Positions 1 through 64,000 of a DNA stretch of 64,000 nucleotides are shown piece after piece. The notes under the pieces are model-generated. The model saw only the letters and a program-made list of their open reading frames with translations, did not search any database and was not told the origin of the DNA. How positions within the stretch are numbered: position 1 is the stretch's first letter; each line of letters opens with the position of its first letter. Source of the stretch: Octopus vulgaris (taxonomy: Eukaryota). A program made the translations under genes and the position numbers. Location: assembly GCA_951406725.2 (NCBI GenBank), contig OX597820.1:73842001-73906000 (forward strand), written 5' to 3'.

Positions 1-117
1 ACCTAAAAATTGCGCTGCATCTAATATAGTCATATTATTGATAGGAGTCTTGTTACGGTCACTGGAGAACGACCATTCGTTGCGCATCGACCCCGCTGCT
101 TGTATATATGCATATTT

Positions 118-720
118 TAGATCTGGTAGTTATTTCATTGATCCTTTTTACCGAACCGCAAAGTTACGGGGACGTAAACAAACCAACAATGCTTGTGAAG
201 CGGTATGAGATACAAACACAAACACACGCACCCACCCCACAAACCGGAATTGACCTGTATCATGCTGGAGCACCGCTTCAAAAAATCGAGCCCAGGCCTT
301 ATTTTTAATTGTGGTTCTTATTGTATCGGTCTATTTTATCGGACCACCATGTTACAGGGACGTAAACAAAACAAAGTTTCCGCACAGTTTCCGCGTATCT
401 AATTCACACACAAGGCATTGGTCGGCCCGGGGTGGTGCCACGCAGTGTGACCGAACCCGAAACAATCTGGCTTCAAAGCGAGCTTCTTTTCCGCCCGGAC
501 CAATCCTTCATCGCTTATCTGTTGATTGTTTCAGTCATTGGACCGAGGTCATTCTGGAGCACCACCTTGAAAGGCTTCCTAAAACAAACTGATACCTCTA
601 CATCTTTTCTAAAGATTAGAACTTATTGTGTCGGTTTCTTGTTGTTTTTGCAGGACCACTATGTTACGGGGACGTAAACCAACCAACATAGGTTGACAAG
701 CGTTGGGAGAACTCGCACAA
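118..720 (-). mobile_element. Cluster of degenerate SINE family A fragments
   Basis: Several partial matches to the reverse complement of family A (e.g. CCGAACCGCAAAGTTACGGGGACGTAAAC, ATGCTGGAGCACCGC). Confidence 0.6.
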
Positions 721-845
721 ACGCAAATACACAGACACACGTATATATGTATATAAACATACCTGTTATCTTAATCATTATATGGTTTTCTTATTAGAAT
801 AGTAAGGATTTCGAAAAAATTACATTTACAATACTAAGTATGTAC

Positions 846-1150
846 GGAGTGGCTGTGTGGCAAGTAGCTTGCTTACCAATCACATGGTTCCGGGTTCAGT
901 CCCACTGCGTGCCACCTTGGGAAAGTGTTTCCACTATAGCCTCGGGCTGACCAAAGCCTTGTGAGTTGATTTGGTAGACGGAAACTGAAAGAAGCCTGTC
1001 GTATATTTCTCTTTTTTTCTCTTTTTTACTTGTTTCAGTCATTTGACTGCGGCCATGCTGGAGCACCGCCTTTAGTCGAGCAAATCGACCCCGGGACTTA
1101 TTCTTTTGTAAGCCCAGTACTTATTCTATCGGTCTCTTTTGCCGAACCGC

Positions 1151-1185
<35 letters not shown>

Positions 1186-1198
1186 GTGTGTGTGTGTA

Positions 1199-1234
<36 letters not shown>

Positions 1235-1400
1235 TTGTCGCCTCCAGCATCGGTTGACAACCGATGTTGGTGTGTTTACGTCCCCGTAAGCTAGCTGTTC
1301 AGCAAAAGAGAAGTACTAGGCTTATAAAGAATAAGTCCTGGGGTTCAATTTACTCGACTAACGGCCGCAGCCAAATGACTGAAACAAATAAAAGAATAAA
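846..1400 (+). mobile_element. tRNA-derived SINE family A (CORE-like), with an inverted 3' fragment of the same family inside its central microsatellite (~1022-1150)
   Basis: Head GGAGTGGCTGTGTGG..GGTTCCGGGTTCAGTCCC (A/B box-like), CORE-like CTGCGTGCCACCTTGGGAAAGTG, tail ..CAGCCAAATGACTGAAACAAATAAAAG; many copies in the window. Confidence 0.8.
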
Positions 1401-1555
1401 GTAATCTCCCTTGTAGATCACACGCCAAAATAGCACCAATTGATGTCGGTGATATTTGAATTCAGAACGTAAAAAGCTGGAAAACTGCCGCTTAGCATTT
1501 TGCCCGAGGCGCTAATTTATCTGCTAGCTCCCCGCCTAAAAATGTAAGTTCAAAT

Positions 1556-2125
1556 TTTGGCACAAGGCCAGCAATTTCGGGGGAAGAAATAAATCGATTA
1601 CATCGACTCCAGTGCTCAACTGGCATTTATTTTATCGATCCCCAAAAGGATGAAAAGCAAAGTCGACCCCAGCGGAATTTGAACTCAGAACATAAAGATA
1701 GATGAAATACCTATTTATTTACTACCCACAAGGGGCTAAACACAGAGGGGACAAACAAGGACAGACAAACGGATTAAGTCGATTATATCGACCCCAGTGC
1801 GCAACTGGTACTTATTTAATCGACTCCGAAAGGATGAAAGGCAAAGTCGACCTCGGCGGAATTTGAACTCAGAACGTAACAGCAGACGAAATACCTATTT
1901 CTTTACTACCCACAAGGGGCTAAACACAGAGAGGACAAACAAGGACAGACAAAGGGATTAAGTCGATTATATCGACCCCAGTGCGTAACTGGTACTTAAT
2001 TTATTGACCCCGAAAGGATGAAAGGCAAAGTCGACCTGGGCGGAATTTGAACTCAGAACGTAAAGACAGACGAAATACCGCTAAGCATTTCGCCCGGCAT
2101 GCTAACGTTTCTGCCAGCTCACCAC
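1556..2125 (-). mobile_element. SINE family B, multimer with ~184-bp internal tandem units
   Basis: Repeated GAAAGGATGAAAGGCAAAGTCGACCTCGGCGGAATTTGAACTCAGAAC; junction GAAATACCTATTT recurs at 1704 and 1888. Confidence 0.85.
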
Positions 2126-2130
2126 ATTAA

Positions 2131-2325
2131 CCCGTATATGCTCATAAAAAAATTTCTCTGTATTTAGATTAAACGTTATGGTAAGCTTTCATAATCTGGA
2201 AGAGAAGGACAATATGGAACTGTTAGCTACGGATGTCGACTACTGAACATTTCTGACGAGTTCATATCCAAACAAGTAGGAGCAGGTTCTGCGTTGCGAA
2301 AACGCAACCCGGGGGTATACATGGG
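2131..2325. mobile_element. piggyBac-like MITE
   Basis: TTAA|CCCGTATATGC ... GTATACATGGG|TTAA: TTAA on both sides, CCC/GGG termini, imperfect TIR (three transitions in 11 bp). Confidence 0.5.
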
Positions 2326-2550
2326 TTAAAAGTGATATTAATCAAAATTGTTTCAAATTTTGACAGAAGGTGAGTGATTTTAGTTGGAGGATGTTAACCA
2401 ATTAAATCTGTTGCAGTACTTTATTTTATCGAAGCTGACCTCGGCAGGAACTGAACTCAGAGTGTAAAAATTTGGGAGAAATTAGGTTAAACAATTCTTC
2501 CGACGTTCTAAACAATTCTGCCAGTTCGTTGCCGTCCGCTGGCTTTAATA

Positions 2551-2769
2551 ATCTTTTCTACTAAAGGCACTAGGCTTGAAATTCGTGGGGATGGGGGTGG
2601 AGACTATCCGATTACACCGATCCCAGTGTTTCACAGGTACTTAATTTATCTACTTCGATAGAATGAAAGGCAAAGTCGACCCCGGAGGAATTTGAACTCA
2701 GAATGTAACGACGGACGAAGTACCGCTAAGCGTTTCGCCCGGCGTGCTAACGATTCTGCCAGCTCGCTG
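2551..2769 (-). mobile_element. SINE family B
   Basis: Matches the family B core and head (AAAGTCGACCCCGGAGGAATTTGAACTCAGAA..GCTAACGATTCTGCCAGCTCGC). Confidence 0.75.
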
Positions 2770-3346
2770 TCGTCTGCTGCCTTTAACAATGGCTTCAAAG
2801 TTGGGCCAAACGCTAGCGGTTTTTGTTAGAGGATTTAGTCGATTATATTTAAGGACGCCAAAGGGACGAAAGGCAGAGTCAACCTCGGTGGGATCGCCTC
2901 TTTCAGTAAGAATTCTTCCTAGAACTCAGTTCTTCACTGATCTTTTATTTTATCGTCTCTGAAACGATGAAAGGCAAACAAATATCCAAATACACAAACG
3001 TTCTGAGATCAAACCTCATTGAGGCCAATCTTCTCTTTCATCTTTTCGTGGGTGGATAAAGTAAGTACTCTCCTCCAAAATCGATAAAGTAAAGTACGAA
3101 GCAAGTACAGAGATCGATGGACGTTTATTAAACCCTCCCCTCAAAATACCGCAAGAGATTCTAAACTTTCTGTTAACTTTCAGCTTAAATTATTTCTAAT
3201 TTAGTTATATGGCCAACAGTTTCGAGGAGAGGGTTTTTTTCCAACACCATCGACCCCACTACTTGACGGATGCTTTATATTATCGAACCGGAGGGATGAA
3301 AGATAAAGTTGACTTCGGCAGGGTTTGAATTTCCACCACATAGATC

Positions 3347-3720
3347 TTTTACTTGTTTCAGTCATTTGACTGTAGCCATGCTGGAGCACCGCCCTTAGTC
3401 GAGCAAATCGACCCCAGGACTTATTCTTTGTAAGCCTTGTACTTATTCTATTGGGCTCTTTTGCTAAGTTACGGGGACGTAAGCACACCAGCATCGGTTG
3501 TCAAGCAATGTTGGGGGGACAAATACAGACACACACACACACACACATACATATATACGACAGACTTCTTTCAGTTTCCATCTACCAAATCCACTCACAA
3601 AGCTTTCGTGGGCCTGAGGCTATAGTAGAAGACACTTACCCAAGGTGCCACGCAGTGAGACTGAAGCCGGAACTATGTGGTTCGTAAGCAAGCTACTTAC
3701 CACACAGCCGCTCCTACGCC
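3347..3720 (-). mobile_element. SINE family A, near full length
   Basis: Reverse-complement match from tail to head of family A. Confidence 0.8.
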
Positions 3721-3789
3721 TGGAAGAAATACTTAAAAGCATTTTCTTCAACGCTCGAACGATTCTGCCAACGCGCTGCACTTTTGATG

Positions 3790-4050
3790 TGAAGGTGGGG
3801 GACCAAGCAGTTCGGGTGATATACAGGCGATCGCAAGATAGTGGTTTCGATTCCCAGACCGGGTGGTGCGTTGTGTTCTTGAGCAAAACACTTCATTTCA
3901 CGTTGTTCCCGCCTACTCAGCTTCTAGTGAGTAATCCTGCGACGGACTGGCGCTCCATCCAGGGGGAAATGTTATTACGGCATAGAAACCGAGTGATCAG
4001 GTTTATGAGTCCTAAGGCTCAAGACTGCAATGTGTAACGCTTGATGAGGA
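3790..4050 (+). mobile_element. tRNA-derived SINE (family C/D-like), degenerate
   Basis: GGTTTCGATTCCCAGACCGGG B-box region, then TGTGTTCTTGAGCAAAACACTT; related to 9878 and 18605. Confidence 0.6.
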
Positions 4051-4665
4051 CTGCTCTTCTGTACGAATTGTTTCTGGCATAAATTCAGAATCTGAAATAC
4101 AATGGGAGAAATTTAGTTAATGAAATCGACCAGAATACTTGTCTAGTATTTAATTTCATTGACCCAAGACTTCCGGAGGGAAGAAATGCAAAATGAACCT
4201 CTGTGGAATAATGCATCTACTATATGCTGCACCTCGACATAGTGCACGTATAGCGCTTGATTGATATTGCACATGTATACCTCCCCACTCCAGGGGTAAG
4301 TTTCATGTGCACACTTAGACAAAAAATCCACATAAAGAGAGCATAGATGCATATATGCATGTATAGTGCACATATGTGCTTAGGAACGTACATTCGAGCC
4401 AAAAGATACGGATACATAGAGGCATACATAGAAAGATACACAAACAAAGAATGTATTGCTTACATGCATCCACATATGCATACACAAATGCATCCACGCA
4501 TGCGTATATGCATAAAAGATAGATTATGCTGTTTCTCACTTTAGCTGTGAGAAAAAATGCAGTTGTGACAGATAACAGACAGGAAGTGCTTGAAATAAAA
4601 TTTAAAATAAAAACAAAGATTCAGATAATGAGAATAAGGATAAATCTTTACTCGTAACTCGAATG

Positions 4666-4741
<76 letters not shown>

Positions 4742-4801
4742 ATACATACATACACTATATATGTGTAGATATTTGTGTCTATATATATACATATATATAT
4801 G

Positions 4802-4845
<44 letters not shown>

Positions 4846-4860
4846 TATACATATATATAC

Positions 4861-4904
<44 letters not shown>

Positions 4905-5166
4905 ACGCGCGTATGTGTATGTATACATACAATATATATATAATATATATATGTGTGTGTGTATATATATGTATATATATATACGTACATATATTTGTGT
5001 ATGTATATATGTATATATATACATGCGCACGCACGCGCGTGTGTATACATATATATGTATATATACTTATATACATACATACATAATACATATATATATA
5101 TATATATATATATAAATATATATATATATACTTATATACATAGATACATAATACATACATATATAT

Positions 5167-5199
<33 letters not shown>

Positions 5200-5236
5200 C
5201 TTATATACATACATACATACATATACACATACATAC

Positions 5237-5304
<68 letters not shown>
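4666..5304. repeat. Compound (TA)n/(CA)n/(TACA)n microsatellite
   Basis: Directly visible; it generates the IYIY ORFs. Confidence 0.95.
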
Positions 5305-5307
<3 letters not shown>

Positions 5308-5478
5308 AAAGAGTGCCTTTGTAAAATAATATTCGGCAAACCTCCCTTTCCGTTTCGAAGAAATATAGAGATGTTCTTTATTGTCTACATGAAAGATTGT
5401 GCTCTTTTTATTTTATTTGTTCCTTCTGTTTATAAAACTGCCTTCGCTGTATTCAGTGTATTTAGTAGCAGCAGCAGC

Positions 5479-5525
<47 letters not shown>

Positions 5526-5851
5526 AAGAAGAAGAAGAAGAAAGGAAACTACATAAATTTGAATACAACTCAAAACGCTGCCGACAAGGCAGCCTCACAT
5601 TTCCCAATAATACGTGAGATAAGTTTGATGATGATGATGATGATGATGACGATGTTGATGATAATAATCCTTTCTATTATAGGCACAAGGCCTGGATTTT
5701 GTTGGGAAGGTGACAGTCGATCATATCGACCCCAGTACTCAACTGGTACTTAATTTATCGACCCCATCCTCAGTTCATATTCCACCAACAGTTTCAGGGA
5801 AGGTGGTAAGTCGATGACAGCGACCCTAATACTCAGCTGATACTTATTTTA

Positions 5852-6033
5852 GGCGGAGGTAAAGATGATGGACCGCACCCCCTTTGGGATTTTTTTTTAC
5901 AAGACACACTATATCGAGGGCGGAGATTCCGAATATGCAAAAAGAAAAAAAAAAGCATTTCAAAATTTTAATTCCCCACCACTCCCACCATCAATGTCTT
6001 AAATTTTTACATTTTTAAAAAAGTATTTTTCGA

Positions 6034-6075
<42 letters not shown>

Positions 6076-6188
6076 AATTTTGAAATGCCTTTTTTTTTTT
6101 GCAGATTCGGAATCTCCGCCATCGATGTAGTGCGTTCCCTTTAAAAAAAATCTCAAAGGTGGTGTGGCCCATGATCTTTACCTCAGCC
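5852..6188. mobile_element. Mutator-like foldback MITE inserted in a family B SINE
   Basis: ~120-bp imperfect TIRs (GGCGGAGGTAAAGATGATGG / CCATGATCTTTACCTCAGCC), GG termini, 9-bp TSD CTTATTTTA (5843-5851) / CTTATTTCA (6189-6197); the SINE sequence resumes after it. Confidence 0.75.
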
Positions 6189-6924
6189 CTTATTTCATCG
6201 ACCTTCCCCACCACTGCTCCACAAAAAGATGAGAGGCGAAGATGATCCCGGTGGAATTTGAACTCAGAACATAAAGACTGACGAAATACCGCTAAACATT
6301 TTGCCTGGCGTGCTCACGATTCTGCCTGCTTGCCGCTTCGTTTTAAGCTTATATATTAAGAAGTCGAAAATAAATGAAGAGCGATAGGTAACGGGAGAGA
6401 TAAAGAGTTTGATGAAAGGTGGAGTAAATTTGAAAATAGAACCGTTAAACTCCATATTTAGGATAAAGTTAAAAGGCAAATAGATTAGTTTCGACTGCAA
6501 TTCAGTGAGAAGCTCTTTGTTGACTGGCAAAGCATCAAAGTTTTAGCCCGTTAAAGAAATCTAAATTTATGAATGTCGAAACAGATTTCGAGAGGACAAA
6601 ATTTAATTTAAATCAAAAATAAATTCTGAAATGCAAGATGTAATAAAAAGTATCTACACACGTGTAGATTATTAAATTCAGAGCCAGTAATGAAACAATT
6701 TAATGAATTAATTGAGATAATACATTTGTAAGCTAAACATAGTTTAGCTTTCAAAGGTAAAGTCTGAAAAGATGTAAAATTAGGTTATATAATTATTAAT
6801 TAGATATGCTCCAAACTGAATGATATATAGTTACGTGCGGGTATATTTAATATGTTGGTTTACATTCGGATATGGGGAGATATTACACTGCACAAGATGA
6901 ATCGGGAGAAGAAATTCTCTTTAT

Positions 6925-7249
6925 GGCGTTCCTTCGTTTTAACTCGACAAAACTATAACGAGACCTCGGTTGTTTCCGTGACAACTCGACAATTTACTTC
7001 GGATATCTTCGTGACCTCCGAAAATTTGTGGATTTTACATACACACATGAAGCAGGTAAGAACAACTATGCAAGGCTTTTTGCTGGCATAATTTCGTTAT
7101 ATCTATATTCCACAACACAGAAATACATAAAAAACATAACACGCTCACTGTCACGGAGGTCACGAAAATATCCGAAGTGAATTGTCGAGTTGTCACGGAA
7201 ACAACCGAGGTCTTGTTATGGTTTTGTCGAGTTAAAACGAAGGAACACC
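6925..7249. mobile_element. MITE with ~95-bp TIRs (Merlin- or Mutator-like)
   Basis: GGCGTTCCTTCGTTTTAACTCGACAAAAC.. / ..GTTTTGTCGAGTTAAAACGAAGGAACACC; exact 8-bp TSD CTCTTTAT (6917-6924, 7250-7257). Confidence 0.85.
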
Positions 7250-7821
7250 CTCTTTATTCACAATATGGGTGTAAACACACCACTGGGCCGTCAATGATAT
7301 CACCGGACCGTAGAACATATGCATTTCTGTGTCGTTACGCTCCAACCGCTACTTATAGCGGAGCGTCTGTCATGGTCACTAAGAGGTGGTTTCTCTTATA
7401 TTAGAATAAAAAATGGTACATTTACTAATGTGCAAAAAGCTTTGTCAACATGGAATAAATCAATTAGATGCACTTTAAGTAACATTAAATGAAATATAGT
7501 TATGTACAGTTACTTCCAACATGTTCGCATGCATTCACGCTGCACAAGTTGTGCTGGGAGAAAAAAAATTCTCTTAAGGGAAGAAGATAAACGTAATCAT
7601 TAAATTAAATATTCAAAATCTGTCGAATAGGAGAACAGAATACTTACTTGAGTATAGTGATTACAGAATGGCAGTCTGAATTATTGAAGAGCTTATACGA
7701 AAAGGGACATAACTAGGGTAAGCTAATTCTGTATGAGTAAAAAGAAATAAGGAAAAATTGAAGAAGAGGGTAAGATATACACAACTCTAATTACATGCTT
7801 GTAAAAGCAAAATATGTGTAG

Positions 7822-8575
7822 AGGCGCAGACATTAAGAAGCAACCAGGTGGTTTTGGTTTCAATCCCACTTTGCAGCACCTTGGGGAAATGTTTCTTACA
7901 ATAGCTCCGGGCTGCCTAATTCTTTGTGATTGAATTTGGTAGACAGAAACTGTGAGAAAGTCTATCGTATGTATGTATGTATGTATGTATGTATGTATGT
8001 ATGTATGTATGTATGTATGTATGTATGTATGTATGTATGTATGTATGTATGTATGTATGTATGTATGTATGTATGTATGTATGTATGTATGTATGTATGT
8101 ATGTATGTATGTATGTATGTATGTATGTATGTATGTATGTATGTATGTATGTACGTACGTATGTGTGTGTGTGTACGTGTGTGTGTGTGTATGTATGTGT
8201 GTGTGTATGTATGTGTGTGTGTGTGTGTGTATTTGCGTGTGTATGTATGTGTGTGTGTGTGAGCGTGCGTCTGTGAGAGTGTGATTGTGTGTGAGTGCGT
8301 ATGTGTGTGTGAGTGTGTGTGTGCGCAAGTGCGTGCGTGTGTCTTTGTGTATGTTTCTTTGTGAGTGTATTTGCCTCATCATTCTCTTGACAGTCAGCGT
8401 TGGTTTATTAAAGCCCCGGTAACTTAACGGTTGGACAGCAGGAAACGAAAAAAATAAGTATCAGACTTTAAAAAATAGATACTGTGGTTGATTTGTCCGA
8501 CTAACCCATTCAAGATAGTGCTCCAGCATGGCCACAGTTCACTGACTGAGACAAGTGCAGGATAGAAGATAATAT
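7822..8575 (+). mobile_element. SINE family A with large internal (TATG)n/(TG)n expansion
   Basis: Head at ~7822-7968, microsatellite ~7968-8370, tail GTGCTCCAGCATGGCCACAGT at ~8520. Confidence 0.7.
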
Positions 8576-8706
8576 GTCTAAAAAAAAATATTAATTTCAA
8601 GCGCAAGTTTTTAGCGATTTATCAATTCATAACTAGATGAATGGAAATGCATTTAAAATTGTGGAAACCAGGTTAAGTGCAGATAATATATACATTTATA
8701 TTGTGA

Positions 8707-8779
8707 GCCTCCATAGCTCAGAGGTTAGAGCACTGGTCTTGTAAACCAGGGGTCGTGAGTTCAATTCTCACTGGGGGCT
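8707..8779 (+). tRNA. tRNA-Thr: tRNA-Thr(UGU), intronless
   Basis: Acceptor stem GCCTCCA/TGGGGGC, D-arm GCTC..GAGC, anticodon arm CTGGT-CTTGTAA-ACCAG, T-arm GTGAG-TTCAATT-CTCAC; 73 nt; very similar to metazoan tRNA-Thr-TGT. Confidence 0.95.
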
Positions 8780-8791
8780 TCATAAAAGATG

Positions 8792-8799
8792 TTTTTTTT
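8792..8799 (+). terminator. Pol III terminator (T8) of tRNA-Thr
   Basis: Run of 8 T about 12 nt after the tRNA 3' end. Confidence 0.7.
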
Positions 8800-9297
8800 A
8801 AGGCGGCGAGCTGGCAGAAACGTTAGCACACCGGGCGAAATGCTTTGCGGTATTTCGTCTGTCTTTATGTTCTGAGTTCAAATTCCGCCGAGGTCGACTA
8901 TGCCTTTCATCCTTTTGGGGTCGATAAATTAAGTACCAGTTACGCACTGGGGTCGATGTAATCGACTTAATCCGTTTGTCTGCCCTTGTTTGGCCTCTCT
9001 GTATTTAGCCCCTTGCGGGTAGTAAAGAAATAGGTATTTCGTCTGCCGCTACGTTCTGAATTCAAATTCCGCCGGGGTCGACGATGCCTTTCATCCTTTT
9101 GGGGTCGATAAATTAAGTACCAGTTATGCACTGGGGTCGATGTAATCGACTTAATCCGTTTATCTGTCCTTGTTTGTCTTCTCTGTGTTTAGCCCCTTGT
9201 AGGTAGTAAAGAAATAGGTATTTCATCTGTCTTTACGTTCTGAGTTCAAATTCCGCCGAGGTCGACTTTGCCTTTCATCCTTTCGGGGTCGATGAAT
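8800..9297 (+). mobile_element. SINE family B multimer (184-bp units)
   Basis: AAGGCGGCGAGCTGGCAGAAACGTTAGC head; junction AAAGAAATAGGTATTTC at 9024 and 9208; core GCCTTTCATCCTTTCGGGGTCGAT resembles the Meta/MESC-type SINE domain. Confidence 0.85.
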
Positions 9298-9402
9298 TAT
9301 GTACAAGTTGCAGTATGACGGTTGTGCTTTTGGCGGCGAAGAGGATTGCAGTGACTCCAGCAAGCGCTATAGGTTATACATCAGAGTCGCCTTCTTCGAG
9401 GT

Positions 9403-9767
9403 CAGTGGTTCTCAATCGTGGTCCATATGACCCGAGGGAATCCATGTAAGGTTTCGATGGGGGCCCATGCAAACAAAATAGTAAAATTAGGTATTCACTG
9501 TTGTATATTAAGCGTCCTTGAAAAAATTTCGCTTGAGATGTATGTATTGGTATGTATTGCAAGAAGCAGCTTAGTTTCTTTCTCTAACATTTTACACAGT
9601 TCAATTTACACAAGTTAAAAGTTAATATGTGGAAAACAAAATTAGAATTTTGAAAGAAGTTTCTATAAAACTAGTTTTTAAACATCAAATGGCTATGGAG
9701 GTCCATCAGAATTAAATAGTAGTCAATGGGGTACTTAGGTAAAAAAAAAAAAGGTTGAGAGCCCTTG
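9403..9767. mobile_element. hAT (Charlie-like) non-autonomous element
   Basis: Termini CAGTGGTTCTCAA ... AAGGTTGAGAGCCCTTG; TSD not clearly preserved. Confidence 0.6.
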
Positions 9768-9877
9768 CTTTAGTTGTATGTATTGCAAGAAACAGCCATA
9801 TGTATTATTTCCAAAATACTGAAATTGTTTTATTCGGCATTGATTAAATATTTTCTTGGAGGCAGTGCATATTATGT

Positions 9878-10180
9878 GGAGGCGCAATGGCCCTGTGGTT
9901 AGGGCAGCGGACTCGCGGTTGGAGGATCGCTTTTTCGATTCCCAGACCGAGCATTGCGTGTGTTTATTGAGCGAAAACACCTAAAGCTCCACGAGGCTCC
10001 GGTAGCGGGTGGTGGTGACCCCTGTTGTACTCTTTCGCCCCAACTTTCTCTCACTCTTTCTTCCTGGTTCTTGAGTAACGCAGCGATGGACTGGCGTCCC
10101 GTCCAGCTGGGGGGGGGGGGACACATACGCCGCAGAAACCGGGAAAGCGGGCCCATGAGCCTGGCTAGGCTTGAAAAGGA
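9878..10180 (+). mobile_element. tRNA-derived SINE family C
   Basis: GGAGGCGCAATGGCCCTGTGGTTAGGGCAGCGGACTCGCGG..TTCGATTCCCAGACCG; same head at 56033. Confidence 0.75.
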
Positions 10181-10311
10181 CGAGAAAGAAAGAAGTAAAT
10201 ACCATAGAATTTTTAATAAACACACACATATAAACACACACACACACACACGTGTGTGCGTTTAGAAATAGCGTGTAGGTGAAGTGATATATAAGATGAA
10301 ATGTAAAAGCC

Positions 10312-10342
<31 letters not shown>

Positions 10343-10710
10343 ATACAATAAAAGCTCTCGGTTTTAGTTGTTAGCGACACACTGGCTCTTTTTTCATTGA
10401 CTTTTACTCACAAGTGGACACTGGTCATCCTGCTTAGTAAACATGTCCGCCACAAATTATTTACAATCCAAGTTTGACACCCAACAGTTCAAAGGTGAAA
10501 CTGGCCTGGCAACGATTTCAATTGAATTCTAAATCTGCAAATATTCCATGGTCTGCGTTCTTTCTCGTCTTCTTTCCGTTTGTTTATTATATTTTGCTTT
10601 CATGGTCAAGCTGTCTCCTTCTTTTTTTTCGTTTGGCTATCGCCTCTCTCTGTAGTTCATTCTTTTACAATACATACATACATACATACATACATACATA
10701 CATACATACA

Positions 10711-10744
<34 letters not shown>

Positions 10745-10844
10745 GTTAATCCAAACATGAAAAGACAAAACACAACGCGAAGACGTGGAACAAGTATAGT
10801 GTTATTGGACGCTCAGGAAAGGAACCCACACATAATACATATAA

Positions 10845-11260
10845 GTGCAGGCGTGACTGCGTGGTAAGAAAATTGCTTCTCAAATACATGGTTCTGGGTT
10901 CAGTCCCATTGCGTGGCCCCTTGGGCAAGTATCTTCTACTATAGCCACAGGTCGACAAAAGCCTTGTGAATAGATTTGGTAGACGAAAACTGAAAGAAAC
11001 CCGTCCTATATATATGTATATATATATATATGTGTGTGTGTGTATTTATGCACGTGTGCCTTTGAGTCTATGTTTGACAACCGATGTTGGCGTGTTTACG
11101 TCCCGTCCATTAGCGGTTGCGTAAAAGAGACCGATAGAATAAGTACTAGGCTTACAAAGAATATGCCCTGGGGTCAATTTCTTCGACTTATAGACCCTTT
11201 AAGGCGGTTTTCCAGTATGGTCGCAGTCAAATGACTGAAGCAAGCAAAAGATAAAAGATA
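10845..11260 (+). mobile_element. SINE family A, full length
   Basis: Head, CORE-like segment, microsatellite and tail all present. Confidence 0.8.
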
Positions 11261-11303
11261 TTGTATATATATATATATATATATATACATACATACACAC
11301 ACA

Positions 11304-11791
<488 letters not shown>

Positions 11792-12055
11792 TACATACAA
11801 ACCCTCACACGTGTGTATATACGACGGGGTTCTGGGCTTCTATACAGTTTCTATACACCACATGCACTCACAAGGCATCAATCAGTCCTCTGTGTGTGTG
11901 TGTGTGTGTATGTCTTTGCTTTTGTCTCTCACACTGTTTTCGTGCTGGTCCTTTGATGTACAGATATATGCATTTCTAGTTTAATTTTTTTACCGTTGAT
12001 TTGTTTATATATTTGTAACTTAGCAGTGCGGTAAAAACGATCGATAGAATGAATG

Positions 12056-12242
12056 TGTTATGTCGCAATACTACACAGTGGCTGTGTGAGCTACGAAATC
12101 CCCGTCGCACGTTCGGATACCTCTACTACTCACTTCTACTCTGCTCGACTCTTCACAGCTGTGCTCTCGACGTCTTGGCTTCTCCCTCTATATCTACGTA
12201 CTGGGTTAGCCTACTTCATCGTCTGGGGGCGTCCACACAACA
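12056..12242. mobile_element. Solo LTR inserted in the tail of a family A SINE
   Basis: TGTTATGT...ACACAACA termini; 5-bp TSD GAATG/AAATG (1 mismatch); the SINE continues on both sides. Confidence 0.65.
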
Positions 12243-12599
12243 AAATGCCAAACTTAAAAATAAGTACTGGGGTCGATCTGCTCAACTAAACCCTTCCAGG
12301 CGGAGCCCCAGCATGGCTGCAGTCCAATGATTGAAGCAAGTAAAAGATAAAAGAATGAACTAGACTTGCACATATCTCTACATCAGATGATCAGAATGAA
12401 AGCATCATTATTTTCTCTTCTCACCGGAATGTTTGTATGTGTGTGCGTAATTTGGTGAGTATGTGTGTATGCTTATGTATGCCTGCGTGCGTGTGTATGA
12501 ATGTACCGTATATATATATGTTTGAAAGTATGTATGTGTGTGTGTGTATGAGGAGAACTCAGAAATCTCCTCGTAAGGAGATCCACATCGCCCTTGCCA

Positions 12600-12950
12600 A
12601 ACAACCAGGCACTTTTAAATGTGATCTTCGATAATGCAAATCCTTTCCCTGCATTAACAATACTATAACCACCTCAAGACAGGATCATATTACTCAAAAT
12701 TGTTGCAAACCGTCTAACCTTACATATTGCACCATATGCAAATTTTCGGTACCTTTTGCATTGGAGAAAGCGGCCAACGGCTTGCTGATCGCTTTCGGGA
12801 GTATATTTGAAGCATACTGCTACGTATGCCTGGCCAATCTGCCGCCACCCACTTTAACAATACAGGTCAGTGGAACGAAGGGGAACAAGGATTCTCATTC
12901 GAACTTGGAACCATGTCACTGACAGGCTTAAATGAACGTTTTCCCTTCTG
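12600..12950 (+). pseudogene. Penelope-like element GIY-YIG endonuclease remnant
   Basis: Manual translation across stops/frameshifts: PGTFKC..RxCKSFPCI..SNLTYCTICK..CIGESGQRLADRFREY..AATHFN..EQGFSFELGTMSLTGLNERF, matching PLE CCHH-finger/GIY-YIG C-terminal motifs. Confidence 0.8.
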
Positions 12951-13132
12951 CTCTTACACCACCTCTTGATTCTTTAAACCATTTCTTATCCTTCAAATGT
13001 ATATATGTGTGTATATATATATATAAATATATATATACATACATGCACACATACATTCATACATGTATGCGTACATACATACATACATACATACATACAT
13101 ACATACATACATACATACATACATACATACAT

Positions 13133-13163
<31 letters not shown>

Positions 13164-13799
13164 TACATACATACAGACATTCTCAAGCGAAATACATAGA
13201 ATTTTCATATTTTATTAGTGAAACGTTAGTATAAATTTTACGTTGCTGATTATTCAAGGGATTGAATTAAGGAGCTGCGTGACAGAGTCTAAGAAAAGAT
13301 ATTTGTAAAAACATCAAAATGTAATTCGTCAAAATATTATAAGTCATCAATATTTGATTGATTGCCAAAGAAAATGCGTCAAAACATTTACTAACTTCGT
13401 ATTCTTTCACTAAATAAAATATGATGTCTTAATATCTTTGGTATTGTATGACTCTGTCAGTTTGAGTGTTTGGGTAACTCTCTACTCTAGAAGTTCAAAT
13501 CTCGCAAACTTTACCTTTAATCCTGTCGGAATCGATAAAAAAATACATATTGGTTCGAGATTCTCTGGCCGAAGTGTTCAAATTCGTTACGCCATAGGTA
13601 AAAAAAAGACAAAAATAACAAACACTGTCACTGCCGCCGCCGCCGCTTCCACCACCACCACCACCACCACCACCACCACCACCACCACCACCACCACCAC
13701 CACACCACCAATATTATTTGTGAAAATAAAGAAGGAGGAATTTGCTAATGAAGTTTTAGTGTTGATAACCATTTAAAAAAATCATATACTATTTTTTAA

Positions 13800-14170
13800 G
13801 ATATGGCAAACCTAGCAAGTAAGAACTAAATTGTTGCAACGAGTTAGTAGTCGGGTATTCTTCAATAAATATCGATTGAAGTGTCTGCAAGAATTCGACA
13901 AATCTGATCTTTTATTCAAAATTACAAAAACTGTAACAAGATCTTATACTTCTCCGAGGGACACAGATTACATTTTCTGGTACCGTTAAATGCAACGGAA
14001 CACGTATTATAAAATAGATCAATCGCTTTTATAATTGTACAATTAAAACTATTTTCAATTGCAGATATATTTAAAATGGGTGGTGAAGATGCATCTGTCT
14101 GGGTGTTTAAATTCATACACATGCTGCAAGATAATTTTTTTGTAAAGGGATTTTTGATACGACTAATCAT
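13800..14170 (-). pseudogene. Degenerate PLE endonuclease C-terminus
   Basis: ORF contains FNGTRKCNLCPSEKYKIL followed by LLKNTRLLTRCN, resembling the KRCNLCLxEK..LNKRxEL..CRH end of PLE GIY-YIG domains. Confidence 0.55.
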
Positions 14171-14588
14171 ATTCCAATGTGATTGCGAACATTGATGTCT
14201 ATATTGTCACGCTGCTTTCATACATTCGTCATTTGAATAATTGACAGCATAAAACTCAGAGTAACGATACAAGAAGTTTTAGTTCCTAATACACACACAT
14301 ACACTCACTCACTCACTCACCCACTCACACATACACAATACAAACAAGCATGCATACATATATGCTTATGTATGTGTGTTAGAGTATGTATGTGTATAAG
14401 TATAAAAAAAGGAAAGAGTGAGAAGAAGACAGAGAGAGAGAGAGAGAGAGACAGAGTGAGCGAGAGATAACTGTGTCATTTTCTTGCATTCAGCGAGCAA
14501 AACGAGGGGAAAGTCCCTTAGAAATAACCCATGCCTTTCAAAGTTCAGATTTCAATCAGTACCTATCGCTAATATAAACACACTCGTA

Positions 14589-14669
<81 letters not shown>

Positions 14670-14684
14670 GTATATATATGTATG

Positions 14685-14743
<59 letters not shown>

Positions 14744-14937
14744 ATATATATATATGTATATATATATGTGTGTGTGTATGTGCTTCTTGTGTAACCGAGT
14801 ACTTTCTGTGGGGGTGTATCTGTGTGTCTACGTGCGTGTGTACGTGTGCATGAATAAAAAAAATTAATATGATGTTTTTACTTTATTTTCCCCTCCTTTT
14901 GTTGTGTAATTCTATGAACGTGTTTTCCTTTCTCTAG

Positions 14938-15041
14938 ATATCTTTACTGAAGAAATGGGCGGACTGGAAACATGCATTGACGACAACGGTAGAATAACGG
15001 AAAAGACAATGACACCTTGTATTTATTTACAAACGGAATAG
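14938..15041 (+). CDS. Possible short exon of an unknown host gene
   Basis: Strong acceptor TGTTTTCCTTTCTCTAG then non-repetitive open frame (D)IFTEEMGGLETCIDDNGRITEKTMTPCIYLQTE*; no recognisable homology. Confidence 0.2.
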
Positions 15042-15573
15042 GAAGTTCATCTGAATGGGGGAATGTGTCTGGTTGGGCCGTATTATTTATCATAATGAGA
15101 CTACTATTAGTTTACATACAATAGCTGTGCGCGGGGTAGTGATCTTTGCTTTGAATCTGGTGTTGTTGGAGGCGGTGATGGTTTTAATGGTGTTAATGGA
15201 GGCGGTGATGGTTTTAATGGTGTTAATGGCGGTGATGGTTATGAGACTAACGACGGTGGCTGCCATGATGGTAAAGATTGCGGCGCGTAATAATGTGTGA
15301 GACTCATTTGGAGGAAATGATTCACTCTTTCAAATTCACAAAGCATATCTATCATCACTTACTCTCCCCCTCCTCTCTGTCTCACTTTCTCTCAGTCTCT
15401 TTCTCTCTATCTTCTTTCTTTTACTAATTCAACCCCGCCTCAGCTGTCTCTTCCTCTATCTTTACCCATTTATCTATTTCTATTATTTTTTTTGTTTTCT
15501 TCTGCCTCTTCTTCTTCTCCTTACATTTCTTTCTGTCTTTGTCTTCTGCCTTCTTTCCTCACCACGACTCTCA

Positions 15574-15630
<57 letters not shown>

Positions 15631-15886
15631 TGTGTACTTAACATGTTTTTCATCACCCTGTTTCCTGCATCTCCGGGCTTGCTTTCTGTGTCGTACCTAC
15701 TTTTTTCTCTGGGCTTTTGCATAGTTTCTACCTTCCAAATTTCAGCCATAAGATATTGGCCAACCTGAAGATTTTGGTGCTTCATTGGGGATTCGAACTT
15801 GGAACACGTTGCTGCGAAAGAAATTTTTAATGACACTGTCATGCCCATACCAGATTTATTTCAATGTCAATATTACCAGTCAATAT

Positions 15887-16082
15887 AAGGTGGTGAGCTG
15901 GCAGAATCGTTAGCACACCAGGCGAAACGTTTTACGTTCTGAGTTCATATTCCATCGAGGTCGACTTTGCCTTTCATACTTTCGGGATCTATAAAATAAG
16001 TACCAGTTGAACACTGGGGTCGATTTAATCGACTTAGCCCCTCCTCCAAACCTACTGGCTTGGTGCCAAAAATCGAAACCAG
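15887..16082 (+). mobile_element. SINE family B, short form
   Basis: AAGGTGGTGAGCTGGCAGAATCGTTAGC head and GAGGTCGACTTTGCCTTTCAT core. Confidence 0.75.
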
Positions 16083-16406
16083 TATTATCAATGTAAGAAT
16101 ATGTATTCTCTGCATCAAATTACAATGTGTGTGTGAAATGAAGAAATATGTAAATCAATTTTATGTTACATATGTTTCGATGACCGGCCATTTATTTCAT
16201 ATTACATACATGGATCATGCCATGTTGTATAATAAACTTACAGTCAGTTCGCTTCATCAAACATTTTCATTTCGACTTACAATCGATATAGGTCGATTTA
16301 AAATAATAAAGGACGATTGTTGATGGGGATGGACGGACTGCTCTTCTTGGGAACGGTAGGCATTATAGCAATTTTTCGGAAAGGACTATATTCCTGGAGA
16401 GAGAAA

Positions 16407-16439
<33 letters not shown>

Positions 16440-16904
16440 GGGTAGGCGAGAGAGAGAGAGAGAAGCAGATAGACTCTGAAGAGTTTGGTTTGATTAGTAA
16501 GCTAACTTTCAGGTGTATTATTCGAAGGCAATAAAAAGACCGTAGTCAGAGATGGTAGATATTTTGCTTTGATGCAACCAGAGGTACTTCCGCACATGGT
16601 ATGTATGTCTACATAATGGTGAAGACTGTATTCTTCGTGTGTAGAGCCAAAGTGTATCTGCGTGTGAACCATTTGCATTTACGACTCACATCTATTTTTG
16701 TTCTCACTCTTTGATACCATTGCTTCTCCATATCTTTGTTCTGCTTGTATGTCTCACGCTCACAACTGCATTTAAAATGGATGTACATATCTCTAAATAA
16801 AACGCAGTTTCCCCAAATCTCCAACGACATTATCTTCACAATATTCGCCACCTTTCTGTTCTCTCCCTCGCTGCAGTTGAAATATGTGACAAACTTATTT
16901 CAAC

Positions 16905-17227
16905 TAACCTACATTGTGATTATACGTAAACACTGCTCTGCGCCGTTACTCCGATATTTTTCTCGATCGGGAAAAATAATTCAATGTGTTATCTGAATTA
17001 TATAAAAAGCGATAAGCTTTATTTAGTGCTTTCAGAGTTGTCTCTCTTAGGTAGATCTCATCGACAAGAGTCAATAAACTCGAAACATCGATGCCTGAGA
17101 TATCCGAGAGATGGTGACAACGAACAGAGTGTTTTCACACCTTTTTACCGTAAGAGAGAATTTTTTCTCCACAGTAACCTAAATTGTGATTATACGTAAA
17201 CACCGCTTTGCACCATTACTCCAATAT
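16905..17227 (+). repeat. 270-bp unit bounded by 53-bp direct repeats (retrozyme/pLTR-like)
   Basis: TAACCTACATTGTGATTATACGTAAACA.. at 16905 and 17175, 6 mismatches in 53 bp. Confidence 0.7.
17055..17101 (+). ncRNA. Degenerate minimal type I hammerhead motif
   Basis: ATCTCA-TCGACAA-GAGT..ACTC-GAAAC-ATCGAT-GCC-TGAGAT: stems I, II and palindromic III present; core and cleavage triplet mutated. Confidence 0.55.
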
Positions 17228-17939
17228 ATAAGAAACGAAACGAAACCAAACGAATCGAATCGAATCGACGCGAAGGCGCTCAGTCATACAATAGTGTAAT
17301 AAATAAAATATATGCATACATACAAACATATATGTACGTACCTACATCTACATGTATATATACATGCATATATAAATATATATACGTGTGTACAGGACAC
17401 CACAAATAGACGTAGAACTCAACGAAAAACGAAAACGTAAAAACAGCATGGAACGGACCATTCCTTTAACAACGAAAAAACAGAGTACAAGACAACTACA
17501 CAAGGAAAAATCCCATATATTTACACGTGTTTGTGTGTATGCGTGGGTTTTTACATGTGTGTGTGTGTACATGTGTCTGTATAAGAAAGAAAGAGAAAAA
17601 AGTGTTATATATTTACGCATGCAGCATATAATTGTACACACACACACACACACAAACGTAATACTTAAAACGACAAACGGCCGTGTAGTTTAATTCATAT
17701 GATCCATCCAAGCGTTCTAATCGCCCGCTCCTCAATTGAAAGACATCTTTATGACAGTATGTCAATATTTTAATTAACTGCTCATTTTAATTGATGTACT
17801 TTAAAATTGCGTAATGACAAATCACTTCAAATTATTCTCAAGTGTCGAAGTTAATTTGAAATGGGTGTTTTGTATAGAGAGAAATTATTGTGATTGTAGA
17901 AGTAGTGGATACAATGATTGTGATAGTAGTAGTAGTAAT

Positions 17940-17974
<35 letters not shown>

Positions 17975-18260
17975 TAGTAGCAGTAGTAGCATTTGTAGTA
18001 GTAGTAGTAGTAGTCGTTGTACTAATAGAATGATGAGAAAAATGGAAGTGGTTTTGTGAAAGGTGACCATTGAGTTACTAAATATCACTAAGTATACGGG
18101 GTTAGTGGTGGTGTCGAAATGAATCATTCAGCTCACACATACGCGCACGCGCACACACACGTAAATGCATAGAGAGAGAGAGGGAGAGGAGGGAGAGAGA
18201 GATAAATGCGCATAAGTCGAATTACCAAAGTATTATTGAAATCGTTTGAAAAAAATGTGA

Positions 18261-18395
18261 GGCTTACCAACCACATGGTTCCGGGTTCAATTCCACTGCA
18301 TGGCACCTTGGGCAAGTGTCTTCTACTATAGCCTCACGCTGACGAAAGCCTTCTGAATGGATCTGGTAGACGGAAACTGAAAGAAGCCTGTCGTG
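18261..18395 (+). mobile_element. SINE family A, 5' half
   Basis: CCACATGGTTCCGGGTTCAATTCCACTGCATGGCACCTTGGGCAAGTG. Confidence 0.75.
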
Positions 18396-18549
18396 TATAT
18401 ATATATATATTTCCCGTACACGAAACTTTAAGTCAAACTGTTATACCAAGAATACTATTACAACTATGTTTTGACTGCTACTTCCGTTCGTTTGTTCATT
18501 CATGCATGTATATAATTCTCTCCCCCTCTCTCTCTCTCTATCTCTCACT

Positions 18550-18594
<45 letters not shown>

Positions 18595-18604
18595 TATATA
18601 TTGT

Positions 18605-18940
18605 GAAGGCGCATGGCTCAGTGGCTGGAGCGTCGAGCTTACGATCGTGATATTGTGAGTTAGATTCCCAGATCGGGCTGCGTGTTGTGTTCTTGAGCAA
18701 GACACTTTATTTCACAGTGTTCCAGTTCACTCTGCTGTAGAAATGAGTTGCGACGTCACTGGTGCCAAGCTGTATCGGCCTTTGCCTTTCCCTTGGATAA
18801 CATCGGTGGTGTGGAGAGGGGAGGTATGCATGGGCGACTGCTGGCCTTCTATAAGCAACCTTGCCGGACTTGTGCCTCGGAGGGTAACTTTCTAGGTGCA
18901 ATCCCATGGTCATTCATGACCGAAAGGGGTCACTCCTTTA
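18605..18940 (+). mobile_element. tRNA-derived SINE (family D-like)
   Basis: GAAGGCGCATGGCTCAGTGG head, TGTGTTCTTGAGCAAGACACTTTATTTC; sits in (TA)n. Confidence 0.7.
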
Positions 18941-18967
18941 TATATGTATGTGTGTGTGTGTAAGTGC

Positions 18968-19006
<39 letters not shown>

Positions 19007-19149
19007 TGTGTGTGTATGTAGTGATGAGATTATGCTGATTGATCAGGCTACGAATGACAAAATAGCAAAGAACCCACTGTCGAAAACAACCGCAACTTTA
19101 AACAGATCAAGACCAGACCCGTTCTGTGGAAATTCTTTTGAAAAACATT

Positions 19150-19420
19150 TCACACGGAACCGATGCAGCAAGGGAGACTACAAGTAGGACATTTAGAATT
19201 ATCTATGCGCATCATATGAACTCATTCCATAATGTATGTAGAATGAACTGGACGTCTGTACTGCGTCAAATTGCGAGCTTCAAAGAGAAAAATAGAAGCA
19301 TTATAAGTGTGGCAATAGTGGACAGCGATATACATATGTTAATGGTTCTGATAAGTATCCGCTAAATGTTGCAAAAAATAATACAACATAAGAACAATTT
19401 ATGTCTATTCAACAAGAAAA
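19150..19420 (+). pseudogene. Degenerate PLE GIY-YIG remnant
   Basis: ETTSRTFRIIYAHHMNSFHN..TSV..I..FKEKN..YVNGSDK resembles GxT..FKxRYxNHxxSF..TxLS..IWxLK..YxNG..C. Confidence 0.45.
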
Positions 19421-20972
19421 ATGAGATTGTGTATTGACGCAGACACCAGAACAAATTTATGTTGAGAATTGATCCCAGGTGCAGTCAGAGCAAATAGACA
19501 ACTTGTTTTGACAATAGTAAAAGCAACAGTTATGCCCACTCTACAGGATCTTGTCCACATTACACTAATATTATAAATGACCAAAAATAGATTGATGAGT
19601 AAAAACAGGTAGATTAATCGATTGACTAATGTAAATGAGAGGTAAAATGCATCAAGAAAGGAATGTAGTCGTTAGAATATATAACAGAATCACAGGAAAA
19701 ATTGCAGTGGAAAATCGTAGCCATCATAAATTTCAGCTGAAATATTTAATGACTCTATATTTAACTGATTCTATATTTTTCTCGACTCTGTATAGACAAA
19801 AGGTTAAGCTGAGCCCGGCAGAGTTCGGACTAACGATTTAAAGAGATATAAATAAGTACTGAAAGTCATTCAGTTCAATATCCCACATATTCTTATAACA
19901 ATATTTCTTTTTCGACATAGGGAAAAGATCATAAAATAGGGCTGGTCCTCACTATATTTTGACTAGTTATATTCTGTTACTTTCACAAATATCTTTTCTT
20001 AGATATTGTCACGCATCTTTCTTAATTCAAACCAGCAACGTAAAATTTGCTCTAACAATTCAAAAAGCTTCTGTTTCTAATAAATTATGAAAACCCGATA
20101 TGAGTACCTCTTCATTTCTACATGCAAAAATTCACCTAGGTATGTATGTATGTATGTATGTATGTATGTATGTATGTATGTATGTGTTTGTATGCATGTA
20201 TGTGTATTTATGTATGTATTTCGACTTCACTCATGGCTCTGACGAACCTTCTTGTCTTGTGCCCTCTCTGAAGATCTTTAAACCTTCATCCGCATCTTTT
20301 CTCTGACGCATCGTTTCTGAGCTGAGCTTCCAGTTAGTCATAAGTCCTGTTATGCAAATACCTTCTTTCCTCGAACTGCTGTTCTCCGGAACTCATTACC
20401 GTCGTCTTATTTCGCTTTGATTTAATATATTAATTTTTTATTAAGCTTTCTGTTCATCAACTTCTTTTGAATTTGTGGGTCCCTATTTTCCCCTTCTTCG
20501 TAGTCTCTTAGGCTACAGTGGCCTCAAGCCTTGTTTGGGTCAAAACCGTTGAAAAGAAATCACTCTGACTGGTCTTTATCGATTCTCTAAAGAATATCAA
20601 CTAAAACTATCCTCGGTAGGATCTGAACTCGGAATGCAAAGCGCTGTAGCAACTGCTGCAAAAACTTTTCGTTGCGGCACTGCCAATATCAGTAATACAC
20701 CGCCTACTCCAATAATAATATTAATAATATAAATAATATATCTACTAATGCGATTAAAGTGAATAAATATTTGAAGAGGGGCGCCCCCGTAATAAATTAG
20801 AAGAAATAAAGCAGAAGAATTTCTGATAATATAAATATAGAAACAAAAGAGTTCGTGAGGGTTGTGAGATTTAACTCCCAGTCTACGGTTTCACTGCTGC
20901 CGATGGAACGAATTTAAATGTAAGCAGGTCAGCCGTAAGAACTGCGCCCAGTTGCTAAGTAAACAGGATTCC

Positions 20973-21031
<59 letters not shown>

Positions 21032-21239
21032 CTTAACAACAACAATGATGATAATGAAGAGGATAAAGATGATGATAATGATAATGAAGATAATGATGAT
21101 GATAATGATAATGCTGACGACGACAACGATGATGATGATGGTGATGATGATGACGGTGGTGGTGATGATAATGCTGATGATGATGGTGATGACGGCTACA
21201 GGGCGTCGCCTGTTAAAAAAACAAATGCACTAGAACATT

Positions 21240-21310
<71 letters not shown>

Positions 21311-21841
21311 GTTGTTATTGCATTTTTCTTACTGTCATATTTTCTGTTTTCATTTACATTTTTTTTTCTTTTCTCTCGTTTCTTTGTACTCAATTTAACC
21401 CAGGAGAATTATTTACATTTTCGGAGTATTTATTTCCATATTTTGTTGATGTTTCTATTGAAATGCTCATCGTGCTACACGCTAAATGTGTTTCATAGAG
21501 TTGAAAGAACACCGTTGTATGTTTAGTGTCAATAGGAAAGTTGAACTGTTGGCTTTTAAGGTTGGAGACTTTATAGGATAATTGAGCGGGAAAAATTTAG
21601 TTCATTATTTCACACCAACCAAAACACTCGGGTGAAACAACCAATACACTCACGTATGTGTGCAAGTTTGTGTATGTATGTATGTATGTATGTATGTATG
21701 TATGTATGTATGTATGTATATAAATACACACACACATATATAATATAATATAATATAATATAATACAATATAATATAATATATATATAATATAAATAATA
21801 TATAAATATATGCATATATATATACATATATGTACATACCT

Positions 21842-21887
<46 letters not shown>

Positions 21888-21888
<1 letters not shown>

Positions 21889-21950
21889 ATCAAAATAAGC
21901 AACAAGGATATCCAGCATACCTCTGGATATCCTTGTTGCTTATTTTGATT
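21888..21950. repeat. Perfect 28-bp inverted repeat, 7-nt loop
   Basis: AATCAAAATAAGCAACAAGGATATCCAG-catacct-CTGGATATCCTTGTTGCTTATTTTGATT. Confidence 0.9.
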
Positions 21951-22260
21951 TTAATCACCTTATTTTGAAATTGTATGGATAATACCATACTAAATTCTGG
22001 TGTCTCAACTTAAGTACCATATTCACCTGAATCTAAATTTTTTTTACTACACACACACACACACACACAGACACACACACACACACACTCACACACACAC
22101 ATATATATATATATGCGTATGTACATAATTCTTGTGGATGGTAGGTTTAAAAAGGAAGGTATGTCCAGCTGAGCTTAGTTTGAGAGTGAATAAAGAATAT
22201 TTAATCCATAATCGTTATTAGACAAGTTCCCGATGAACCATATGTAAATACACACACACT

Positions 22261-22330
<70 letters not shown>

Positions 22331-23454
22331 TTATTTTTTAGTTGTAGGATCAAGAAAAAATGTTCATCAAGTGAGTGATAAGTATCATTTGATATATACA
22401 GTAATGAAAAAAAAAGCCATTTATAGTTTCATACCATGGAAACACGATAATTTGGCAGACTTATATAACGTGCCTTGGATCTCCAGGTTCAGTGCATATG
22501 GTTAGTCCTATTTGAAAACCGGGATGCTGGTCTATGAGAAAACACGAGAAAAAGATAAGAAGGTTGATGCAAAAAGTAGAAAGAGATGACTAAGAATGGA
22601 TAAACTGGAAAAAGAAAGGAAAGAAAAAGAAAACCAAGAGTTGCGTCCCTTTTGTCAGTAGAAATCACAGTTAATCTGGCTGGTGTAATTCAACAGTGAC
22701 AAGGCCAAAGTCTAAGATACTCTAGCTCAATCATACTGTTCGACATAAGAAATTTGGCTATGTGGTTGCATTTGGTGAAAATTTCGGATTTGCATTTAAG
22801 AGGTGTGGGGGATTCTTGGATCTAAAGGAATGCATATATGTATGTATGTGCACATTTATGCTTATATGTATGTACGTAAGCATATGTGTGTATGCATGTA
22901 TGTATGCATATGTTCATGTATGCTTATATGTATGTAAGTATTTACGTATGTATGTATGATATAGAAGACGAGAAAAGCAGTAACATCACATTCGAGAACC
23001 GAACATCGCTCTATCTGCTGCGAAACATATAGCTGTACTAACCTCTATACGGAGACAGTACAACTTCAACCATCCAAATTAAAAGCCTTGACCTAAAAAG
23101 CTAGGATACATACATACATACATACATACATACATACATACATACATACATACATAAATACATATGCTTAATTTGTAGAGTAAGAAGGTAACCAATAGTT
23201 CCAAGTAGAAGTGATATACACTACTATTCAAGATAACAACTTGGGAATGTTGCTACTTGTCTCCATTTTGCATGGGAATACAGGAGGTTACGCAAGACTA
23301 TACGGGATTTCAAAATAAATTCACAGGTCAGGCTACGTAACTTATAAGAATATCGTCATTGTTATCTCTCTTGCATTAGCCCCGAAATTTTACAATTTTA
23401 CAGCATAGTTTAATTAATTCTTTAATTATTTTATGCGATACGAAATCATTCAGC

Positions 23455-24182
23455 GTCCCCCCCCCCGATGGGGCTCCTTAACCATGGTGAGGGAAACCAA
23501 CGTAGAAGGAAAACTTTGATATAAAACCAGGTTTGTGGTTGCTGACGGTCCCCTTTGTTGATGTACACTATCAGCATTTACTTATTCATGGGGCAGTCTG
23601 GGCTCTGTAGCTTTTGAGCAACTAGACCGGGAGAAAGCCACTTTAATCTCAAATCTGCGATCGATTTAGCATCTGATATGTGGCACGCTGTGCACCAGAA
23701 CAGGTAAATATCATCATTTATAGGCATGTAAGGCAATTGGAACGATACTATCAATATTGTCTGAGAAAATTTTTTGGGATAAATGGGAAAATAGCCATTA
23801 GTAATGTGGAGGTGCTTGAGAGAAGTGACTGTAGGATTATAGAGTCAATGATTTTGCAAAGACGTCTGATGTAGGGGTGGGGGATTTGGCAAGGATGATT
23901 GATGAGCGACTTCCCAAGCAGCTATTGTATGGTGAGCTGGAAGATGACAGGAAACCAGTGAATAAGCCTAAACTAAGGTTTAAGGATTGCTTTAAAAATG
24001 CTCTCATACAGACAGGAATTGCAGCTGTTGATTGGGAGAGGGTGGCACAAGACCGCGATGGATGGAGGAAGATAGTGCATGATGGTTGTTCAAGGTTTGA
24101 GAGGGAGAGAGTGAAGTATGAGAGAATTAGGAGATGGCTTAGAAGGAGGGAGCCTGTGGAAAGTAAGAGTGTTGCTTTTTTT

Positions 24183-24219
<37 letters not shown>

Positions 24220-24590
24220 TTTGTGGGAGGAGGTGTTTGAGTCGTGCAGGCCTGGGGAACCATAAAAAATCTCACAGGAATCGACCCATGATAAACAGTG
24301 ATGTGGCTATAAAAATTCACAACAGAACATGTGTAAAATATGGAAGGGTGTACGTCTCAGGTGGAGGTCTGAAAAGACATGTTACGAGAGTGCATATGGT
24401 GGTACCTGTTTCTCCTGCCAGCCAGTACAGTTGTGAAGCATGTAATAAAATGTGTAAAAGTTTGGCTGGGATTAAACGTCATATAAGGGCATCACATGGC
24501 ATCAATAATGAATCATTTCAGTAAGTCTTTTTGGCAATGGCTTTTCTCGTGTAACGAGGGTGCAACTATGATATGATATGATATATGACA
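23455..24590 (+). mobile_element. RTE-clade LINE remnant: 5'UTR-like segment plus ORF C-terminus with C2H2 fingers
   Basis: ORFs 23680-23874 and 23877-24524: CLRK..ISNVEVLER..IESMILQRRL..RMIDERLPKQLLYGEL..PKLRFKD..WERVAQDRDGWRK (classic RTE); ends in (ATATG)n. Confidence 0.85.
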
Positions 24591-24631
24591 TGATATGATA
24601 TGATATATATATATATGTATATATGTATATA

Positions 24632-24752
<121 letters not shown>

Positions 24753-24839
24753 ATATATGTGTGTGTGAGTGTAAATTAATAAATAAATAAATATGTAAAT
24801 AAATAAATAAATAAATAAATAGATAAATAAATAAATAAA

Positions 24840-24890
<51 letters not shown>

Positions 24891-24894
24891 ATAA

Positions 24895-25050
24895 ACGACG
24901 GGTTTCTTTCAGTTTCCGTCTACCAAACCAACTCACAAGTCTTTGGTCGGCCTGAAGCTATAGTAGAAGACACTTGCCCAAGGTGCCATGCAGTGGGATT
25001 GGAAGCGGAACCATATGGATGGGAAGCAGGCTTCTTACCACACAGCCACA
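24895..25050 (-). mobile_element. SINE family A, 5' half
   Basis: TTCTTTCAGTTTCCGTCTACCAAA..GACACTTGCCCAAGGTGCCA. Confidence 0.75.
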
Positions 25051-25295
25051 TTTACCTCTACGTTCTGTGTTCAAATGTCGCCGAGATCAATTTTGTCTTT
25101 CGTCCTTCCGGCTTTGATAAAATAAAACTCTAAGTGAAGTACTAAGGTCAATACAACCGACTGTTTCTTCCCACCAGGCAAATTTATGCCCCTTGTGTTT
25201 TTATGAGAAACGATAAAGCAACTAGAGGCAAACATGCACACCGCTAAATACATCTTCATTACTTGCTCACAGTCACATGTAAAGTAGAAGCTAAT

Positions 25296-25591
25296 GGGCT
25301 GTCAGATAAATTCGTTCGTTTTTTCTTTCTTTTCCTACTTCAAAGATGATAAACAAAAGTTGTAGAGGATGAATAGAGCTACAATTTAACCATAAAATAA
25401 TTGTAAATAAGTATATCATTCGTGTAAATTCAAATAGACACTTAAGTTCATGAACTGGTGTCAACTTAATATCATACACATTTCAAATTTATTCAAATAA
25501 TACTGGAAGGGATTAAGGGGGGAAAAAAAGAGACACGAAGAATAAAAAAACAAAATAATACAAAACAATAAACGAACGAATTTATCTGACA
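25296..25591. mobile_element. MITE with short TIRs (Merlin/Mutator-like)
   Basis: GGGCTGTCAGATAAATTCGTTCGTTT ... AAACGAACGAATTTATCTGACA; AAGCTAAT on both flanks (25288, 25591); right terminus shortened. Confidence 0.55.
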
Positions 25592-26199
25592 AGCTAATTG
25601 TTAGTTTGCTATCTTATTAGCTATCAAGCCAACCCCACGGGAGGGTCTACGTAAAATTTCTGGGTCAATGAGACCTATCATAATCTTTTGACCTAACATT
25701 GACATTTACAAGGAGTTCTTTAACTTGATATGTTCATCTGGTTTCATTTCACTCGTGATTTGTAATAAATCTATCAAACATTAGTCGTTTCGTGATGACC
25801 AGGGCCTTTCCCGCTCTCTTTAAAACATGAATGTATTTTAGACCATTTTAAGCGTGCCCACACTTCTACACAAATGTCTTAGAGATAAAGAGGAAGACCA
25901 ACAGAAAAGAGCATCCGAATTGTTGGGGTTTTTTTTGTCCTTTTTGTTCATTTGTTCATTTTCTTTCTTTCTTCCCCCTTCCTATTTTTTTTTTATTTCT
26001 TTCGTTTGTTTCCTTCTGCTCATATTTTATCGTATTAAAAATTGCGAGCTAGATAAGTCATGGTTTAAAAATGAGAAAAAAAACCCCCAACAATTAGTTG
26101 TGTGTGTTTGTGTGTGTATACGTGCATTTATACATACATACATACATACATACACACATACATACATACATACATACATACACACACACAAACATATAT

Positions 26200-26600
26200 A
26201 GGAGTGGCTGTGTGGTAAGTAGCTTGCTAACCAACCACATGGTTCCGGGTTCAGTCCCACTGCGTGGCATCTTGGGCAAGTGTCTTCTGCTATAGCCCCG
26301 GGCCGACCAATGCCTTGTGAGTGGATTTGGTAGACGGAAACTGAAAGAAGCCTGTCGTATATATGTATATATATATAAGTGTGTGTGTATATGTTTGTGT
26401 GTCTGTGTTTGTCCCCCTAGCATTTCTTGACAACCGATGCTGGTGTGTTTACATCCCCGTCACTTAGCAGTTCGGCAAAAGAGACCGATAGAATAAGTAC
26501 TGGGCTTACAAAGAATAAGTCCCGGGGTCGATTTGCTCGACTAAAGGCGGTGCTCCAGCATGGCCGCAGTCAAATGACTGAAACAAGTAAAAGAGTAAAG
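26200..26600 (+). mobile_element. SINE family A, full length, young
   Basis: Nearly identical to the copy at 31011-31450. Confidence 0.85.
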
Positions 26601-26984
26601 AGTATACGTACATATATTCATACACAGTTAAATATACAAACACATGTGCGTGTGTATGAATGTGCGTGTGTATGAATGTGCGCGTGCGTAATGTCTTATT
26701 CAAGAGGAGAAAGTAACGTTCGTAACCCTTCACAGAACGGGACCCCCTAGACTGCCAGGGAACAGGAGGAAGTTATCCTCAAACCAGAGACCAAGTCTGA
26801 ATGCTTGCAACTAAGTGGATATAACTAAAGATACCCGATGTATGTATCAGGCAATGACGATAAACTGGGCAACCGATGAAAAACTATGAAAAGCAAAAAT
26901 GGCAACTTCAGCGACAACGAGAAACTCCAGTTGGGCCATTTCTTATTAAAACCAAAATTAATCGTTTCGTGATGGAGGTGCTAA

Positions 26985-27178
26985 TCTCCCCCTTTGTAAA
27001 CATAAGGACACAGGAAATATGTCAAGGTCGATAGGAAGCGGTGCTTCCTAGTTCTAAATAGCAGTAGTATTATTCCCTTTCATGGGACTGTCACATTAAG
27101 TTGACAACACACCAATACTTTATAGTGTTACTACTGTATAAATCTCTCTGAGAGATTTAGAAATGTATTATTTCTATA
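26985..27178 (+). mobile_element. Old copy of the PLE-like end sequence seen at 58074-58285
   Basis: CTCCCCCTTTGTAAACATAAGGACACAGGAAATATGTCAA..GGGACTGTCACATTAAGTTGAC..TCTCTCTGAGAGATTTAGAAAT. Confidence 0.65.
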
Positions 27179-27689
27179 AACAACACATGCGTCATGACTT
27201 TTGACATCATGACTATATCCGGTTTGTTATATTCAGGCGTCAGGAAGAACTCTACAAAAAAGTTCTCTACCCATACCAAAATCAAGTTTTGTCTCAAAAG
27301 CCACGATACAAATGTGGTTAAGTTTATCATGATACACAAGCATGATTGCATCTCATAACGAAAAAAAAGAGCGTGCATTGGGATGTTCGCCGAGCGTGTG
27401 GATTCTAAGAGGATTCTTCCACAGACATCAGTGTTTTCAGCTGTGTTGCACCACACCAGTTGGTACCTTTGGATGCAAAACTTTGACGTCTCTGGTTGAG
27501 ACTTGTGTGCGACTCGTATAAACTAAAGAAAAAAATCCAAAGTAACTGTTGAAACACACGAAGAAGGCCGGCGTCATCAAAACTGAAAATTGTGTAACTA
27601 AAGAAAAATTTAAACAAGAAATGAACAAAAAAGAACAATAAAAGAAAAAGAAAAAGCTTGGAAGGAAAAGAAAAGGTACAGTCAGTTTG

Positions 27690-28450
27690 CAAGAGATATG
27701 AACACCAAGACAGATACAGAGGATCGTTTGCAATGGATAAGGAGGAGTGACCTTAAGATAGAGACGGAAGTACTCATATGCGCAGCTCAGGAACAAGCGT
27801 TAAGGACCAATTAAAGGAAGTGCAGAATAGACAACACTACTGATAGTAATTAATGCAGAATGTGTGGTGAGAAGGGTGAAACGGTATGGCTCATCGTTAG
27901 TGAATGCCCGAATACAAAAGACGCCATGACAATGTAGCAAGAATGATCCATTGGGAGCTCTGTGGAAATCAGAGCAAAGACGTAGTATGAGCAAACTCCA
28001 GAAGAAGTAATCGAAAATGAGAATTGCAAAATCTTGTGGGATGCAATGATCCAGTGCGATCACTCAACCAGATATCGGAAACCGGACATTGTTGTGGTGA
28101 ATAAAAAAACACATGTATGATAATCGACATAGCATGCCCCGGTAAAAACAGCATCAATTTGAAAGAAGAAGAAAAAATAAACAACTATGATGATTTAAAG
28201 TGGGGAAATACGAAGGTTGTGGTCAATAAAGAGGGTAGACGCAATCCCAGTAGTTATTGGTGCACTTGGAAATATCAGCACTCAACTACCAGCATTACTG
28301 AATATAGAACAACTACGAAAATCAGCATTGCTTGGAACTGCAAGAATTCTTTGCAGGGTTCTTGAAGCACGACCAGTAAACAAGTGTCACCTTAGTCTAC
28401 TGGCTGTGGGCAACTGACACTTTCCATCTTCTTCAGCAAAATAAGCTGTG
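27690..28450 (+). mobile_element. R4/Dong-like non-LTR retrotransposon 3' part (CCHC + RLE), pseudogenised
   Basis: ETEVLICAAQEQALRTN..CRMCGEKGETV..SECP..RRHDNVA..IHWELC..KILWD..IQCD..KPDIVV..IIDIACP..EEEKINNYDDL..PVVIGALG..ALLGTARIL; followed by (AAT)n. Confidence 0.85.
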
Positions 28451-28457
28451 AATTTTC

Positions 28458-28517
<60 letters not shown>

Positions 28518-28537
28518 TGATGATGATGATAACGATG

Positions 28538-28588
<51 letters not shown>

Positions 28589-28596
28589 TTAATAAT

Positions 28597-28677
<81 letters not shown>
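28458..28677. repeat. (AAT)n microsatellite
   Basis: Directly visible. Confidence 0.95.
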
Positions 28678-28678
<1 letters not shown>

Positions 28679-29227
28679 CCCTGATGAAGTACCAGCAAGT
28701 GGTTCTCGTGATCTTAACTGATTGGAAGTGTTATCATGTACATTGTTTTGTCTTGGTATAAAAGATGGGCTACAGCAAATAGTCTGCTCAATACCACAGA
28801 TTTGCCTGTCAGTTGTTTGACCGTAACCAGTTGAGCATGTCCCTTATTAGCTGACGATATGTGCATCTCTGATCACAAGCAGAAGTCTTGGGAGAGCATC
28901 ATAGCCATGTGTTGAGAGGAATTCTTTGGGGTTTGAATAATTCACCTCTGGAAACATGGGTGTTTCCTTGAACATCCTTAAACAACCCTTATTCAGGGAC
29001 CTTTTGAGCGGGATGGGTTACTTGACCAGAAGAAAATTCTAACTGGGCCCCACCTGCAAGGTCATGTGCTGTTTATCTTGATATGAGATCACCATGCCGC
29101 GCACATATGATTGTGATGTATGTGTCTGGTGTACCCTTATCAGATGGGTAGTCATGATGAGTATACTGGGCTTCGTATATTTTACCCCAGTGTCACTTTG
29201 ATGGCATGCACTGCTCTCTCACACAAT
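28678..29227 (+). mobile_element. ~550-bp non-coding interspersed repeat embedded in (AAT)n
   Basis: High-identity reverse-complement copy at 52438-52972; both flanked by AAT/TTA runs. Confidence 0.8.
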
Positions 29228-29228
29228 A

Positions 29229-29299
<71 letters not shown>

Positions 29300-29304
29300 T
29301 ATTT

Positions 29305-29535
29305 ATTTCTTTACTACCCACAAGGGGCTAAACACAGAGGGGACAAACAAGGACAGACAAAGGGATTAAGTCGATTACATCGACCCCAGTGCGTAACTGG
29401 TACTTAATTTATCGACCCCGAAAGGATGAAAGGCAAAGTCGACCTCGGCGGAATTTGAACCTGGAAGGTAACGACAGACGAAATACGGCTAAGCAATTCG
29501 CCCGGCGTGCTAACGTTTCTGCCAGTTCGCCGCCG
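29305..29535 (-). mobile_element. SINE family B monomer
   Basis: Matches head, core and tail of family B. Confidence 0.85.
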
Positions 29536-30216
29536 TAATAATAAATAATATTGTACTACATCAGATGTTATACGGGTTCAATTGCTTCCTTGTTCTTGTT
29601 AATGTTTCATTGAGGGCGTCTCATAACTAATTCTACTAAATATCAGATGTCATCGTGGCCCACTCAAAAGAATTTTATTGGCATACTTCCGGAACATTTA
29701 TGGTCCATCTTGTGTGTGACCGCTTTAAAGTATATTTAAAAGGAACAAGAACGTGATTTGCTAAGAGGTGTATTTTGTTTTCCAATCTATGAGTGGGTTG
29801 GATAAATAAACATTTATAAATAAATGAATGTGGTCACATTCAAAGCACGTGGTATATTATTTCTTTTGGTTCAATACACGATTCATTGCCATTATCAACA
29901 CCGTCATACATCTGCTTATATCAAAAGGATGTCACTGTGGCGTGCACATATTTTTGTATAAGCATGTATACATCAGAGTGTAAACATCTCTTTACGCTTA
30001 TATATGGCAACATAATTACATATGTGTGTGTATATTTATGTCCGTAGGTCTTGGCCTGTGTATATATGTATAATTATACATACATAATATATATATATAT
30101 GTGTGTGTGTGTATAGATATATGTTGTATTATTACATACGCACATTACTCGCACACATATGCACATACACAAACATGCACACACACACATATATATATAT
30201 GTATTTATGTTTGTAC

Positions 30217-30254
<38 letters not shown>

Positions 30255-30312
30255 ATACAAACATGCATTCATGCATATATATGTATGTATGTATACACAT
30301 ACACATACAAGG

Positions 30313-30356
<44 letters not shown>

Positions 30357-30672
30357 AAACATGATTGTATTTCTGTGTGTGTTTTCTCATGGAACTGTGA
30401 AACCAAAATCTTGTAAATGTACAATGTTTTTCTTTCCATTTTATTTTATTATTTTTTTCGTTCCCATTTACGAGAAGAAGTTGATTGTATACAGAAAATG
30501 AAAACACCTTCCCCCAACGCTCCAAATATTGGGCTTCAATATATTAATAGTTGAACTTGGCATTCCCTTCCACCTCTAGTTCTACTGAATTTACGCCCTG
30601 TTCTCCAACAGAAGAGTAGATCACATATCAGCGGTAACCCATCTCCATTACAAAGGCAACATTTTCCAGCAG

Positions 30673-30727
<55 letters not shown>

Positions 30728-30728
30728 T

Positions 30729-30782
<54 letters not shown>

Positions 30783-30806
30783 TGCAGGCAGCCGCTTATA
30801 GCCACT

Positions 30807-30962
30807 GGAGTGGCTGTGTGGTAAGAACCTTGCTTTCCAACCACATGGTTCCGGGTTCAGTCCCACTGCGTCGAACCTTGGGTAAATGTCTCCTACTAAT
30901 AGTCTGGAAAGACCAAAGCCTTGAGAGTGGATTTGGTAGACGGAAACTGAAAGAAGCCTGTC

Positions 30963-31008
<46 letters not shown>

Positions 31009-31159
31009 TATGTGTGGTAAGTAGCTTGCTAACCAACCACATGGTTCCGGGTTCAGTCCCACTGCGTAGCATCTTGGGCAAGTGTCTTCTGCTATAGCCC
31101 CGGGCCGACCAATGCCTTGTGAGTGGATTTGGTAGACGGAAACTGAAAGAAGCCTGTCG

Positions 31160-31232
<73 letters not shown>

Positions 31233-31450
31233 TTGTGTGTCTGTGTTTGTCCCCCTAGCATTGCTTGACAACCGATGCTGGTGTGTTTACGTCCCCGTCA
31301 CCTAGCGGTTCGGCAAAAGAGACCGATAGAATAAGTACTGGGCTTACAAAGAATAAGTCCCGGGGTCGATTTGTTCGACTAAAGGCGGTGCTCCAGCATG
31401 GCCGCAGTCAAATGACTGAAACACGTAAAAGAGTAAAAGAGAGTAAAGAG
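30807..31450 (+). mobile_element. Two SINE family A copies (5' half, then near full length)
   Basis: Heads at ~30807 and ~31011, tail at ~31380-31450. Confidence 0.85.
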
Positions 31451-31702
31451 TATATATATATATATACATATATATAAGCGAGAAGTTGAGGTTATAAGAG
31501 ATAATGGTGTCATTGAGACCCAAAGGTGTCAGGTAATGCTGAATAAGTGCTATAGACAGACCATAGTTAGGTTCCAGATTCGGTAATATTGCGAATAAAG
31601 GGTTCAATGTTGGTTCTATGTCAGCATGTGTATATAAGAATTTTTTCCGTAATAGGATAAAAACCAAGGCTGTATAGATATTAGAGCATTTATAAATAGA
31701 AG

Positions 31703-31750
31703 GTCTTACAGCTGTTTCTAGGATATTAATAATATCCTTTCATCGGAGAC
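31703..31750 (-). ncRNA. Minimal type I hammerhead motif (CCGAUGA core variant) in PLE-like segment ~31478-31975
   Basis: Minus strand: GTCT-CCGATGA-aAGGATATTA.TAATATCCTa-GAAAC-AGCT-GTA-AGAC. Confidence 0.7.
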
Positions 31751-32525
31751 GGTGTGTGAGGAAAAATTAAGTCATAGTTAGTTTCGATGTGATACAAAAT
31801 AGAGAGTGAGGTGGAGGGAAGAAATCGATGTAAGATATGTATGGGTATTGAATTTGTAAATCCGTTTTATAAGCATAATGGTTCATATGCAATATTCCGA
31901 TATCCTATGAGTAAAGTCCAAAAGTCCAACAGAGTTTAATATGAATCCTTCCAAATATAGAGTTCATAAGTAATGTTAGATTCCCTTCCCATATAAGGGA
32001 ATCTTACATTGCTTATGTTTATGTCCTCGTAACTTAGCGGTTCGGCAAAGGAGACCGATAGAAAACGTACTAGGCTTACAAAGTATATGTCCGTGGTCGA
32101 CTTGTTCGAATAAAAGGTGGTGCTCCAGCATGGCTGCAGTCAAATGACTGAAACAAGTAAAAGAATAAAAGAATACATATATATTAAGGCGCAGACATGT
32201 CTGTGTAATGAGAAGCTTGCTTTGCAGCCATATAGTTTCGAGTTCAGCCCCACAGCGCGGCATCTTGGTCAAGCGTCTTCTATTATAATCCCGGGTTGGA
32301 TAATGCTTTGTGAACGAATTTAGTACAATGTAACACAGTGGAACTTTGTGATATGTATATATATTATTCAAAGAAATTCCAATCTGGTTTTTATGTTTTA
32401 TTTATACTCTTTATAATATTAATGTAGAATATGAATATATAGTATAAATAATATATATATAGTAAAATGAAATGAAGTATTGATTGTCTTATTGAATAGA
32501 TGAAATGTTGAATATAAAATATTAG

Positions 32526-32569
32526 GGGACTAGTATACTTTCATGCGTTATAGCAGTCTTCAAGGTCCC
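32526..32569 (-). ncRNA. Minimal type I hammerhead motif (CUUGAAGA variant)
   Basis: Minus strand: GGGAC-CTTGAAGA-cTGC-tataac-GCAt-GAAAG-TATA-CTA-GTCCC. Confidence 0.65.
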
Positions 32570-32592
32570 AGGTTGTGACAGGAGTGTTGCAA

Positions 32593-32642
<50 letters not shown>

Positions 32643-32669
32643 CATACGTGTATATATATTCTCTTATTC

Positions 32670-32865
32670 TCTTGTTTCAGTCATTTGACTGCAGCCACGC
32701 TGGAACACAACCTTCAAGAGTGTTAGTCGAACAAATCAACCACAGGACTTATTCTTTGTAAGCCTAGTACTTATTCTATCGGTAACGTTTGTCGAACCGC
32801 TAAGTTACGGAGACGTAAACACACCAGCATCGGTTGTCAAGTGATAGTATGGGTACAAACACACA
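32670..32865 (-). mobile_element. SINE family A, 3' half
   Basis: TTGTTTCAGTCATTTGACTGC..ACTTATTCTTTGTAAGCCTAGTAC. Confidence 0.75.
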
Positions 32866-32950
32866 CTTTCCCAATGAAACTCGGTTTTTTCTCAAACTTT
32901 TCCTCAAACCTGTTATAATGTGATACATGTATTTGGTGTGGTAATTGTAC

Positions 32951-33045
32951 GCGGCTGAAGAAGGCTTTTGATATATCTGTTATATATCAATTATGCATTG
33001 ATATAAGAATAAGTTGTTCAATAAAGCCTGAAACATATGTACCGC
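32951..33045 (+). ncRNA. Type I hammerhead ribozyme with intact core and enlarged stem II
   Basis: GCGG-CTGAAGA-AGGCTTT..(54 nt)..AAAGCCT-GAAAC-ATAT-GTA-CCGC. Confidence 0.8.
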
Positions 33046-33188
33046 AAAATCCTTTGCGTCCTGTTTTTCATTTACTTCATTTGATACATATATATATATA
33101 TATATACATACATATATGTAGAAGACTGAATCCAGAACCATGTGGTTCGTGAGCAAGCTACTTACCACACAGCCACTCCTACGCGTAT

Positions 33189-33261
<73 letters not shown>

Positions 33262-33421
33262 TATAGAAATTAAATATAAAATATAAATTACGAAGTGGGA
33301 CAAGAACGCAAAAACACACAAGGAGACGACACAAAAAAACAGACGGGTCACTCGAAGCCTCTAATCTTCAGTCGGGAACCGGATCATCTTAGTAATTTCG
33401 GCTATATATATATATATATAT

Positions 33422-33980
33422 AAACAATTACAGCGTGGAAGATGTTTGTAAGCCATTCAAGAATACTCAAAATCCGTTAGTTTCACTTCAACATTTACTT
33501 TTCATTTGTGTCAAAATATATTCTTCGTCGCTTTGAAACCGCGACCTGTTCACTGGCAAAACTTGGCACTGCATCTGAGAGAATAGCACTTAGCTCATGA
33601 TATATATGTGTTTATGTACCATGAACTAACTGTTACTTTCTGAGATGCAGCGCCAAGTTTTGTCAGTGAACAGGTCGCGGTTTCGAAGCGACGAAGAAAA
33701 TATTTTGACACAAATGGAAAGTAAATGTTGAAGTGAAACAAACGGCTTTTGTGTTTTCTTGAATGGCTCACAAATATCTTCCACGCTGCAATTGTTTTTG
33801 TTTCAGCACACGATCTCAGATCAAGTCACTTGCTATGCAAGTACATCTCCACTTGTTACTGTTATTCGTCTCTAGCTGGCTATACGACGCGCTATCTGCG
33901 TCCTTATATTTTCGAACAAGGGAGTTTAGCGTCCGCAACCAGTTCTAAGCAATATCTGCGTACCAATGATTTCTGGGTTA
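33422..33980. mobile_element. PLE-like end with ~178-bp inverted arms (33422-33599 / 33620-33797)
   Basis: Imperfect long palindrome in (TA)n; downstream TCGTCTCTAGCTGGCTATACGACGCGCTATCTGCGTCCTTATA is related to 50370-50415 and 57920-57965. Confidence 0.75.
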
Positions 33981-33991
33981 TACATATATAG

Positions 33992-34070
<79 letters not shown>

Positions 34071-34139
34071 CACATATATATAGTTGGCCACAGACTAATG
34101 ACTGAAACAAGAAAATGATATAAGATAAAAGATACTATT

Positions 34140-34460
34140 GAAGCAAGGCGAGATATGATTATCGAGGACGAAATAAGCAGAGTAAGATCATCGACTTCGA
34201 AATTGAGAAAACAGAAAAATATCAGGAATTAGCCAGGGAGCTGAGGAACTGTGGAAAACTAAAATGACAATTATTCCAGCAAAAAATTTATCTACTCGGC
34301 ACAACACTCAAACTACCTACACAAGAAGCTGAAGGATATTGGAATTGAGAATAGAACTGTCGATCTCGATGAAAGTCCAATTTGCATTCTGTAAGAATCC
34401 TAAGGAGGATTCTTGAGATTTGTGGGAATTTGTTGTCACCAAATTTCAAGACAACATCCC
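34140..34460 (+). mobile_element. R4/Dong-like RLE 3' fragment
   Basis: EARRDMII..KIIDF..EIEKTEKYQELARELR..RILRRILE. Confidence 0.6.
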
Positions 34461-34540
34461 TGCTAAATAATATAGCATGTAATAAAAAAAAAAAGGTTTT
34501 CTATTATCGGCACAAGTCCTGAAATTTTGGGTAGGTTAGA

Positions 34541-34826
34541 ACTTCTGATGTGACGTACCGGCAGTTTTGTTTCTAATGTGTCAGGGACCGGTAATATTTC
34601 TTAGTAATATTAATTTATACCGGAAACAAATATATACAATGAATATAATAAAAGTTGACAATTTTTTTGTCATATATTTATTTTGTAAACAAATAATACA
34701 ATATTACATAAGCATTTTGTAAGCATTTTATAATGTTTCTTTCTTTTCTGGAACCTCGCTGCGTTCCAGCAGCTGATGGCTCGCGGACCGGCACCGGCCC
34801 GCGGACCACCGCTTGGAGAAGCACTG
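34541..34826. mobile_element. hAT-like element (one end lost) nested in a family B SINE (~34497-34990)
   Basis: Terminus GCGGACCACCGCTTGGAGAAGCACTG; GGTTAGA on both sides; SINE halves flank it. Confidence 0.6.
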
Positions 34827-35064
34827 GGTTAGACGATTGCATCAACCCCAGTGTTTGACTTATGTATCGACACTGAAAGGATGAATGGCAAAGTCAACTT
34901 CAGTGGCACTTCAAGTCAGAACGTAAAGATCTGAAAGAAGCACCGCTAAGCATTTTCTCCGGTGTGGGGACAATTCTGCCAGCTCGTCAAAGTAATAACG
35001 ATCGGGGTGAGTGTAGTAATAATAAAAAAAGACGCTAGTAGAAACTGGTACGTGATAAAGGTCA

Positions 35065-35276
35065 TAATCCTTTCTACTAAAGGCCTAAAATTTAGAGGGC
35101 AGGGATAAGTCGATTTCATCAACCCCAGTGTTTCACTGGTACTTAATTTATTGGCTCCAAAAGGATGACAGGCAAAGTCTACCTAGGCAGAATTTGAACT
35201 CAAAACGTAACAGCAGACGAAAGGCAGCTAAGCATTTCGCCTGGCGTGCTAACAGTTCTGCCAGCTCACCGCCTTG
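35065..35276 (-). mobile_element. SINE family B
   Basis: Matches family B. Confidence 0.75.
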
Positions 35277-35866
35277 GTAATGGTCATGATGACTGAATAA
35301 TGCAAATGTGAATAAAAAAAAAAAATACAGTGAAAAAATTATAGTAACACAGTAATAAAAATAAATAAATGTCAGAAGAGCATACATTTCACATAGTTTA
35401 TATATTAGTTGTGCTCAACAGCTGTTTCGTTAAGATACGAACCATCAAATGAATCACATTATTGAGGTACATTATTAAATGAGTTGAATACAATTAATGT
35501 ATGACAGATTTGTCTGTGTGTGAATGTTAATGTGTGCGCATGTATATATATATATATATTTTTATGTATGTACATATTTGAATGAACGTATGTATGAGAA
35601 CACATACACACACACACACACAAACGCACGCACACACGCATAATGTATATTAATGTAGACACAAAATTTTGAATTCTTCCCTCCTTTTCTCTGACTTTCT
35701 TCCTCCCTCTTTGCGTGTAGATATGTGTGAGTGTGTATGCATACATACACATACATACATACGTACGCACGCACACCATATACACAAACAATAACAATAA
35801 TTCTTTATCATGATGTTTACTCAAAAAATGCACCATTTGAGGATTATTTCAGACACTAAAGCTTGT

Positions 35867-35944
<78 letters not shown>

Positions 35945-36612
35945 CATGCATGAACAAAACTAATTCTGTGTTCAACACATTAAATATGTTAATACGAATG
36001 CAGTTGCTAAATGTCTGTGTAACTGTATATAAATTTCTATTTTTCAACGACAGCCATTGTTGCACCCATGTGATTCTCTCCGGCGACGGCCGTTAATAGA
36101 ATGAAAGAGAAAGAAGAAAAGCGTAAGAAATTACTTGATCTTAGTAAATAAATCTGTAGGCATTCACCTTAGGTTTTGTATGACCAAATGGTTTAGCGGT
36201 TCGTTTTGCAAGCCTTGGGTTCCATCAACTTGCATGGCATTTTGAATAAATATCTCTATTTTGTGAGGGAAACTGGGTTGATAGAATCTGAACGGAAGCC
36301 CGTTGGGTTGATTGTACTTGACTTTATAAAGTACAGCTTTGTTACACACTTATTCAGCCTTACAGTTACAGTGAAAGTACAGTCACTTACACGTTTACTC
36401 GGGAACAGGAAATTAATTTATTCCATCTGAATCCTCATCGGTAAACGATGAAGATTCCTTAAACTTTCCGTTGAAGAATATTGCGCGTTGCATTTGGTGG
36501 AAATTCATAACGTGTTAAGGCTGATATCAGATTCTAAAATGTTATCATTTTCGCCCGTGTCACCACAATACGTGACAGATTTGAGCGCCATTTCATTTCT
36601 CCGCGCACATTT

Positions 36613-36665
<53 letters not shown>

Positions 36666-37253
36666 AGAAAAAGAGCTCAAAATAAATCGAGATCAAAATT
36701 TTAATTTGATCGAAATTAAAATTCCACACACACACACACAAACATCAATTTATATCATTTAATATATCACAAATGATTTATTTGGATATATTTTGTTTGA
36801 GTTATCGAATATAAAGGGAGTAAATCTAGTACTTGATCTCTGATATGCATACGAGCTGAAGTACTGGAATCACGCCAGGGTCACCAATGTAGAGTTACGA
36901 AACCATTACATGACAGAAACAAAACGATGATGCGCTATAACTCTCCCAGTTGGAGTGAAAATAGCTGGTTGTTTTGTAGCTGATCAAGCAGACATTCTCA
37001 GAACATTTTAGTTGACTGTGACCTTTCCGCCTAATTGTACGTCTATGGAATACTTTGAACAGCGTGTCTTTCATGTTCTAAGACAATAAAATGTGATTTT
37101 AGGGAAATTTACTGGCTATCTCTAGCAGATCGTTCAGCTATGTGGAAGCTCCTTCGAAGGTTAGTGAGGTAACACGCTGTTCTTTATTTCTATTACAAGC
37201 ACTGAATCCATTCTATGTGTCACAACCAATGGCAATTTATTATATTCGTTATA

Positions 37254-37485
37254 TAGGGTGTTCAAAAAGTTTCACCGCAGTAAGTATTGCAAAATAAACA
37301 TTTATAAGATGGTATAAAGACTACAAAGTAATATATTAGACTTTACAAGACTTTAAAATACTTTATAAGGGGTGTTGAAAGTGTCACCATTCATTTTCGA
37401 TACATAAGTTGACTCTTCTACACATATTTTTGAAATATATCTTGGAGAAAAAAAATTACTGTGGATAGACTTTTTGAACACTCTG
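37254..37485. mobile_element. Tc1/mariner-type MITE
   Basis: TA|TAGGGTGTTCAAAAAGT ... ACTTTTTGAACACTCTG|TA. Confidence 0.75.
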
Positions 37486-38079
37486 TACTGGCGACGAGTG
37501 CAAGTTCTGCCATACAGAGACGTTCTGTCTTGACATAGATTTTCTACATATAAATTAGTCTTTGTTTTTAGTTTAAAGAGTTCAACAGATAAATACTAAT
37601 TATACTAGTTATAGGGAAGCAGTTTTGATTTAGTTACTCTTGTTTTACATAATTTATTGTAGAAAACGGGAACATATTATAATAATAAATCATTTTTATA
37701 TGTTTACGATTTTACAGATTGGTTTAAGAGAAGAGAAGCAATATGATGTTAACCGCTAAGTTGATGTTTGGTTGAATCGACTGAGCGCAGGAAAAATGTA
37801 TGCGTGTGCATATATATACGCTATAGTAAGGCAGCTAAGAAAATAGAATTTATATATTATCAAGGTATGCTAATTAGGTAGTATATTTATTTGAGAAGAT
37901 TTGAAAAGTTTTGCGATATAAATGTGAGCAGCGATAATTAATTCATTACGTATATCCGATAGGTCCCCTCGTGGTTCAAATTATATCTAATATTCCCGCC
38001 ATTATATGGAAGGACACAAACTACTAGAAACCACTGAAGAGTATATATATATATATATATCTATACAATTATATGTTAT

Positions 38080-38180
<101 letters not shown>

Positions 38181-38356
38181 CATAGTGAAAGGCTTCGTTG
38201 GGAAGATTTCCCCCCCCCCCCACGTGGCAAGTTGTAGTGAAAATATTAGAAGGAAAAATGCACAGAATGTATATATTTTTTTATGAGATAAATATTACAA
38301 TTTCATAGTGCCGTAAGAAATTTTTAATCCATCTTAGTAAAAGGAAAGTTGTTTTG

Positions 38357-38436
<80 letters not shown>

Positions 38437-38442
38437 CACACA

Positions 38443-38520
<78 letters not shown>

Positions 38521-38531
38521 TATTATTATTA

Positions 38532-40265
38532 TGTTTTTCCTTCTTTCTTCAAATTTACTTCCGTTTCTCGGCGGGTGTTTTCCATACACCTAGGGCAGAG
38601 AAGCTCATTGTATGCATTCCCAGATTACACACGCAAATTCACAGATAGAATATGTATTTAGAAATTAATAAATAAATAAATTCATGGATGGATGTTGTTT
38701 TCACAGCAATAATGCTCTTCTCAGTACATGAGCCGTTCCAGTTAAAACGATTTTTTGCACTTCCTGTAGGGATGGTAAGCCAGGAATAATTTTCAAATAG
38801 GTTTCAGTACCAATTTTTTATCATTCCTAGAGATCCTACAACATTTTAAAAAATTCTATTAGCAGGTCTTTATATTTACTAATCTTGTCAAATTCTTTCG
38901 CCGCTATATTGTGATCGCAAGGGCTACTCATGTCAATTAATAAACACATCTTTTTTGTCTGATCTTTTATAATAATATCCGATTTATTAGCTTTTATAGT
39001 CTTGTCGGTCTGTACGGGGAAGTTCCATAGAATCGACACATTTTCTCCCTCAGTCACAGCTTCAGGATGGTGTTTACACCATTTGTCAGCGGTTTTGATT
39101 TTATAATACCGACATATTGTCCAATGTAAATACTGGCCGACTCTGTCATGTCTTGCTTTATATTCTGCAGGTGCTAAGACTCTACACCCTGAGATTAGGT
39201 GGTCTATTGTTTCGATCTCATCGTTACAGAATCGGCATTTTGGGTCAGTTCCATTTTTTTATCACATTGGCTTGGTAGTTCCGGGTTAATAAGCTTTGGT
39301 CTTGAGCAGCTAATATGAAACCTTCACTCCCTGCTTTTAGCCCTGAGCTTCGTAACCATTAGTGCGTGTGTTTCTGGTCTACATCAGCTTGTTTGCTACG
39401 GGCCACATATTTGCCATGGAGAGGTTCTGTTCTCATCTGCTAGCTAAATTTTCATGTGCTTTTGTCTTTGCAATTAATTTTACTTTCGTTGCAGCTGCAG
39501 TTGGCGCATTTCCTTCAGCCTGATCAATCTGGTGGGTATCTAAGAGATCAGCAGCGAATTTTTTGCTCTCTTTGAGAATAGAGTAAAGTTTTTTCGGTCT
39601 TTCAGGTTTTTCAACAAGTTTTAGCATCCAATCATTGGTTGCTTCAAGGTATTTGGCCAGTCCGATTGTGGTGGTTTTGTATGTAAGTTCAAGCTGGATC
39701 AAACCTGGACCTCCCTGAGCTCTGGGAAGGTAAAGGCGATCCACGTCTGCCTTTGGATGGTGCATCTTATTACAAGTCAGTAGCTTGCGGATCTTTCTGT
39801 CAATTTTCATTATTTCACTGGTATTCCAGTTAAGCACATTGAAGCTATAAAGAACAACTGGTACTGCTAAGGAATTTATGGCTAACACCTTATTGTGTGC
39901 ATTCAGCTCAGACTTCAGGACTGCTCAAACTCTTCTATAACATTCCTTCTTAAACTTCTCTTTCATGCTTGCATGCTGGATACCAGAGCCTTCATTTATT
40001 CCTAGGTATTTATAGGTTTGTATCTGCTCAAGTTCCTTTATTACTGTTTCGACATCTAATTCGATCGTACTAGACTTTACCAAGTTCCCTTTCTTAAAAG
40101 TGACTTTGGCACACTTTTCAAGGCCAAACTCTATCCCGATATCATCACTGAATCCTTTCACAGCATGTAATAATCCGTCAAGCTCTTCATCATTTTTGCC
40201 ATATAGCTTTAAATTATCCATATAAAATAGATGGCTTATTTTCCTGTTGTCAATTTTGTAGCTAT
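38532..40265 (-). mobile_element. R4/Dong-like non-LTR retrotransposon, 5'-truncated and pseudogenised (RT + CCHC + RLE + 3'UTR)
   Basis: HLFYMDNLKLY..DDIGIEFGLEKCA..YKYLG; AINSLAVPVVLYSF..HHPKADVDRLYLPRAQGG; ILWNFPVQTD..DIII..LLIDMSSP..EFDKISKYKDL; 3' end runs into (AAT)n. Confidence 0.9.
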
Positions 40266-40269
40266 ATCA

Positions 40270-40485
40270 TGTTCCACTGTAGCACTTTCGCTACCTGATC
40301 GTGTCACCACAGCTTATAGTGGTTTTCAGCAAGTCTAGGGCATTTGTTCGTGATATGAGCAATGGTTTCATTCACTCTATCGCAGATGCGGCACAACGGA
40401 GACACTTGCTCATTCCTAATACTGACCTCTCAGTTCGTGACCAAAGCTTGGTCTTGAACTGCCAGTATAGTGCTTTCGGTCTTCT
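40270..40485 (-). mobile_element. Second R4/Dong-like fragment (CCHC knuckle)
   Basis: TESTILAVQDQALVTN..CRICDRVNETIAHITNKCPRLA..HDQVAKVLQW. Confidence 0.75.
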
Positions 40486-40637
40486 TCTTCTTCTTCTTCT
40501 TCTTCTTCTTCTTCTTCTTCTTCTTCTTCTTCTTCTTCTTCTTCTTCTTCTTCTCCTCCTCCTCCTCCTCCTCCTCCTTCTTCTTCTTCTTCTTCTTCTT
40601 CTTCTTCTTCTTCTTCTTCTTCTTCTTCTTCTTCTTT
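40480..40637. repeat. (CTT)n/(CCT)n microsatellite
   Basis: Directly visible. Confidence 0.95.
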
Positions 40638-41218
40638 CGCTTAGGGATATAATGGTGTGCGAATTCAATATCCATGTGGTTCAGAACAAAGCGCCAGTCG
40701 AGTACAGAGCAGTGATAAGTAATTAAAATGACAAAGGAAAACGAATTATATCATGAAGTTCATTATCAATTTTAATAGCTCTCTCTCTATATATATATTC
40801 AATATATTATTTATTTATTGTTCTGGTGTCCTAATAATAAGGCCAGTTTCTTGGTTTCCGTGGTGAATAAGTGACCGAGATCACATCACCCCTGAACGAG
40901 ATACCAGTCTGTTGTAGGCTACATACATAATACATACGTAATACATACGTAATACATACATAAATAGATACATACATACTTACATACATACATACATACA
41001 TAAATAGATACATACATGTATGCATACATACATACATGCATAGATACATACATGCATGCATACATGCATACATACACACATACATACACATACACACAAA
41101 TACCTACCTACTTACAAGCATACATATATACATACATACATACACATACACACACATACATACCTACCTACCTACATACATACATACATACATACATACA
41201 TACATACATACATACATA

Positions 41219-41252
<34 letters not shown>

Positions 41253-41732
41253 CACGCACATGTGTTCAAACTACTCAAATTTTCGTGGAATGTTATGCGG
41301 AGTTCTCAGCTCAATTTAACAAAAACTCACCATTCCTCAGATTGCTGGCTAGATCAAAACTCTGATAATCCATTTCCTTTTATCGTGTATCATAGAAGAA
41401 ATTCTTCGCTTTTATTTTCACCAATGCGAAAATGGTAATATTTTATAATGCCTACAATAGAAATTCTGGGGAGTTTTTTTAAAGTTATACATATTTTATC
41501 CATTCTGTAATTACTGCATAATATACTTGATTATGTGTGTGGAGAGGGAGAAGCGTGTATGTGCGTGTTTAAGGATAATTATAATGAAAGCTTTATTATA
41601 ATTTTAATTATTCATTTATAATGTATAGTAACTCGATCAAAAGTTAATTTTGCTACAATAAAACACGAGACACTGAGTGCGCGCGCAGTTTTATACACAC
41701 AGATGGCAGTGGAAAGAAGTTAAAAAACGTAA

Positions 41733-41793
<61 letters not shown>

Positions 41794-42547
41794 GCATAAA
41801 TAGATAACTTAAGAGAAAATTAAATTGATGCTTAACAGTAAATAAAAAATAATCCAGCAGAAAAATAACTGAAGCTAAATCAGTTAAGCAGTCATGCTAT
41901 ATTCAAACGATCATTTATGAGGTAGGATCCACCTCTGTAGACATTGGACGTAAGCTTGTATAAGGAAGATGAATTTAAACAAAGATATGATAACCCTTCT
42001 TAATCCTTTAGAAACGTAGAAAAGAGAAACAAAGCTATCTAATTAGGCATGTTAACCATATAGAAATGGTAACAAAAGTCTGTGAATTTTGCTTTTAATA
42101 AGTTTATATTAAACTATCTTGATAAAACTGCAGACCATTTGAATATCTCATCTGAGATTTTCGAAACACGCCACTGCTTCAACGAATATTTGTTGAAATA
42201 CTAAAAGTTTATGCCACCGTCTGATTACAAATTAATGTATATGTACCAGAAGATCTGTTTTTTTTTTTCTGCAGCACTCATACTATATCTATGCCCACAC
42301 CTATACCATTCATGTCTCCAAATCAATATGTTCTTTTGTTTCACAGTCTCAATCAATAACACAACTACTTTCTGCTGCCGACGCATTGCACAATATGCGA
42401 TCAAAACAAAATATTCATAGAAAATGATTTCATTATTTTAACTTAATGATTTTCGCTTAAATTCATTATCTCATGACTTTATAAATTTTTTCCTAGATAT
42501 TTTTCTCTGCTCTTAATATTATCAGTTGTTTAATATATTTGATTCAG

Positions 42548-42946
42548 AAGGCGGCAAGCTGGCAGAAACGTTAGCACGCCGGGCGAAATGCTTAGCGGTA
42601 TTTCGTCTGCCGCTACGTTCTAAGTTCAAATTCCGCCGAGGTCGACTTTGCCTTTCATCCTTTCGGGCTCGATTAAATAAGTACCAGTTACGCACTGGGG
42701 TCGATATAATCGACTTAATCCGTTTGTCTGTCCTTGTTTGTCTTCTTTGTGTTTAGCTCCTTGTGAGTAGTAAAAAAATAGGTATTTCGTTTGCCGTTAC
42801 GTTCTGAGTTCAAATTCCGCCGAGGTCGACTTTGTCTTTATTCTTTCGGGGTCGATAAATTAAGTACCAGTTGAGTACTGGGATAGATCTAATCGACTGG
42901 CCCCCTTCCCCAAAATTTCGGGCGTTGTGCCTAGAGTAGAAAAGAA
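42548..42946 (+). mobile_element. SINE family B dimer
   Basis: Head, one unit with junction AAATAGGTATTTCG, second unit with the alternative tail. Confidence 0.85.
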
Positions 42947-43887
42947 TATATTTAATTCAGCTCCTCACTAAACAACCATTACTAACAAGCATGTATTTTA
43001 ATTCTTCAATCTTATAAATTTTAATTAAGTCGAAGGAAATAATTCATCCAAAACAATTTTAACTAATTAATAAGTTACATCTCTAATAATAACACATTGC
43101 CGACCGGCAAGACCGGAAGTTTCGTTCGCCATTGTAAAACACGTTATATGCAGATGTCAAGAGGCATACAACTGGTTGATGCTTATTAATTTGGAGATTG
43201 GTCACATCTTACTTTCAATGAAACATCGAGTCATGCTGTATAACCACTAAAAGCCCTATCATTGTTAAATATTTCACTCAACTATACCTTATTTGTGGAG
43301 TACTCCGATACCTTTTTAGTTCACTTAAACATCTACATTATACATACATAGTACACACACACAATCACATATATATTTATATATACGAATGTTGGTTATA
43401 TATAACATGTACATACCTGACAAGTTTAATCATTATTTAATCTGATTTATCATGTCATTTTACTGAAAAAAATTATTCAGTGCAGTATGTATATCGTAAT
43501 TATATATTTGGAGCGCATAATGCAAACTATTTGTGTAACAAATCATGGTAAGCCAGACAGCCACTTCACAAAAACCAGAGGCAGCTTCAGCCAGAAACCT
43601 GGGGTTTTATTAGTTATCCACACACAAGTCTATGTAACATCCATGATGTGGCAGTTTGTGAATCATTCATTACCTGTTATCCTTCCGAAGTCCATTTAAT
43701 CTAATCAGATTAAGACGTTTTGAACTTAGCAACAAATCCATGACATCCCACATCCACTAAAAGCATTGTAATATATCATTCCCTTACAAATCCTTAACTC
43801 CTTCCTATTTTAGGGATCTGCAACTTCACAAGATACAAAATACTTTTCAAGAATTTCCAAGACCTTTTCTCTCACTCTCTATTTGTA

Positions 43888-44453
43888 TTGGGTTGTCCGG
43901 AAAGTTAGTGCCGATTTTTAAAGGAAAGAAAAAGGTCAATAAATACTTGCTATTACATTTTTAATCAACCAAATATGAACCATTGTGTTGCACAATGCGT
44001 CTCCATCTTTCCTTTAACTTGAAAGTACCCTCTTCCCAGAATTGAGGTGGTTTCATGGCAAATAATTCATCAAGGAATCTTTGTACGTCATCCAAGGAAT
44101 TGAAATTTTTATCATTAAGACTATTCTGCAGATACCTGAATAAATGGAAATCCGATGGAGCAATATCTGGTGAATATGGAGGGTTGGGTAAAACATCCCA
44201 GCCGAGCTGCAGCAATTTTTGTCTGGTTCCCAAAGCATCATGTGCCGAAAATGAACTTTCTTATCTTCCATTTTAAAGGGTTACAGAATTAATACCGGTT
44301 ATAGGAACATAAACCTTCTTCCATGAAAAGATAGCTTAAACTGTGCTCTGGATGGAGGTGTAGTAAAATCCTATTTTATGAACTCAACTATGTTCTAAAA
44401 TAAGTCGAAAGGTAAGCTACTATAAATCGGCACGAACTTCCCGGACAACCCAA
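43888..44453 (-). mobile_element. Internally deleted mariner transposon
   Basis: TA|TTGGGTTGTCCGGAAAGTTAGTGCCGATTT ... AAATCGGCACGAACTTCCCGGACAACCCAA|TA; N-terminus MEDKKVHFRHMMLW joined to C-terminus LGWDVLPNPPYSPDIAPSDFHLF. Confidence 0.92.
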
Positions 44454-44926
44454 TACTTTTACGACTTTCTGTCACAACAGAAACAAAAGCTACACACAGA
44501 CACACGCTTACACGAATACACACACATGCACGCAAACACCTACAACAACAACAAAAACAACAGCAGTAACAACAACGTATCTTAGCAATGTCAATGTTTT
44601 GCAGCTAAGTGGCAGAAGAAAAAGCAACACAAAAAACGAGCACCTTGGCAAGCTTTACATTACTCTATTAAACATTTTTGCAGCTACGGCGATTCGTGGC
44701 GTTAATAATTTCAATTTATAAAGACAATACTGAGGAAATTATTGTCAAATAACAATAAACTCTACTGAAAGAACTAATGAGATTTCATTGTGCATTGTTA
44801 ACTGTAACAATTTCAACAACTATTTTCTTTCATTTTGTTGCTGTTGTTGTGTCTTTCAGGTTTTCTAAAATAAAATATTCCAAGTATGTACTGATATTTT
44901 CTATTCTGATTTATTAAACACTTACT

Positions 44927-45025
<99 letters not shown>

Positions 45026-45189
45026 GCACACACACACACGTACACACACACACAAGCACACACACGCACACATACATACACACACGCGCACACGTATACA
45101 CACACGTGCACACGTACACACACGCTGACACTTAAACGCACATACAAGCACATTGCATTTATATAAATATATATATATATAGGTATATG

Positions 45190-45222
<33 letters not shown>

Positions 45223-45231
45223 ATATATATG

Positions 45232-45264
<33 letters not shown>

Positions 45265-45327
45265 GTATATATATATATAGATATGTATATATATATATAC
45301 ATATAGATATGTATATATATATGTATG

Positions 45328-45390
<63 letters not shown>

Positions 45391-45576
45391 TTAAGTAGTT
45401 GAATGAATTATCTTAGTATGGATAATTCGGTTAACCGATACCTGGGTAGCAAATTCACGTCAGAAAAACACGGTTGAAGCTACATGCCAAGGGCAGAGAT
45501 CACGTGTTTTCGTGTGGAAATTTGTGTGTTTTTTTAATACAAATAAATGAAAGAACTCCATTCTTTCATTTATTTG

Positions 45577-45626
<50 letters not shown>

Positions 45627-45819
45627 CATGTGCTCGCGCACGGTCTCACATTCACATTTCAATATATAAGTGAATATATAAATATACGTCATAATTACTC
45701 TCTAATGAACACAGTTTGGCTAATTAAGTGCATCTCTTTGTTTCTATAAGTTGTTGAATACAGTTTCTATTATTTTTACAACGGGGGCGTTGGTAAAATG
45801 TATCCAATAGTAAACCAGC

Positions 45820-46650
45820 CACAACACTAACAGTTTGAAGAAACCATTGCTGTCCTCTAAAATAAAAGTAATCGTTCGTTGAATAGAAGGCATGTTATAT
45901 AAATAGAAGATGTAATATCTACGAGCTCTCCATTAGGACCAACGTTTGCCACGTTCTCTATGGCCACAATATAAAAAAAAAATTAGATGCGATGATACAG
46001 CCATACAAAATAGATCAGTAGTGCTGGCGATGTATAGTAATGAATACATTGGAAAGAGTTGAAAGATAAACGGATGGCTTAGAAAACAAATTTGCCTTTA
46101 AAAAATTCAGTACGCTGAAGAATTTAAAAGAATATTTGCGATACGTTAACTGTTTTTAGATTGAGAATTTGAAATAAAATAACAGATATATTATTTTCTA
46201 CTCTAGGCACAAAGCCCGAAATTTTTGGAGAGGAGGCCAGTCGATTAGATCGACCTCAGTACACAAGTGGTACTTAATTTATCGACCACGAAAAGTTGGA
46301 AAGCAAAAATCAACCATTGACAGACGAAATACCGCTAAGCATTTCGCCCGGCGTGCTAACGTTTCTGTCAGCTCGCCGCCTTAAAATTACAGATATATCA
46401 AGATGACTTACGCTAACGACAGTAACAAATATACTTTCTTGCAGAGATAGTGAATGTCCACAGATACAGAAAATTTAAGTGGAGAAATTTCTACTGAGAC
46501 AAGCGTTTAAAATCTACTCCCAGAAACAAAGCAATACAGACAGAAATTAAACAGTATTAAAAAAGAATCAATGAGTACAATATATGTCATTAGTCTAGCC
46601 CATAACGCAATGAGGAAGCAATTTTAAACGTAATAGATCTTATGAAGTAA
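45820..46650 (+). pseudogene. Highly decayed PLE reverse transcriptase, interrupted by SINE B (46195-46383, minus)
   Basis: SSPLGPTFATFSM (cf. GSPLGPTFANFYM) at ~45925 and SECPQ at ~46450. Confidence 0.45.
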
Positions 46651-46727
46651 TATACAAAATATATGAAAACACATAATATAGTAGTACCTCGGTTTACAAA
46701 CAACTCTGATCACGAATAAATCGTGCT

Positions 46728-46767
<40 letters not shown>

Positions 46768-46861
46768 TACATTTAAACACAAGAGAAACTACCTTTAACA
46801 GGTAATTTTGCATGCTAGAAGAAGCGGTCAAAAACGACCGAAACCACATTTAAGAGTAATT

Positions 46862-47118
46862 TCGAACCGCTAAGTTACGGGGACGTAAACACACCAGCAT
46901 CGGTTGTCAAGCGAAGTTGGGGAGAGACAAACACACACACACATATGTATATACGACGGGCTTCTTTCAGTTTCTGTCTACCAAATCCACTCACAGTGCT
47001 TTACTCGGCCCGAGGCTATAGTAGAAGACACTTGCCCAAGGTGCCACGCAGTGGGACTGAACCCGGAACCATGTGGTATGTAAGCAAGCTACTTACCACA
47101 CAGCGACTCCTGCGCCTA
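46862..47118 (-). mobile_element. SINE family A
   Basis: Matches the family A head and middle. Confidence 0.8.
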
Positions 47119-47154
47119 TGTGCATATCTGTATATGCATAAATGATTAAATCAG

Positions 47155-47325
<171 letters not shown>

Positions 47326-47361
47326 TATACATACACATCCATACATACATACATACATACA

Positions 47362-47393
<32 letters not shown>

Positions 47394-48465
47394 AGTGTAT
47401 ATATGTAATGATATAACTATTATATGTTTGTATGTTGGATAAATATTATCAGGCGATGGAGTGTGTTTCTCAAGACCGAAGTTAATTACGCAAACACACA
47501 CACATATGTATATACGACGGGCTATATATAGTTTCTGTCTACCAAAGGCTCCTCACAGTGCTTTACTCGAAAAGAAAACAGAAATTTGAATAAATGAAGG
47601 AACACACCCGACCACACACGCACACACACATATACATACGGACGCACGCACACACACACACACATACATATACAGAGACCCTCACTGCATATATACATAC
47701 GTGCATATGCGTTTAATGTGTTTGAGCGTGTATATGTGTATTACGCAAACGATAATAAAACTTACACACGTGAAAGAGAATATACCGATATATACATGCC
47801 TAAATATACTTATGGATATACACAAATTCATCTCTCTTTCTAACATACATACTCTCTCTCTCTCTCTTCATACATGCAAAATACAAACACACACAGACGT
47901 TTATATGAGTTTATATGGGAGCAAGAACGTAGTGTGTCTGGAATCAAATTCATAAACACAGTTGCAAGCATAAATTCACGTTAATATACATATGTTTTCA
48001 TGTGAAAATAAGCCATAAACTACGTTAACAAACCACAGTGTTCTGAGCAACAAAGAAGGAGAATCCGATATTCTAACACATACATACATACATACATACA
48101 TACATACATACATACATACATACATACATACATACATACATACATACATACATACATACATACAGTAAAAATATGCAAGGCTTTTCTCAAGTTTCAAATG
48201 TGAATTTGTGTTAACTACATCCCAAAGATGGAGCTTTGTATCTTTGTTGGAAACCGGGTCCCACACGTGAAAGAGAATATACCGATATATACATGCCTAA
48301 ATATACTTATGGATATACACACATACACACGCACACACACAAACGCGGATGTCTGGTTCATACATGCAAAATATTCAAACACACACAGACGTTTATCCCA
48401 CAGTGAGTTTACCTTGGGAGCAAGAACGTAGTGTGTCTGGAATCAAATTCATAAAGAAGACCGAG

Positions 48466-48520
<55 letters not shown>

Positions 48521-48543
48521 AAACTACGTTAACAAACCACAGT

Positions 48544-48919
48544 AAAAACTAAAAACAAAAGACGAAGACGGGTGTGTAAACAAGATGTATTAGTTTAACG
48601 CTCGGGAAGTGAGAAAGTCTTTTATGTTTCGAGCCTATGCACTTTAACAGAAAGGAACACAGAAATAAACAGGGGGAGAAAATAGAAAATAGAATGAGAA
48701 AAAATATATATGTATACATACCTAAATATATATAGCCACATGTGAATCATTGTCAATTTTTTTCCCTCCTGTATCTGAAGAAGAGTTTTGCTCGAAACGT
48801 AAAACCATCTTTCTTCCCTTCCCTGAGCGTCTGCTAATACTTTGTATCTACCACATCCTCGCGTTGCTGTTTTTATCTTGTGTTTGTTCTTCGTTTTTTT
48901 TGGGGGGGCGGGGTGGATT

Positions 48920-48971
<52 letters not shown>

Positions 48972-49226
48972 AACAGCAGTTTGCAATATTTCACTAGAGG
49001 AAAATTTACAAAAAAAAAACTAAAAACAAAAGACGAAGACGGGTGTGTAAACAAGATGTATTAGTTTAACGCTCGGGAAGTGAGAAAGTCTTTTATGTTT
49101 CGAGCCTATGCACTTTAACAGAAAGGAACACAGAAATAAACAGGGGGAGAAAATAGAAAATAGAATGAGAAAAAATATATATGTATACATACCTAAATAT
49201 ATATAGCCACATGTGAATCATTGTCA
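48544..49226. repeat. 212-bp direct duplication (48544-48755 = 49015-49226) of a PLE-like end
   Basis: The two copies appear identical, offset 471 bp. Confidence 0.85.
48771..48805 (+). ncRNA. Degenerate ultra-minimal hammerhead motif
   Basis: GTAT-CTGAAGA-AGAG..CTC-GAAACGTA-AAAC; stem I decayed. Confidence 0.45.
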
Positions 49227-49350
49227 GAGAGCATTTTAGTTCTTATGTCTAGCAATGTAGGTGTTTCTAACACCCTACTCACATTTAATGACAATATTAA
49301 TTCTGCAAAAATCTTCATAAACTGTTACTCTGAGTTTCATGTTCCCGTTC

Positions 49351-49434
<84 letters not shown>

Positions 49435-49731
49435 GTCCCAAGGTTTGCACAACATTCATGGCACAATTTCACCGTAACATGGTTTATTCTTGGGGCAATA
49501 TTTTTGATTTTATAACATAAACGGAAATACTACTTCGTTATTTCCGTTTCGGTATTTGATTTTCCTATCATTTATATTCATTTCACTTTTCCGGTCATGA
49601 AGTAGACCGTTCAGTAAACAAGCATTTTAATTAGAATTATATACATATTGTGTTAAGTATTTTCGAGATTATATGATAATCTGAAATGTTAAGAAAATCG
49701 ACGTATCTAGAAATGTACTAAATCAACTTTG

Positions 49732-49907
49732 ATTTGCTAATAGGTGCTACAAATTTGTACATGAAGTAGGGAACATGTAAGATATCTCCTATTAGAAATA
49801 ATTCAGAGATTTAAATAACGTTAATTGATTCTCTGAAGAATTTCTAATATTAAATATTTAACATGTTTTCTACTACATGTATAGATTTTTAAGTCCTTTG
49901 AGCAAAT
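49732..49907. repeat. Degenerate AT-rich palindrome (old foldback element?)
   Basis: ATTTGCT/AGCAAAT, TACATGAAGTAG..AACATGT/ACATGTT..CTACTACATGTA, TATTAGAAAT..TTCAGAGA/TCTCTGAA..ATTTCTAATA around TAACGTTA. Confidence 0.55.
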
Positions 49908-50296
49908 GAAACTCGTATAATGGAGAATAAATAATATTAAAAAATTTCTGATCTATTTTGATATTATTACTCCGCAGAAAATATTTTTCAGCATTTACAA
50001 CTCTTATGCATAACTCATACAAATATAACATTCACAGGTGCATTTGGAATACTGAAATAAAAAGATGTGCTTTAAGAGGATACAGCTTGGATTTTAAACC
50101 TAAATCAACATTAAAACAAAAATGGTTCCATAGAATCTGCGAAATCACTCAATATATAAGAGGTAACTATTAGAAAAATTGCTAGAATAATTGATAGGAG
50201 CAGACGATAATTAAAAGATTCTTCAGTCTAACCCAAAGATTAGAAAATCACTATTTTTCAATATCATAACGAGATATATTCAGCAATAGTACTTTG

Positions 50297-50635
50297 TAGT
50301 AAAGATTGTTTGCCAACATAACTTGGCAGTTCTGGTTTTGGACGAATGTTGCTGTAATTTAGCCCCAGGAGACATCGTCTCCAGTTGGCTATACGACACG
50401 ATCTGTGTCCTTATACGACACGATCTGTGTCCTTATACGACACGATCTGTGTCCTTATACGACACGATCTGTGTCCTTATACGACACGATCTGTGTCCTT
50501 ATACGACACGATCTGTGTCCTTATACGACACGATCTGTGTCCTTATACGACACGATCTGTGTTATGGGGCTAAATTACAGCAACATTCGTCCAAAACTTA
50601 GACTGCCATATTATGTTGGCAAGCAATCTTTACTA
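50297..50635. repeat. 71-bp inverted arms enclosing a 22-bp tandem array (7 perfect copies + 19-nt partial, 50390-50562)
   Basis: Unit TATACGACACGATCTGTGTCCT; arms 50297-50367 / 50565-50635. Confidence 0.9.
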
Positions 50636-50957
50636 TATATAACCCTAAGATGTTTGGTAATTTTAAAACACTCATCACGCACGCGTGGTATTATTGTGAA
50701 AAGAGCAGAAGTATTATTTTACCTAAAATATAAAACTCAATATTACAACAGAGCCTTCTCCCAATTATGTATGTATATGTACATGCATTTATGTATGTAT
50801 GTATGTATGTATGTATGTATGTATGTATGTATGTATGTATGTATGTATGTATGTATGTATGTATGTATGTATGTATGTATGTATGTATGCATATGACTAT
50901 ATGTATGTATATGACTACATGTATTCATATATAAATGCGTGCGCATTTATATTTTTA

Positions 50958-51480
50958 TAGGCGCAGGCGTGGCAGTGTGGTAAGATTGCTTCATAATAAC
51001 ATGGTTCTAGGTTCAGTCCCACTGCGTGACACCTAGGGCAAGTGTCTTCTACTATTTTCTCATGCCGACCAAAGCCTTGTGAGCGAATTTGGCAGATGGA
51101 AACTGAAAGAAGCCCGTCGTATATGTATGTATATATGTATGTATGTATGTGAGTGTGTGTGTTTGTGTCTGTGTTTGTTCATTCACCACCGCTTGACAAC
51201 TGGTGTTATATATACATAATATGTATTATTTTCATTTTTGTTTTGTTTTACTCATTGGGCTGCGGCCATACTAGGGTGCCTTGACGTTTGTTTTGGCCGA
51301 ACAAATTGATCCAAGTTCTTAGTATTTTTAAGCCTGGTACATATTTTATTGGTCCCTTTTGCCAAACCACTAAGTTATGCGAACGTAAACAAACCTACAA
51401 CAATTATCAATTAATAGCGAGGGACAAGCATCAGCACAAAGACCACACACACACACATGCCAACATGTACACACACACAC

Positions 51481-51557
<77 letters not shown>

Positions 51558-51715
51558 AATATATATACGACAGACTTCCACGCAGTTTCAGTCTATTGAA
51601 TTCACCCAGAAGGTTTTAGCCGGCCGAGCTCATAGTAGAAGGCACTTGTCTAAATTGCTGCGCAGGGGGACTGAACTGGAAATCACGTGACTACAAGGCA
51701 AGCTTCTTAATCATA
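50958..51715. mobile_element. Two family A SINEs (+ 50958-51207; - 51240-51715)
   Basis: Family A heads and cores on opposite strands. Confidence 0.7.
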
Positions 51716-51849
51716 GAGTGATTGCCTTTGTCAATAGGGTACGAGTATAAAATCTTCAAGAAAAATGTTAAGGTGAATTATAGTTGTAGCTAGAATGTAC
51801 TTGCTTCAAACAAAAGAAATAAAAAGAAACAATTCCAACACGTAGAAGT

Positions 51850-52050
51850 GAACCTCTTCCTTGCGGGCCAGCTTGGGGCATTCTGTAACAATGTGCGTCA
51901 TGTTTCATCCTAAAATCCACATATTCTGCACTTTGCCGACCCTTTCTTCCCATACACATTCTTTGTCGAGATGTTAGTAAGTAATGCTTGATCTTGGGCT
52001 GCTCTAACAAGGCCCTCTGCTACTTATTTCAATTGTTTCCTTTCCAACTA
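51850..52050 (-). mobile_element. R4/Dong-like fragment (CCHC knuckle)
   Basis: EGLVRAAQDQALLTN..KCRICG..ET..HIVTECPKLA. Confidence 0.7.
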
Positions 52051-52184
52051 AGTACAGGATTTTGTTCTACATGCATCCTCAGTGACTTTCGAAAACTCAC
52101 CATACAAAAGTTTCTTTTCAATCTGTTTAACATGTTCTCTTTAAATTTCATTTCTGTCCTTTTCTCCTTGTCTAAACGCAGCGC

Positions 52185-52378
52185 GGTTGCAGAATGCTTA
52201 GCATGATGGACGCTTCGCGGTATTTCGTCTGTCTTTATGTTCTTAGTTCAAATTCCATCGGAGGTCGACTTTGATCCTTTCGGGGCCGATAAATTAAGCA
52301 TCAGTTGCGTACTGAGGTCGATCTAATTGACTGGCCCCCTCCTCCCCAAATTTCAGCCCTTGTGCCTATAGTAGAAAA
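52185..52378 (+). mobile_element. SINE family B
   Basis: GCGGTATTTCGTCTGTCTTTATGTTC..GAGGTCGACTTTG core. Confidence 0.7.
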
Positions 52379-52437
<59 letters not shown>

Positions 52438-52438
<1 letters not shown>

Positions 52439-52972
52439 GAGTGAGAGAGCAGTGCATGCCATGAAAGTGACACTGGGGTAAAATATACGGAGCCCAGTAT
52501 ACCCATCATGACTACCCGTCTGATAAGGGTACACTAGGCACATGCATCACAACCATATGTGCGCGACAGGGTGATCTCATATCAAGATAAACAGCACATG
52601 ACCTTGCAGGTGGGGCCCAGTTAGAATTTTCTTCTGGTCGAGGAGCCCATCCCGCTCAAAAGGTCCCTGAATAAGGGTTGTTTAAGGATGTTGAACAAAA
52701 CACCCATGTTTCCAGAGGTGAATTATTCAAACCCCATAGAATCCCTCTCAACACATGGCTATGATGCTCCCCCACTACTTCTGCTCGTGATCAGAGATGC
52801 ACATATCGTCAGCCACTAAGGGACATGCTCAACTGGTTAAGGTCAAACAACTGACAAGCAAATCTTTGGTATTGAGCAGAATATTTGCTGTAACCCATCT
52901 TTTATACCAAGACAAAACAATGTACTTGATAACACTTCCAATCAGTTAAGATCAGAAGCCATGAGAGCCACT
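52438..52972 (-). mobile_element. Second copy of the ~550-bp (AAT)n-embedded repeat
   Basis: Reverse complement of 28700-29227. Confidence 0.8.
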
Positions 52973-52989
52973 TATTATTATTATTATTA

Positions 52990-53265
52990 TTATTTACTTT
53001 TAATCTGCACGTTTGTTACAATCACTCGCCGAGATACATCCAGCCTCCTAGGGCGAGTGAACAAGGTAATGCAACACATTTAAATTGATAGGAATTTTCT
53101 AAGGATGTGGCAGTACTTGTCAGCGCAATCTTTTGGATTTCTTCGAGACATGGTTCTTCTGGGATATTATCTAGAAGTTTTTAACATCTCTTGTTTATCA
53201 TACCAAAAACATCCACAATAACAGGAACAGTTCTCGCTTTAAGATGCCACATCTTTTGTATTTCA

Positions 53266-53327
<62 letters not shown>

Positions 53328-53500
53328 GTTTTTTCCTACTTTCTTCAAATTTTCTTCCGTTTCTCGCCGAGTGTTTTCCATACACCTAGGGCAGAGAGGG
53401 GCATTGTATGCATTCCCAGATTACACGCGCAAATTCACAGACAAAATAAGTATTTAAAAATGAATAAATAAATTCATGGATGGATGTTATTTTCACAGCG
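52990..53500 (-). mobile_element. R4/Dong-like 3' ends (RLE tail ~52990-53270; 3'UTR 53327-53500 matching 38532-38710)
   Basis: IEIQKMWHLKARTVPVIV..EIQKIAL; UTR TTTTCCATACACCTAGGGCAGAGA shared with ~38580. Confidence 0.75.
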
Positions 53501-53533
<33 letters not shown>

Positions 53534-53686
53534 GTGAATGTACTTTAACTCACACATGCATGTAAGAGAGCAAACACATTCGCGCGCATTATGTAGAGAT
53601 GAATAAGCGAGTCAGTGAATGGTGCTTAGAGTTGTCACTGTGATGTACGTTGTGTATACGCGTGCGAACACACACACACACACACA

Positions 53687-53727
<41 letters not shown>

Positions 53728-54235
53728 ACACATTTGTTTTAGCTGAATATAAGGTGAGGTCATATATGTTCTGTTATGTGAGAGAAAGCAAAACAAATTT
53801 TACAACAGGAAAAACCTTCGTTTTGTTTCTTTATATTTTTTGTCTTCGTATTCCATTTTTGGTGTTTTTCTGTTTTTCTCTCTCTCTCTCTCTCTCTGTC
53901 TTTTTTGAGGGCTTTTCAATCTCATCACAATTGTCTGGTTGAAGTTATTTGGCAAACGACGACGCACAGGATGCGACACCTGAAAACAAGTAGCGGAAAA
54001 TATGTCTGACTATTAATACAACGTACAGACACAACCAGTTAGTAAAAACATTTAGTAATTTTACACCACGACATCATCCACAAAGCTAATATCTATATAA
54101 ATACATATATATACATTTATAGATACGTATATACACATAAACGTGTGTAGGTATGCATGTTTTTATATATGTATGTAAGCATACAAACACTCAGATATAA
54201 AGTGTGTGTGTGTGAGTCTGTGTGTATGTGTGTGT

Positions 54236-54273
<38 letters not shown>

Positions 54274-54412
54274 TTTCTATGTCATAACCGACAAATCGGC
54301 TGTGGTATAGTGTCACAGAAGCCAGCGAATGCCTGTCTCCCGATGTCTTTACGCATTCATGTAACTGTGAAAGTATGCTTGCGTGCGTGCGCGTTTGACG
54401 CAGACAGAAAGA

Positions 54413-54492
<80 letters not shown>

Positions 54493-54758
54493 CTCTCACA
54501 CACACACAGGTACGCGCACGCACACAGAGACACGTACGCGCATAACTACATACAACAACAGTAACAAAACACATATATGTCTGATATGTATATATGTATG
54601 TATATATATGCAAATATATGTATGTATATATATATATATATACATGTATATATGTATATATATATATATATATATATGTATATACACATATATATATATG
54701 TATATACACATATATGTATATATATGTATATATATTTATATATGTATGCATATATACA

Positions 54759-54814
<56 letters not shown>

Positions 54815-54816
<2 letters not shown>

Positions 54817-55510
54817 CTCGCTGACGTACCCGGTAATTCCCGGGAAAGTGAGGCTTATCACTTGGTTCTGTTTTCATAATTGTTTCTCTAATCCAATAAC
54901 AACAATACAAAGTATGTAGCCTTTAAAACGAGTTTTGTGCATTTACAGAGAATACCGAACTGTCTTACACAGGATCTTTTTTTTTTAGGAATTCCCAATA
55001 AGTTATGAATACCCAAATTGTGAAGTCTGTTATGTAATAACATGAAATTAGCTACCTGATCGTAAGAATTCAAATAAAATAGCCCCGAAAAGGGCTTTAA
55101 TGCGTTCTCAGAGTATATAGAACATAAAAGGTAATACTAATAAGATATGTATACTAAAATCGTGAGTCATGTTACGTAATAACAGGGAAATCAGATGAGA
55201 TAACACTTCAAAGTAAATAACTCTGAAAAGGGCTTTTATGCATTTCCAGAGAATATTAGCCTCAGGGGCGCTAGTGTTGGTATATTCGTGATTAAGTGGC
55301 TAACCGAAATAAGTGGATCTATTGTTTAGGAAAATACTATTTACTATTTTGAGGGTTGTACTGGATAAATTGCGAAAATCTAACAGTTCAAATACTAAGA
55401 AATAAGCATACTCAATTTCATTTTTACCTAATAATTTAGGAAAATAAAAGGGTTATTTCCCTTGGCCATATATAAGGATCCCTTCCAGGGTCTCTATTAT
55501 CGATTTTTTC
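54815..55510. mobile_element. Possible Helitron/Helentron-type non-autonomous element
   Basis: Terminal ACTCGCTGACGTACCCGGTAATTCCCGGG (ACTAGC..CCCGG hairpin-like) in (TA)n and an internal repeat GAAAAGGGCTTT.ATGC; other end unclear. Confidence 0.4.
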
Positions 55511-55782
55511 AACAGTCTGAGAATAGGTCCTGGGGTCGATTTGTTCGACTAAAGGTTGTGCTCCAGTATGGTCGCAGTCAAATAACTGAAACAAGTAAAA
55601 GAATAAAAGTATAAAAGAATAGTATAGAGATCACGTGTTTTGGGTTTGCCTGCCCGCACTAGCGTGTAAGGCGTCCTGTAAAGGGTCACCTCTCATATGA
55701 AAATATGTTGTCTATTGACTTTTATTACGCATGCTACCCATCGGTATGAAAGTTTTTCTAAATTTTCTACCCTTATAATTTT

Positions 55783-56032
<250 letters not shown>

Positions 56033-56328
56033 TGGAGGCGCAATGGCCTAGTGGTTAGGGCAGCGAACTCACGGTCGTAGGATCGTGGTTTCGATTCCCA
56101 GACCGGGCGTTGTGTGTGTTTATTGAGCGAAAACACCTTAAAAAAGCTCCACGATGCTCCGGCAGGGGGTGGTGATCCCTGCTGTACTCTTTCACCACTC
56201 TTTCTCTCACTCTTTCTTCTGTTGGCCTGCTCGTTGGCGTCATTCGAAGGCTAAAACAATGCGAACGCATTGTGACCAGCGATGTGTAGCAACGTCTGAT
56301 GGTCTGGTCGGTCACGTGATCACGTGAT
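56033..56328 (+). mobile_element. SINE family C
   Basis: Same head as 9878, different tail. Confidence 0.75.
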
Positions 56329-56563
56329 ATATATATATATATTTAAATAATAAGGGTAAAAAATTTAATATTAATTTGATTAATATAAATTTAAACCATT
56401 GGCCTAGTATATTGAAAATATCTGATGATTCAGAAAAATTATATTACATACATATAGGAAGGCTGACCACTAGGTGAACATCCAATATGCTAGATTTAGA
56501 CCCCATATGGTCTGACCAGTAAGAAAATTTTGTTCCCAATATATGTAAGTATATATATAGATG

Positions 56564-56669
<106 letters not shown>

Positions 56670-56748
56670 AATATTAGGGAATAAATCCAAATTTACAGGG
56701 AAAAATCAGATTTAGGATTGAATCCAATTTTATAGTAAAATATTATAT

Positions 56749-57226
<478 letters not shown>

Positions 57227-57229
57227 TAT

Positions 57230-57790
57230 ATCTCAGAACTTGAGGCGATCCAACGAAGCTACACGAAGAAGATAGCCTCTATGCAGCATGTAAGCTATTG
57301 GGAAAGACTCAAGAAATTAAGCCTCTATTCCTTAGAGCGTAGGCGAGAAAGATATCCCATAATATACATCTGGAAGATCCTGGAAACTTGTCTCAAACTT
57401 TGGCATCGAGAGTTACACAAAAACTAGAACTGGGCGCCACTGCATAGTGCCAAGGACTCCAAATTTGCCATCAAGATGTAGGACAAGATACTGCAATAGC
57501 CTGGGCTTCAGAGGTCCACAGCTCTTCAATATCCCTCCGAAGGACCTGAGAAACCTGCATGGAGTGGATGTAGGTGTCTTCAAAATAAAGCTGGACCTCT
57601 TCCTGTCAGGTGTCCCAGATGAACCAACTTCGCGACAGGAGTTGCAGATGAAGGCAGCTGCATCAAACTCTCTCATGCACCAAATGTCAATTGCTAAAAA
57701 GCATTCGTGAAGTAAAATCATGTAGCAACACCAAATGGCGGTACCCCAGCATGGTCACAGCTCGTGAGCTGAAACTAGATGAAAAAATAT
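57230..57790 (+). mobile_element. CR1/L2-group LINE 3' end
   Basis: [55 protein letters not shown]; short 3'UTR. Confidence 0.85.
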
Positions 57791-57840
57791 ATATACACAC
57801 ACACACACACACACACGCACACACACACACACATATATAC

Positions 57841-58285
57841 ATATAGTGGTCGTATACCGTCAACTCAATGTGACAGTCCCGTAAGGGAATTACACCACCG
57901 CCATTTAGCCCTAGGAAACATCGACGTCTCCTGTCGGCTTTGACACATTTTCTGTGTCCTTATATTTGCAAAGGGGAGGCAATCACCCCCAGCGAGCGAG
58001 ACAAGCTACCCTGAACTGACGACGAGCAATAGACTCAGAAACATATGTTTTCAGGTGCTTAGTCCCAGCTGGCGGGGGTGATTGCCTCCCCTTTGCAAAT
58101 ATAAGGACACAGAAAATGTGTCAAAGCCGACAGGAGACGTCGATGTTTCCTAGGGCTAAATGGCGGTGATGTAATTCCCTTACGGGACTGTCACATTGAG
58201 TTGACGTTATACGACCACTATATCGCTCCACCACCGCTTATGTCTCTCTGAGAAATTTAGAAATTCAATATTTCTAATATATATA
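57841..58285. mobile_element. PLE-like end with 150-bp inverted arms (57841-57990 / 58074-58223)
   Basis: 2 mismatches between arms; 83-nt spacer; flanked by TA/CA microsatellite. Confidence 0.88.
58010..58055 (+). ncRNA. Minimal type I hammerhead in the palindrome loop
   Basis: CCTGAA-CTGACGA-cGAG-caataga-CTCa-GAAAC-ATAT-GTT-TTCAGG. Confidence 0.8.
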
Positions 58286-58297
58286 CATACACACACA

Positions 58298-58385
<88 letters not shown>

Positions 58386-58702
58386 CATATATAACTGTAT
58401 GATAACACATAACATTTTATTCTCAGACTTGAAGCAACAATTTATAAATCCAAACAAATGACTGAACAATGATAAGCTAACCCCAGCCAGGATCGAACCC
58501 AAAAATCAAAGCCTTCCGCGTTTGTCTACAAATATAATATGTAGATATACATATACATATACGTTTTGTAGCATGTTGTCGAAAGATACACACCTACTTT
58601 AAACAGGTATCGTTTCCTTTCTTGCTTCTTTTTTTCTTCTTTCTATCTGACTTCCTATCTGGCCTCGCTCGAAACGTCGACCTGCTTCTTTTCGTTTGGA
58701 AT

Positions 58703-59075
58703 CACGTGGTTTCAGATTCAGTTCCAATGCGTGGGACCTTGGTTAAGTTTCCTTTACAATAGCCCCGGTCCGACTAATGCCTTGTGAGTGAATTTGGTAG
58801 ACAAAAACTGTGTGGAATCCCATCACAATATGTGTGTATGTGTGAGTGTATGTGTGTGAATGTCTTTGTATTTCTCCCCACCACTGTTGGTTTACGACCG
58901 GTTTTGGTTTGTTTACGTACCTGTAAGGTAGCTGTTTGGCAGAAGAGACCGAAAAGATAAGTACCAAATTTTTAACGTATGAATATTGGGGTCGATTTCA
59001 TCGATAAAAAGCCCCCCTTCAAGGTGGTGTCCCAAAATGGCGATAGTCCAATGAATGAAATAAGATAGAAGATAA
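58703..59075 (+). mobile_element. SINE family A, old copy
   Basis: Diverged head, core and tail. Confidence 0.7.
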
Positions 59076-59620
59076 ATAACGGAATGTCAAAGTCTGAAAA
59101 AAAAGGATAAATTGTAAAAAAAACTTATCTATTGTCCCTAATAAAAAAGGGAATAAGAAAAAAAAAGAAAGAAAAATATAAAGAGGGGTAAAGGGAAAAG
59201 GGTACCATGAAAATTACAGCAAAAAGACCCAGCAAAATATAAAACGCAATAGCCGTAAATATTAAAGCAAGTTTATTAGGGGGAATTAGGGCAATGCATT
59301 GTGGGAATAGGGTTGTATTGAATATCATCGCAACATCAGTTTTCGTGGATTCGACACAAAGCTTGTTATTTACGGCGCTGTGTGTTCTATTGAATGTTAG
59401 ATATGTATAGATAGATTAACGAATTTAGTAGTTGCCAGCTGTGGCAAGGAACCTGACGTATTTGTAATTAGAGACCAAATCACTGAGTGTTAGACCTTTC
59501 GGAATTTTTCAATGCAATGATAATCCCCCTTTTATAAATGTAACGATCTCGTTGATGTACACATACGCGTGCTTACACACGCACACGCGCACACACACAC
59601 ACACACACACATACACACGT

Positions 59621-59652
<32 letters not shown>

Positions 59653-59666
59653 GCATACCTACTTCC

Positions 59667-59723
<57 letters not shown>

Positions 59724-59790
59724 TATATATACATATGTATATATATATATATATATGTATATACATATATATATATATATGTATATACAT

Positions 59791-59856
<66 letters not shown>

Positions 59857-59922
59857 GTAAATATATATATTATATATCTGTAAATAAATATATATATATA
59901 TATATATATTATATATCTGTAA

Positions 59923-59957
<35 letters not shown>

Positions 59958-60208
59958 AGTATGTATGTCCATATGTACGTACGCGTGCGTGTGTGTGTTA
60001 TCTTGTCATGATAAAGTATTCTTTTATGATACTTCGATTCGTCACCTTCCCATGTCCCAGTTTTTCACTTAATTTATCATCCCCTATGGCATATCTTTAG
60101 ATTGTGTGTCCGTGATATATTCGCAATTTATCACCTTTGTGAAGCCTCCAGACACCAATACTCACAAGCAGGCATTTTTACGCGCACACGCACACACACA
60201 CACACACG

Positions 60209-60267
<59 letters not shown>

Positions 60268-60269
60268 AC

Positions 60270-60513
60270 AGAGTAATCCCTCGTCATATCGCGTTTCACT
60301 TACCGCGGTTCACCTATCGCGATTTATTATTTAAGTTCATGTCTATTTCTCCGTGGTGTTGTTTTACATTTATAATAAAACAAATATATACAAATTATAA
60401 AAATTACAAAAAAAAAACAATACAGTAGAGTACTGTTTCTACTTTGCGGATTTTCAACTATCGCGGTTTTTTTTTTGGAACGTAACACCCGCGATAGTCG
60501 AGGGATTACATTG
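60270..60513. mobile_element. Tigger/pogo-like MITE
   Basis: GTAATCCCTCGTCATATCGCG ... CGCGATAGTCGAGGGATTAC inverted termini. Confidence 0.65.
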
Positions 60514-61849
60514 TACCACAAATGCTAGTTCAAGCACGACTAAATGCACACATACCTCCACATACATACTGATGATGAGACCTAATTACAGTATTTTTTG
60601 GATATGACCAAAGGCAAACATTTGTAATTAATGGTGTCACCATCAGCTGAAGTAGTAAGTTATTGATATATGACTAATATTCTAGTGACACCACAATGAG
60701 TGTGGAAGGCGCTCTGAAATGACTTTACTCCTTTTACCTAAAGCAAGAATTTTTCTCCGTGGCAAACTACACTGAATACACCTTTTTACAGGTAAAACAT
60801 GTTTACGACATCTTTAAAGTGATCTAAGCTTTGTATATTTTTTAATATTTCAAAATATTTTATCCATCATCCTTTTACATACGAAAAGATTGTAAAATGC
60901 CGGTCCTGGATATGCAAAACAACAGCAGCAACAACAACAACAACAGCATCAACAGCAGCAGCAGTGACATGCCCCTGTTTTTTTGCAAAATCAAAGATAA
61001 TCCAATATCTTATATAGAATCGTAAAAAGAAAACTATTACATTTCTTGATTTACAGTACACAGTCTCTTTTATGCAAGAAAATTTTGCTAATTTCAAGAA
61101 TAATTTTTTATTTATTTTACATTACTGCACTGAGGACCACCCATAATCAGTAGATAATTTTTACGGATTTCTTATAAAAAGCTAAACCTGAAGTCAGATT
61201 AGAATTGCTCTGATTGGTAGCTGGTGCTGACGAGAGCACAAAAAACTCGAAATGCATCTATCATATCGTAAGGAGGCGCTCTGACTGAATTTGTGTGTTT
61301 TGACCTTTTGCCTAAAACGAGAATATTTTAACATAGCAAATCGCAGGGAAAACATTGCTTTACAAGTCAAATGTGTTCCAGACACATTTGAACTAATATC
61401 CTGTCGTTGTTTAACTCCAGGTCTATCCAAATTAATCCAACCTATTATCAAAAGATTGAACAAAGACCAGCGTTTGCAATAACGATGTTACTATTAATTA
61501 AACTAAAAAACTACAAGTACGATATCACTCTCGTATATTGCACTCTTATATTACTCCTACTTTATTTCATCAATACCATTGGCTTCTAATTAAAGTTTTG
61601 TATATGTAGTAACTGTTTAACCCCAGGCTTTCTCCGATTCACCAGACCTATGATCAAAATGCATTCCAGCCAGGTGCAGGCACAGCTGCTTGGTTAAGAA
61701 GCCCGTTTTGCAGCCAAGCAGTTTCAGTTCCAGTTCCACTGCGCAGTACCTTGGGAAAGTGTCTTCTACAATAGCTCCGGGCCGACCAATATTTTATGAG
61801 CGAACTTTTTGGGTGGAAACTGTGTGGAAGTTCATCATACGTGTATGTA

Positions 61850-62684
61850 GATGAGAACCCAATAAGGTTCGGAAATCGATTAAGGTTGTTCATCATTTTT
61901 TTCAGTCTGCAGAGTAATGGCTAAAATTTGCCCTGTTTATAATCCTACCATATGTTACATATATATTATATCATACCTTGTAGTGGGTAGCGATTTTCTT
62001 CATTACTTCAGGGAGTGACGACCCTGCCTAATACAAGTCTCGGCCTCAGCTGGCTCCGGCTGACAGTACCCGGTATGGGCCCCTATCCAGAGTTACGGAA
62101 AGGAGACAACCTTCAAAGAAATCCGGAGTGGAGCCCCGTAGGCGGTTTAGTGTTCGACTCGATACTCTTCCGGCAGCTCCTGCAACCAGGCTGGTGCCAA
62201 ACGTAATGCTCTGCACTCCTTTAAACTATGTCAGCAAGGTTGAGAGGGGAATCCTGACGATTGGGCTACCCAGGATTTTCTTACATCTAGCCCAGGCCTG
62301 TGCAAAACTGGAGTGGAAACTGGAGAGGACAGGAAATGTAAAAACCAGACTGGATTAGTTTATGCGCAACTCCATTGTCTCCCGAGACAAAAGGATGCCA
62401 ACAACAACCTTGATACTGTGTGGACTAAGATCTCCGATGACAGGCCACTGGTGTTTATAGAGTGTTAAACACTTTCGGTATGCAAATTAGGGACTCCTTC
62501 ATAGAGTAACTGGTGCATTTGTTGAGTATATAAACAGTTTGGCTGCTTGTTTCTCTGGAGACTGTCAGAAGGATGTGGACGTCTGTGATGAGAATCCAAT
62601 AAGGTTCGAAAATCGATTAAGGTTGTTCATCCGTTTTTTTTTCAGAGAAGTGGCTAAAATTTGCCCTGTTTATAATTATACCAT
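61850..62684 (+). repeat. ~100-bp direct repeats (61850-61952, 62587-62684), each starting in a decayed hammerhead-like motif
   Basis: GATGAGAA(C/T)CCAATAAGGTTCG(G/A)AAATCGATTAAGG at both positions. Confidence 0.7.
61981..62406 (+). mobile_element. Non-autonomous RTE derivative (5'UTR + 3' tail)
   Basis: CCGGAGTGGAGCCCC..CTGGTGCCAAACGTA..GGGCTACCCAGGAT resembles RTE 5'UTRs; ends GTCTCCCGAGACAAAAGGATGCC(AAC)n; possible TSD ACCTTG. Confidence 0.55.
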
Positions 62685-62717
<33 letters not shown>

Positions 62718-63814
62718 TACTTACAAGTATAAATATACATACTTACAAGTATATTTGCATATATGTATGTACGTATAGGTGTGTATGTTTATGTGTGTGT
62801 TTGTTCCCACACCGATTGACAACTGGTGTTGCTTTGTTAGCAAAAGAGGCCGATAGAATAAATGCCTGACTATAAAATGTACTGGGGTTGATTTGTGAGA
62901 CTAAACCCTTCAAAGCGGTGCTCCAGCAAGGTTGCGGTCCCTTGACTGAAACAATTAAAATATAAAAGATACTATCTTAGATTGTTCAATGTATCTTTTA
63001 TTTTCTTAGATGACAAAAAAAAAAATTTTTAAGGGGAAATTTAGCTGCTATTTTTATCCCGTCGAGCAGCCATGTATCAGCTATTTCGTTCAACTGTGAA
63101 GGATTTGTTTATTAATGTCGAACAGCTGCATGGCCACAAGTGCAGACATGTACATTCTGTATTTTCTTTTCCTGAGGCTACATTGTCTCACATGTCCTCC
63201 GTAGGACAGTCTACCGTGTGTGCACAGTTTGTAGCTAATTGCTGTGGTTTCGTCCAGTTTACGTTGAGGTTTTGTGTAGCTTATAGATACGTGCTGTTGC
63301 AAAGACAGCAACCAATCGACCATATTTTCGTGTCCCACGATAAAAAGAAAGAAATCTACCCATACCCCTATATGGTGTTTCCAGAACACTGGAGAAACTA
63401 AATAAATATCGTAGGTTGGGCTCCGAGACCAAAGGATTATAGAACAGAAAATTAAGAGCTTCCAATTGTTTTTGAAACTCACACATAGCTCCACACACAC
63501 ACACACACACGCACAAAAAAACGAAAAATTCATTTGATGTATTTAGTTGCTCCCAAGTAAAACTGCGTAATAAACAGTTGATAAATATGGCGCTCTTGGT
63601 AACTGTGACTATACTGAGAAAGTTTATATTTAAAAAAAAAGATAAAGTTTAAGTCACATGTTTAGATTAGTTACTCTCGGGAAAGACAGGTTTAGAGGCC
63701 ATGGAATGAGAATAATAGCATTAACAGCATCTCTACCACAACCATAACCACCACCACCACCATCACTCCTCCTCCTCCTCCTCCTACTACTACTACTACT
63801 AATAATAATAATGA

Positions 63815-63995
63815 TTCCAAATGTTGCCACAAGGGCAGCAATTTTTGGGGAGGGGATGAGTCGATTACATCGAACCAGTATTCAACTGGTACTTATTTTA
63901 TCAAGCCCGGAAGGATGAAAGGTAAAATCGACCTCGGTGGAATTTGAACTCAGAACGCAGCAGCAAACGAAATACTAAGCATTTCACCAGGCTTA
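63815..63995 (-). mobile_element. SINE family B
   Basis: GAAGGATGAAAGGTAAAATCGACCTCGGTGGAATTTGAACTCAGAAC. Confidence 0.75.
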
Positions 63996-64000
63996 AAACC

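Follow-up and report, generated by a model that had tools for sequence, protein, structure and literature searches.

The locus described here is a 399-bp insertion (50241-50639) in a 64-kb window of Octopus vulgaris DNA, the whole stretch that was analyzed, which is repeat-rich eukaryotic DNA of about 35% GC. The insertion is flanked by a 12-bp target-site duplication (TSD) and consists of a truncated dispersed-repeat end with a one-sided tail of ~52 nt, placed head-to-head with a shorter inverted copy (Table 1). The first-pass annotation had recognized 71-bp imperfect inverted arms enclosing a 22-bp tandem array, and these arms (50297-50367 and 50565-50635) are indeed identical at 64 of 71 positions; taken out to the insertion boundary, they agree at 66 of 75, and the complete insertion exceeds the interval first annotated. 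The fold-back has a folding energy z of -22. The two halves of the TSD are located exactly at the ends predicted from the element alignment, and it is this direct repeat that defines the limits of the insertion. An 11/12 match was reached in 34 of 20000 random position pairs, and no other such 12-mer pair occurs in the searched flanks.

Table 1. Positions of the insertion's components and of its relatives in the window
Feature	Positions	Strand	Evidence
Left target-site duplication, 12 bp	50229-50240	+	11/12 identical to 50640-50651
One-sided tail, 3' extension on the long copy only	50241-50292	-	Aligns with the relatives' tails
Left arm, 3' end of the long (inferred sense) copy	50293-50367	-	66/75 to right arm; homologous to relatives
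22-nt spacer, continuous element sequence, with GGAGAC/GTCTCC hairpin	50368-50389	-	Aligned in relatives
22-bp minisatellite, 7 perfect units + 19 nt	50390-50562	+	TRF, direct alignment
Inversion junction	50563-50564	.	Direct view of sequence
Right arm, shorter inverted 5'-truncated copy, tail-less	50565-50639	+	66/75 to left arm
Right target-site duplication	50640-50651	+	11/12 identical to left one
Relative sharing this layout, made up of an inverted copy (57841-57991) and a long copy that has a hammerhead motif (58010-58055) and a tail	57841-58276	+	110/182 to the insertion's element; arms 149/157
Closest relative, single unit, both TATA motifs	33853-33976	-	86% over 43 nt
Third relative, with tail and single unit	26989-27176	+	105/176 to the insertion's element

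When the relatives are aligned, the left arm, the spacer and the first array unit form one unbroken copy of the dispersed repeat end. The spacer hairpin (-4.8 kcal/mol) shows paired changes among the relatives. On the minus strand, the long copy extends 52 nt beyond the arm into a tail common to two relatives, matching ~58222-58276 at 33 of 61 positions and ~27123-27176 at 37 of 62; 0.5% and 0.3% of 2000 random 60-mers, respectively, score as well. The tail is homologous in three copies and absent from both inverted arms. At the other end, the right arm stops and unrelated sequence follows, with no homology between this flank and the relatives' tails (47-86% of random 60-mers score as well). 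At the inversion junction lie 2 extra bases; the same sequence can be read as a 3-nt deletion of the last unit plus a 1-nt overlap into the arm.

For the array itself, TRF reports a period of 22, 7.9 copies, and 100% matches. The seven copies plus a partial one that were first described are thus seen as seven exact 22-mers and an incomplete eighth unit matching over 19 of 22 nt, a unit pattern found in 0 of 100 shuffles even with 3 mismatches allowed. It is the sole perfect non-microsatellite minisatellite within the window, where one further array with a period of 10-100 and at least 3 copies passed the filter, at 85% matches. The unit is the element's own TATA-hairpin-TATA segment, located at the element's 5'-truncation point and defined by a 4-nt TATA microhomology in the arrangement TATA-18 nt-TATA. 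The GACAC/GTGTC mini-hairpin that had been proposed within the unit is predicted to fold, at -3.6 kcal/mol as DNA. The exact 22-mer has 0 matches in GTDB prokaryotic genomes, and so there is no sign of a prokaryotic or CRISPR origin. A protein-set search with the array-spanning ORF, limited to lengths of 56-181 aa, scored 0 of 38 candidates; the array is treated as non-coding, and we propose no biological function for it. It is very unlikely that the perfection or copy number of the array is an assembly or polishing artefact imposed on a shorter or more diverged array. The region does form a strong hairpin, but the diverged arms and the TSD identify the fold-back as biological, and other repeats in the window retain their mismatches.

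The window holds three relatives of the insertion's element. Single-copy versions of the motif had been noticed near 33880 and 57935, and both were recovered, at 33866-33908 (86% over 43 nt) and 57903-57964 (77% over 62 nt), together with a mirrored copy at 58100-58161 and a further one at 26989-27105. The 175 nt at 50241-50415 match the copy near 58100-58277 at 110 of 182 positions and the copy at 27001-27176 at 105 of 176, in each case well beyond the scores of 1500 random segments. The one-sided tail asymmetry recurs in the relative at 57841-58276, whose arms are identical at 149 of 157 positions and whose inverted copy ends at the same motif as that of the insertion. The upstream part of the closest relative aligns with 58034-58103, the 3' half of the hammerhead region, at 47 of 77 positions (0/3000 null). 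All three relatives carry one unit, including the closest, which possesses both TATAs in the arrangement TATA-20 nt-TATA. A short AGCG reiteration at 57988-58000, on the inversion junction of 57841-58276, is either a small junction slip or element sequence. The closest relative is adjoined tail-to-tail by a fold-back at 33422-33797 (159/178) with a central 20-nt TA-rich filler, inside which approximately 33659-33712 displays an atypical hammerhead-like topology by eye.

Short fold-backs are common in the window, with at least five others found, and inverted arms alone are therefore ordinary here. A TIR element at 6917-7257, with 96-nt arms (95%) and an exact 8-bp direct repeat adjoining, is MITE-like. 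The near-perfect palindrome at 56740-57123 (186/187, 2-nt spacer) lies in (TA)n, contains a hammerhead-like core per arm, and has the appearance of a recent PLE fold-back belonging to a different family. An older AT-rich palindrome (76%) is found 320 bp left of the insertion, at 49728-49911. Elsewhere, the window contains a 229-aa ORF with C2H2 fingers (23835-24521, plus strand), the start of which presumably resembles an RTE-type LINE C-terminus; a broken LINE remnant with RVT_1 and zf-RVT matches (38839-40266, minus strand); an intact-looking tRNA (8707-8779, plus strand, 71.5 bits); and tandem SINE-like repeats of 184 and 196 bp in 2-2.7 copies (1590-2079, 8849-9309, and 30815-31201).

Judging from its sequence, the insertion is likely PLE-derived. 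The assignment follows from its anatomy, namely the inverted truncated copy, the one-sided tail, the TSD, and a hammerhead motif in a relative. The PLE features described in the accessible text of PMC8557442 and PMC3846280 include 5'-truncated copies in inverted orientation and a tail on one end, the latter paper also reporting TSDs of 8-10 bp, and the tail spans the interval that separates two RT start sites (PMC11167929, in part). PLEs are reported in Octopus vulgaris (PMC13282606, in part) and hammerheads in giant squid (PMC6962438, in part). The head-to-head inverted 5'-truncated copy, present in the insertion and in the layout of 57841-58276, is the same as in PLE insertions with inverted pLTRs (Penelope/Poseidon, Hydra, Naiad). 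These likewise feature a tail on one end only, a short TSD, an AT-rich target, and a type-I hammerhead about 170-220 nt from the end, for which a motif recognized by descriptor is found here in a relative. The present insertion differs in that an ORF is absent, the tail measures 52 nt versus the 30-40 bp reported, and the TSD is 12 bp versus 8-10 bp in A. vaga. The original derivation of the motif from a PLE end is accordingly supported by anatomy, although the relatives are only about 60% identical and no PLE ORF was found.

A custom descriptor, used in place of Rfam and specifying a type-I hammerhead with a first stem of at least 5 bp, identifies two motifs in the whole window, at 58010-58055 and 61222-61265. 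The former lies inside the relative (shuffles with the motif, 0/100); it is arranged like the PLE motifs of PMC8557442 (File S2) and agrees with the overall description given in PMC4209133. The latter is on the plus strand, and its flanks have no homologues elsewhere in the window. Rfam makes a hammerhead call neither for the 58010-58055 region nor for the motif near 56969, and returns no ribozyme among the best 150 of 334 matches for the whole window; the minimum-energy fold of 58010-58055 is not the hammerhead fold. The insertion copy is truncated ahead of the hammerhead position, and the closest relative retains half of the hammerhead region.

Pfam detects no PLE RT or GIY-YIG domain in 107 ORFs (the 106 that passed a complexity filter out of 243 of at least 75 aa, plus the array ORF), and six-frame translation of the flanks and relatives yields no convincing ORF. 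No PLE ORF is expected, since the insertion copy is a 175-nt truncated piece. In an RNAalifold analysis of three copies, 5 of 31 pairs show double changes, and the end-region hairpins of the insertion copy have a z of -3.0; with only three sequences, this is suggestive of hairpins kept with some paired changes. By eye, octopus Naiad consensus ends bear no resemblance to the insertion's repeat family. Two 10-nt unit probes are absent from the Naiad/Chlamys/Hydra supplement, and a third, of 9 nt, has one match there, inside unrelated-looking coding sequence.

The arms might instead be the TIRs of a non-autonomous DNA transposon (MITE or foldback) with an internal tandem repeat and no relation to PLEs, a highly doubtful reading. 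It would account for the general look of inverted arms around a tandem array and for the lack of an attached RT ORF. However, the TSD is 52 nt from the left arm rather than adjoining it, the arms measure 75 nt in one copy and about 150 nt in another, with a further copy having none, the arm, spacer, and unit are continuous element sequence, and a relative carries the hammerhead motif. A MITE was rejected on the position of the TSD, which does not abut the left inverted repeat, and on the variable arm length. Helitrons are not known to make a TSD, and a helitron-type origin was rejected because one is present. A retrozyme origin was rejected since the descriptor search finds no hammerhead in the array units. 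Non-LTR retrozymes are also PLE pLTR-derived tandem repeats, but each of their units has a hammerhead (10.64898/2026.07.22.740005, in part), whereas the 22-nt unit has none.

The array had been called more homogeneous than the arms, and this is borne out by the counts, with differences at 0 of 173 array sites versus 9 of 150 arm sites, that is, 9 in the 75-bp arm pair (Fisher p 0.0009). The contrast is reduced to p 0.046 if the arm differences represent four clustered events, and to p 0.18, which is not significant, if the last-unit deletion is counted too. The TSD halves, which come from one sequence at insertion, show one mismatch. Arm identities in other fold-backs of the window are 149/157, 186/187, and 159/178; by comparison, 50241-50639 is a rather old fold-back, provided that its two arms do not derive from different RNAs. 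The hairpin loop is 5 nt in all eight units versus 7 nt in all three relatives. Two of the four copies lack the proximal TATA, and hence the template is not conserved. There are 20 four-base microhomology pairs in the single-copy element, three of them within the fold-back loop, and the array uses the last one. This choice of pair, and the position of the array at the exact junction, favor seeding at or near integration. The uniformity of the array dates the last turnover and not the first duplication, and later homogenization may have masked an initial reiteration.

Our preferred interpretation, which we consider probable, is that this is a PLE-type fold-back insertion in which the unit grew to eight copies through ordinary slippage or unequal exchange at the DNA level. 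Growth of this kind is favored by the array-versus-arm contrast, the 5-nt loop shared by all units, the unconserved template, and the single unit of the closest relative. RT slippage and minisatellite expansion had both been offered in the first-pass annotation; expansion fits better, and RT reiteration finds no support beyond the position of the array. Given the TATA...TATA geometry, any polymerase could slip, whether RT, repair, or replicative. In the sequence of events that we envisage, each target strand would prime one cDNA, and the two would begin at different PLE RT start sites, one at the tail end and one internal. Their synthesis would stop after about 175 and 75 nt, and the ends would be joined head-to-head. 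The long cDNA would end at the distal TATA, which could misalign once onto the proximal TATA with the help of the hairpin looping out; this would create the first duplication, at the time of integration or afterwards within the fold-back loop. Further copies, and the uniformity, would arise from later minisatellite turnover.

A class of minisatellites is known to derive from transposable elements and to show incomplete terminal units or short repeats at its flanks (PMC3389668, accessible text). The array shares with these, for example the Alu-derived ones, an element-derived unit of 10-100 bp, a bounding short direct repeat, and an incomplete last unit. The bounding repeat is 5-10 nt in the model of PMC3389668 versus 4 nt here, and the present array differs in lying at a PLE-type inversion junction.

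An unlikely alternative is that the PLE RT wrote most of the array in the style of telomerase during insertion: having come to the RNA end or to a stall point at the distal TATA, it would have re-annealed the cDNA TATA to the proximal TATA and re-copied the 22 nt ~eight times. Among eukaryotic enzymes, those closest to TERT are the PLE RTs. The array would then be the genomic fossil of a latent capacity of the PLE RT for telomerase-style repeat addition, a proposition that we regard as similarly improbable. Both an A-B-A' template and a boundary element are required for repeat addition (PMC12632851, in part), and the unit does have the A-B-A' layout of telomerase and DRT10 templates. Element sequence does not continue past the array, which sits right at the end of the cDNA, and a hairpin occurs ~10 nt 5' of the template in two of three relatives. 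Yet the closest relative has no such predicted hairpin, and the z-scores are weak, leaving a boundary stem-loop doubtful. Unlike telomerase and DRT10, the template here is not conserved across copies, one locus is amplified in the window, and the array appears younger than the insertion. RT reiteration predicts units as old as the arms, whereas the array is far less diverged; it relies on a proximal TATA that half of the copies lack, and the closest relative was read through once. It also predicts recurrence, but none of the three relatives in the window is amplified, and no other fold-back there has a junction minisatellite.

Published work bears on this alternative from both sides. An R2 5' junction with a 20-nt sequence present three times (PMC3774820, Fig. 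5 legend) demonstrates that RT-linked junction repeats exist, similarly as ~20-nt tandem copies at a retrotransposon 5' junction, but this precedent also makes telomerase kinship unnecessary. The R2 example comprises three target-derived copies, compared with eight element-derived copies here. Microhomology and extra bases are described at R1 and R2 junctions (PMC2718515, in part). The accessible text of PMC11167929 reports no reiteration by purified PLE protein, and no reports of reiteration by PLE RT were found in a literature search whose coverage largely excludes subscription papers.

Host end-joining of the polymerase theta type could also have joined the cDNA ends, with the repeats arising from repeated abortive, locally templated synthesis, although we consider this quite unlikely as an origin for the array. 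Theta makes templated insertions of 3-30 bp, including direct repeats, in one or more rounds at microhomologies (PMC7165422, in part), and the junction overlap of just 0-1 nt fits such joining. The same source, however, gives tracts that are rarely >10 bp per round, and eight identical 22-nt rounds would be extreme; the age contrast between array and arms counts against this explanation too. End-joining is a good candidate for the first duplication only.

The likeliest reading is thus a minisatellite born from a retroelement end, in which the boundaries, the TSD, and the ancestral single-unit state are all visible. As such, it is a well-resolved and useful, if unsurprising, example. Should arrays of this kind turn up at the junctions of separate PLE insertions, that would give the first sign from within a genome that RTs of the family nearest to telomerase add repeats, and the existing in vitro PLE assay could then be used to test how telomerase processivity arose.

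Follow-up and report, generated by a model that had tools for sequence, protein, structure and literature searches.

A palindromic insertion from a 354-nt non-LTR retrozyme family with two fixed 3' ends in the Octopus vulgaris genome

Results

Architecture of the insert

The window, the whole 64,000-nucleotide stretch of Octopus vulgaris DNA analysed here, carries a palindromic insert made of two 5'-truncated copies of a 354-nt unit. Positions in this unit, the monomer, are counted from the ribozyme cleavage site. The inverted copy (57841..57990, minus strand) spans monomer 25-174, and its 3' end at 57841 coincides with start site A and has no tail. The forward copy (57991..58278, plus strand) runs through monomer 296-354 and then 1-229, less than one unit, with its 3' end at start site B. 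Within it, monomer 25-174 forms the right arm of the hairpin (58074..58223, plus strand), followed by a 55-nt "tail" from start site A to B (58224..58278, plus strand) that is present at the right end only and folds into two small hairpins. The two copies meet in a junction zone of about 30 nt (57961..57990, unstranded), where monomer 25-54 is naturally, if imperfectly, complementary to 267-295 and the letters are those of the inverted arm. One 11-bp target-site duplication surrounds the whole insert, with outer ends at sites A and B. Its left copy lies in a CA/TA microsatellite (57833..57843, plus strand), the last 3 nt falling within the arm, and its right copy at 58279..58289 (plus strand).

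The arms (57841-57990 and 58074-58223) measure 150 nt each, are 99% complementary and enclose an 83-nt spacer. Sequence and fold thus agree with the earlier note, which had described near-perfect 150-bp arms with two mismatches and a spacer of this length. It had placed the feature at 57841..58285; the hairpin lies there, but the right boundary is too far out, as 58278 is the last position of the insert and the target duplication takes up 58279-58289. For the complete insert the computed folding energy is -327 kcal/mol (z -31, 100 shuffles); the spacer by itself is no more stably folded than expected by chance (z -1.8).

The copy is young, as it bears only four private changes in about 440 nt and both arm mismatches are private changes of the right arm. 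Both arms carry a minor allele (15/95) at position 157. The exact junction was not found elsewhere at high identity among the scored loci and is single-copy; therefore the hairpin itself has not been amplified. The unit is the 354-nt monomer and not, as had been supposed, the hairpin. The insert or the 64-kb window holds no open reading frame combining a reverse transcriptase with GIY-YIG, and most family copies are below 500 nt. The proposal of a young, non-autonomous element resembling Penelope-like elements (PLEs) or retrozymes, inserted with an inverted end, holds up well: private changes are few, there is no ORF, the ends are of PLE type, and the left arm is an inverted 5'-truncated copy ending at site A.

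Several repeats adjoin the insert. A second, perfect 181-bp palindrome (56676-57112) belongs to a different family with 1432 candidates and is 82% like the upstream repeat of a PLE locus (L195). It has a hammerhead-like motif in each arm and a tail of about 75 nt at the left arm only. Many genomic copies of its family are head-to-head with nearly the same centre; this family may have a fixed 5' start or may have spread as a unit. Between the two palindromes lies a 3' fragment of a LINE-like reverse transcriptase element (57233-57780), and the retrozyme sits in its microsatellite tail. The window further contains LINE remnants and one tRNA match (8707-8779, 71.5 bits), directly before a dispersed repeat (8792-9311), which may be a tRNA gene or the head of a SINE. 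No host gene was recognised among the window's long ORFs.

The hammerhead motif of the window copy

A predicted canonical type I hammerhead occupies 58003..58060 (plus strand). It consists of a helix I bulge (58007-58009), helix I (58010-58015/58050-58055), the core (58016-58022), a C-A apposition at 58023/58037, GAAA at 58038-58041, and a palindromic helix III (58041-58048), with U17 at 58049, after which cleavage is predicted. All parts of a type I hammerhead listed in the earlier note (stem I, core, C-A, GAAA and palindromic stem III) are thereby present. Its GUU cleavage site is real in this copy, but is not a family feature: position 17 is C in 86 of the 89 motifs tabulated below, and only one other young copy shares the U. 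By comparison with these relatives, the window GUU is a post-insertion change from GUC (C17U). The 6-bp helix I, 4-position helix II and 2-bp helix III do not fit the minimal PLE hammerhead that had been suggested. A hammerhead model search gave no Rfam match at gathering score in the window and none at E<=10 locally, which we read as a limit of the models; the motif draws its support from conservation among relatives instead.

In the computed fold of the insert, the active hammerhead costs about 2 kcal/mol. The copy is nevertheless a predicted dead end, because it has one motif, less than one unit and the C17U change. The earlier idea of a double-stranded RNA hairpin opened by self-cleavage finds no support in the fold: we infer that a cut at 58049 would break the strand within the loop, with the 150-bp duplex still closed. 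Nothing points to a function of the hairpin, given the single-copy junction, the decayed cleavage site, a lone ribozyme that cannot release a monomer, and a loop nick that leaves the duplex in place. Read-through transcription could possibly yield double-stranded RNA. Four sequencing runs compared on one monomer (L016), as contigs only, with three guessed to be RNA and one of unknown kind, all showed high cover over monomer 30-229 and thin cover over the hammerhead. The window junction is not listed in the contigs of these runs; wrap-around joins occur in X1 and X16, as is also expected from tandem DNA.

A dispersed family with two fixed 3' ends

The genome searched comprises 2.8 Gb in 227 contigs. 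The spacer query returned 237 first-look candidates, of which 40 were scored (identity 92-100%), and two exact core patterns gave 41 and 31 matches, with none for reversed controls. The loci are not a random sample but those that best match the window. L046 and L047 (duplicates of L037), L041 (diverged) and L077 (a fragment) were dropped before locus and junction counts. Mapping of 65 distinct loci among 90 fetched defined a circularly permuted, non-coding unit of 354 nt with a G+C content of 44%. On these sequence features, the insert belongs to a dispersed family of non-LTR retrozyme type.

The 3' ends of the copies are confined almost entirely to two positions: among 88 segments, 41 end at site A (~174), 39 at site B (~229), 55 nt from A, and eight elsewhere. 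They mostly run into TA repeats or AT-rich DNA, and the 5' ends are scattered. The cleavage site is crossed by 84 of 105 segments, a proportion biased by the use of the ribozyme as most queries; 39 of the 105 exceed one unit, the longest reaching 741 nt, and none has its 5' end at monomer positions 1-24. Because segments cross the cleavage site, exceed the unit and do not start at 1-24, a cleaved linear monomer would not have been the template, and we infer a circle or an uncleaved multimer instead. The 72 exact core matches include two same-strand dimers (L062, L060), each with two complete hammerheads, and no arrays longer than about two units. Tandem units inside long young-family copies differ by 3-8%, which fits circle and dimer templates alike.

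An older subfamily, 70% identical to the young one, has 2514 candidates. One of its members is a separate 5'-truncated insertion in the window (26974..27178, plus strand) that ends at site B and is 94% identical to the older subfamily and 74% to the young one. An older copy of the arm had been noted at about 26985-27178; a related copy does exist there, but it has neither an inverted partner nor a hammerhead and stems from this different, older subfamily. A still older relative (50207..50415, minus strand) is about 60% identical, as are L141:18-675, L145:367-807, L078 and L093, some of them with G-C or G-U at the helix II base. These still older relatives suggest that there may have been several waves, with drift of the helix II basal pair. 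Retrozyme copies have also multiplied together with their flanks, in tandem (1.6-kb period) or by segmental duplication (L112, L117, L118 and L037, L046, L047).

Conservation of the ribozyme

The 89 tabulated motifs include one false match, two motifs that belong elsewhere (other families) and, binned with the old group, three young copies that lack 2 nt. The core CUGAYGA is found in 80. The helix II base (10.1-11.1) is C-A in 55, U-A in 25 and G-C in three, the G-C rows being the two other families and the false match. The C-A mismatch of the window is thus inherited, since C-A and U-A dominate this position across the family. Between the young and old subfamilies, four of the six helix I pairs are altered on both sides, and no change is seen in the core, the outer G-C pairs or the 3-nt bulge. 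The helix III palindrome measures 6, 8 and 10 nt in three subfamilies. A lack of core conservation or of stem covariation among copies would speak against a ribozyme; here the core is kept and helix I carries compensatory changes.

The family hammerhead has a CUGANGA/GAAA/UH core, closed helices II and III and an open helix I, as expected of type I. Its helix I of 6 bp, helix II of 4 bp, helix III of 1-2 bp, palindromic loop and covariation match the "canonical" metazoan form, as distinguished from the minimal PLE form in PMC4209133. Hallmarks of the minimal form, namely a short helix I of 4-5 bp with a poor loop 1, a helix II of 7-8 bp and an extra unpaired base, are not seen. The G10.1-C11.1 pair of the canonical type I hammerhead is missing from the family; according to PMC4209133 and PMC7229834 this pair is highly conserved, not invariant. 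With C-A or U-A in its place in 80 of 89 motifs, cleavage may be slow. We describe the family hammerhead as a predicted canonical metazoan type I motif with putative self-cleavage, retained although the sequences have diverged by 30% or more and the helix II base lacks its usual G-C pair. Its helix I bulge and loop 2 resemble the Schistosoma loop-loop motif. The ribozyme likely serves to release monomers, which are then circularised, from dimeric transcripts.

Folding of the consensus circle gives -134.7, compared with -85.7 +/- 5.4 for 60 shuffles (z -9), and the hammerhead caps a long imperfect stem. The old-subfamily consensus adopts a like architecture, with 61 pairs common to the young fold, seven of them changed on both sides. 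Among predicted pairs with changed letters between the two consensuses, only 21 of 50 still pair in a crude, sequence-only alignment.

End pairing at head-to-head junctions

Head-to-head structure occurs in 25 of 75 loci, with 26 junctions in total. Eighteen pair an A end with a B end, none is A/A or B/B, and eight have one non-canonical end. Counting the L017 duplicate once, all 17 independent junctions with two canonical ends, that of the window copy among them, are A/B (P ~3e-6 given the single-copy end frequencies of 30 A and 19 B). One locus (L026) was scored "other" owing to a small third piece and stands outside the 17; its end map shows B/A. Short inverted remnants occur in three of 50 single copies, each an A end with an inverted B, and in none of 300 control windows. 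Target duplications of 11-14 bp flank entire head-to-head inserts (L001, L011, L022, L030, L055, L090). The family thus shows features of PLE mobilisation: a tail between two 3' ends, an inverted 5' copy, an AT-rich target and a target duplication. At 111 of 127 polymorphic sites both arms have the same letter, where 83 would be expected; the arms therefore share a template subfamily, though they need not come from a single molecule.

At most of the other junctions, the positions brought together are unrelated, overlap by 0-6 nt and show no palindrome. The window join falls where monomer 25-54 pairs naturally with 267-295. A diverged subfamily copy (L041:1332-1743) is an independent hairpin joined in the same natural stem, with a 10-nt helix III palindrome. 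In the old subfamily (30 loci, B-ended query), seven partners end at A, one is B/B-like (L098) and four are irregular. The neighbouring family has mixed ends in 10 of 12 cases, one A/A and one B/B. At one locus (L017/L018, C6:39.90 Mb), the whole head-to-head insert is followed by an inverted duplicate of itself, and the two form a larger palindrome that contains two ribozymes. The strict A/B pairing is a useful mechanistic clue; our search, of largely open-access literature, found no paper that quantifies end pairing in head-to-head PLE or retrozyme inserts.

Penelope-like elements in the genome

PLE loci were obtained by a tblastn-type search with a PLE-like remnant. The genome holds PLE-like ORFs of 778-908 aa, with many copies of 899 aa. 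They gave no Pfam or PDB match, and the Atlas placed one of them with HTH_animal/GIY-YIG/RVT_1 clusters. Young PLE-like loci (L181-L191, e.g. L186:2506-5202) have tails of about 150 nt or more and type I hammerheads in their terminal repeats, with helix II very long; short motifs at their start sites resemble sites A and B. Among eight PLE terminal repeats, several contain a type I hammerhead, and the same helix III palindrome is present in two. No autonomous PLE with DNA similarity to the retrozyme family was found among 17 fetched PLE loci and 20 shorter ones of one PLE clade by low-stringency BLAST. A 26-nt match between the family and the PLE loci (E 0.04) was rejected as a link.

Discussion

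Origin of the insert

We consider it highly probable that the insert is a single recent insertion of the 354-nt non-LTR retrozyme, in which two 5'-truncated copies came to lie head to head, with a Penelope-like reverse transcriptase/endonuclease likely priming one cDNA per target strand at two internal start sites. The 354-nt unit, the two fixed 3' ends, the differing ends on the two arms, the target duplication and the join in the hammerhead-flanking stem are seen directly. The enzyme would nick both strands of the AT-rich microsatellite. A first cDNA would start at site A (174) and run to about 25, and a second would start at site B (229) and run back across an uncleaved or re-ligated cleavage site to about 296. 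The cDNA 3' ends would then anneal via the natural 30-nt complement, followed by fill-in. The hammerhead lies in the loop because it is already at the tip of the natural stem in the family fold, and the hairpin probably came about as a by-product of insertion rather than as a functioning RNA device. In PMC11167929, AT-rich DNA is nicked by a purified PLE protein that extends both of its strands without strand preference, PLE starts at two internal sites define the tail, and the protein is a predicted dimer. It uses uncleaved RNA, so that ribozyme cleavage is not needed. Inverted 5' copies of PLEs, often with a tail at one end only, are described in PMC8557442 and PMC3846280.

An RNA with a selected role, namely a long double strand controlled by the loop ribozyme and feeding small-RNA or editing pathways, seems very unlikely to us. 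Transcription that reads through the insert would give a highly stable hairpin (-327 kcal/mol) in which the active hammerhead fold comes at little cost (only ~2 kcal/mol), but the window junction is single-copy, one of the four private changes in ~440 nt lies at the cleavage site, a third of the family loci are head-to-head with arbitrary joins, and a loop nick leaves the duplex intact. Fold-back self-priming, by which one cDNA or antisense RNA folds on the natural stem and copies itself into the inverted arm, is improbable, if somewhat less so. The window and L041 junctions both lie within the natural stem, and self-priming has been proposed for PLE inverted junctions (PMC3846280). Such a molecule would, however, reach its own start at site B or stop randomly, whereas the arm ends precisely at site A, where it borders target DNA, in line with 17/17 junctions. 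Most other junctions, moreover, link unrelated positions, with an overlap of 0-6 nt and no palindrome.

That the palindrome goes back to two separate insertions, to an inversion that came later or to a chimera of the assembly appears remote in the extreme. Nested microsatellite insertion is common in the window, and long-read chimeras can be palindromic. Against this stand the single target duplication around the whole insert, the two outer ends at canonical start sites, and arms that differ at two sites yet both have the minor allele (15/95) at position 157.

For the two-strand, two-site insertion that we favour, a more specific form can be put forward tentatively, as plausible though somewhat short of probable. 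The strict pairing of a tailed with an untailed end, copies of more than one unit and the lack of long arrays would be the trace left in the genome when a PLE dimer begins to reverse-transcribe one 354-nt RNA circle from both sites simultaneously. If true, this would be direct evidence of animal retrozyme circles as PLE templates and would explain the PLE tail at one end only. Given the 17/17 mixed ends, this model of two coupled sites lends itself to a direct test with a 354-nt RNA.

Comparison with known systems

LINE-1 5' inversions arise by twin priming, in which two primers on opposite target strands yield an inverted 5' piece joined by microhomology. In contrast to LINE-1, both cDNAs here copy the same 150 nt, resulting in a palindrome, and both start at fixed internal sites.

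By the features tested, the family is classed as a non-LTR retrozyme: a non-coding unit within 150-450 nt, low G+C and one type I hammerhead per unit. Tandem organisation is found at the family level (dimers L062, L060), and the window copy, with one motif, is a sub-monomer derivative. In PMC7229834 and bioRxiv 10.64898/2026.07.22.740005, metazoan non-LTR retrozymes are alike in their non-coding unit of about 350 nt, a G+C content compatible with our 44%, and a canonical type I hammerhead, as well as in the weak palindromic helix III, dimers and many solo copies. The C-A or U-A at the helix II base differs from the retrozymes described there, with a mismatch precedent in the U-U of axolotl HHR_Amex2. 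Described retrozymes often form tandem arrays, whereas no long arrays were seen in the octopus family, and its two fixed 3' ends and frequent head-to-head insertions do not appear in the retrozyme descriptions available to us. Papers on retrozymes propose PLEs as the mobilising enzyme but lack insertion footprints; the bioRxiv article argues for a PLE origin from phylogeny and describes the mobilisation mechanism as still to be elucidated. On hammerheads in the host taxon, a search of largely open-access literature gave no paper beyond PMC8557442.

The family differs from endonuclease PLEs, as described in PMC8557442, PMC3846280 and PMC11167929, in having no ORF, a tail of 55 nt instead of 30-40, and a canonical instead of a minimal hammerhead; the PLE terminal repeats compared with it show no similarity at the DNA level. 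In common with these elements it has 5' truncation, an inverted 5'-truncated copy, a tail at one end only, two internal starts, AT-rich or microsatellite targets, target duplications of 11-14 bp and partial tandem units. The window locus is an ordinary member of its family; as a whole, the family is useful in that it links work on retrozymes with work on PLE insertion.
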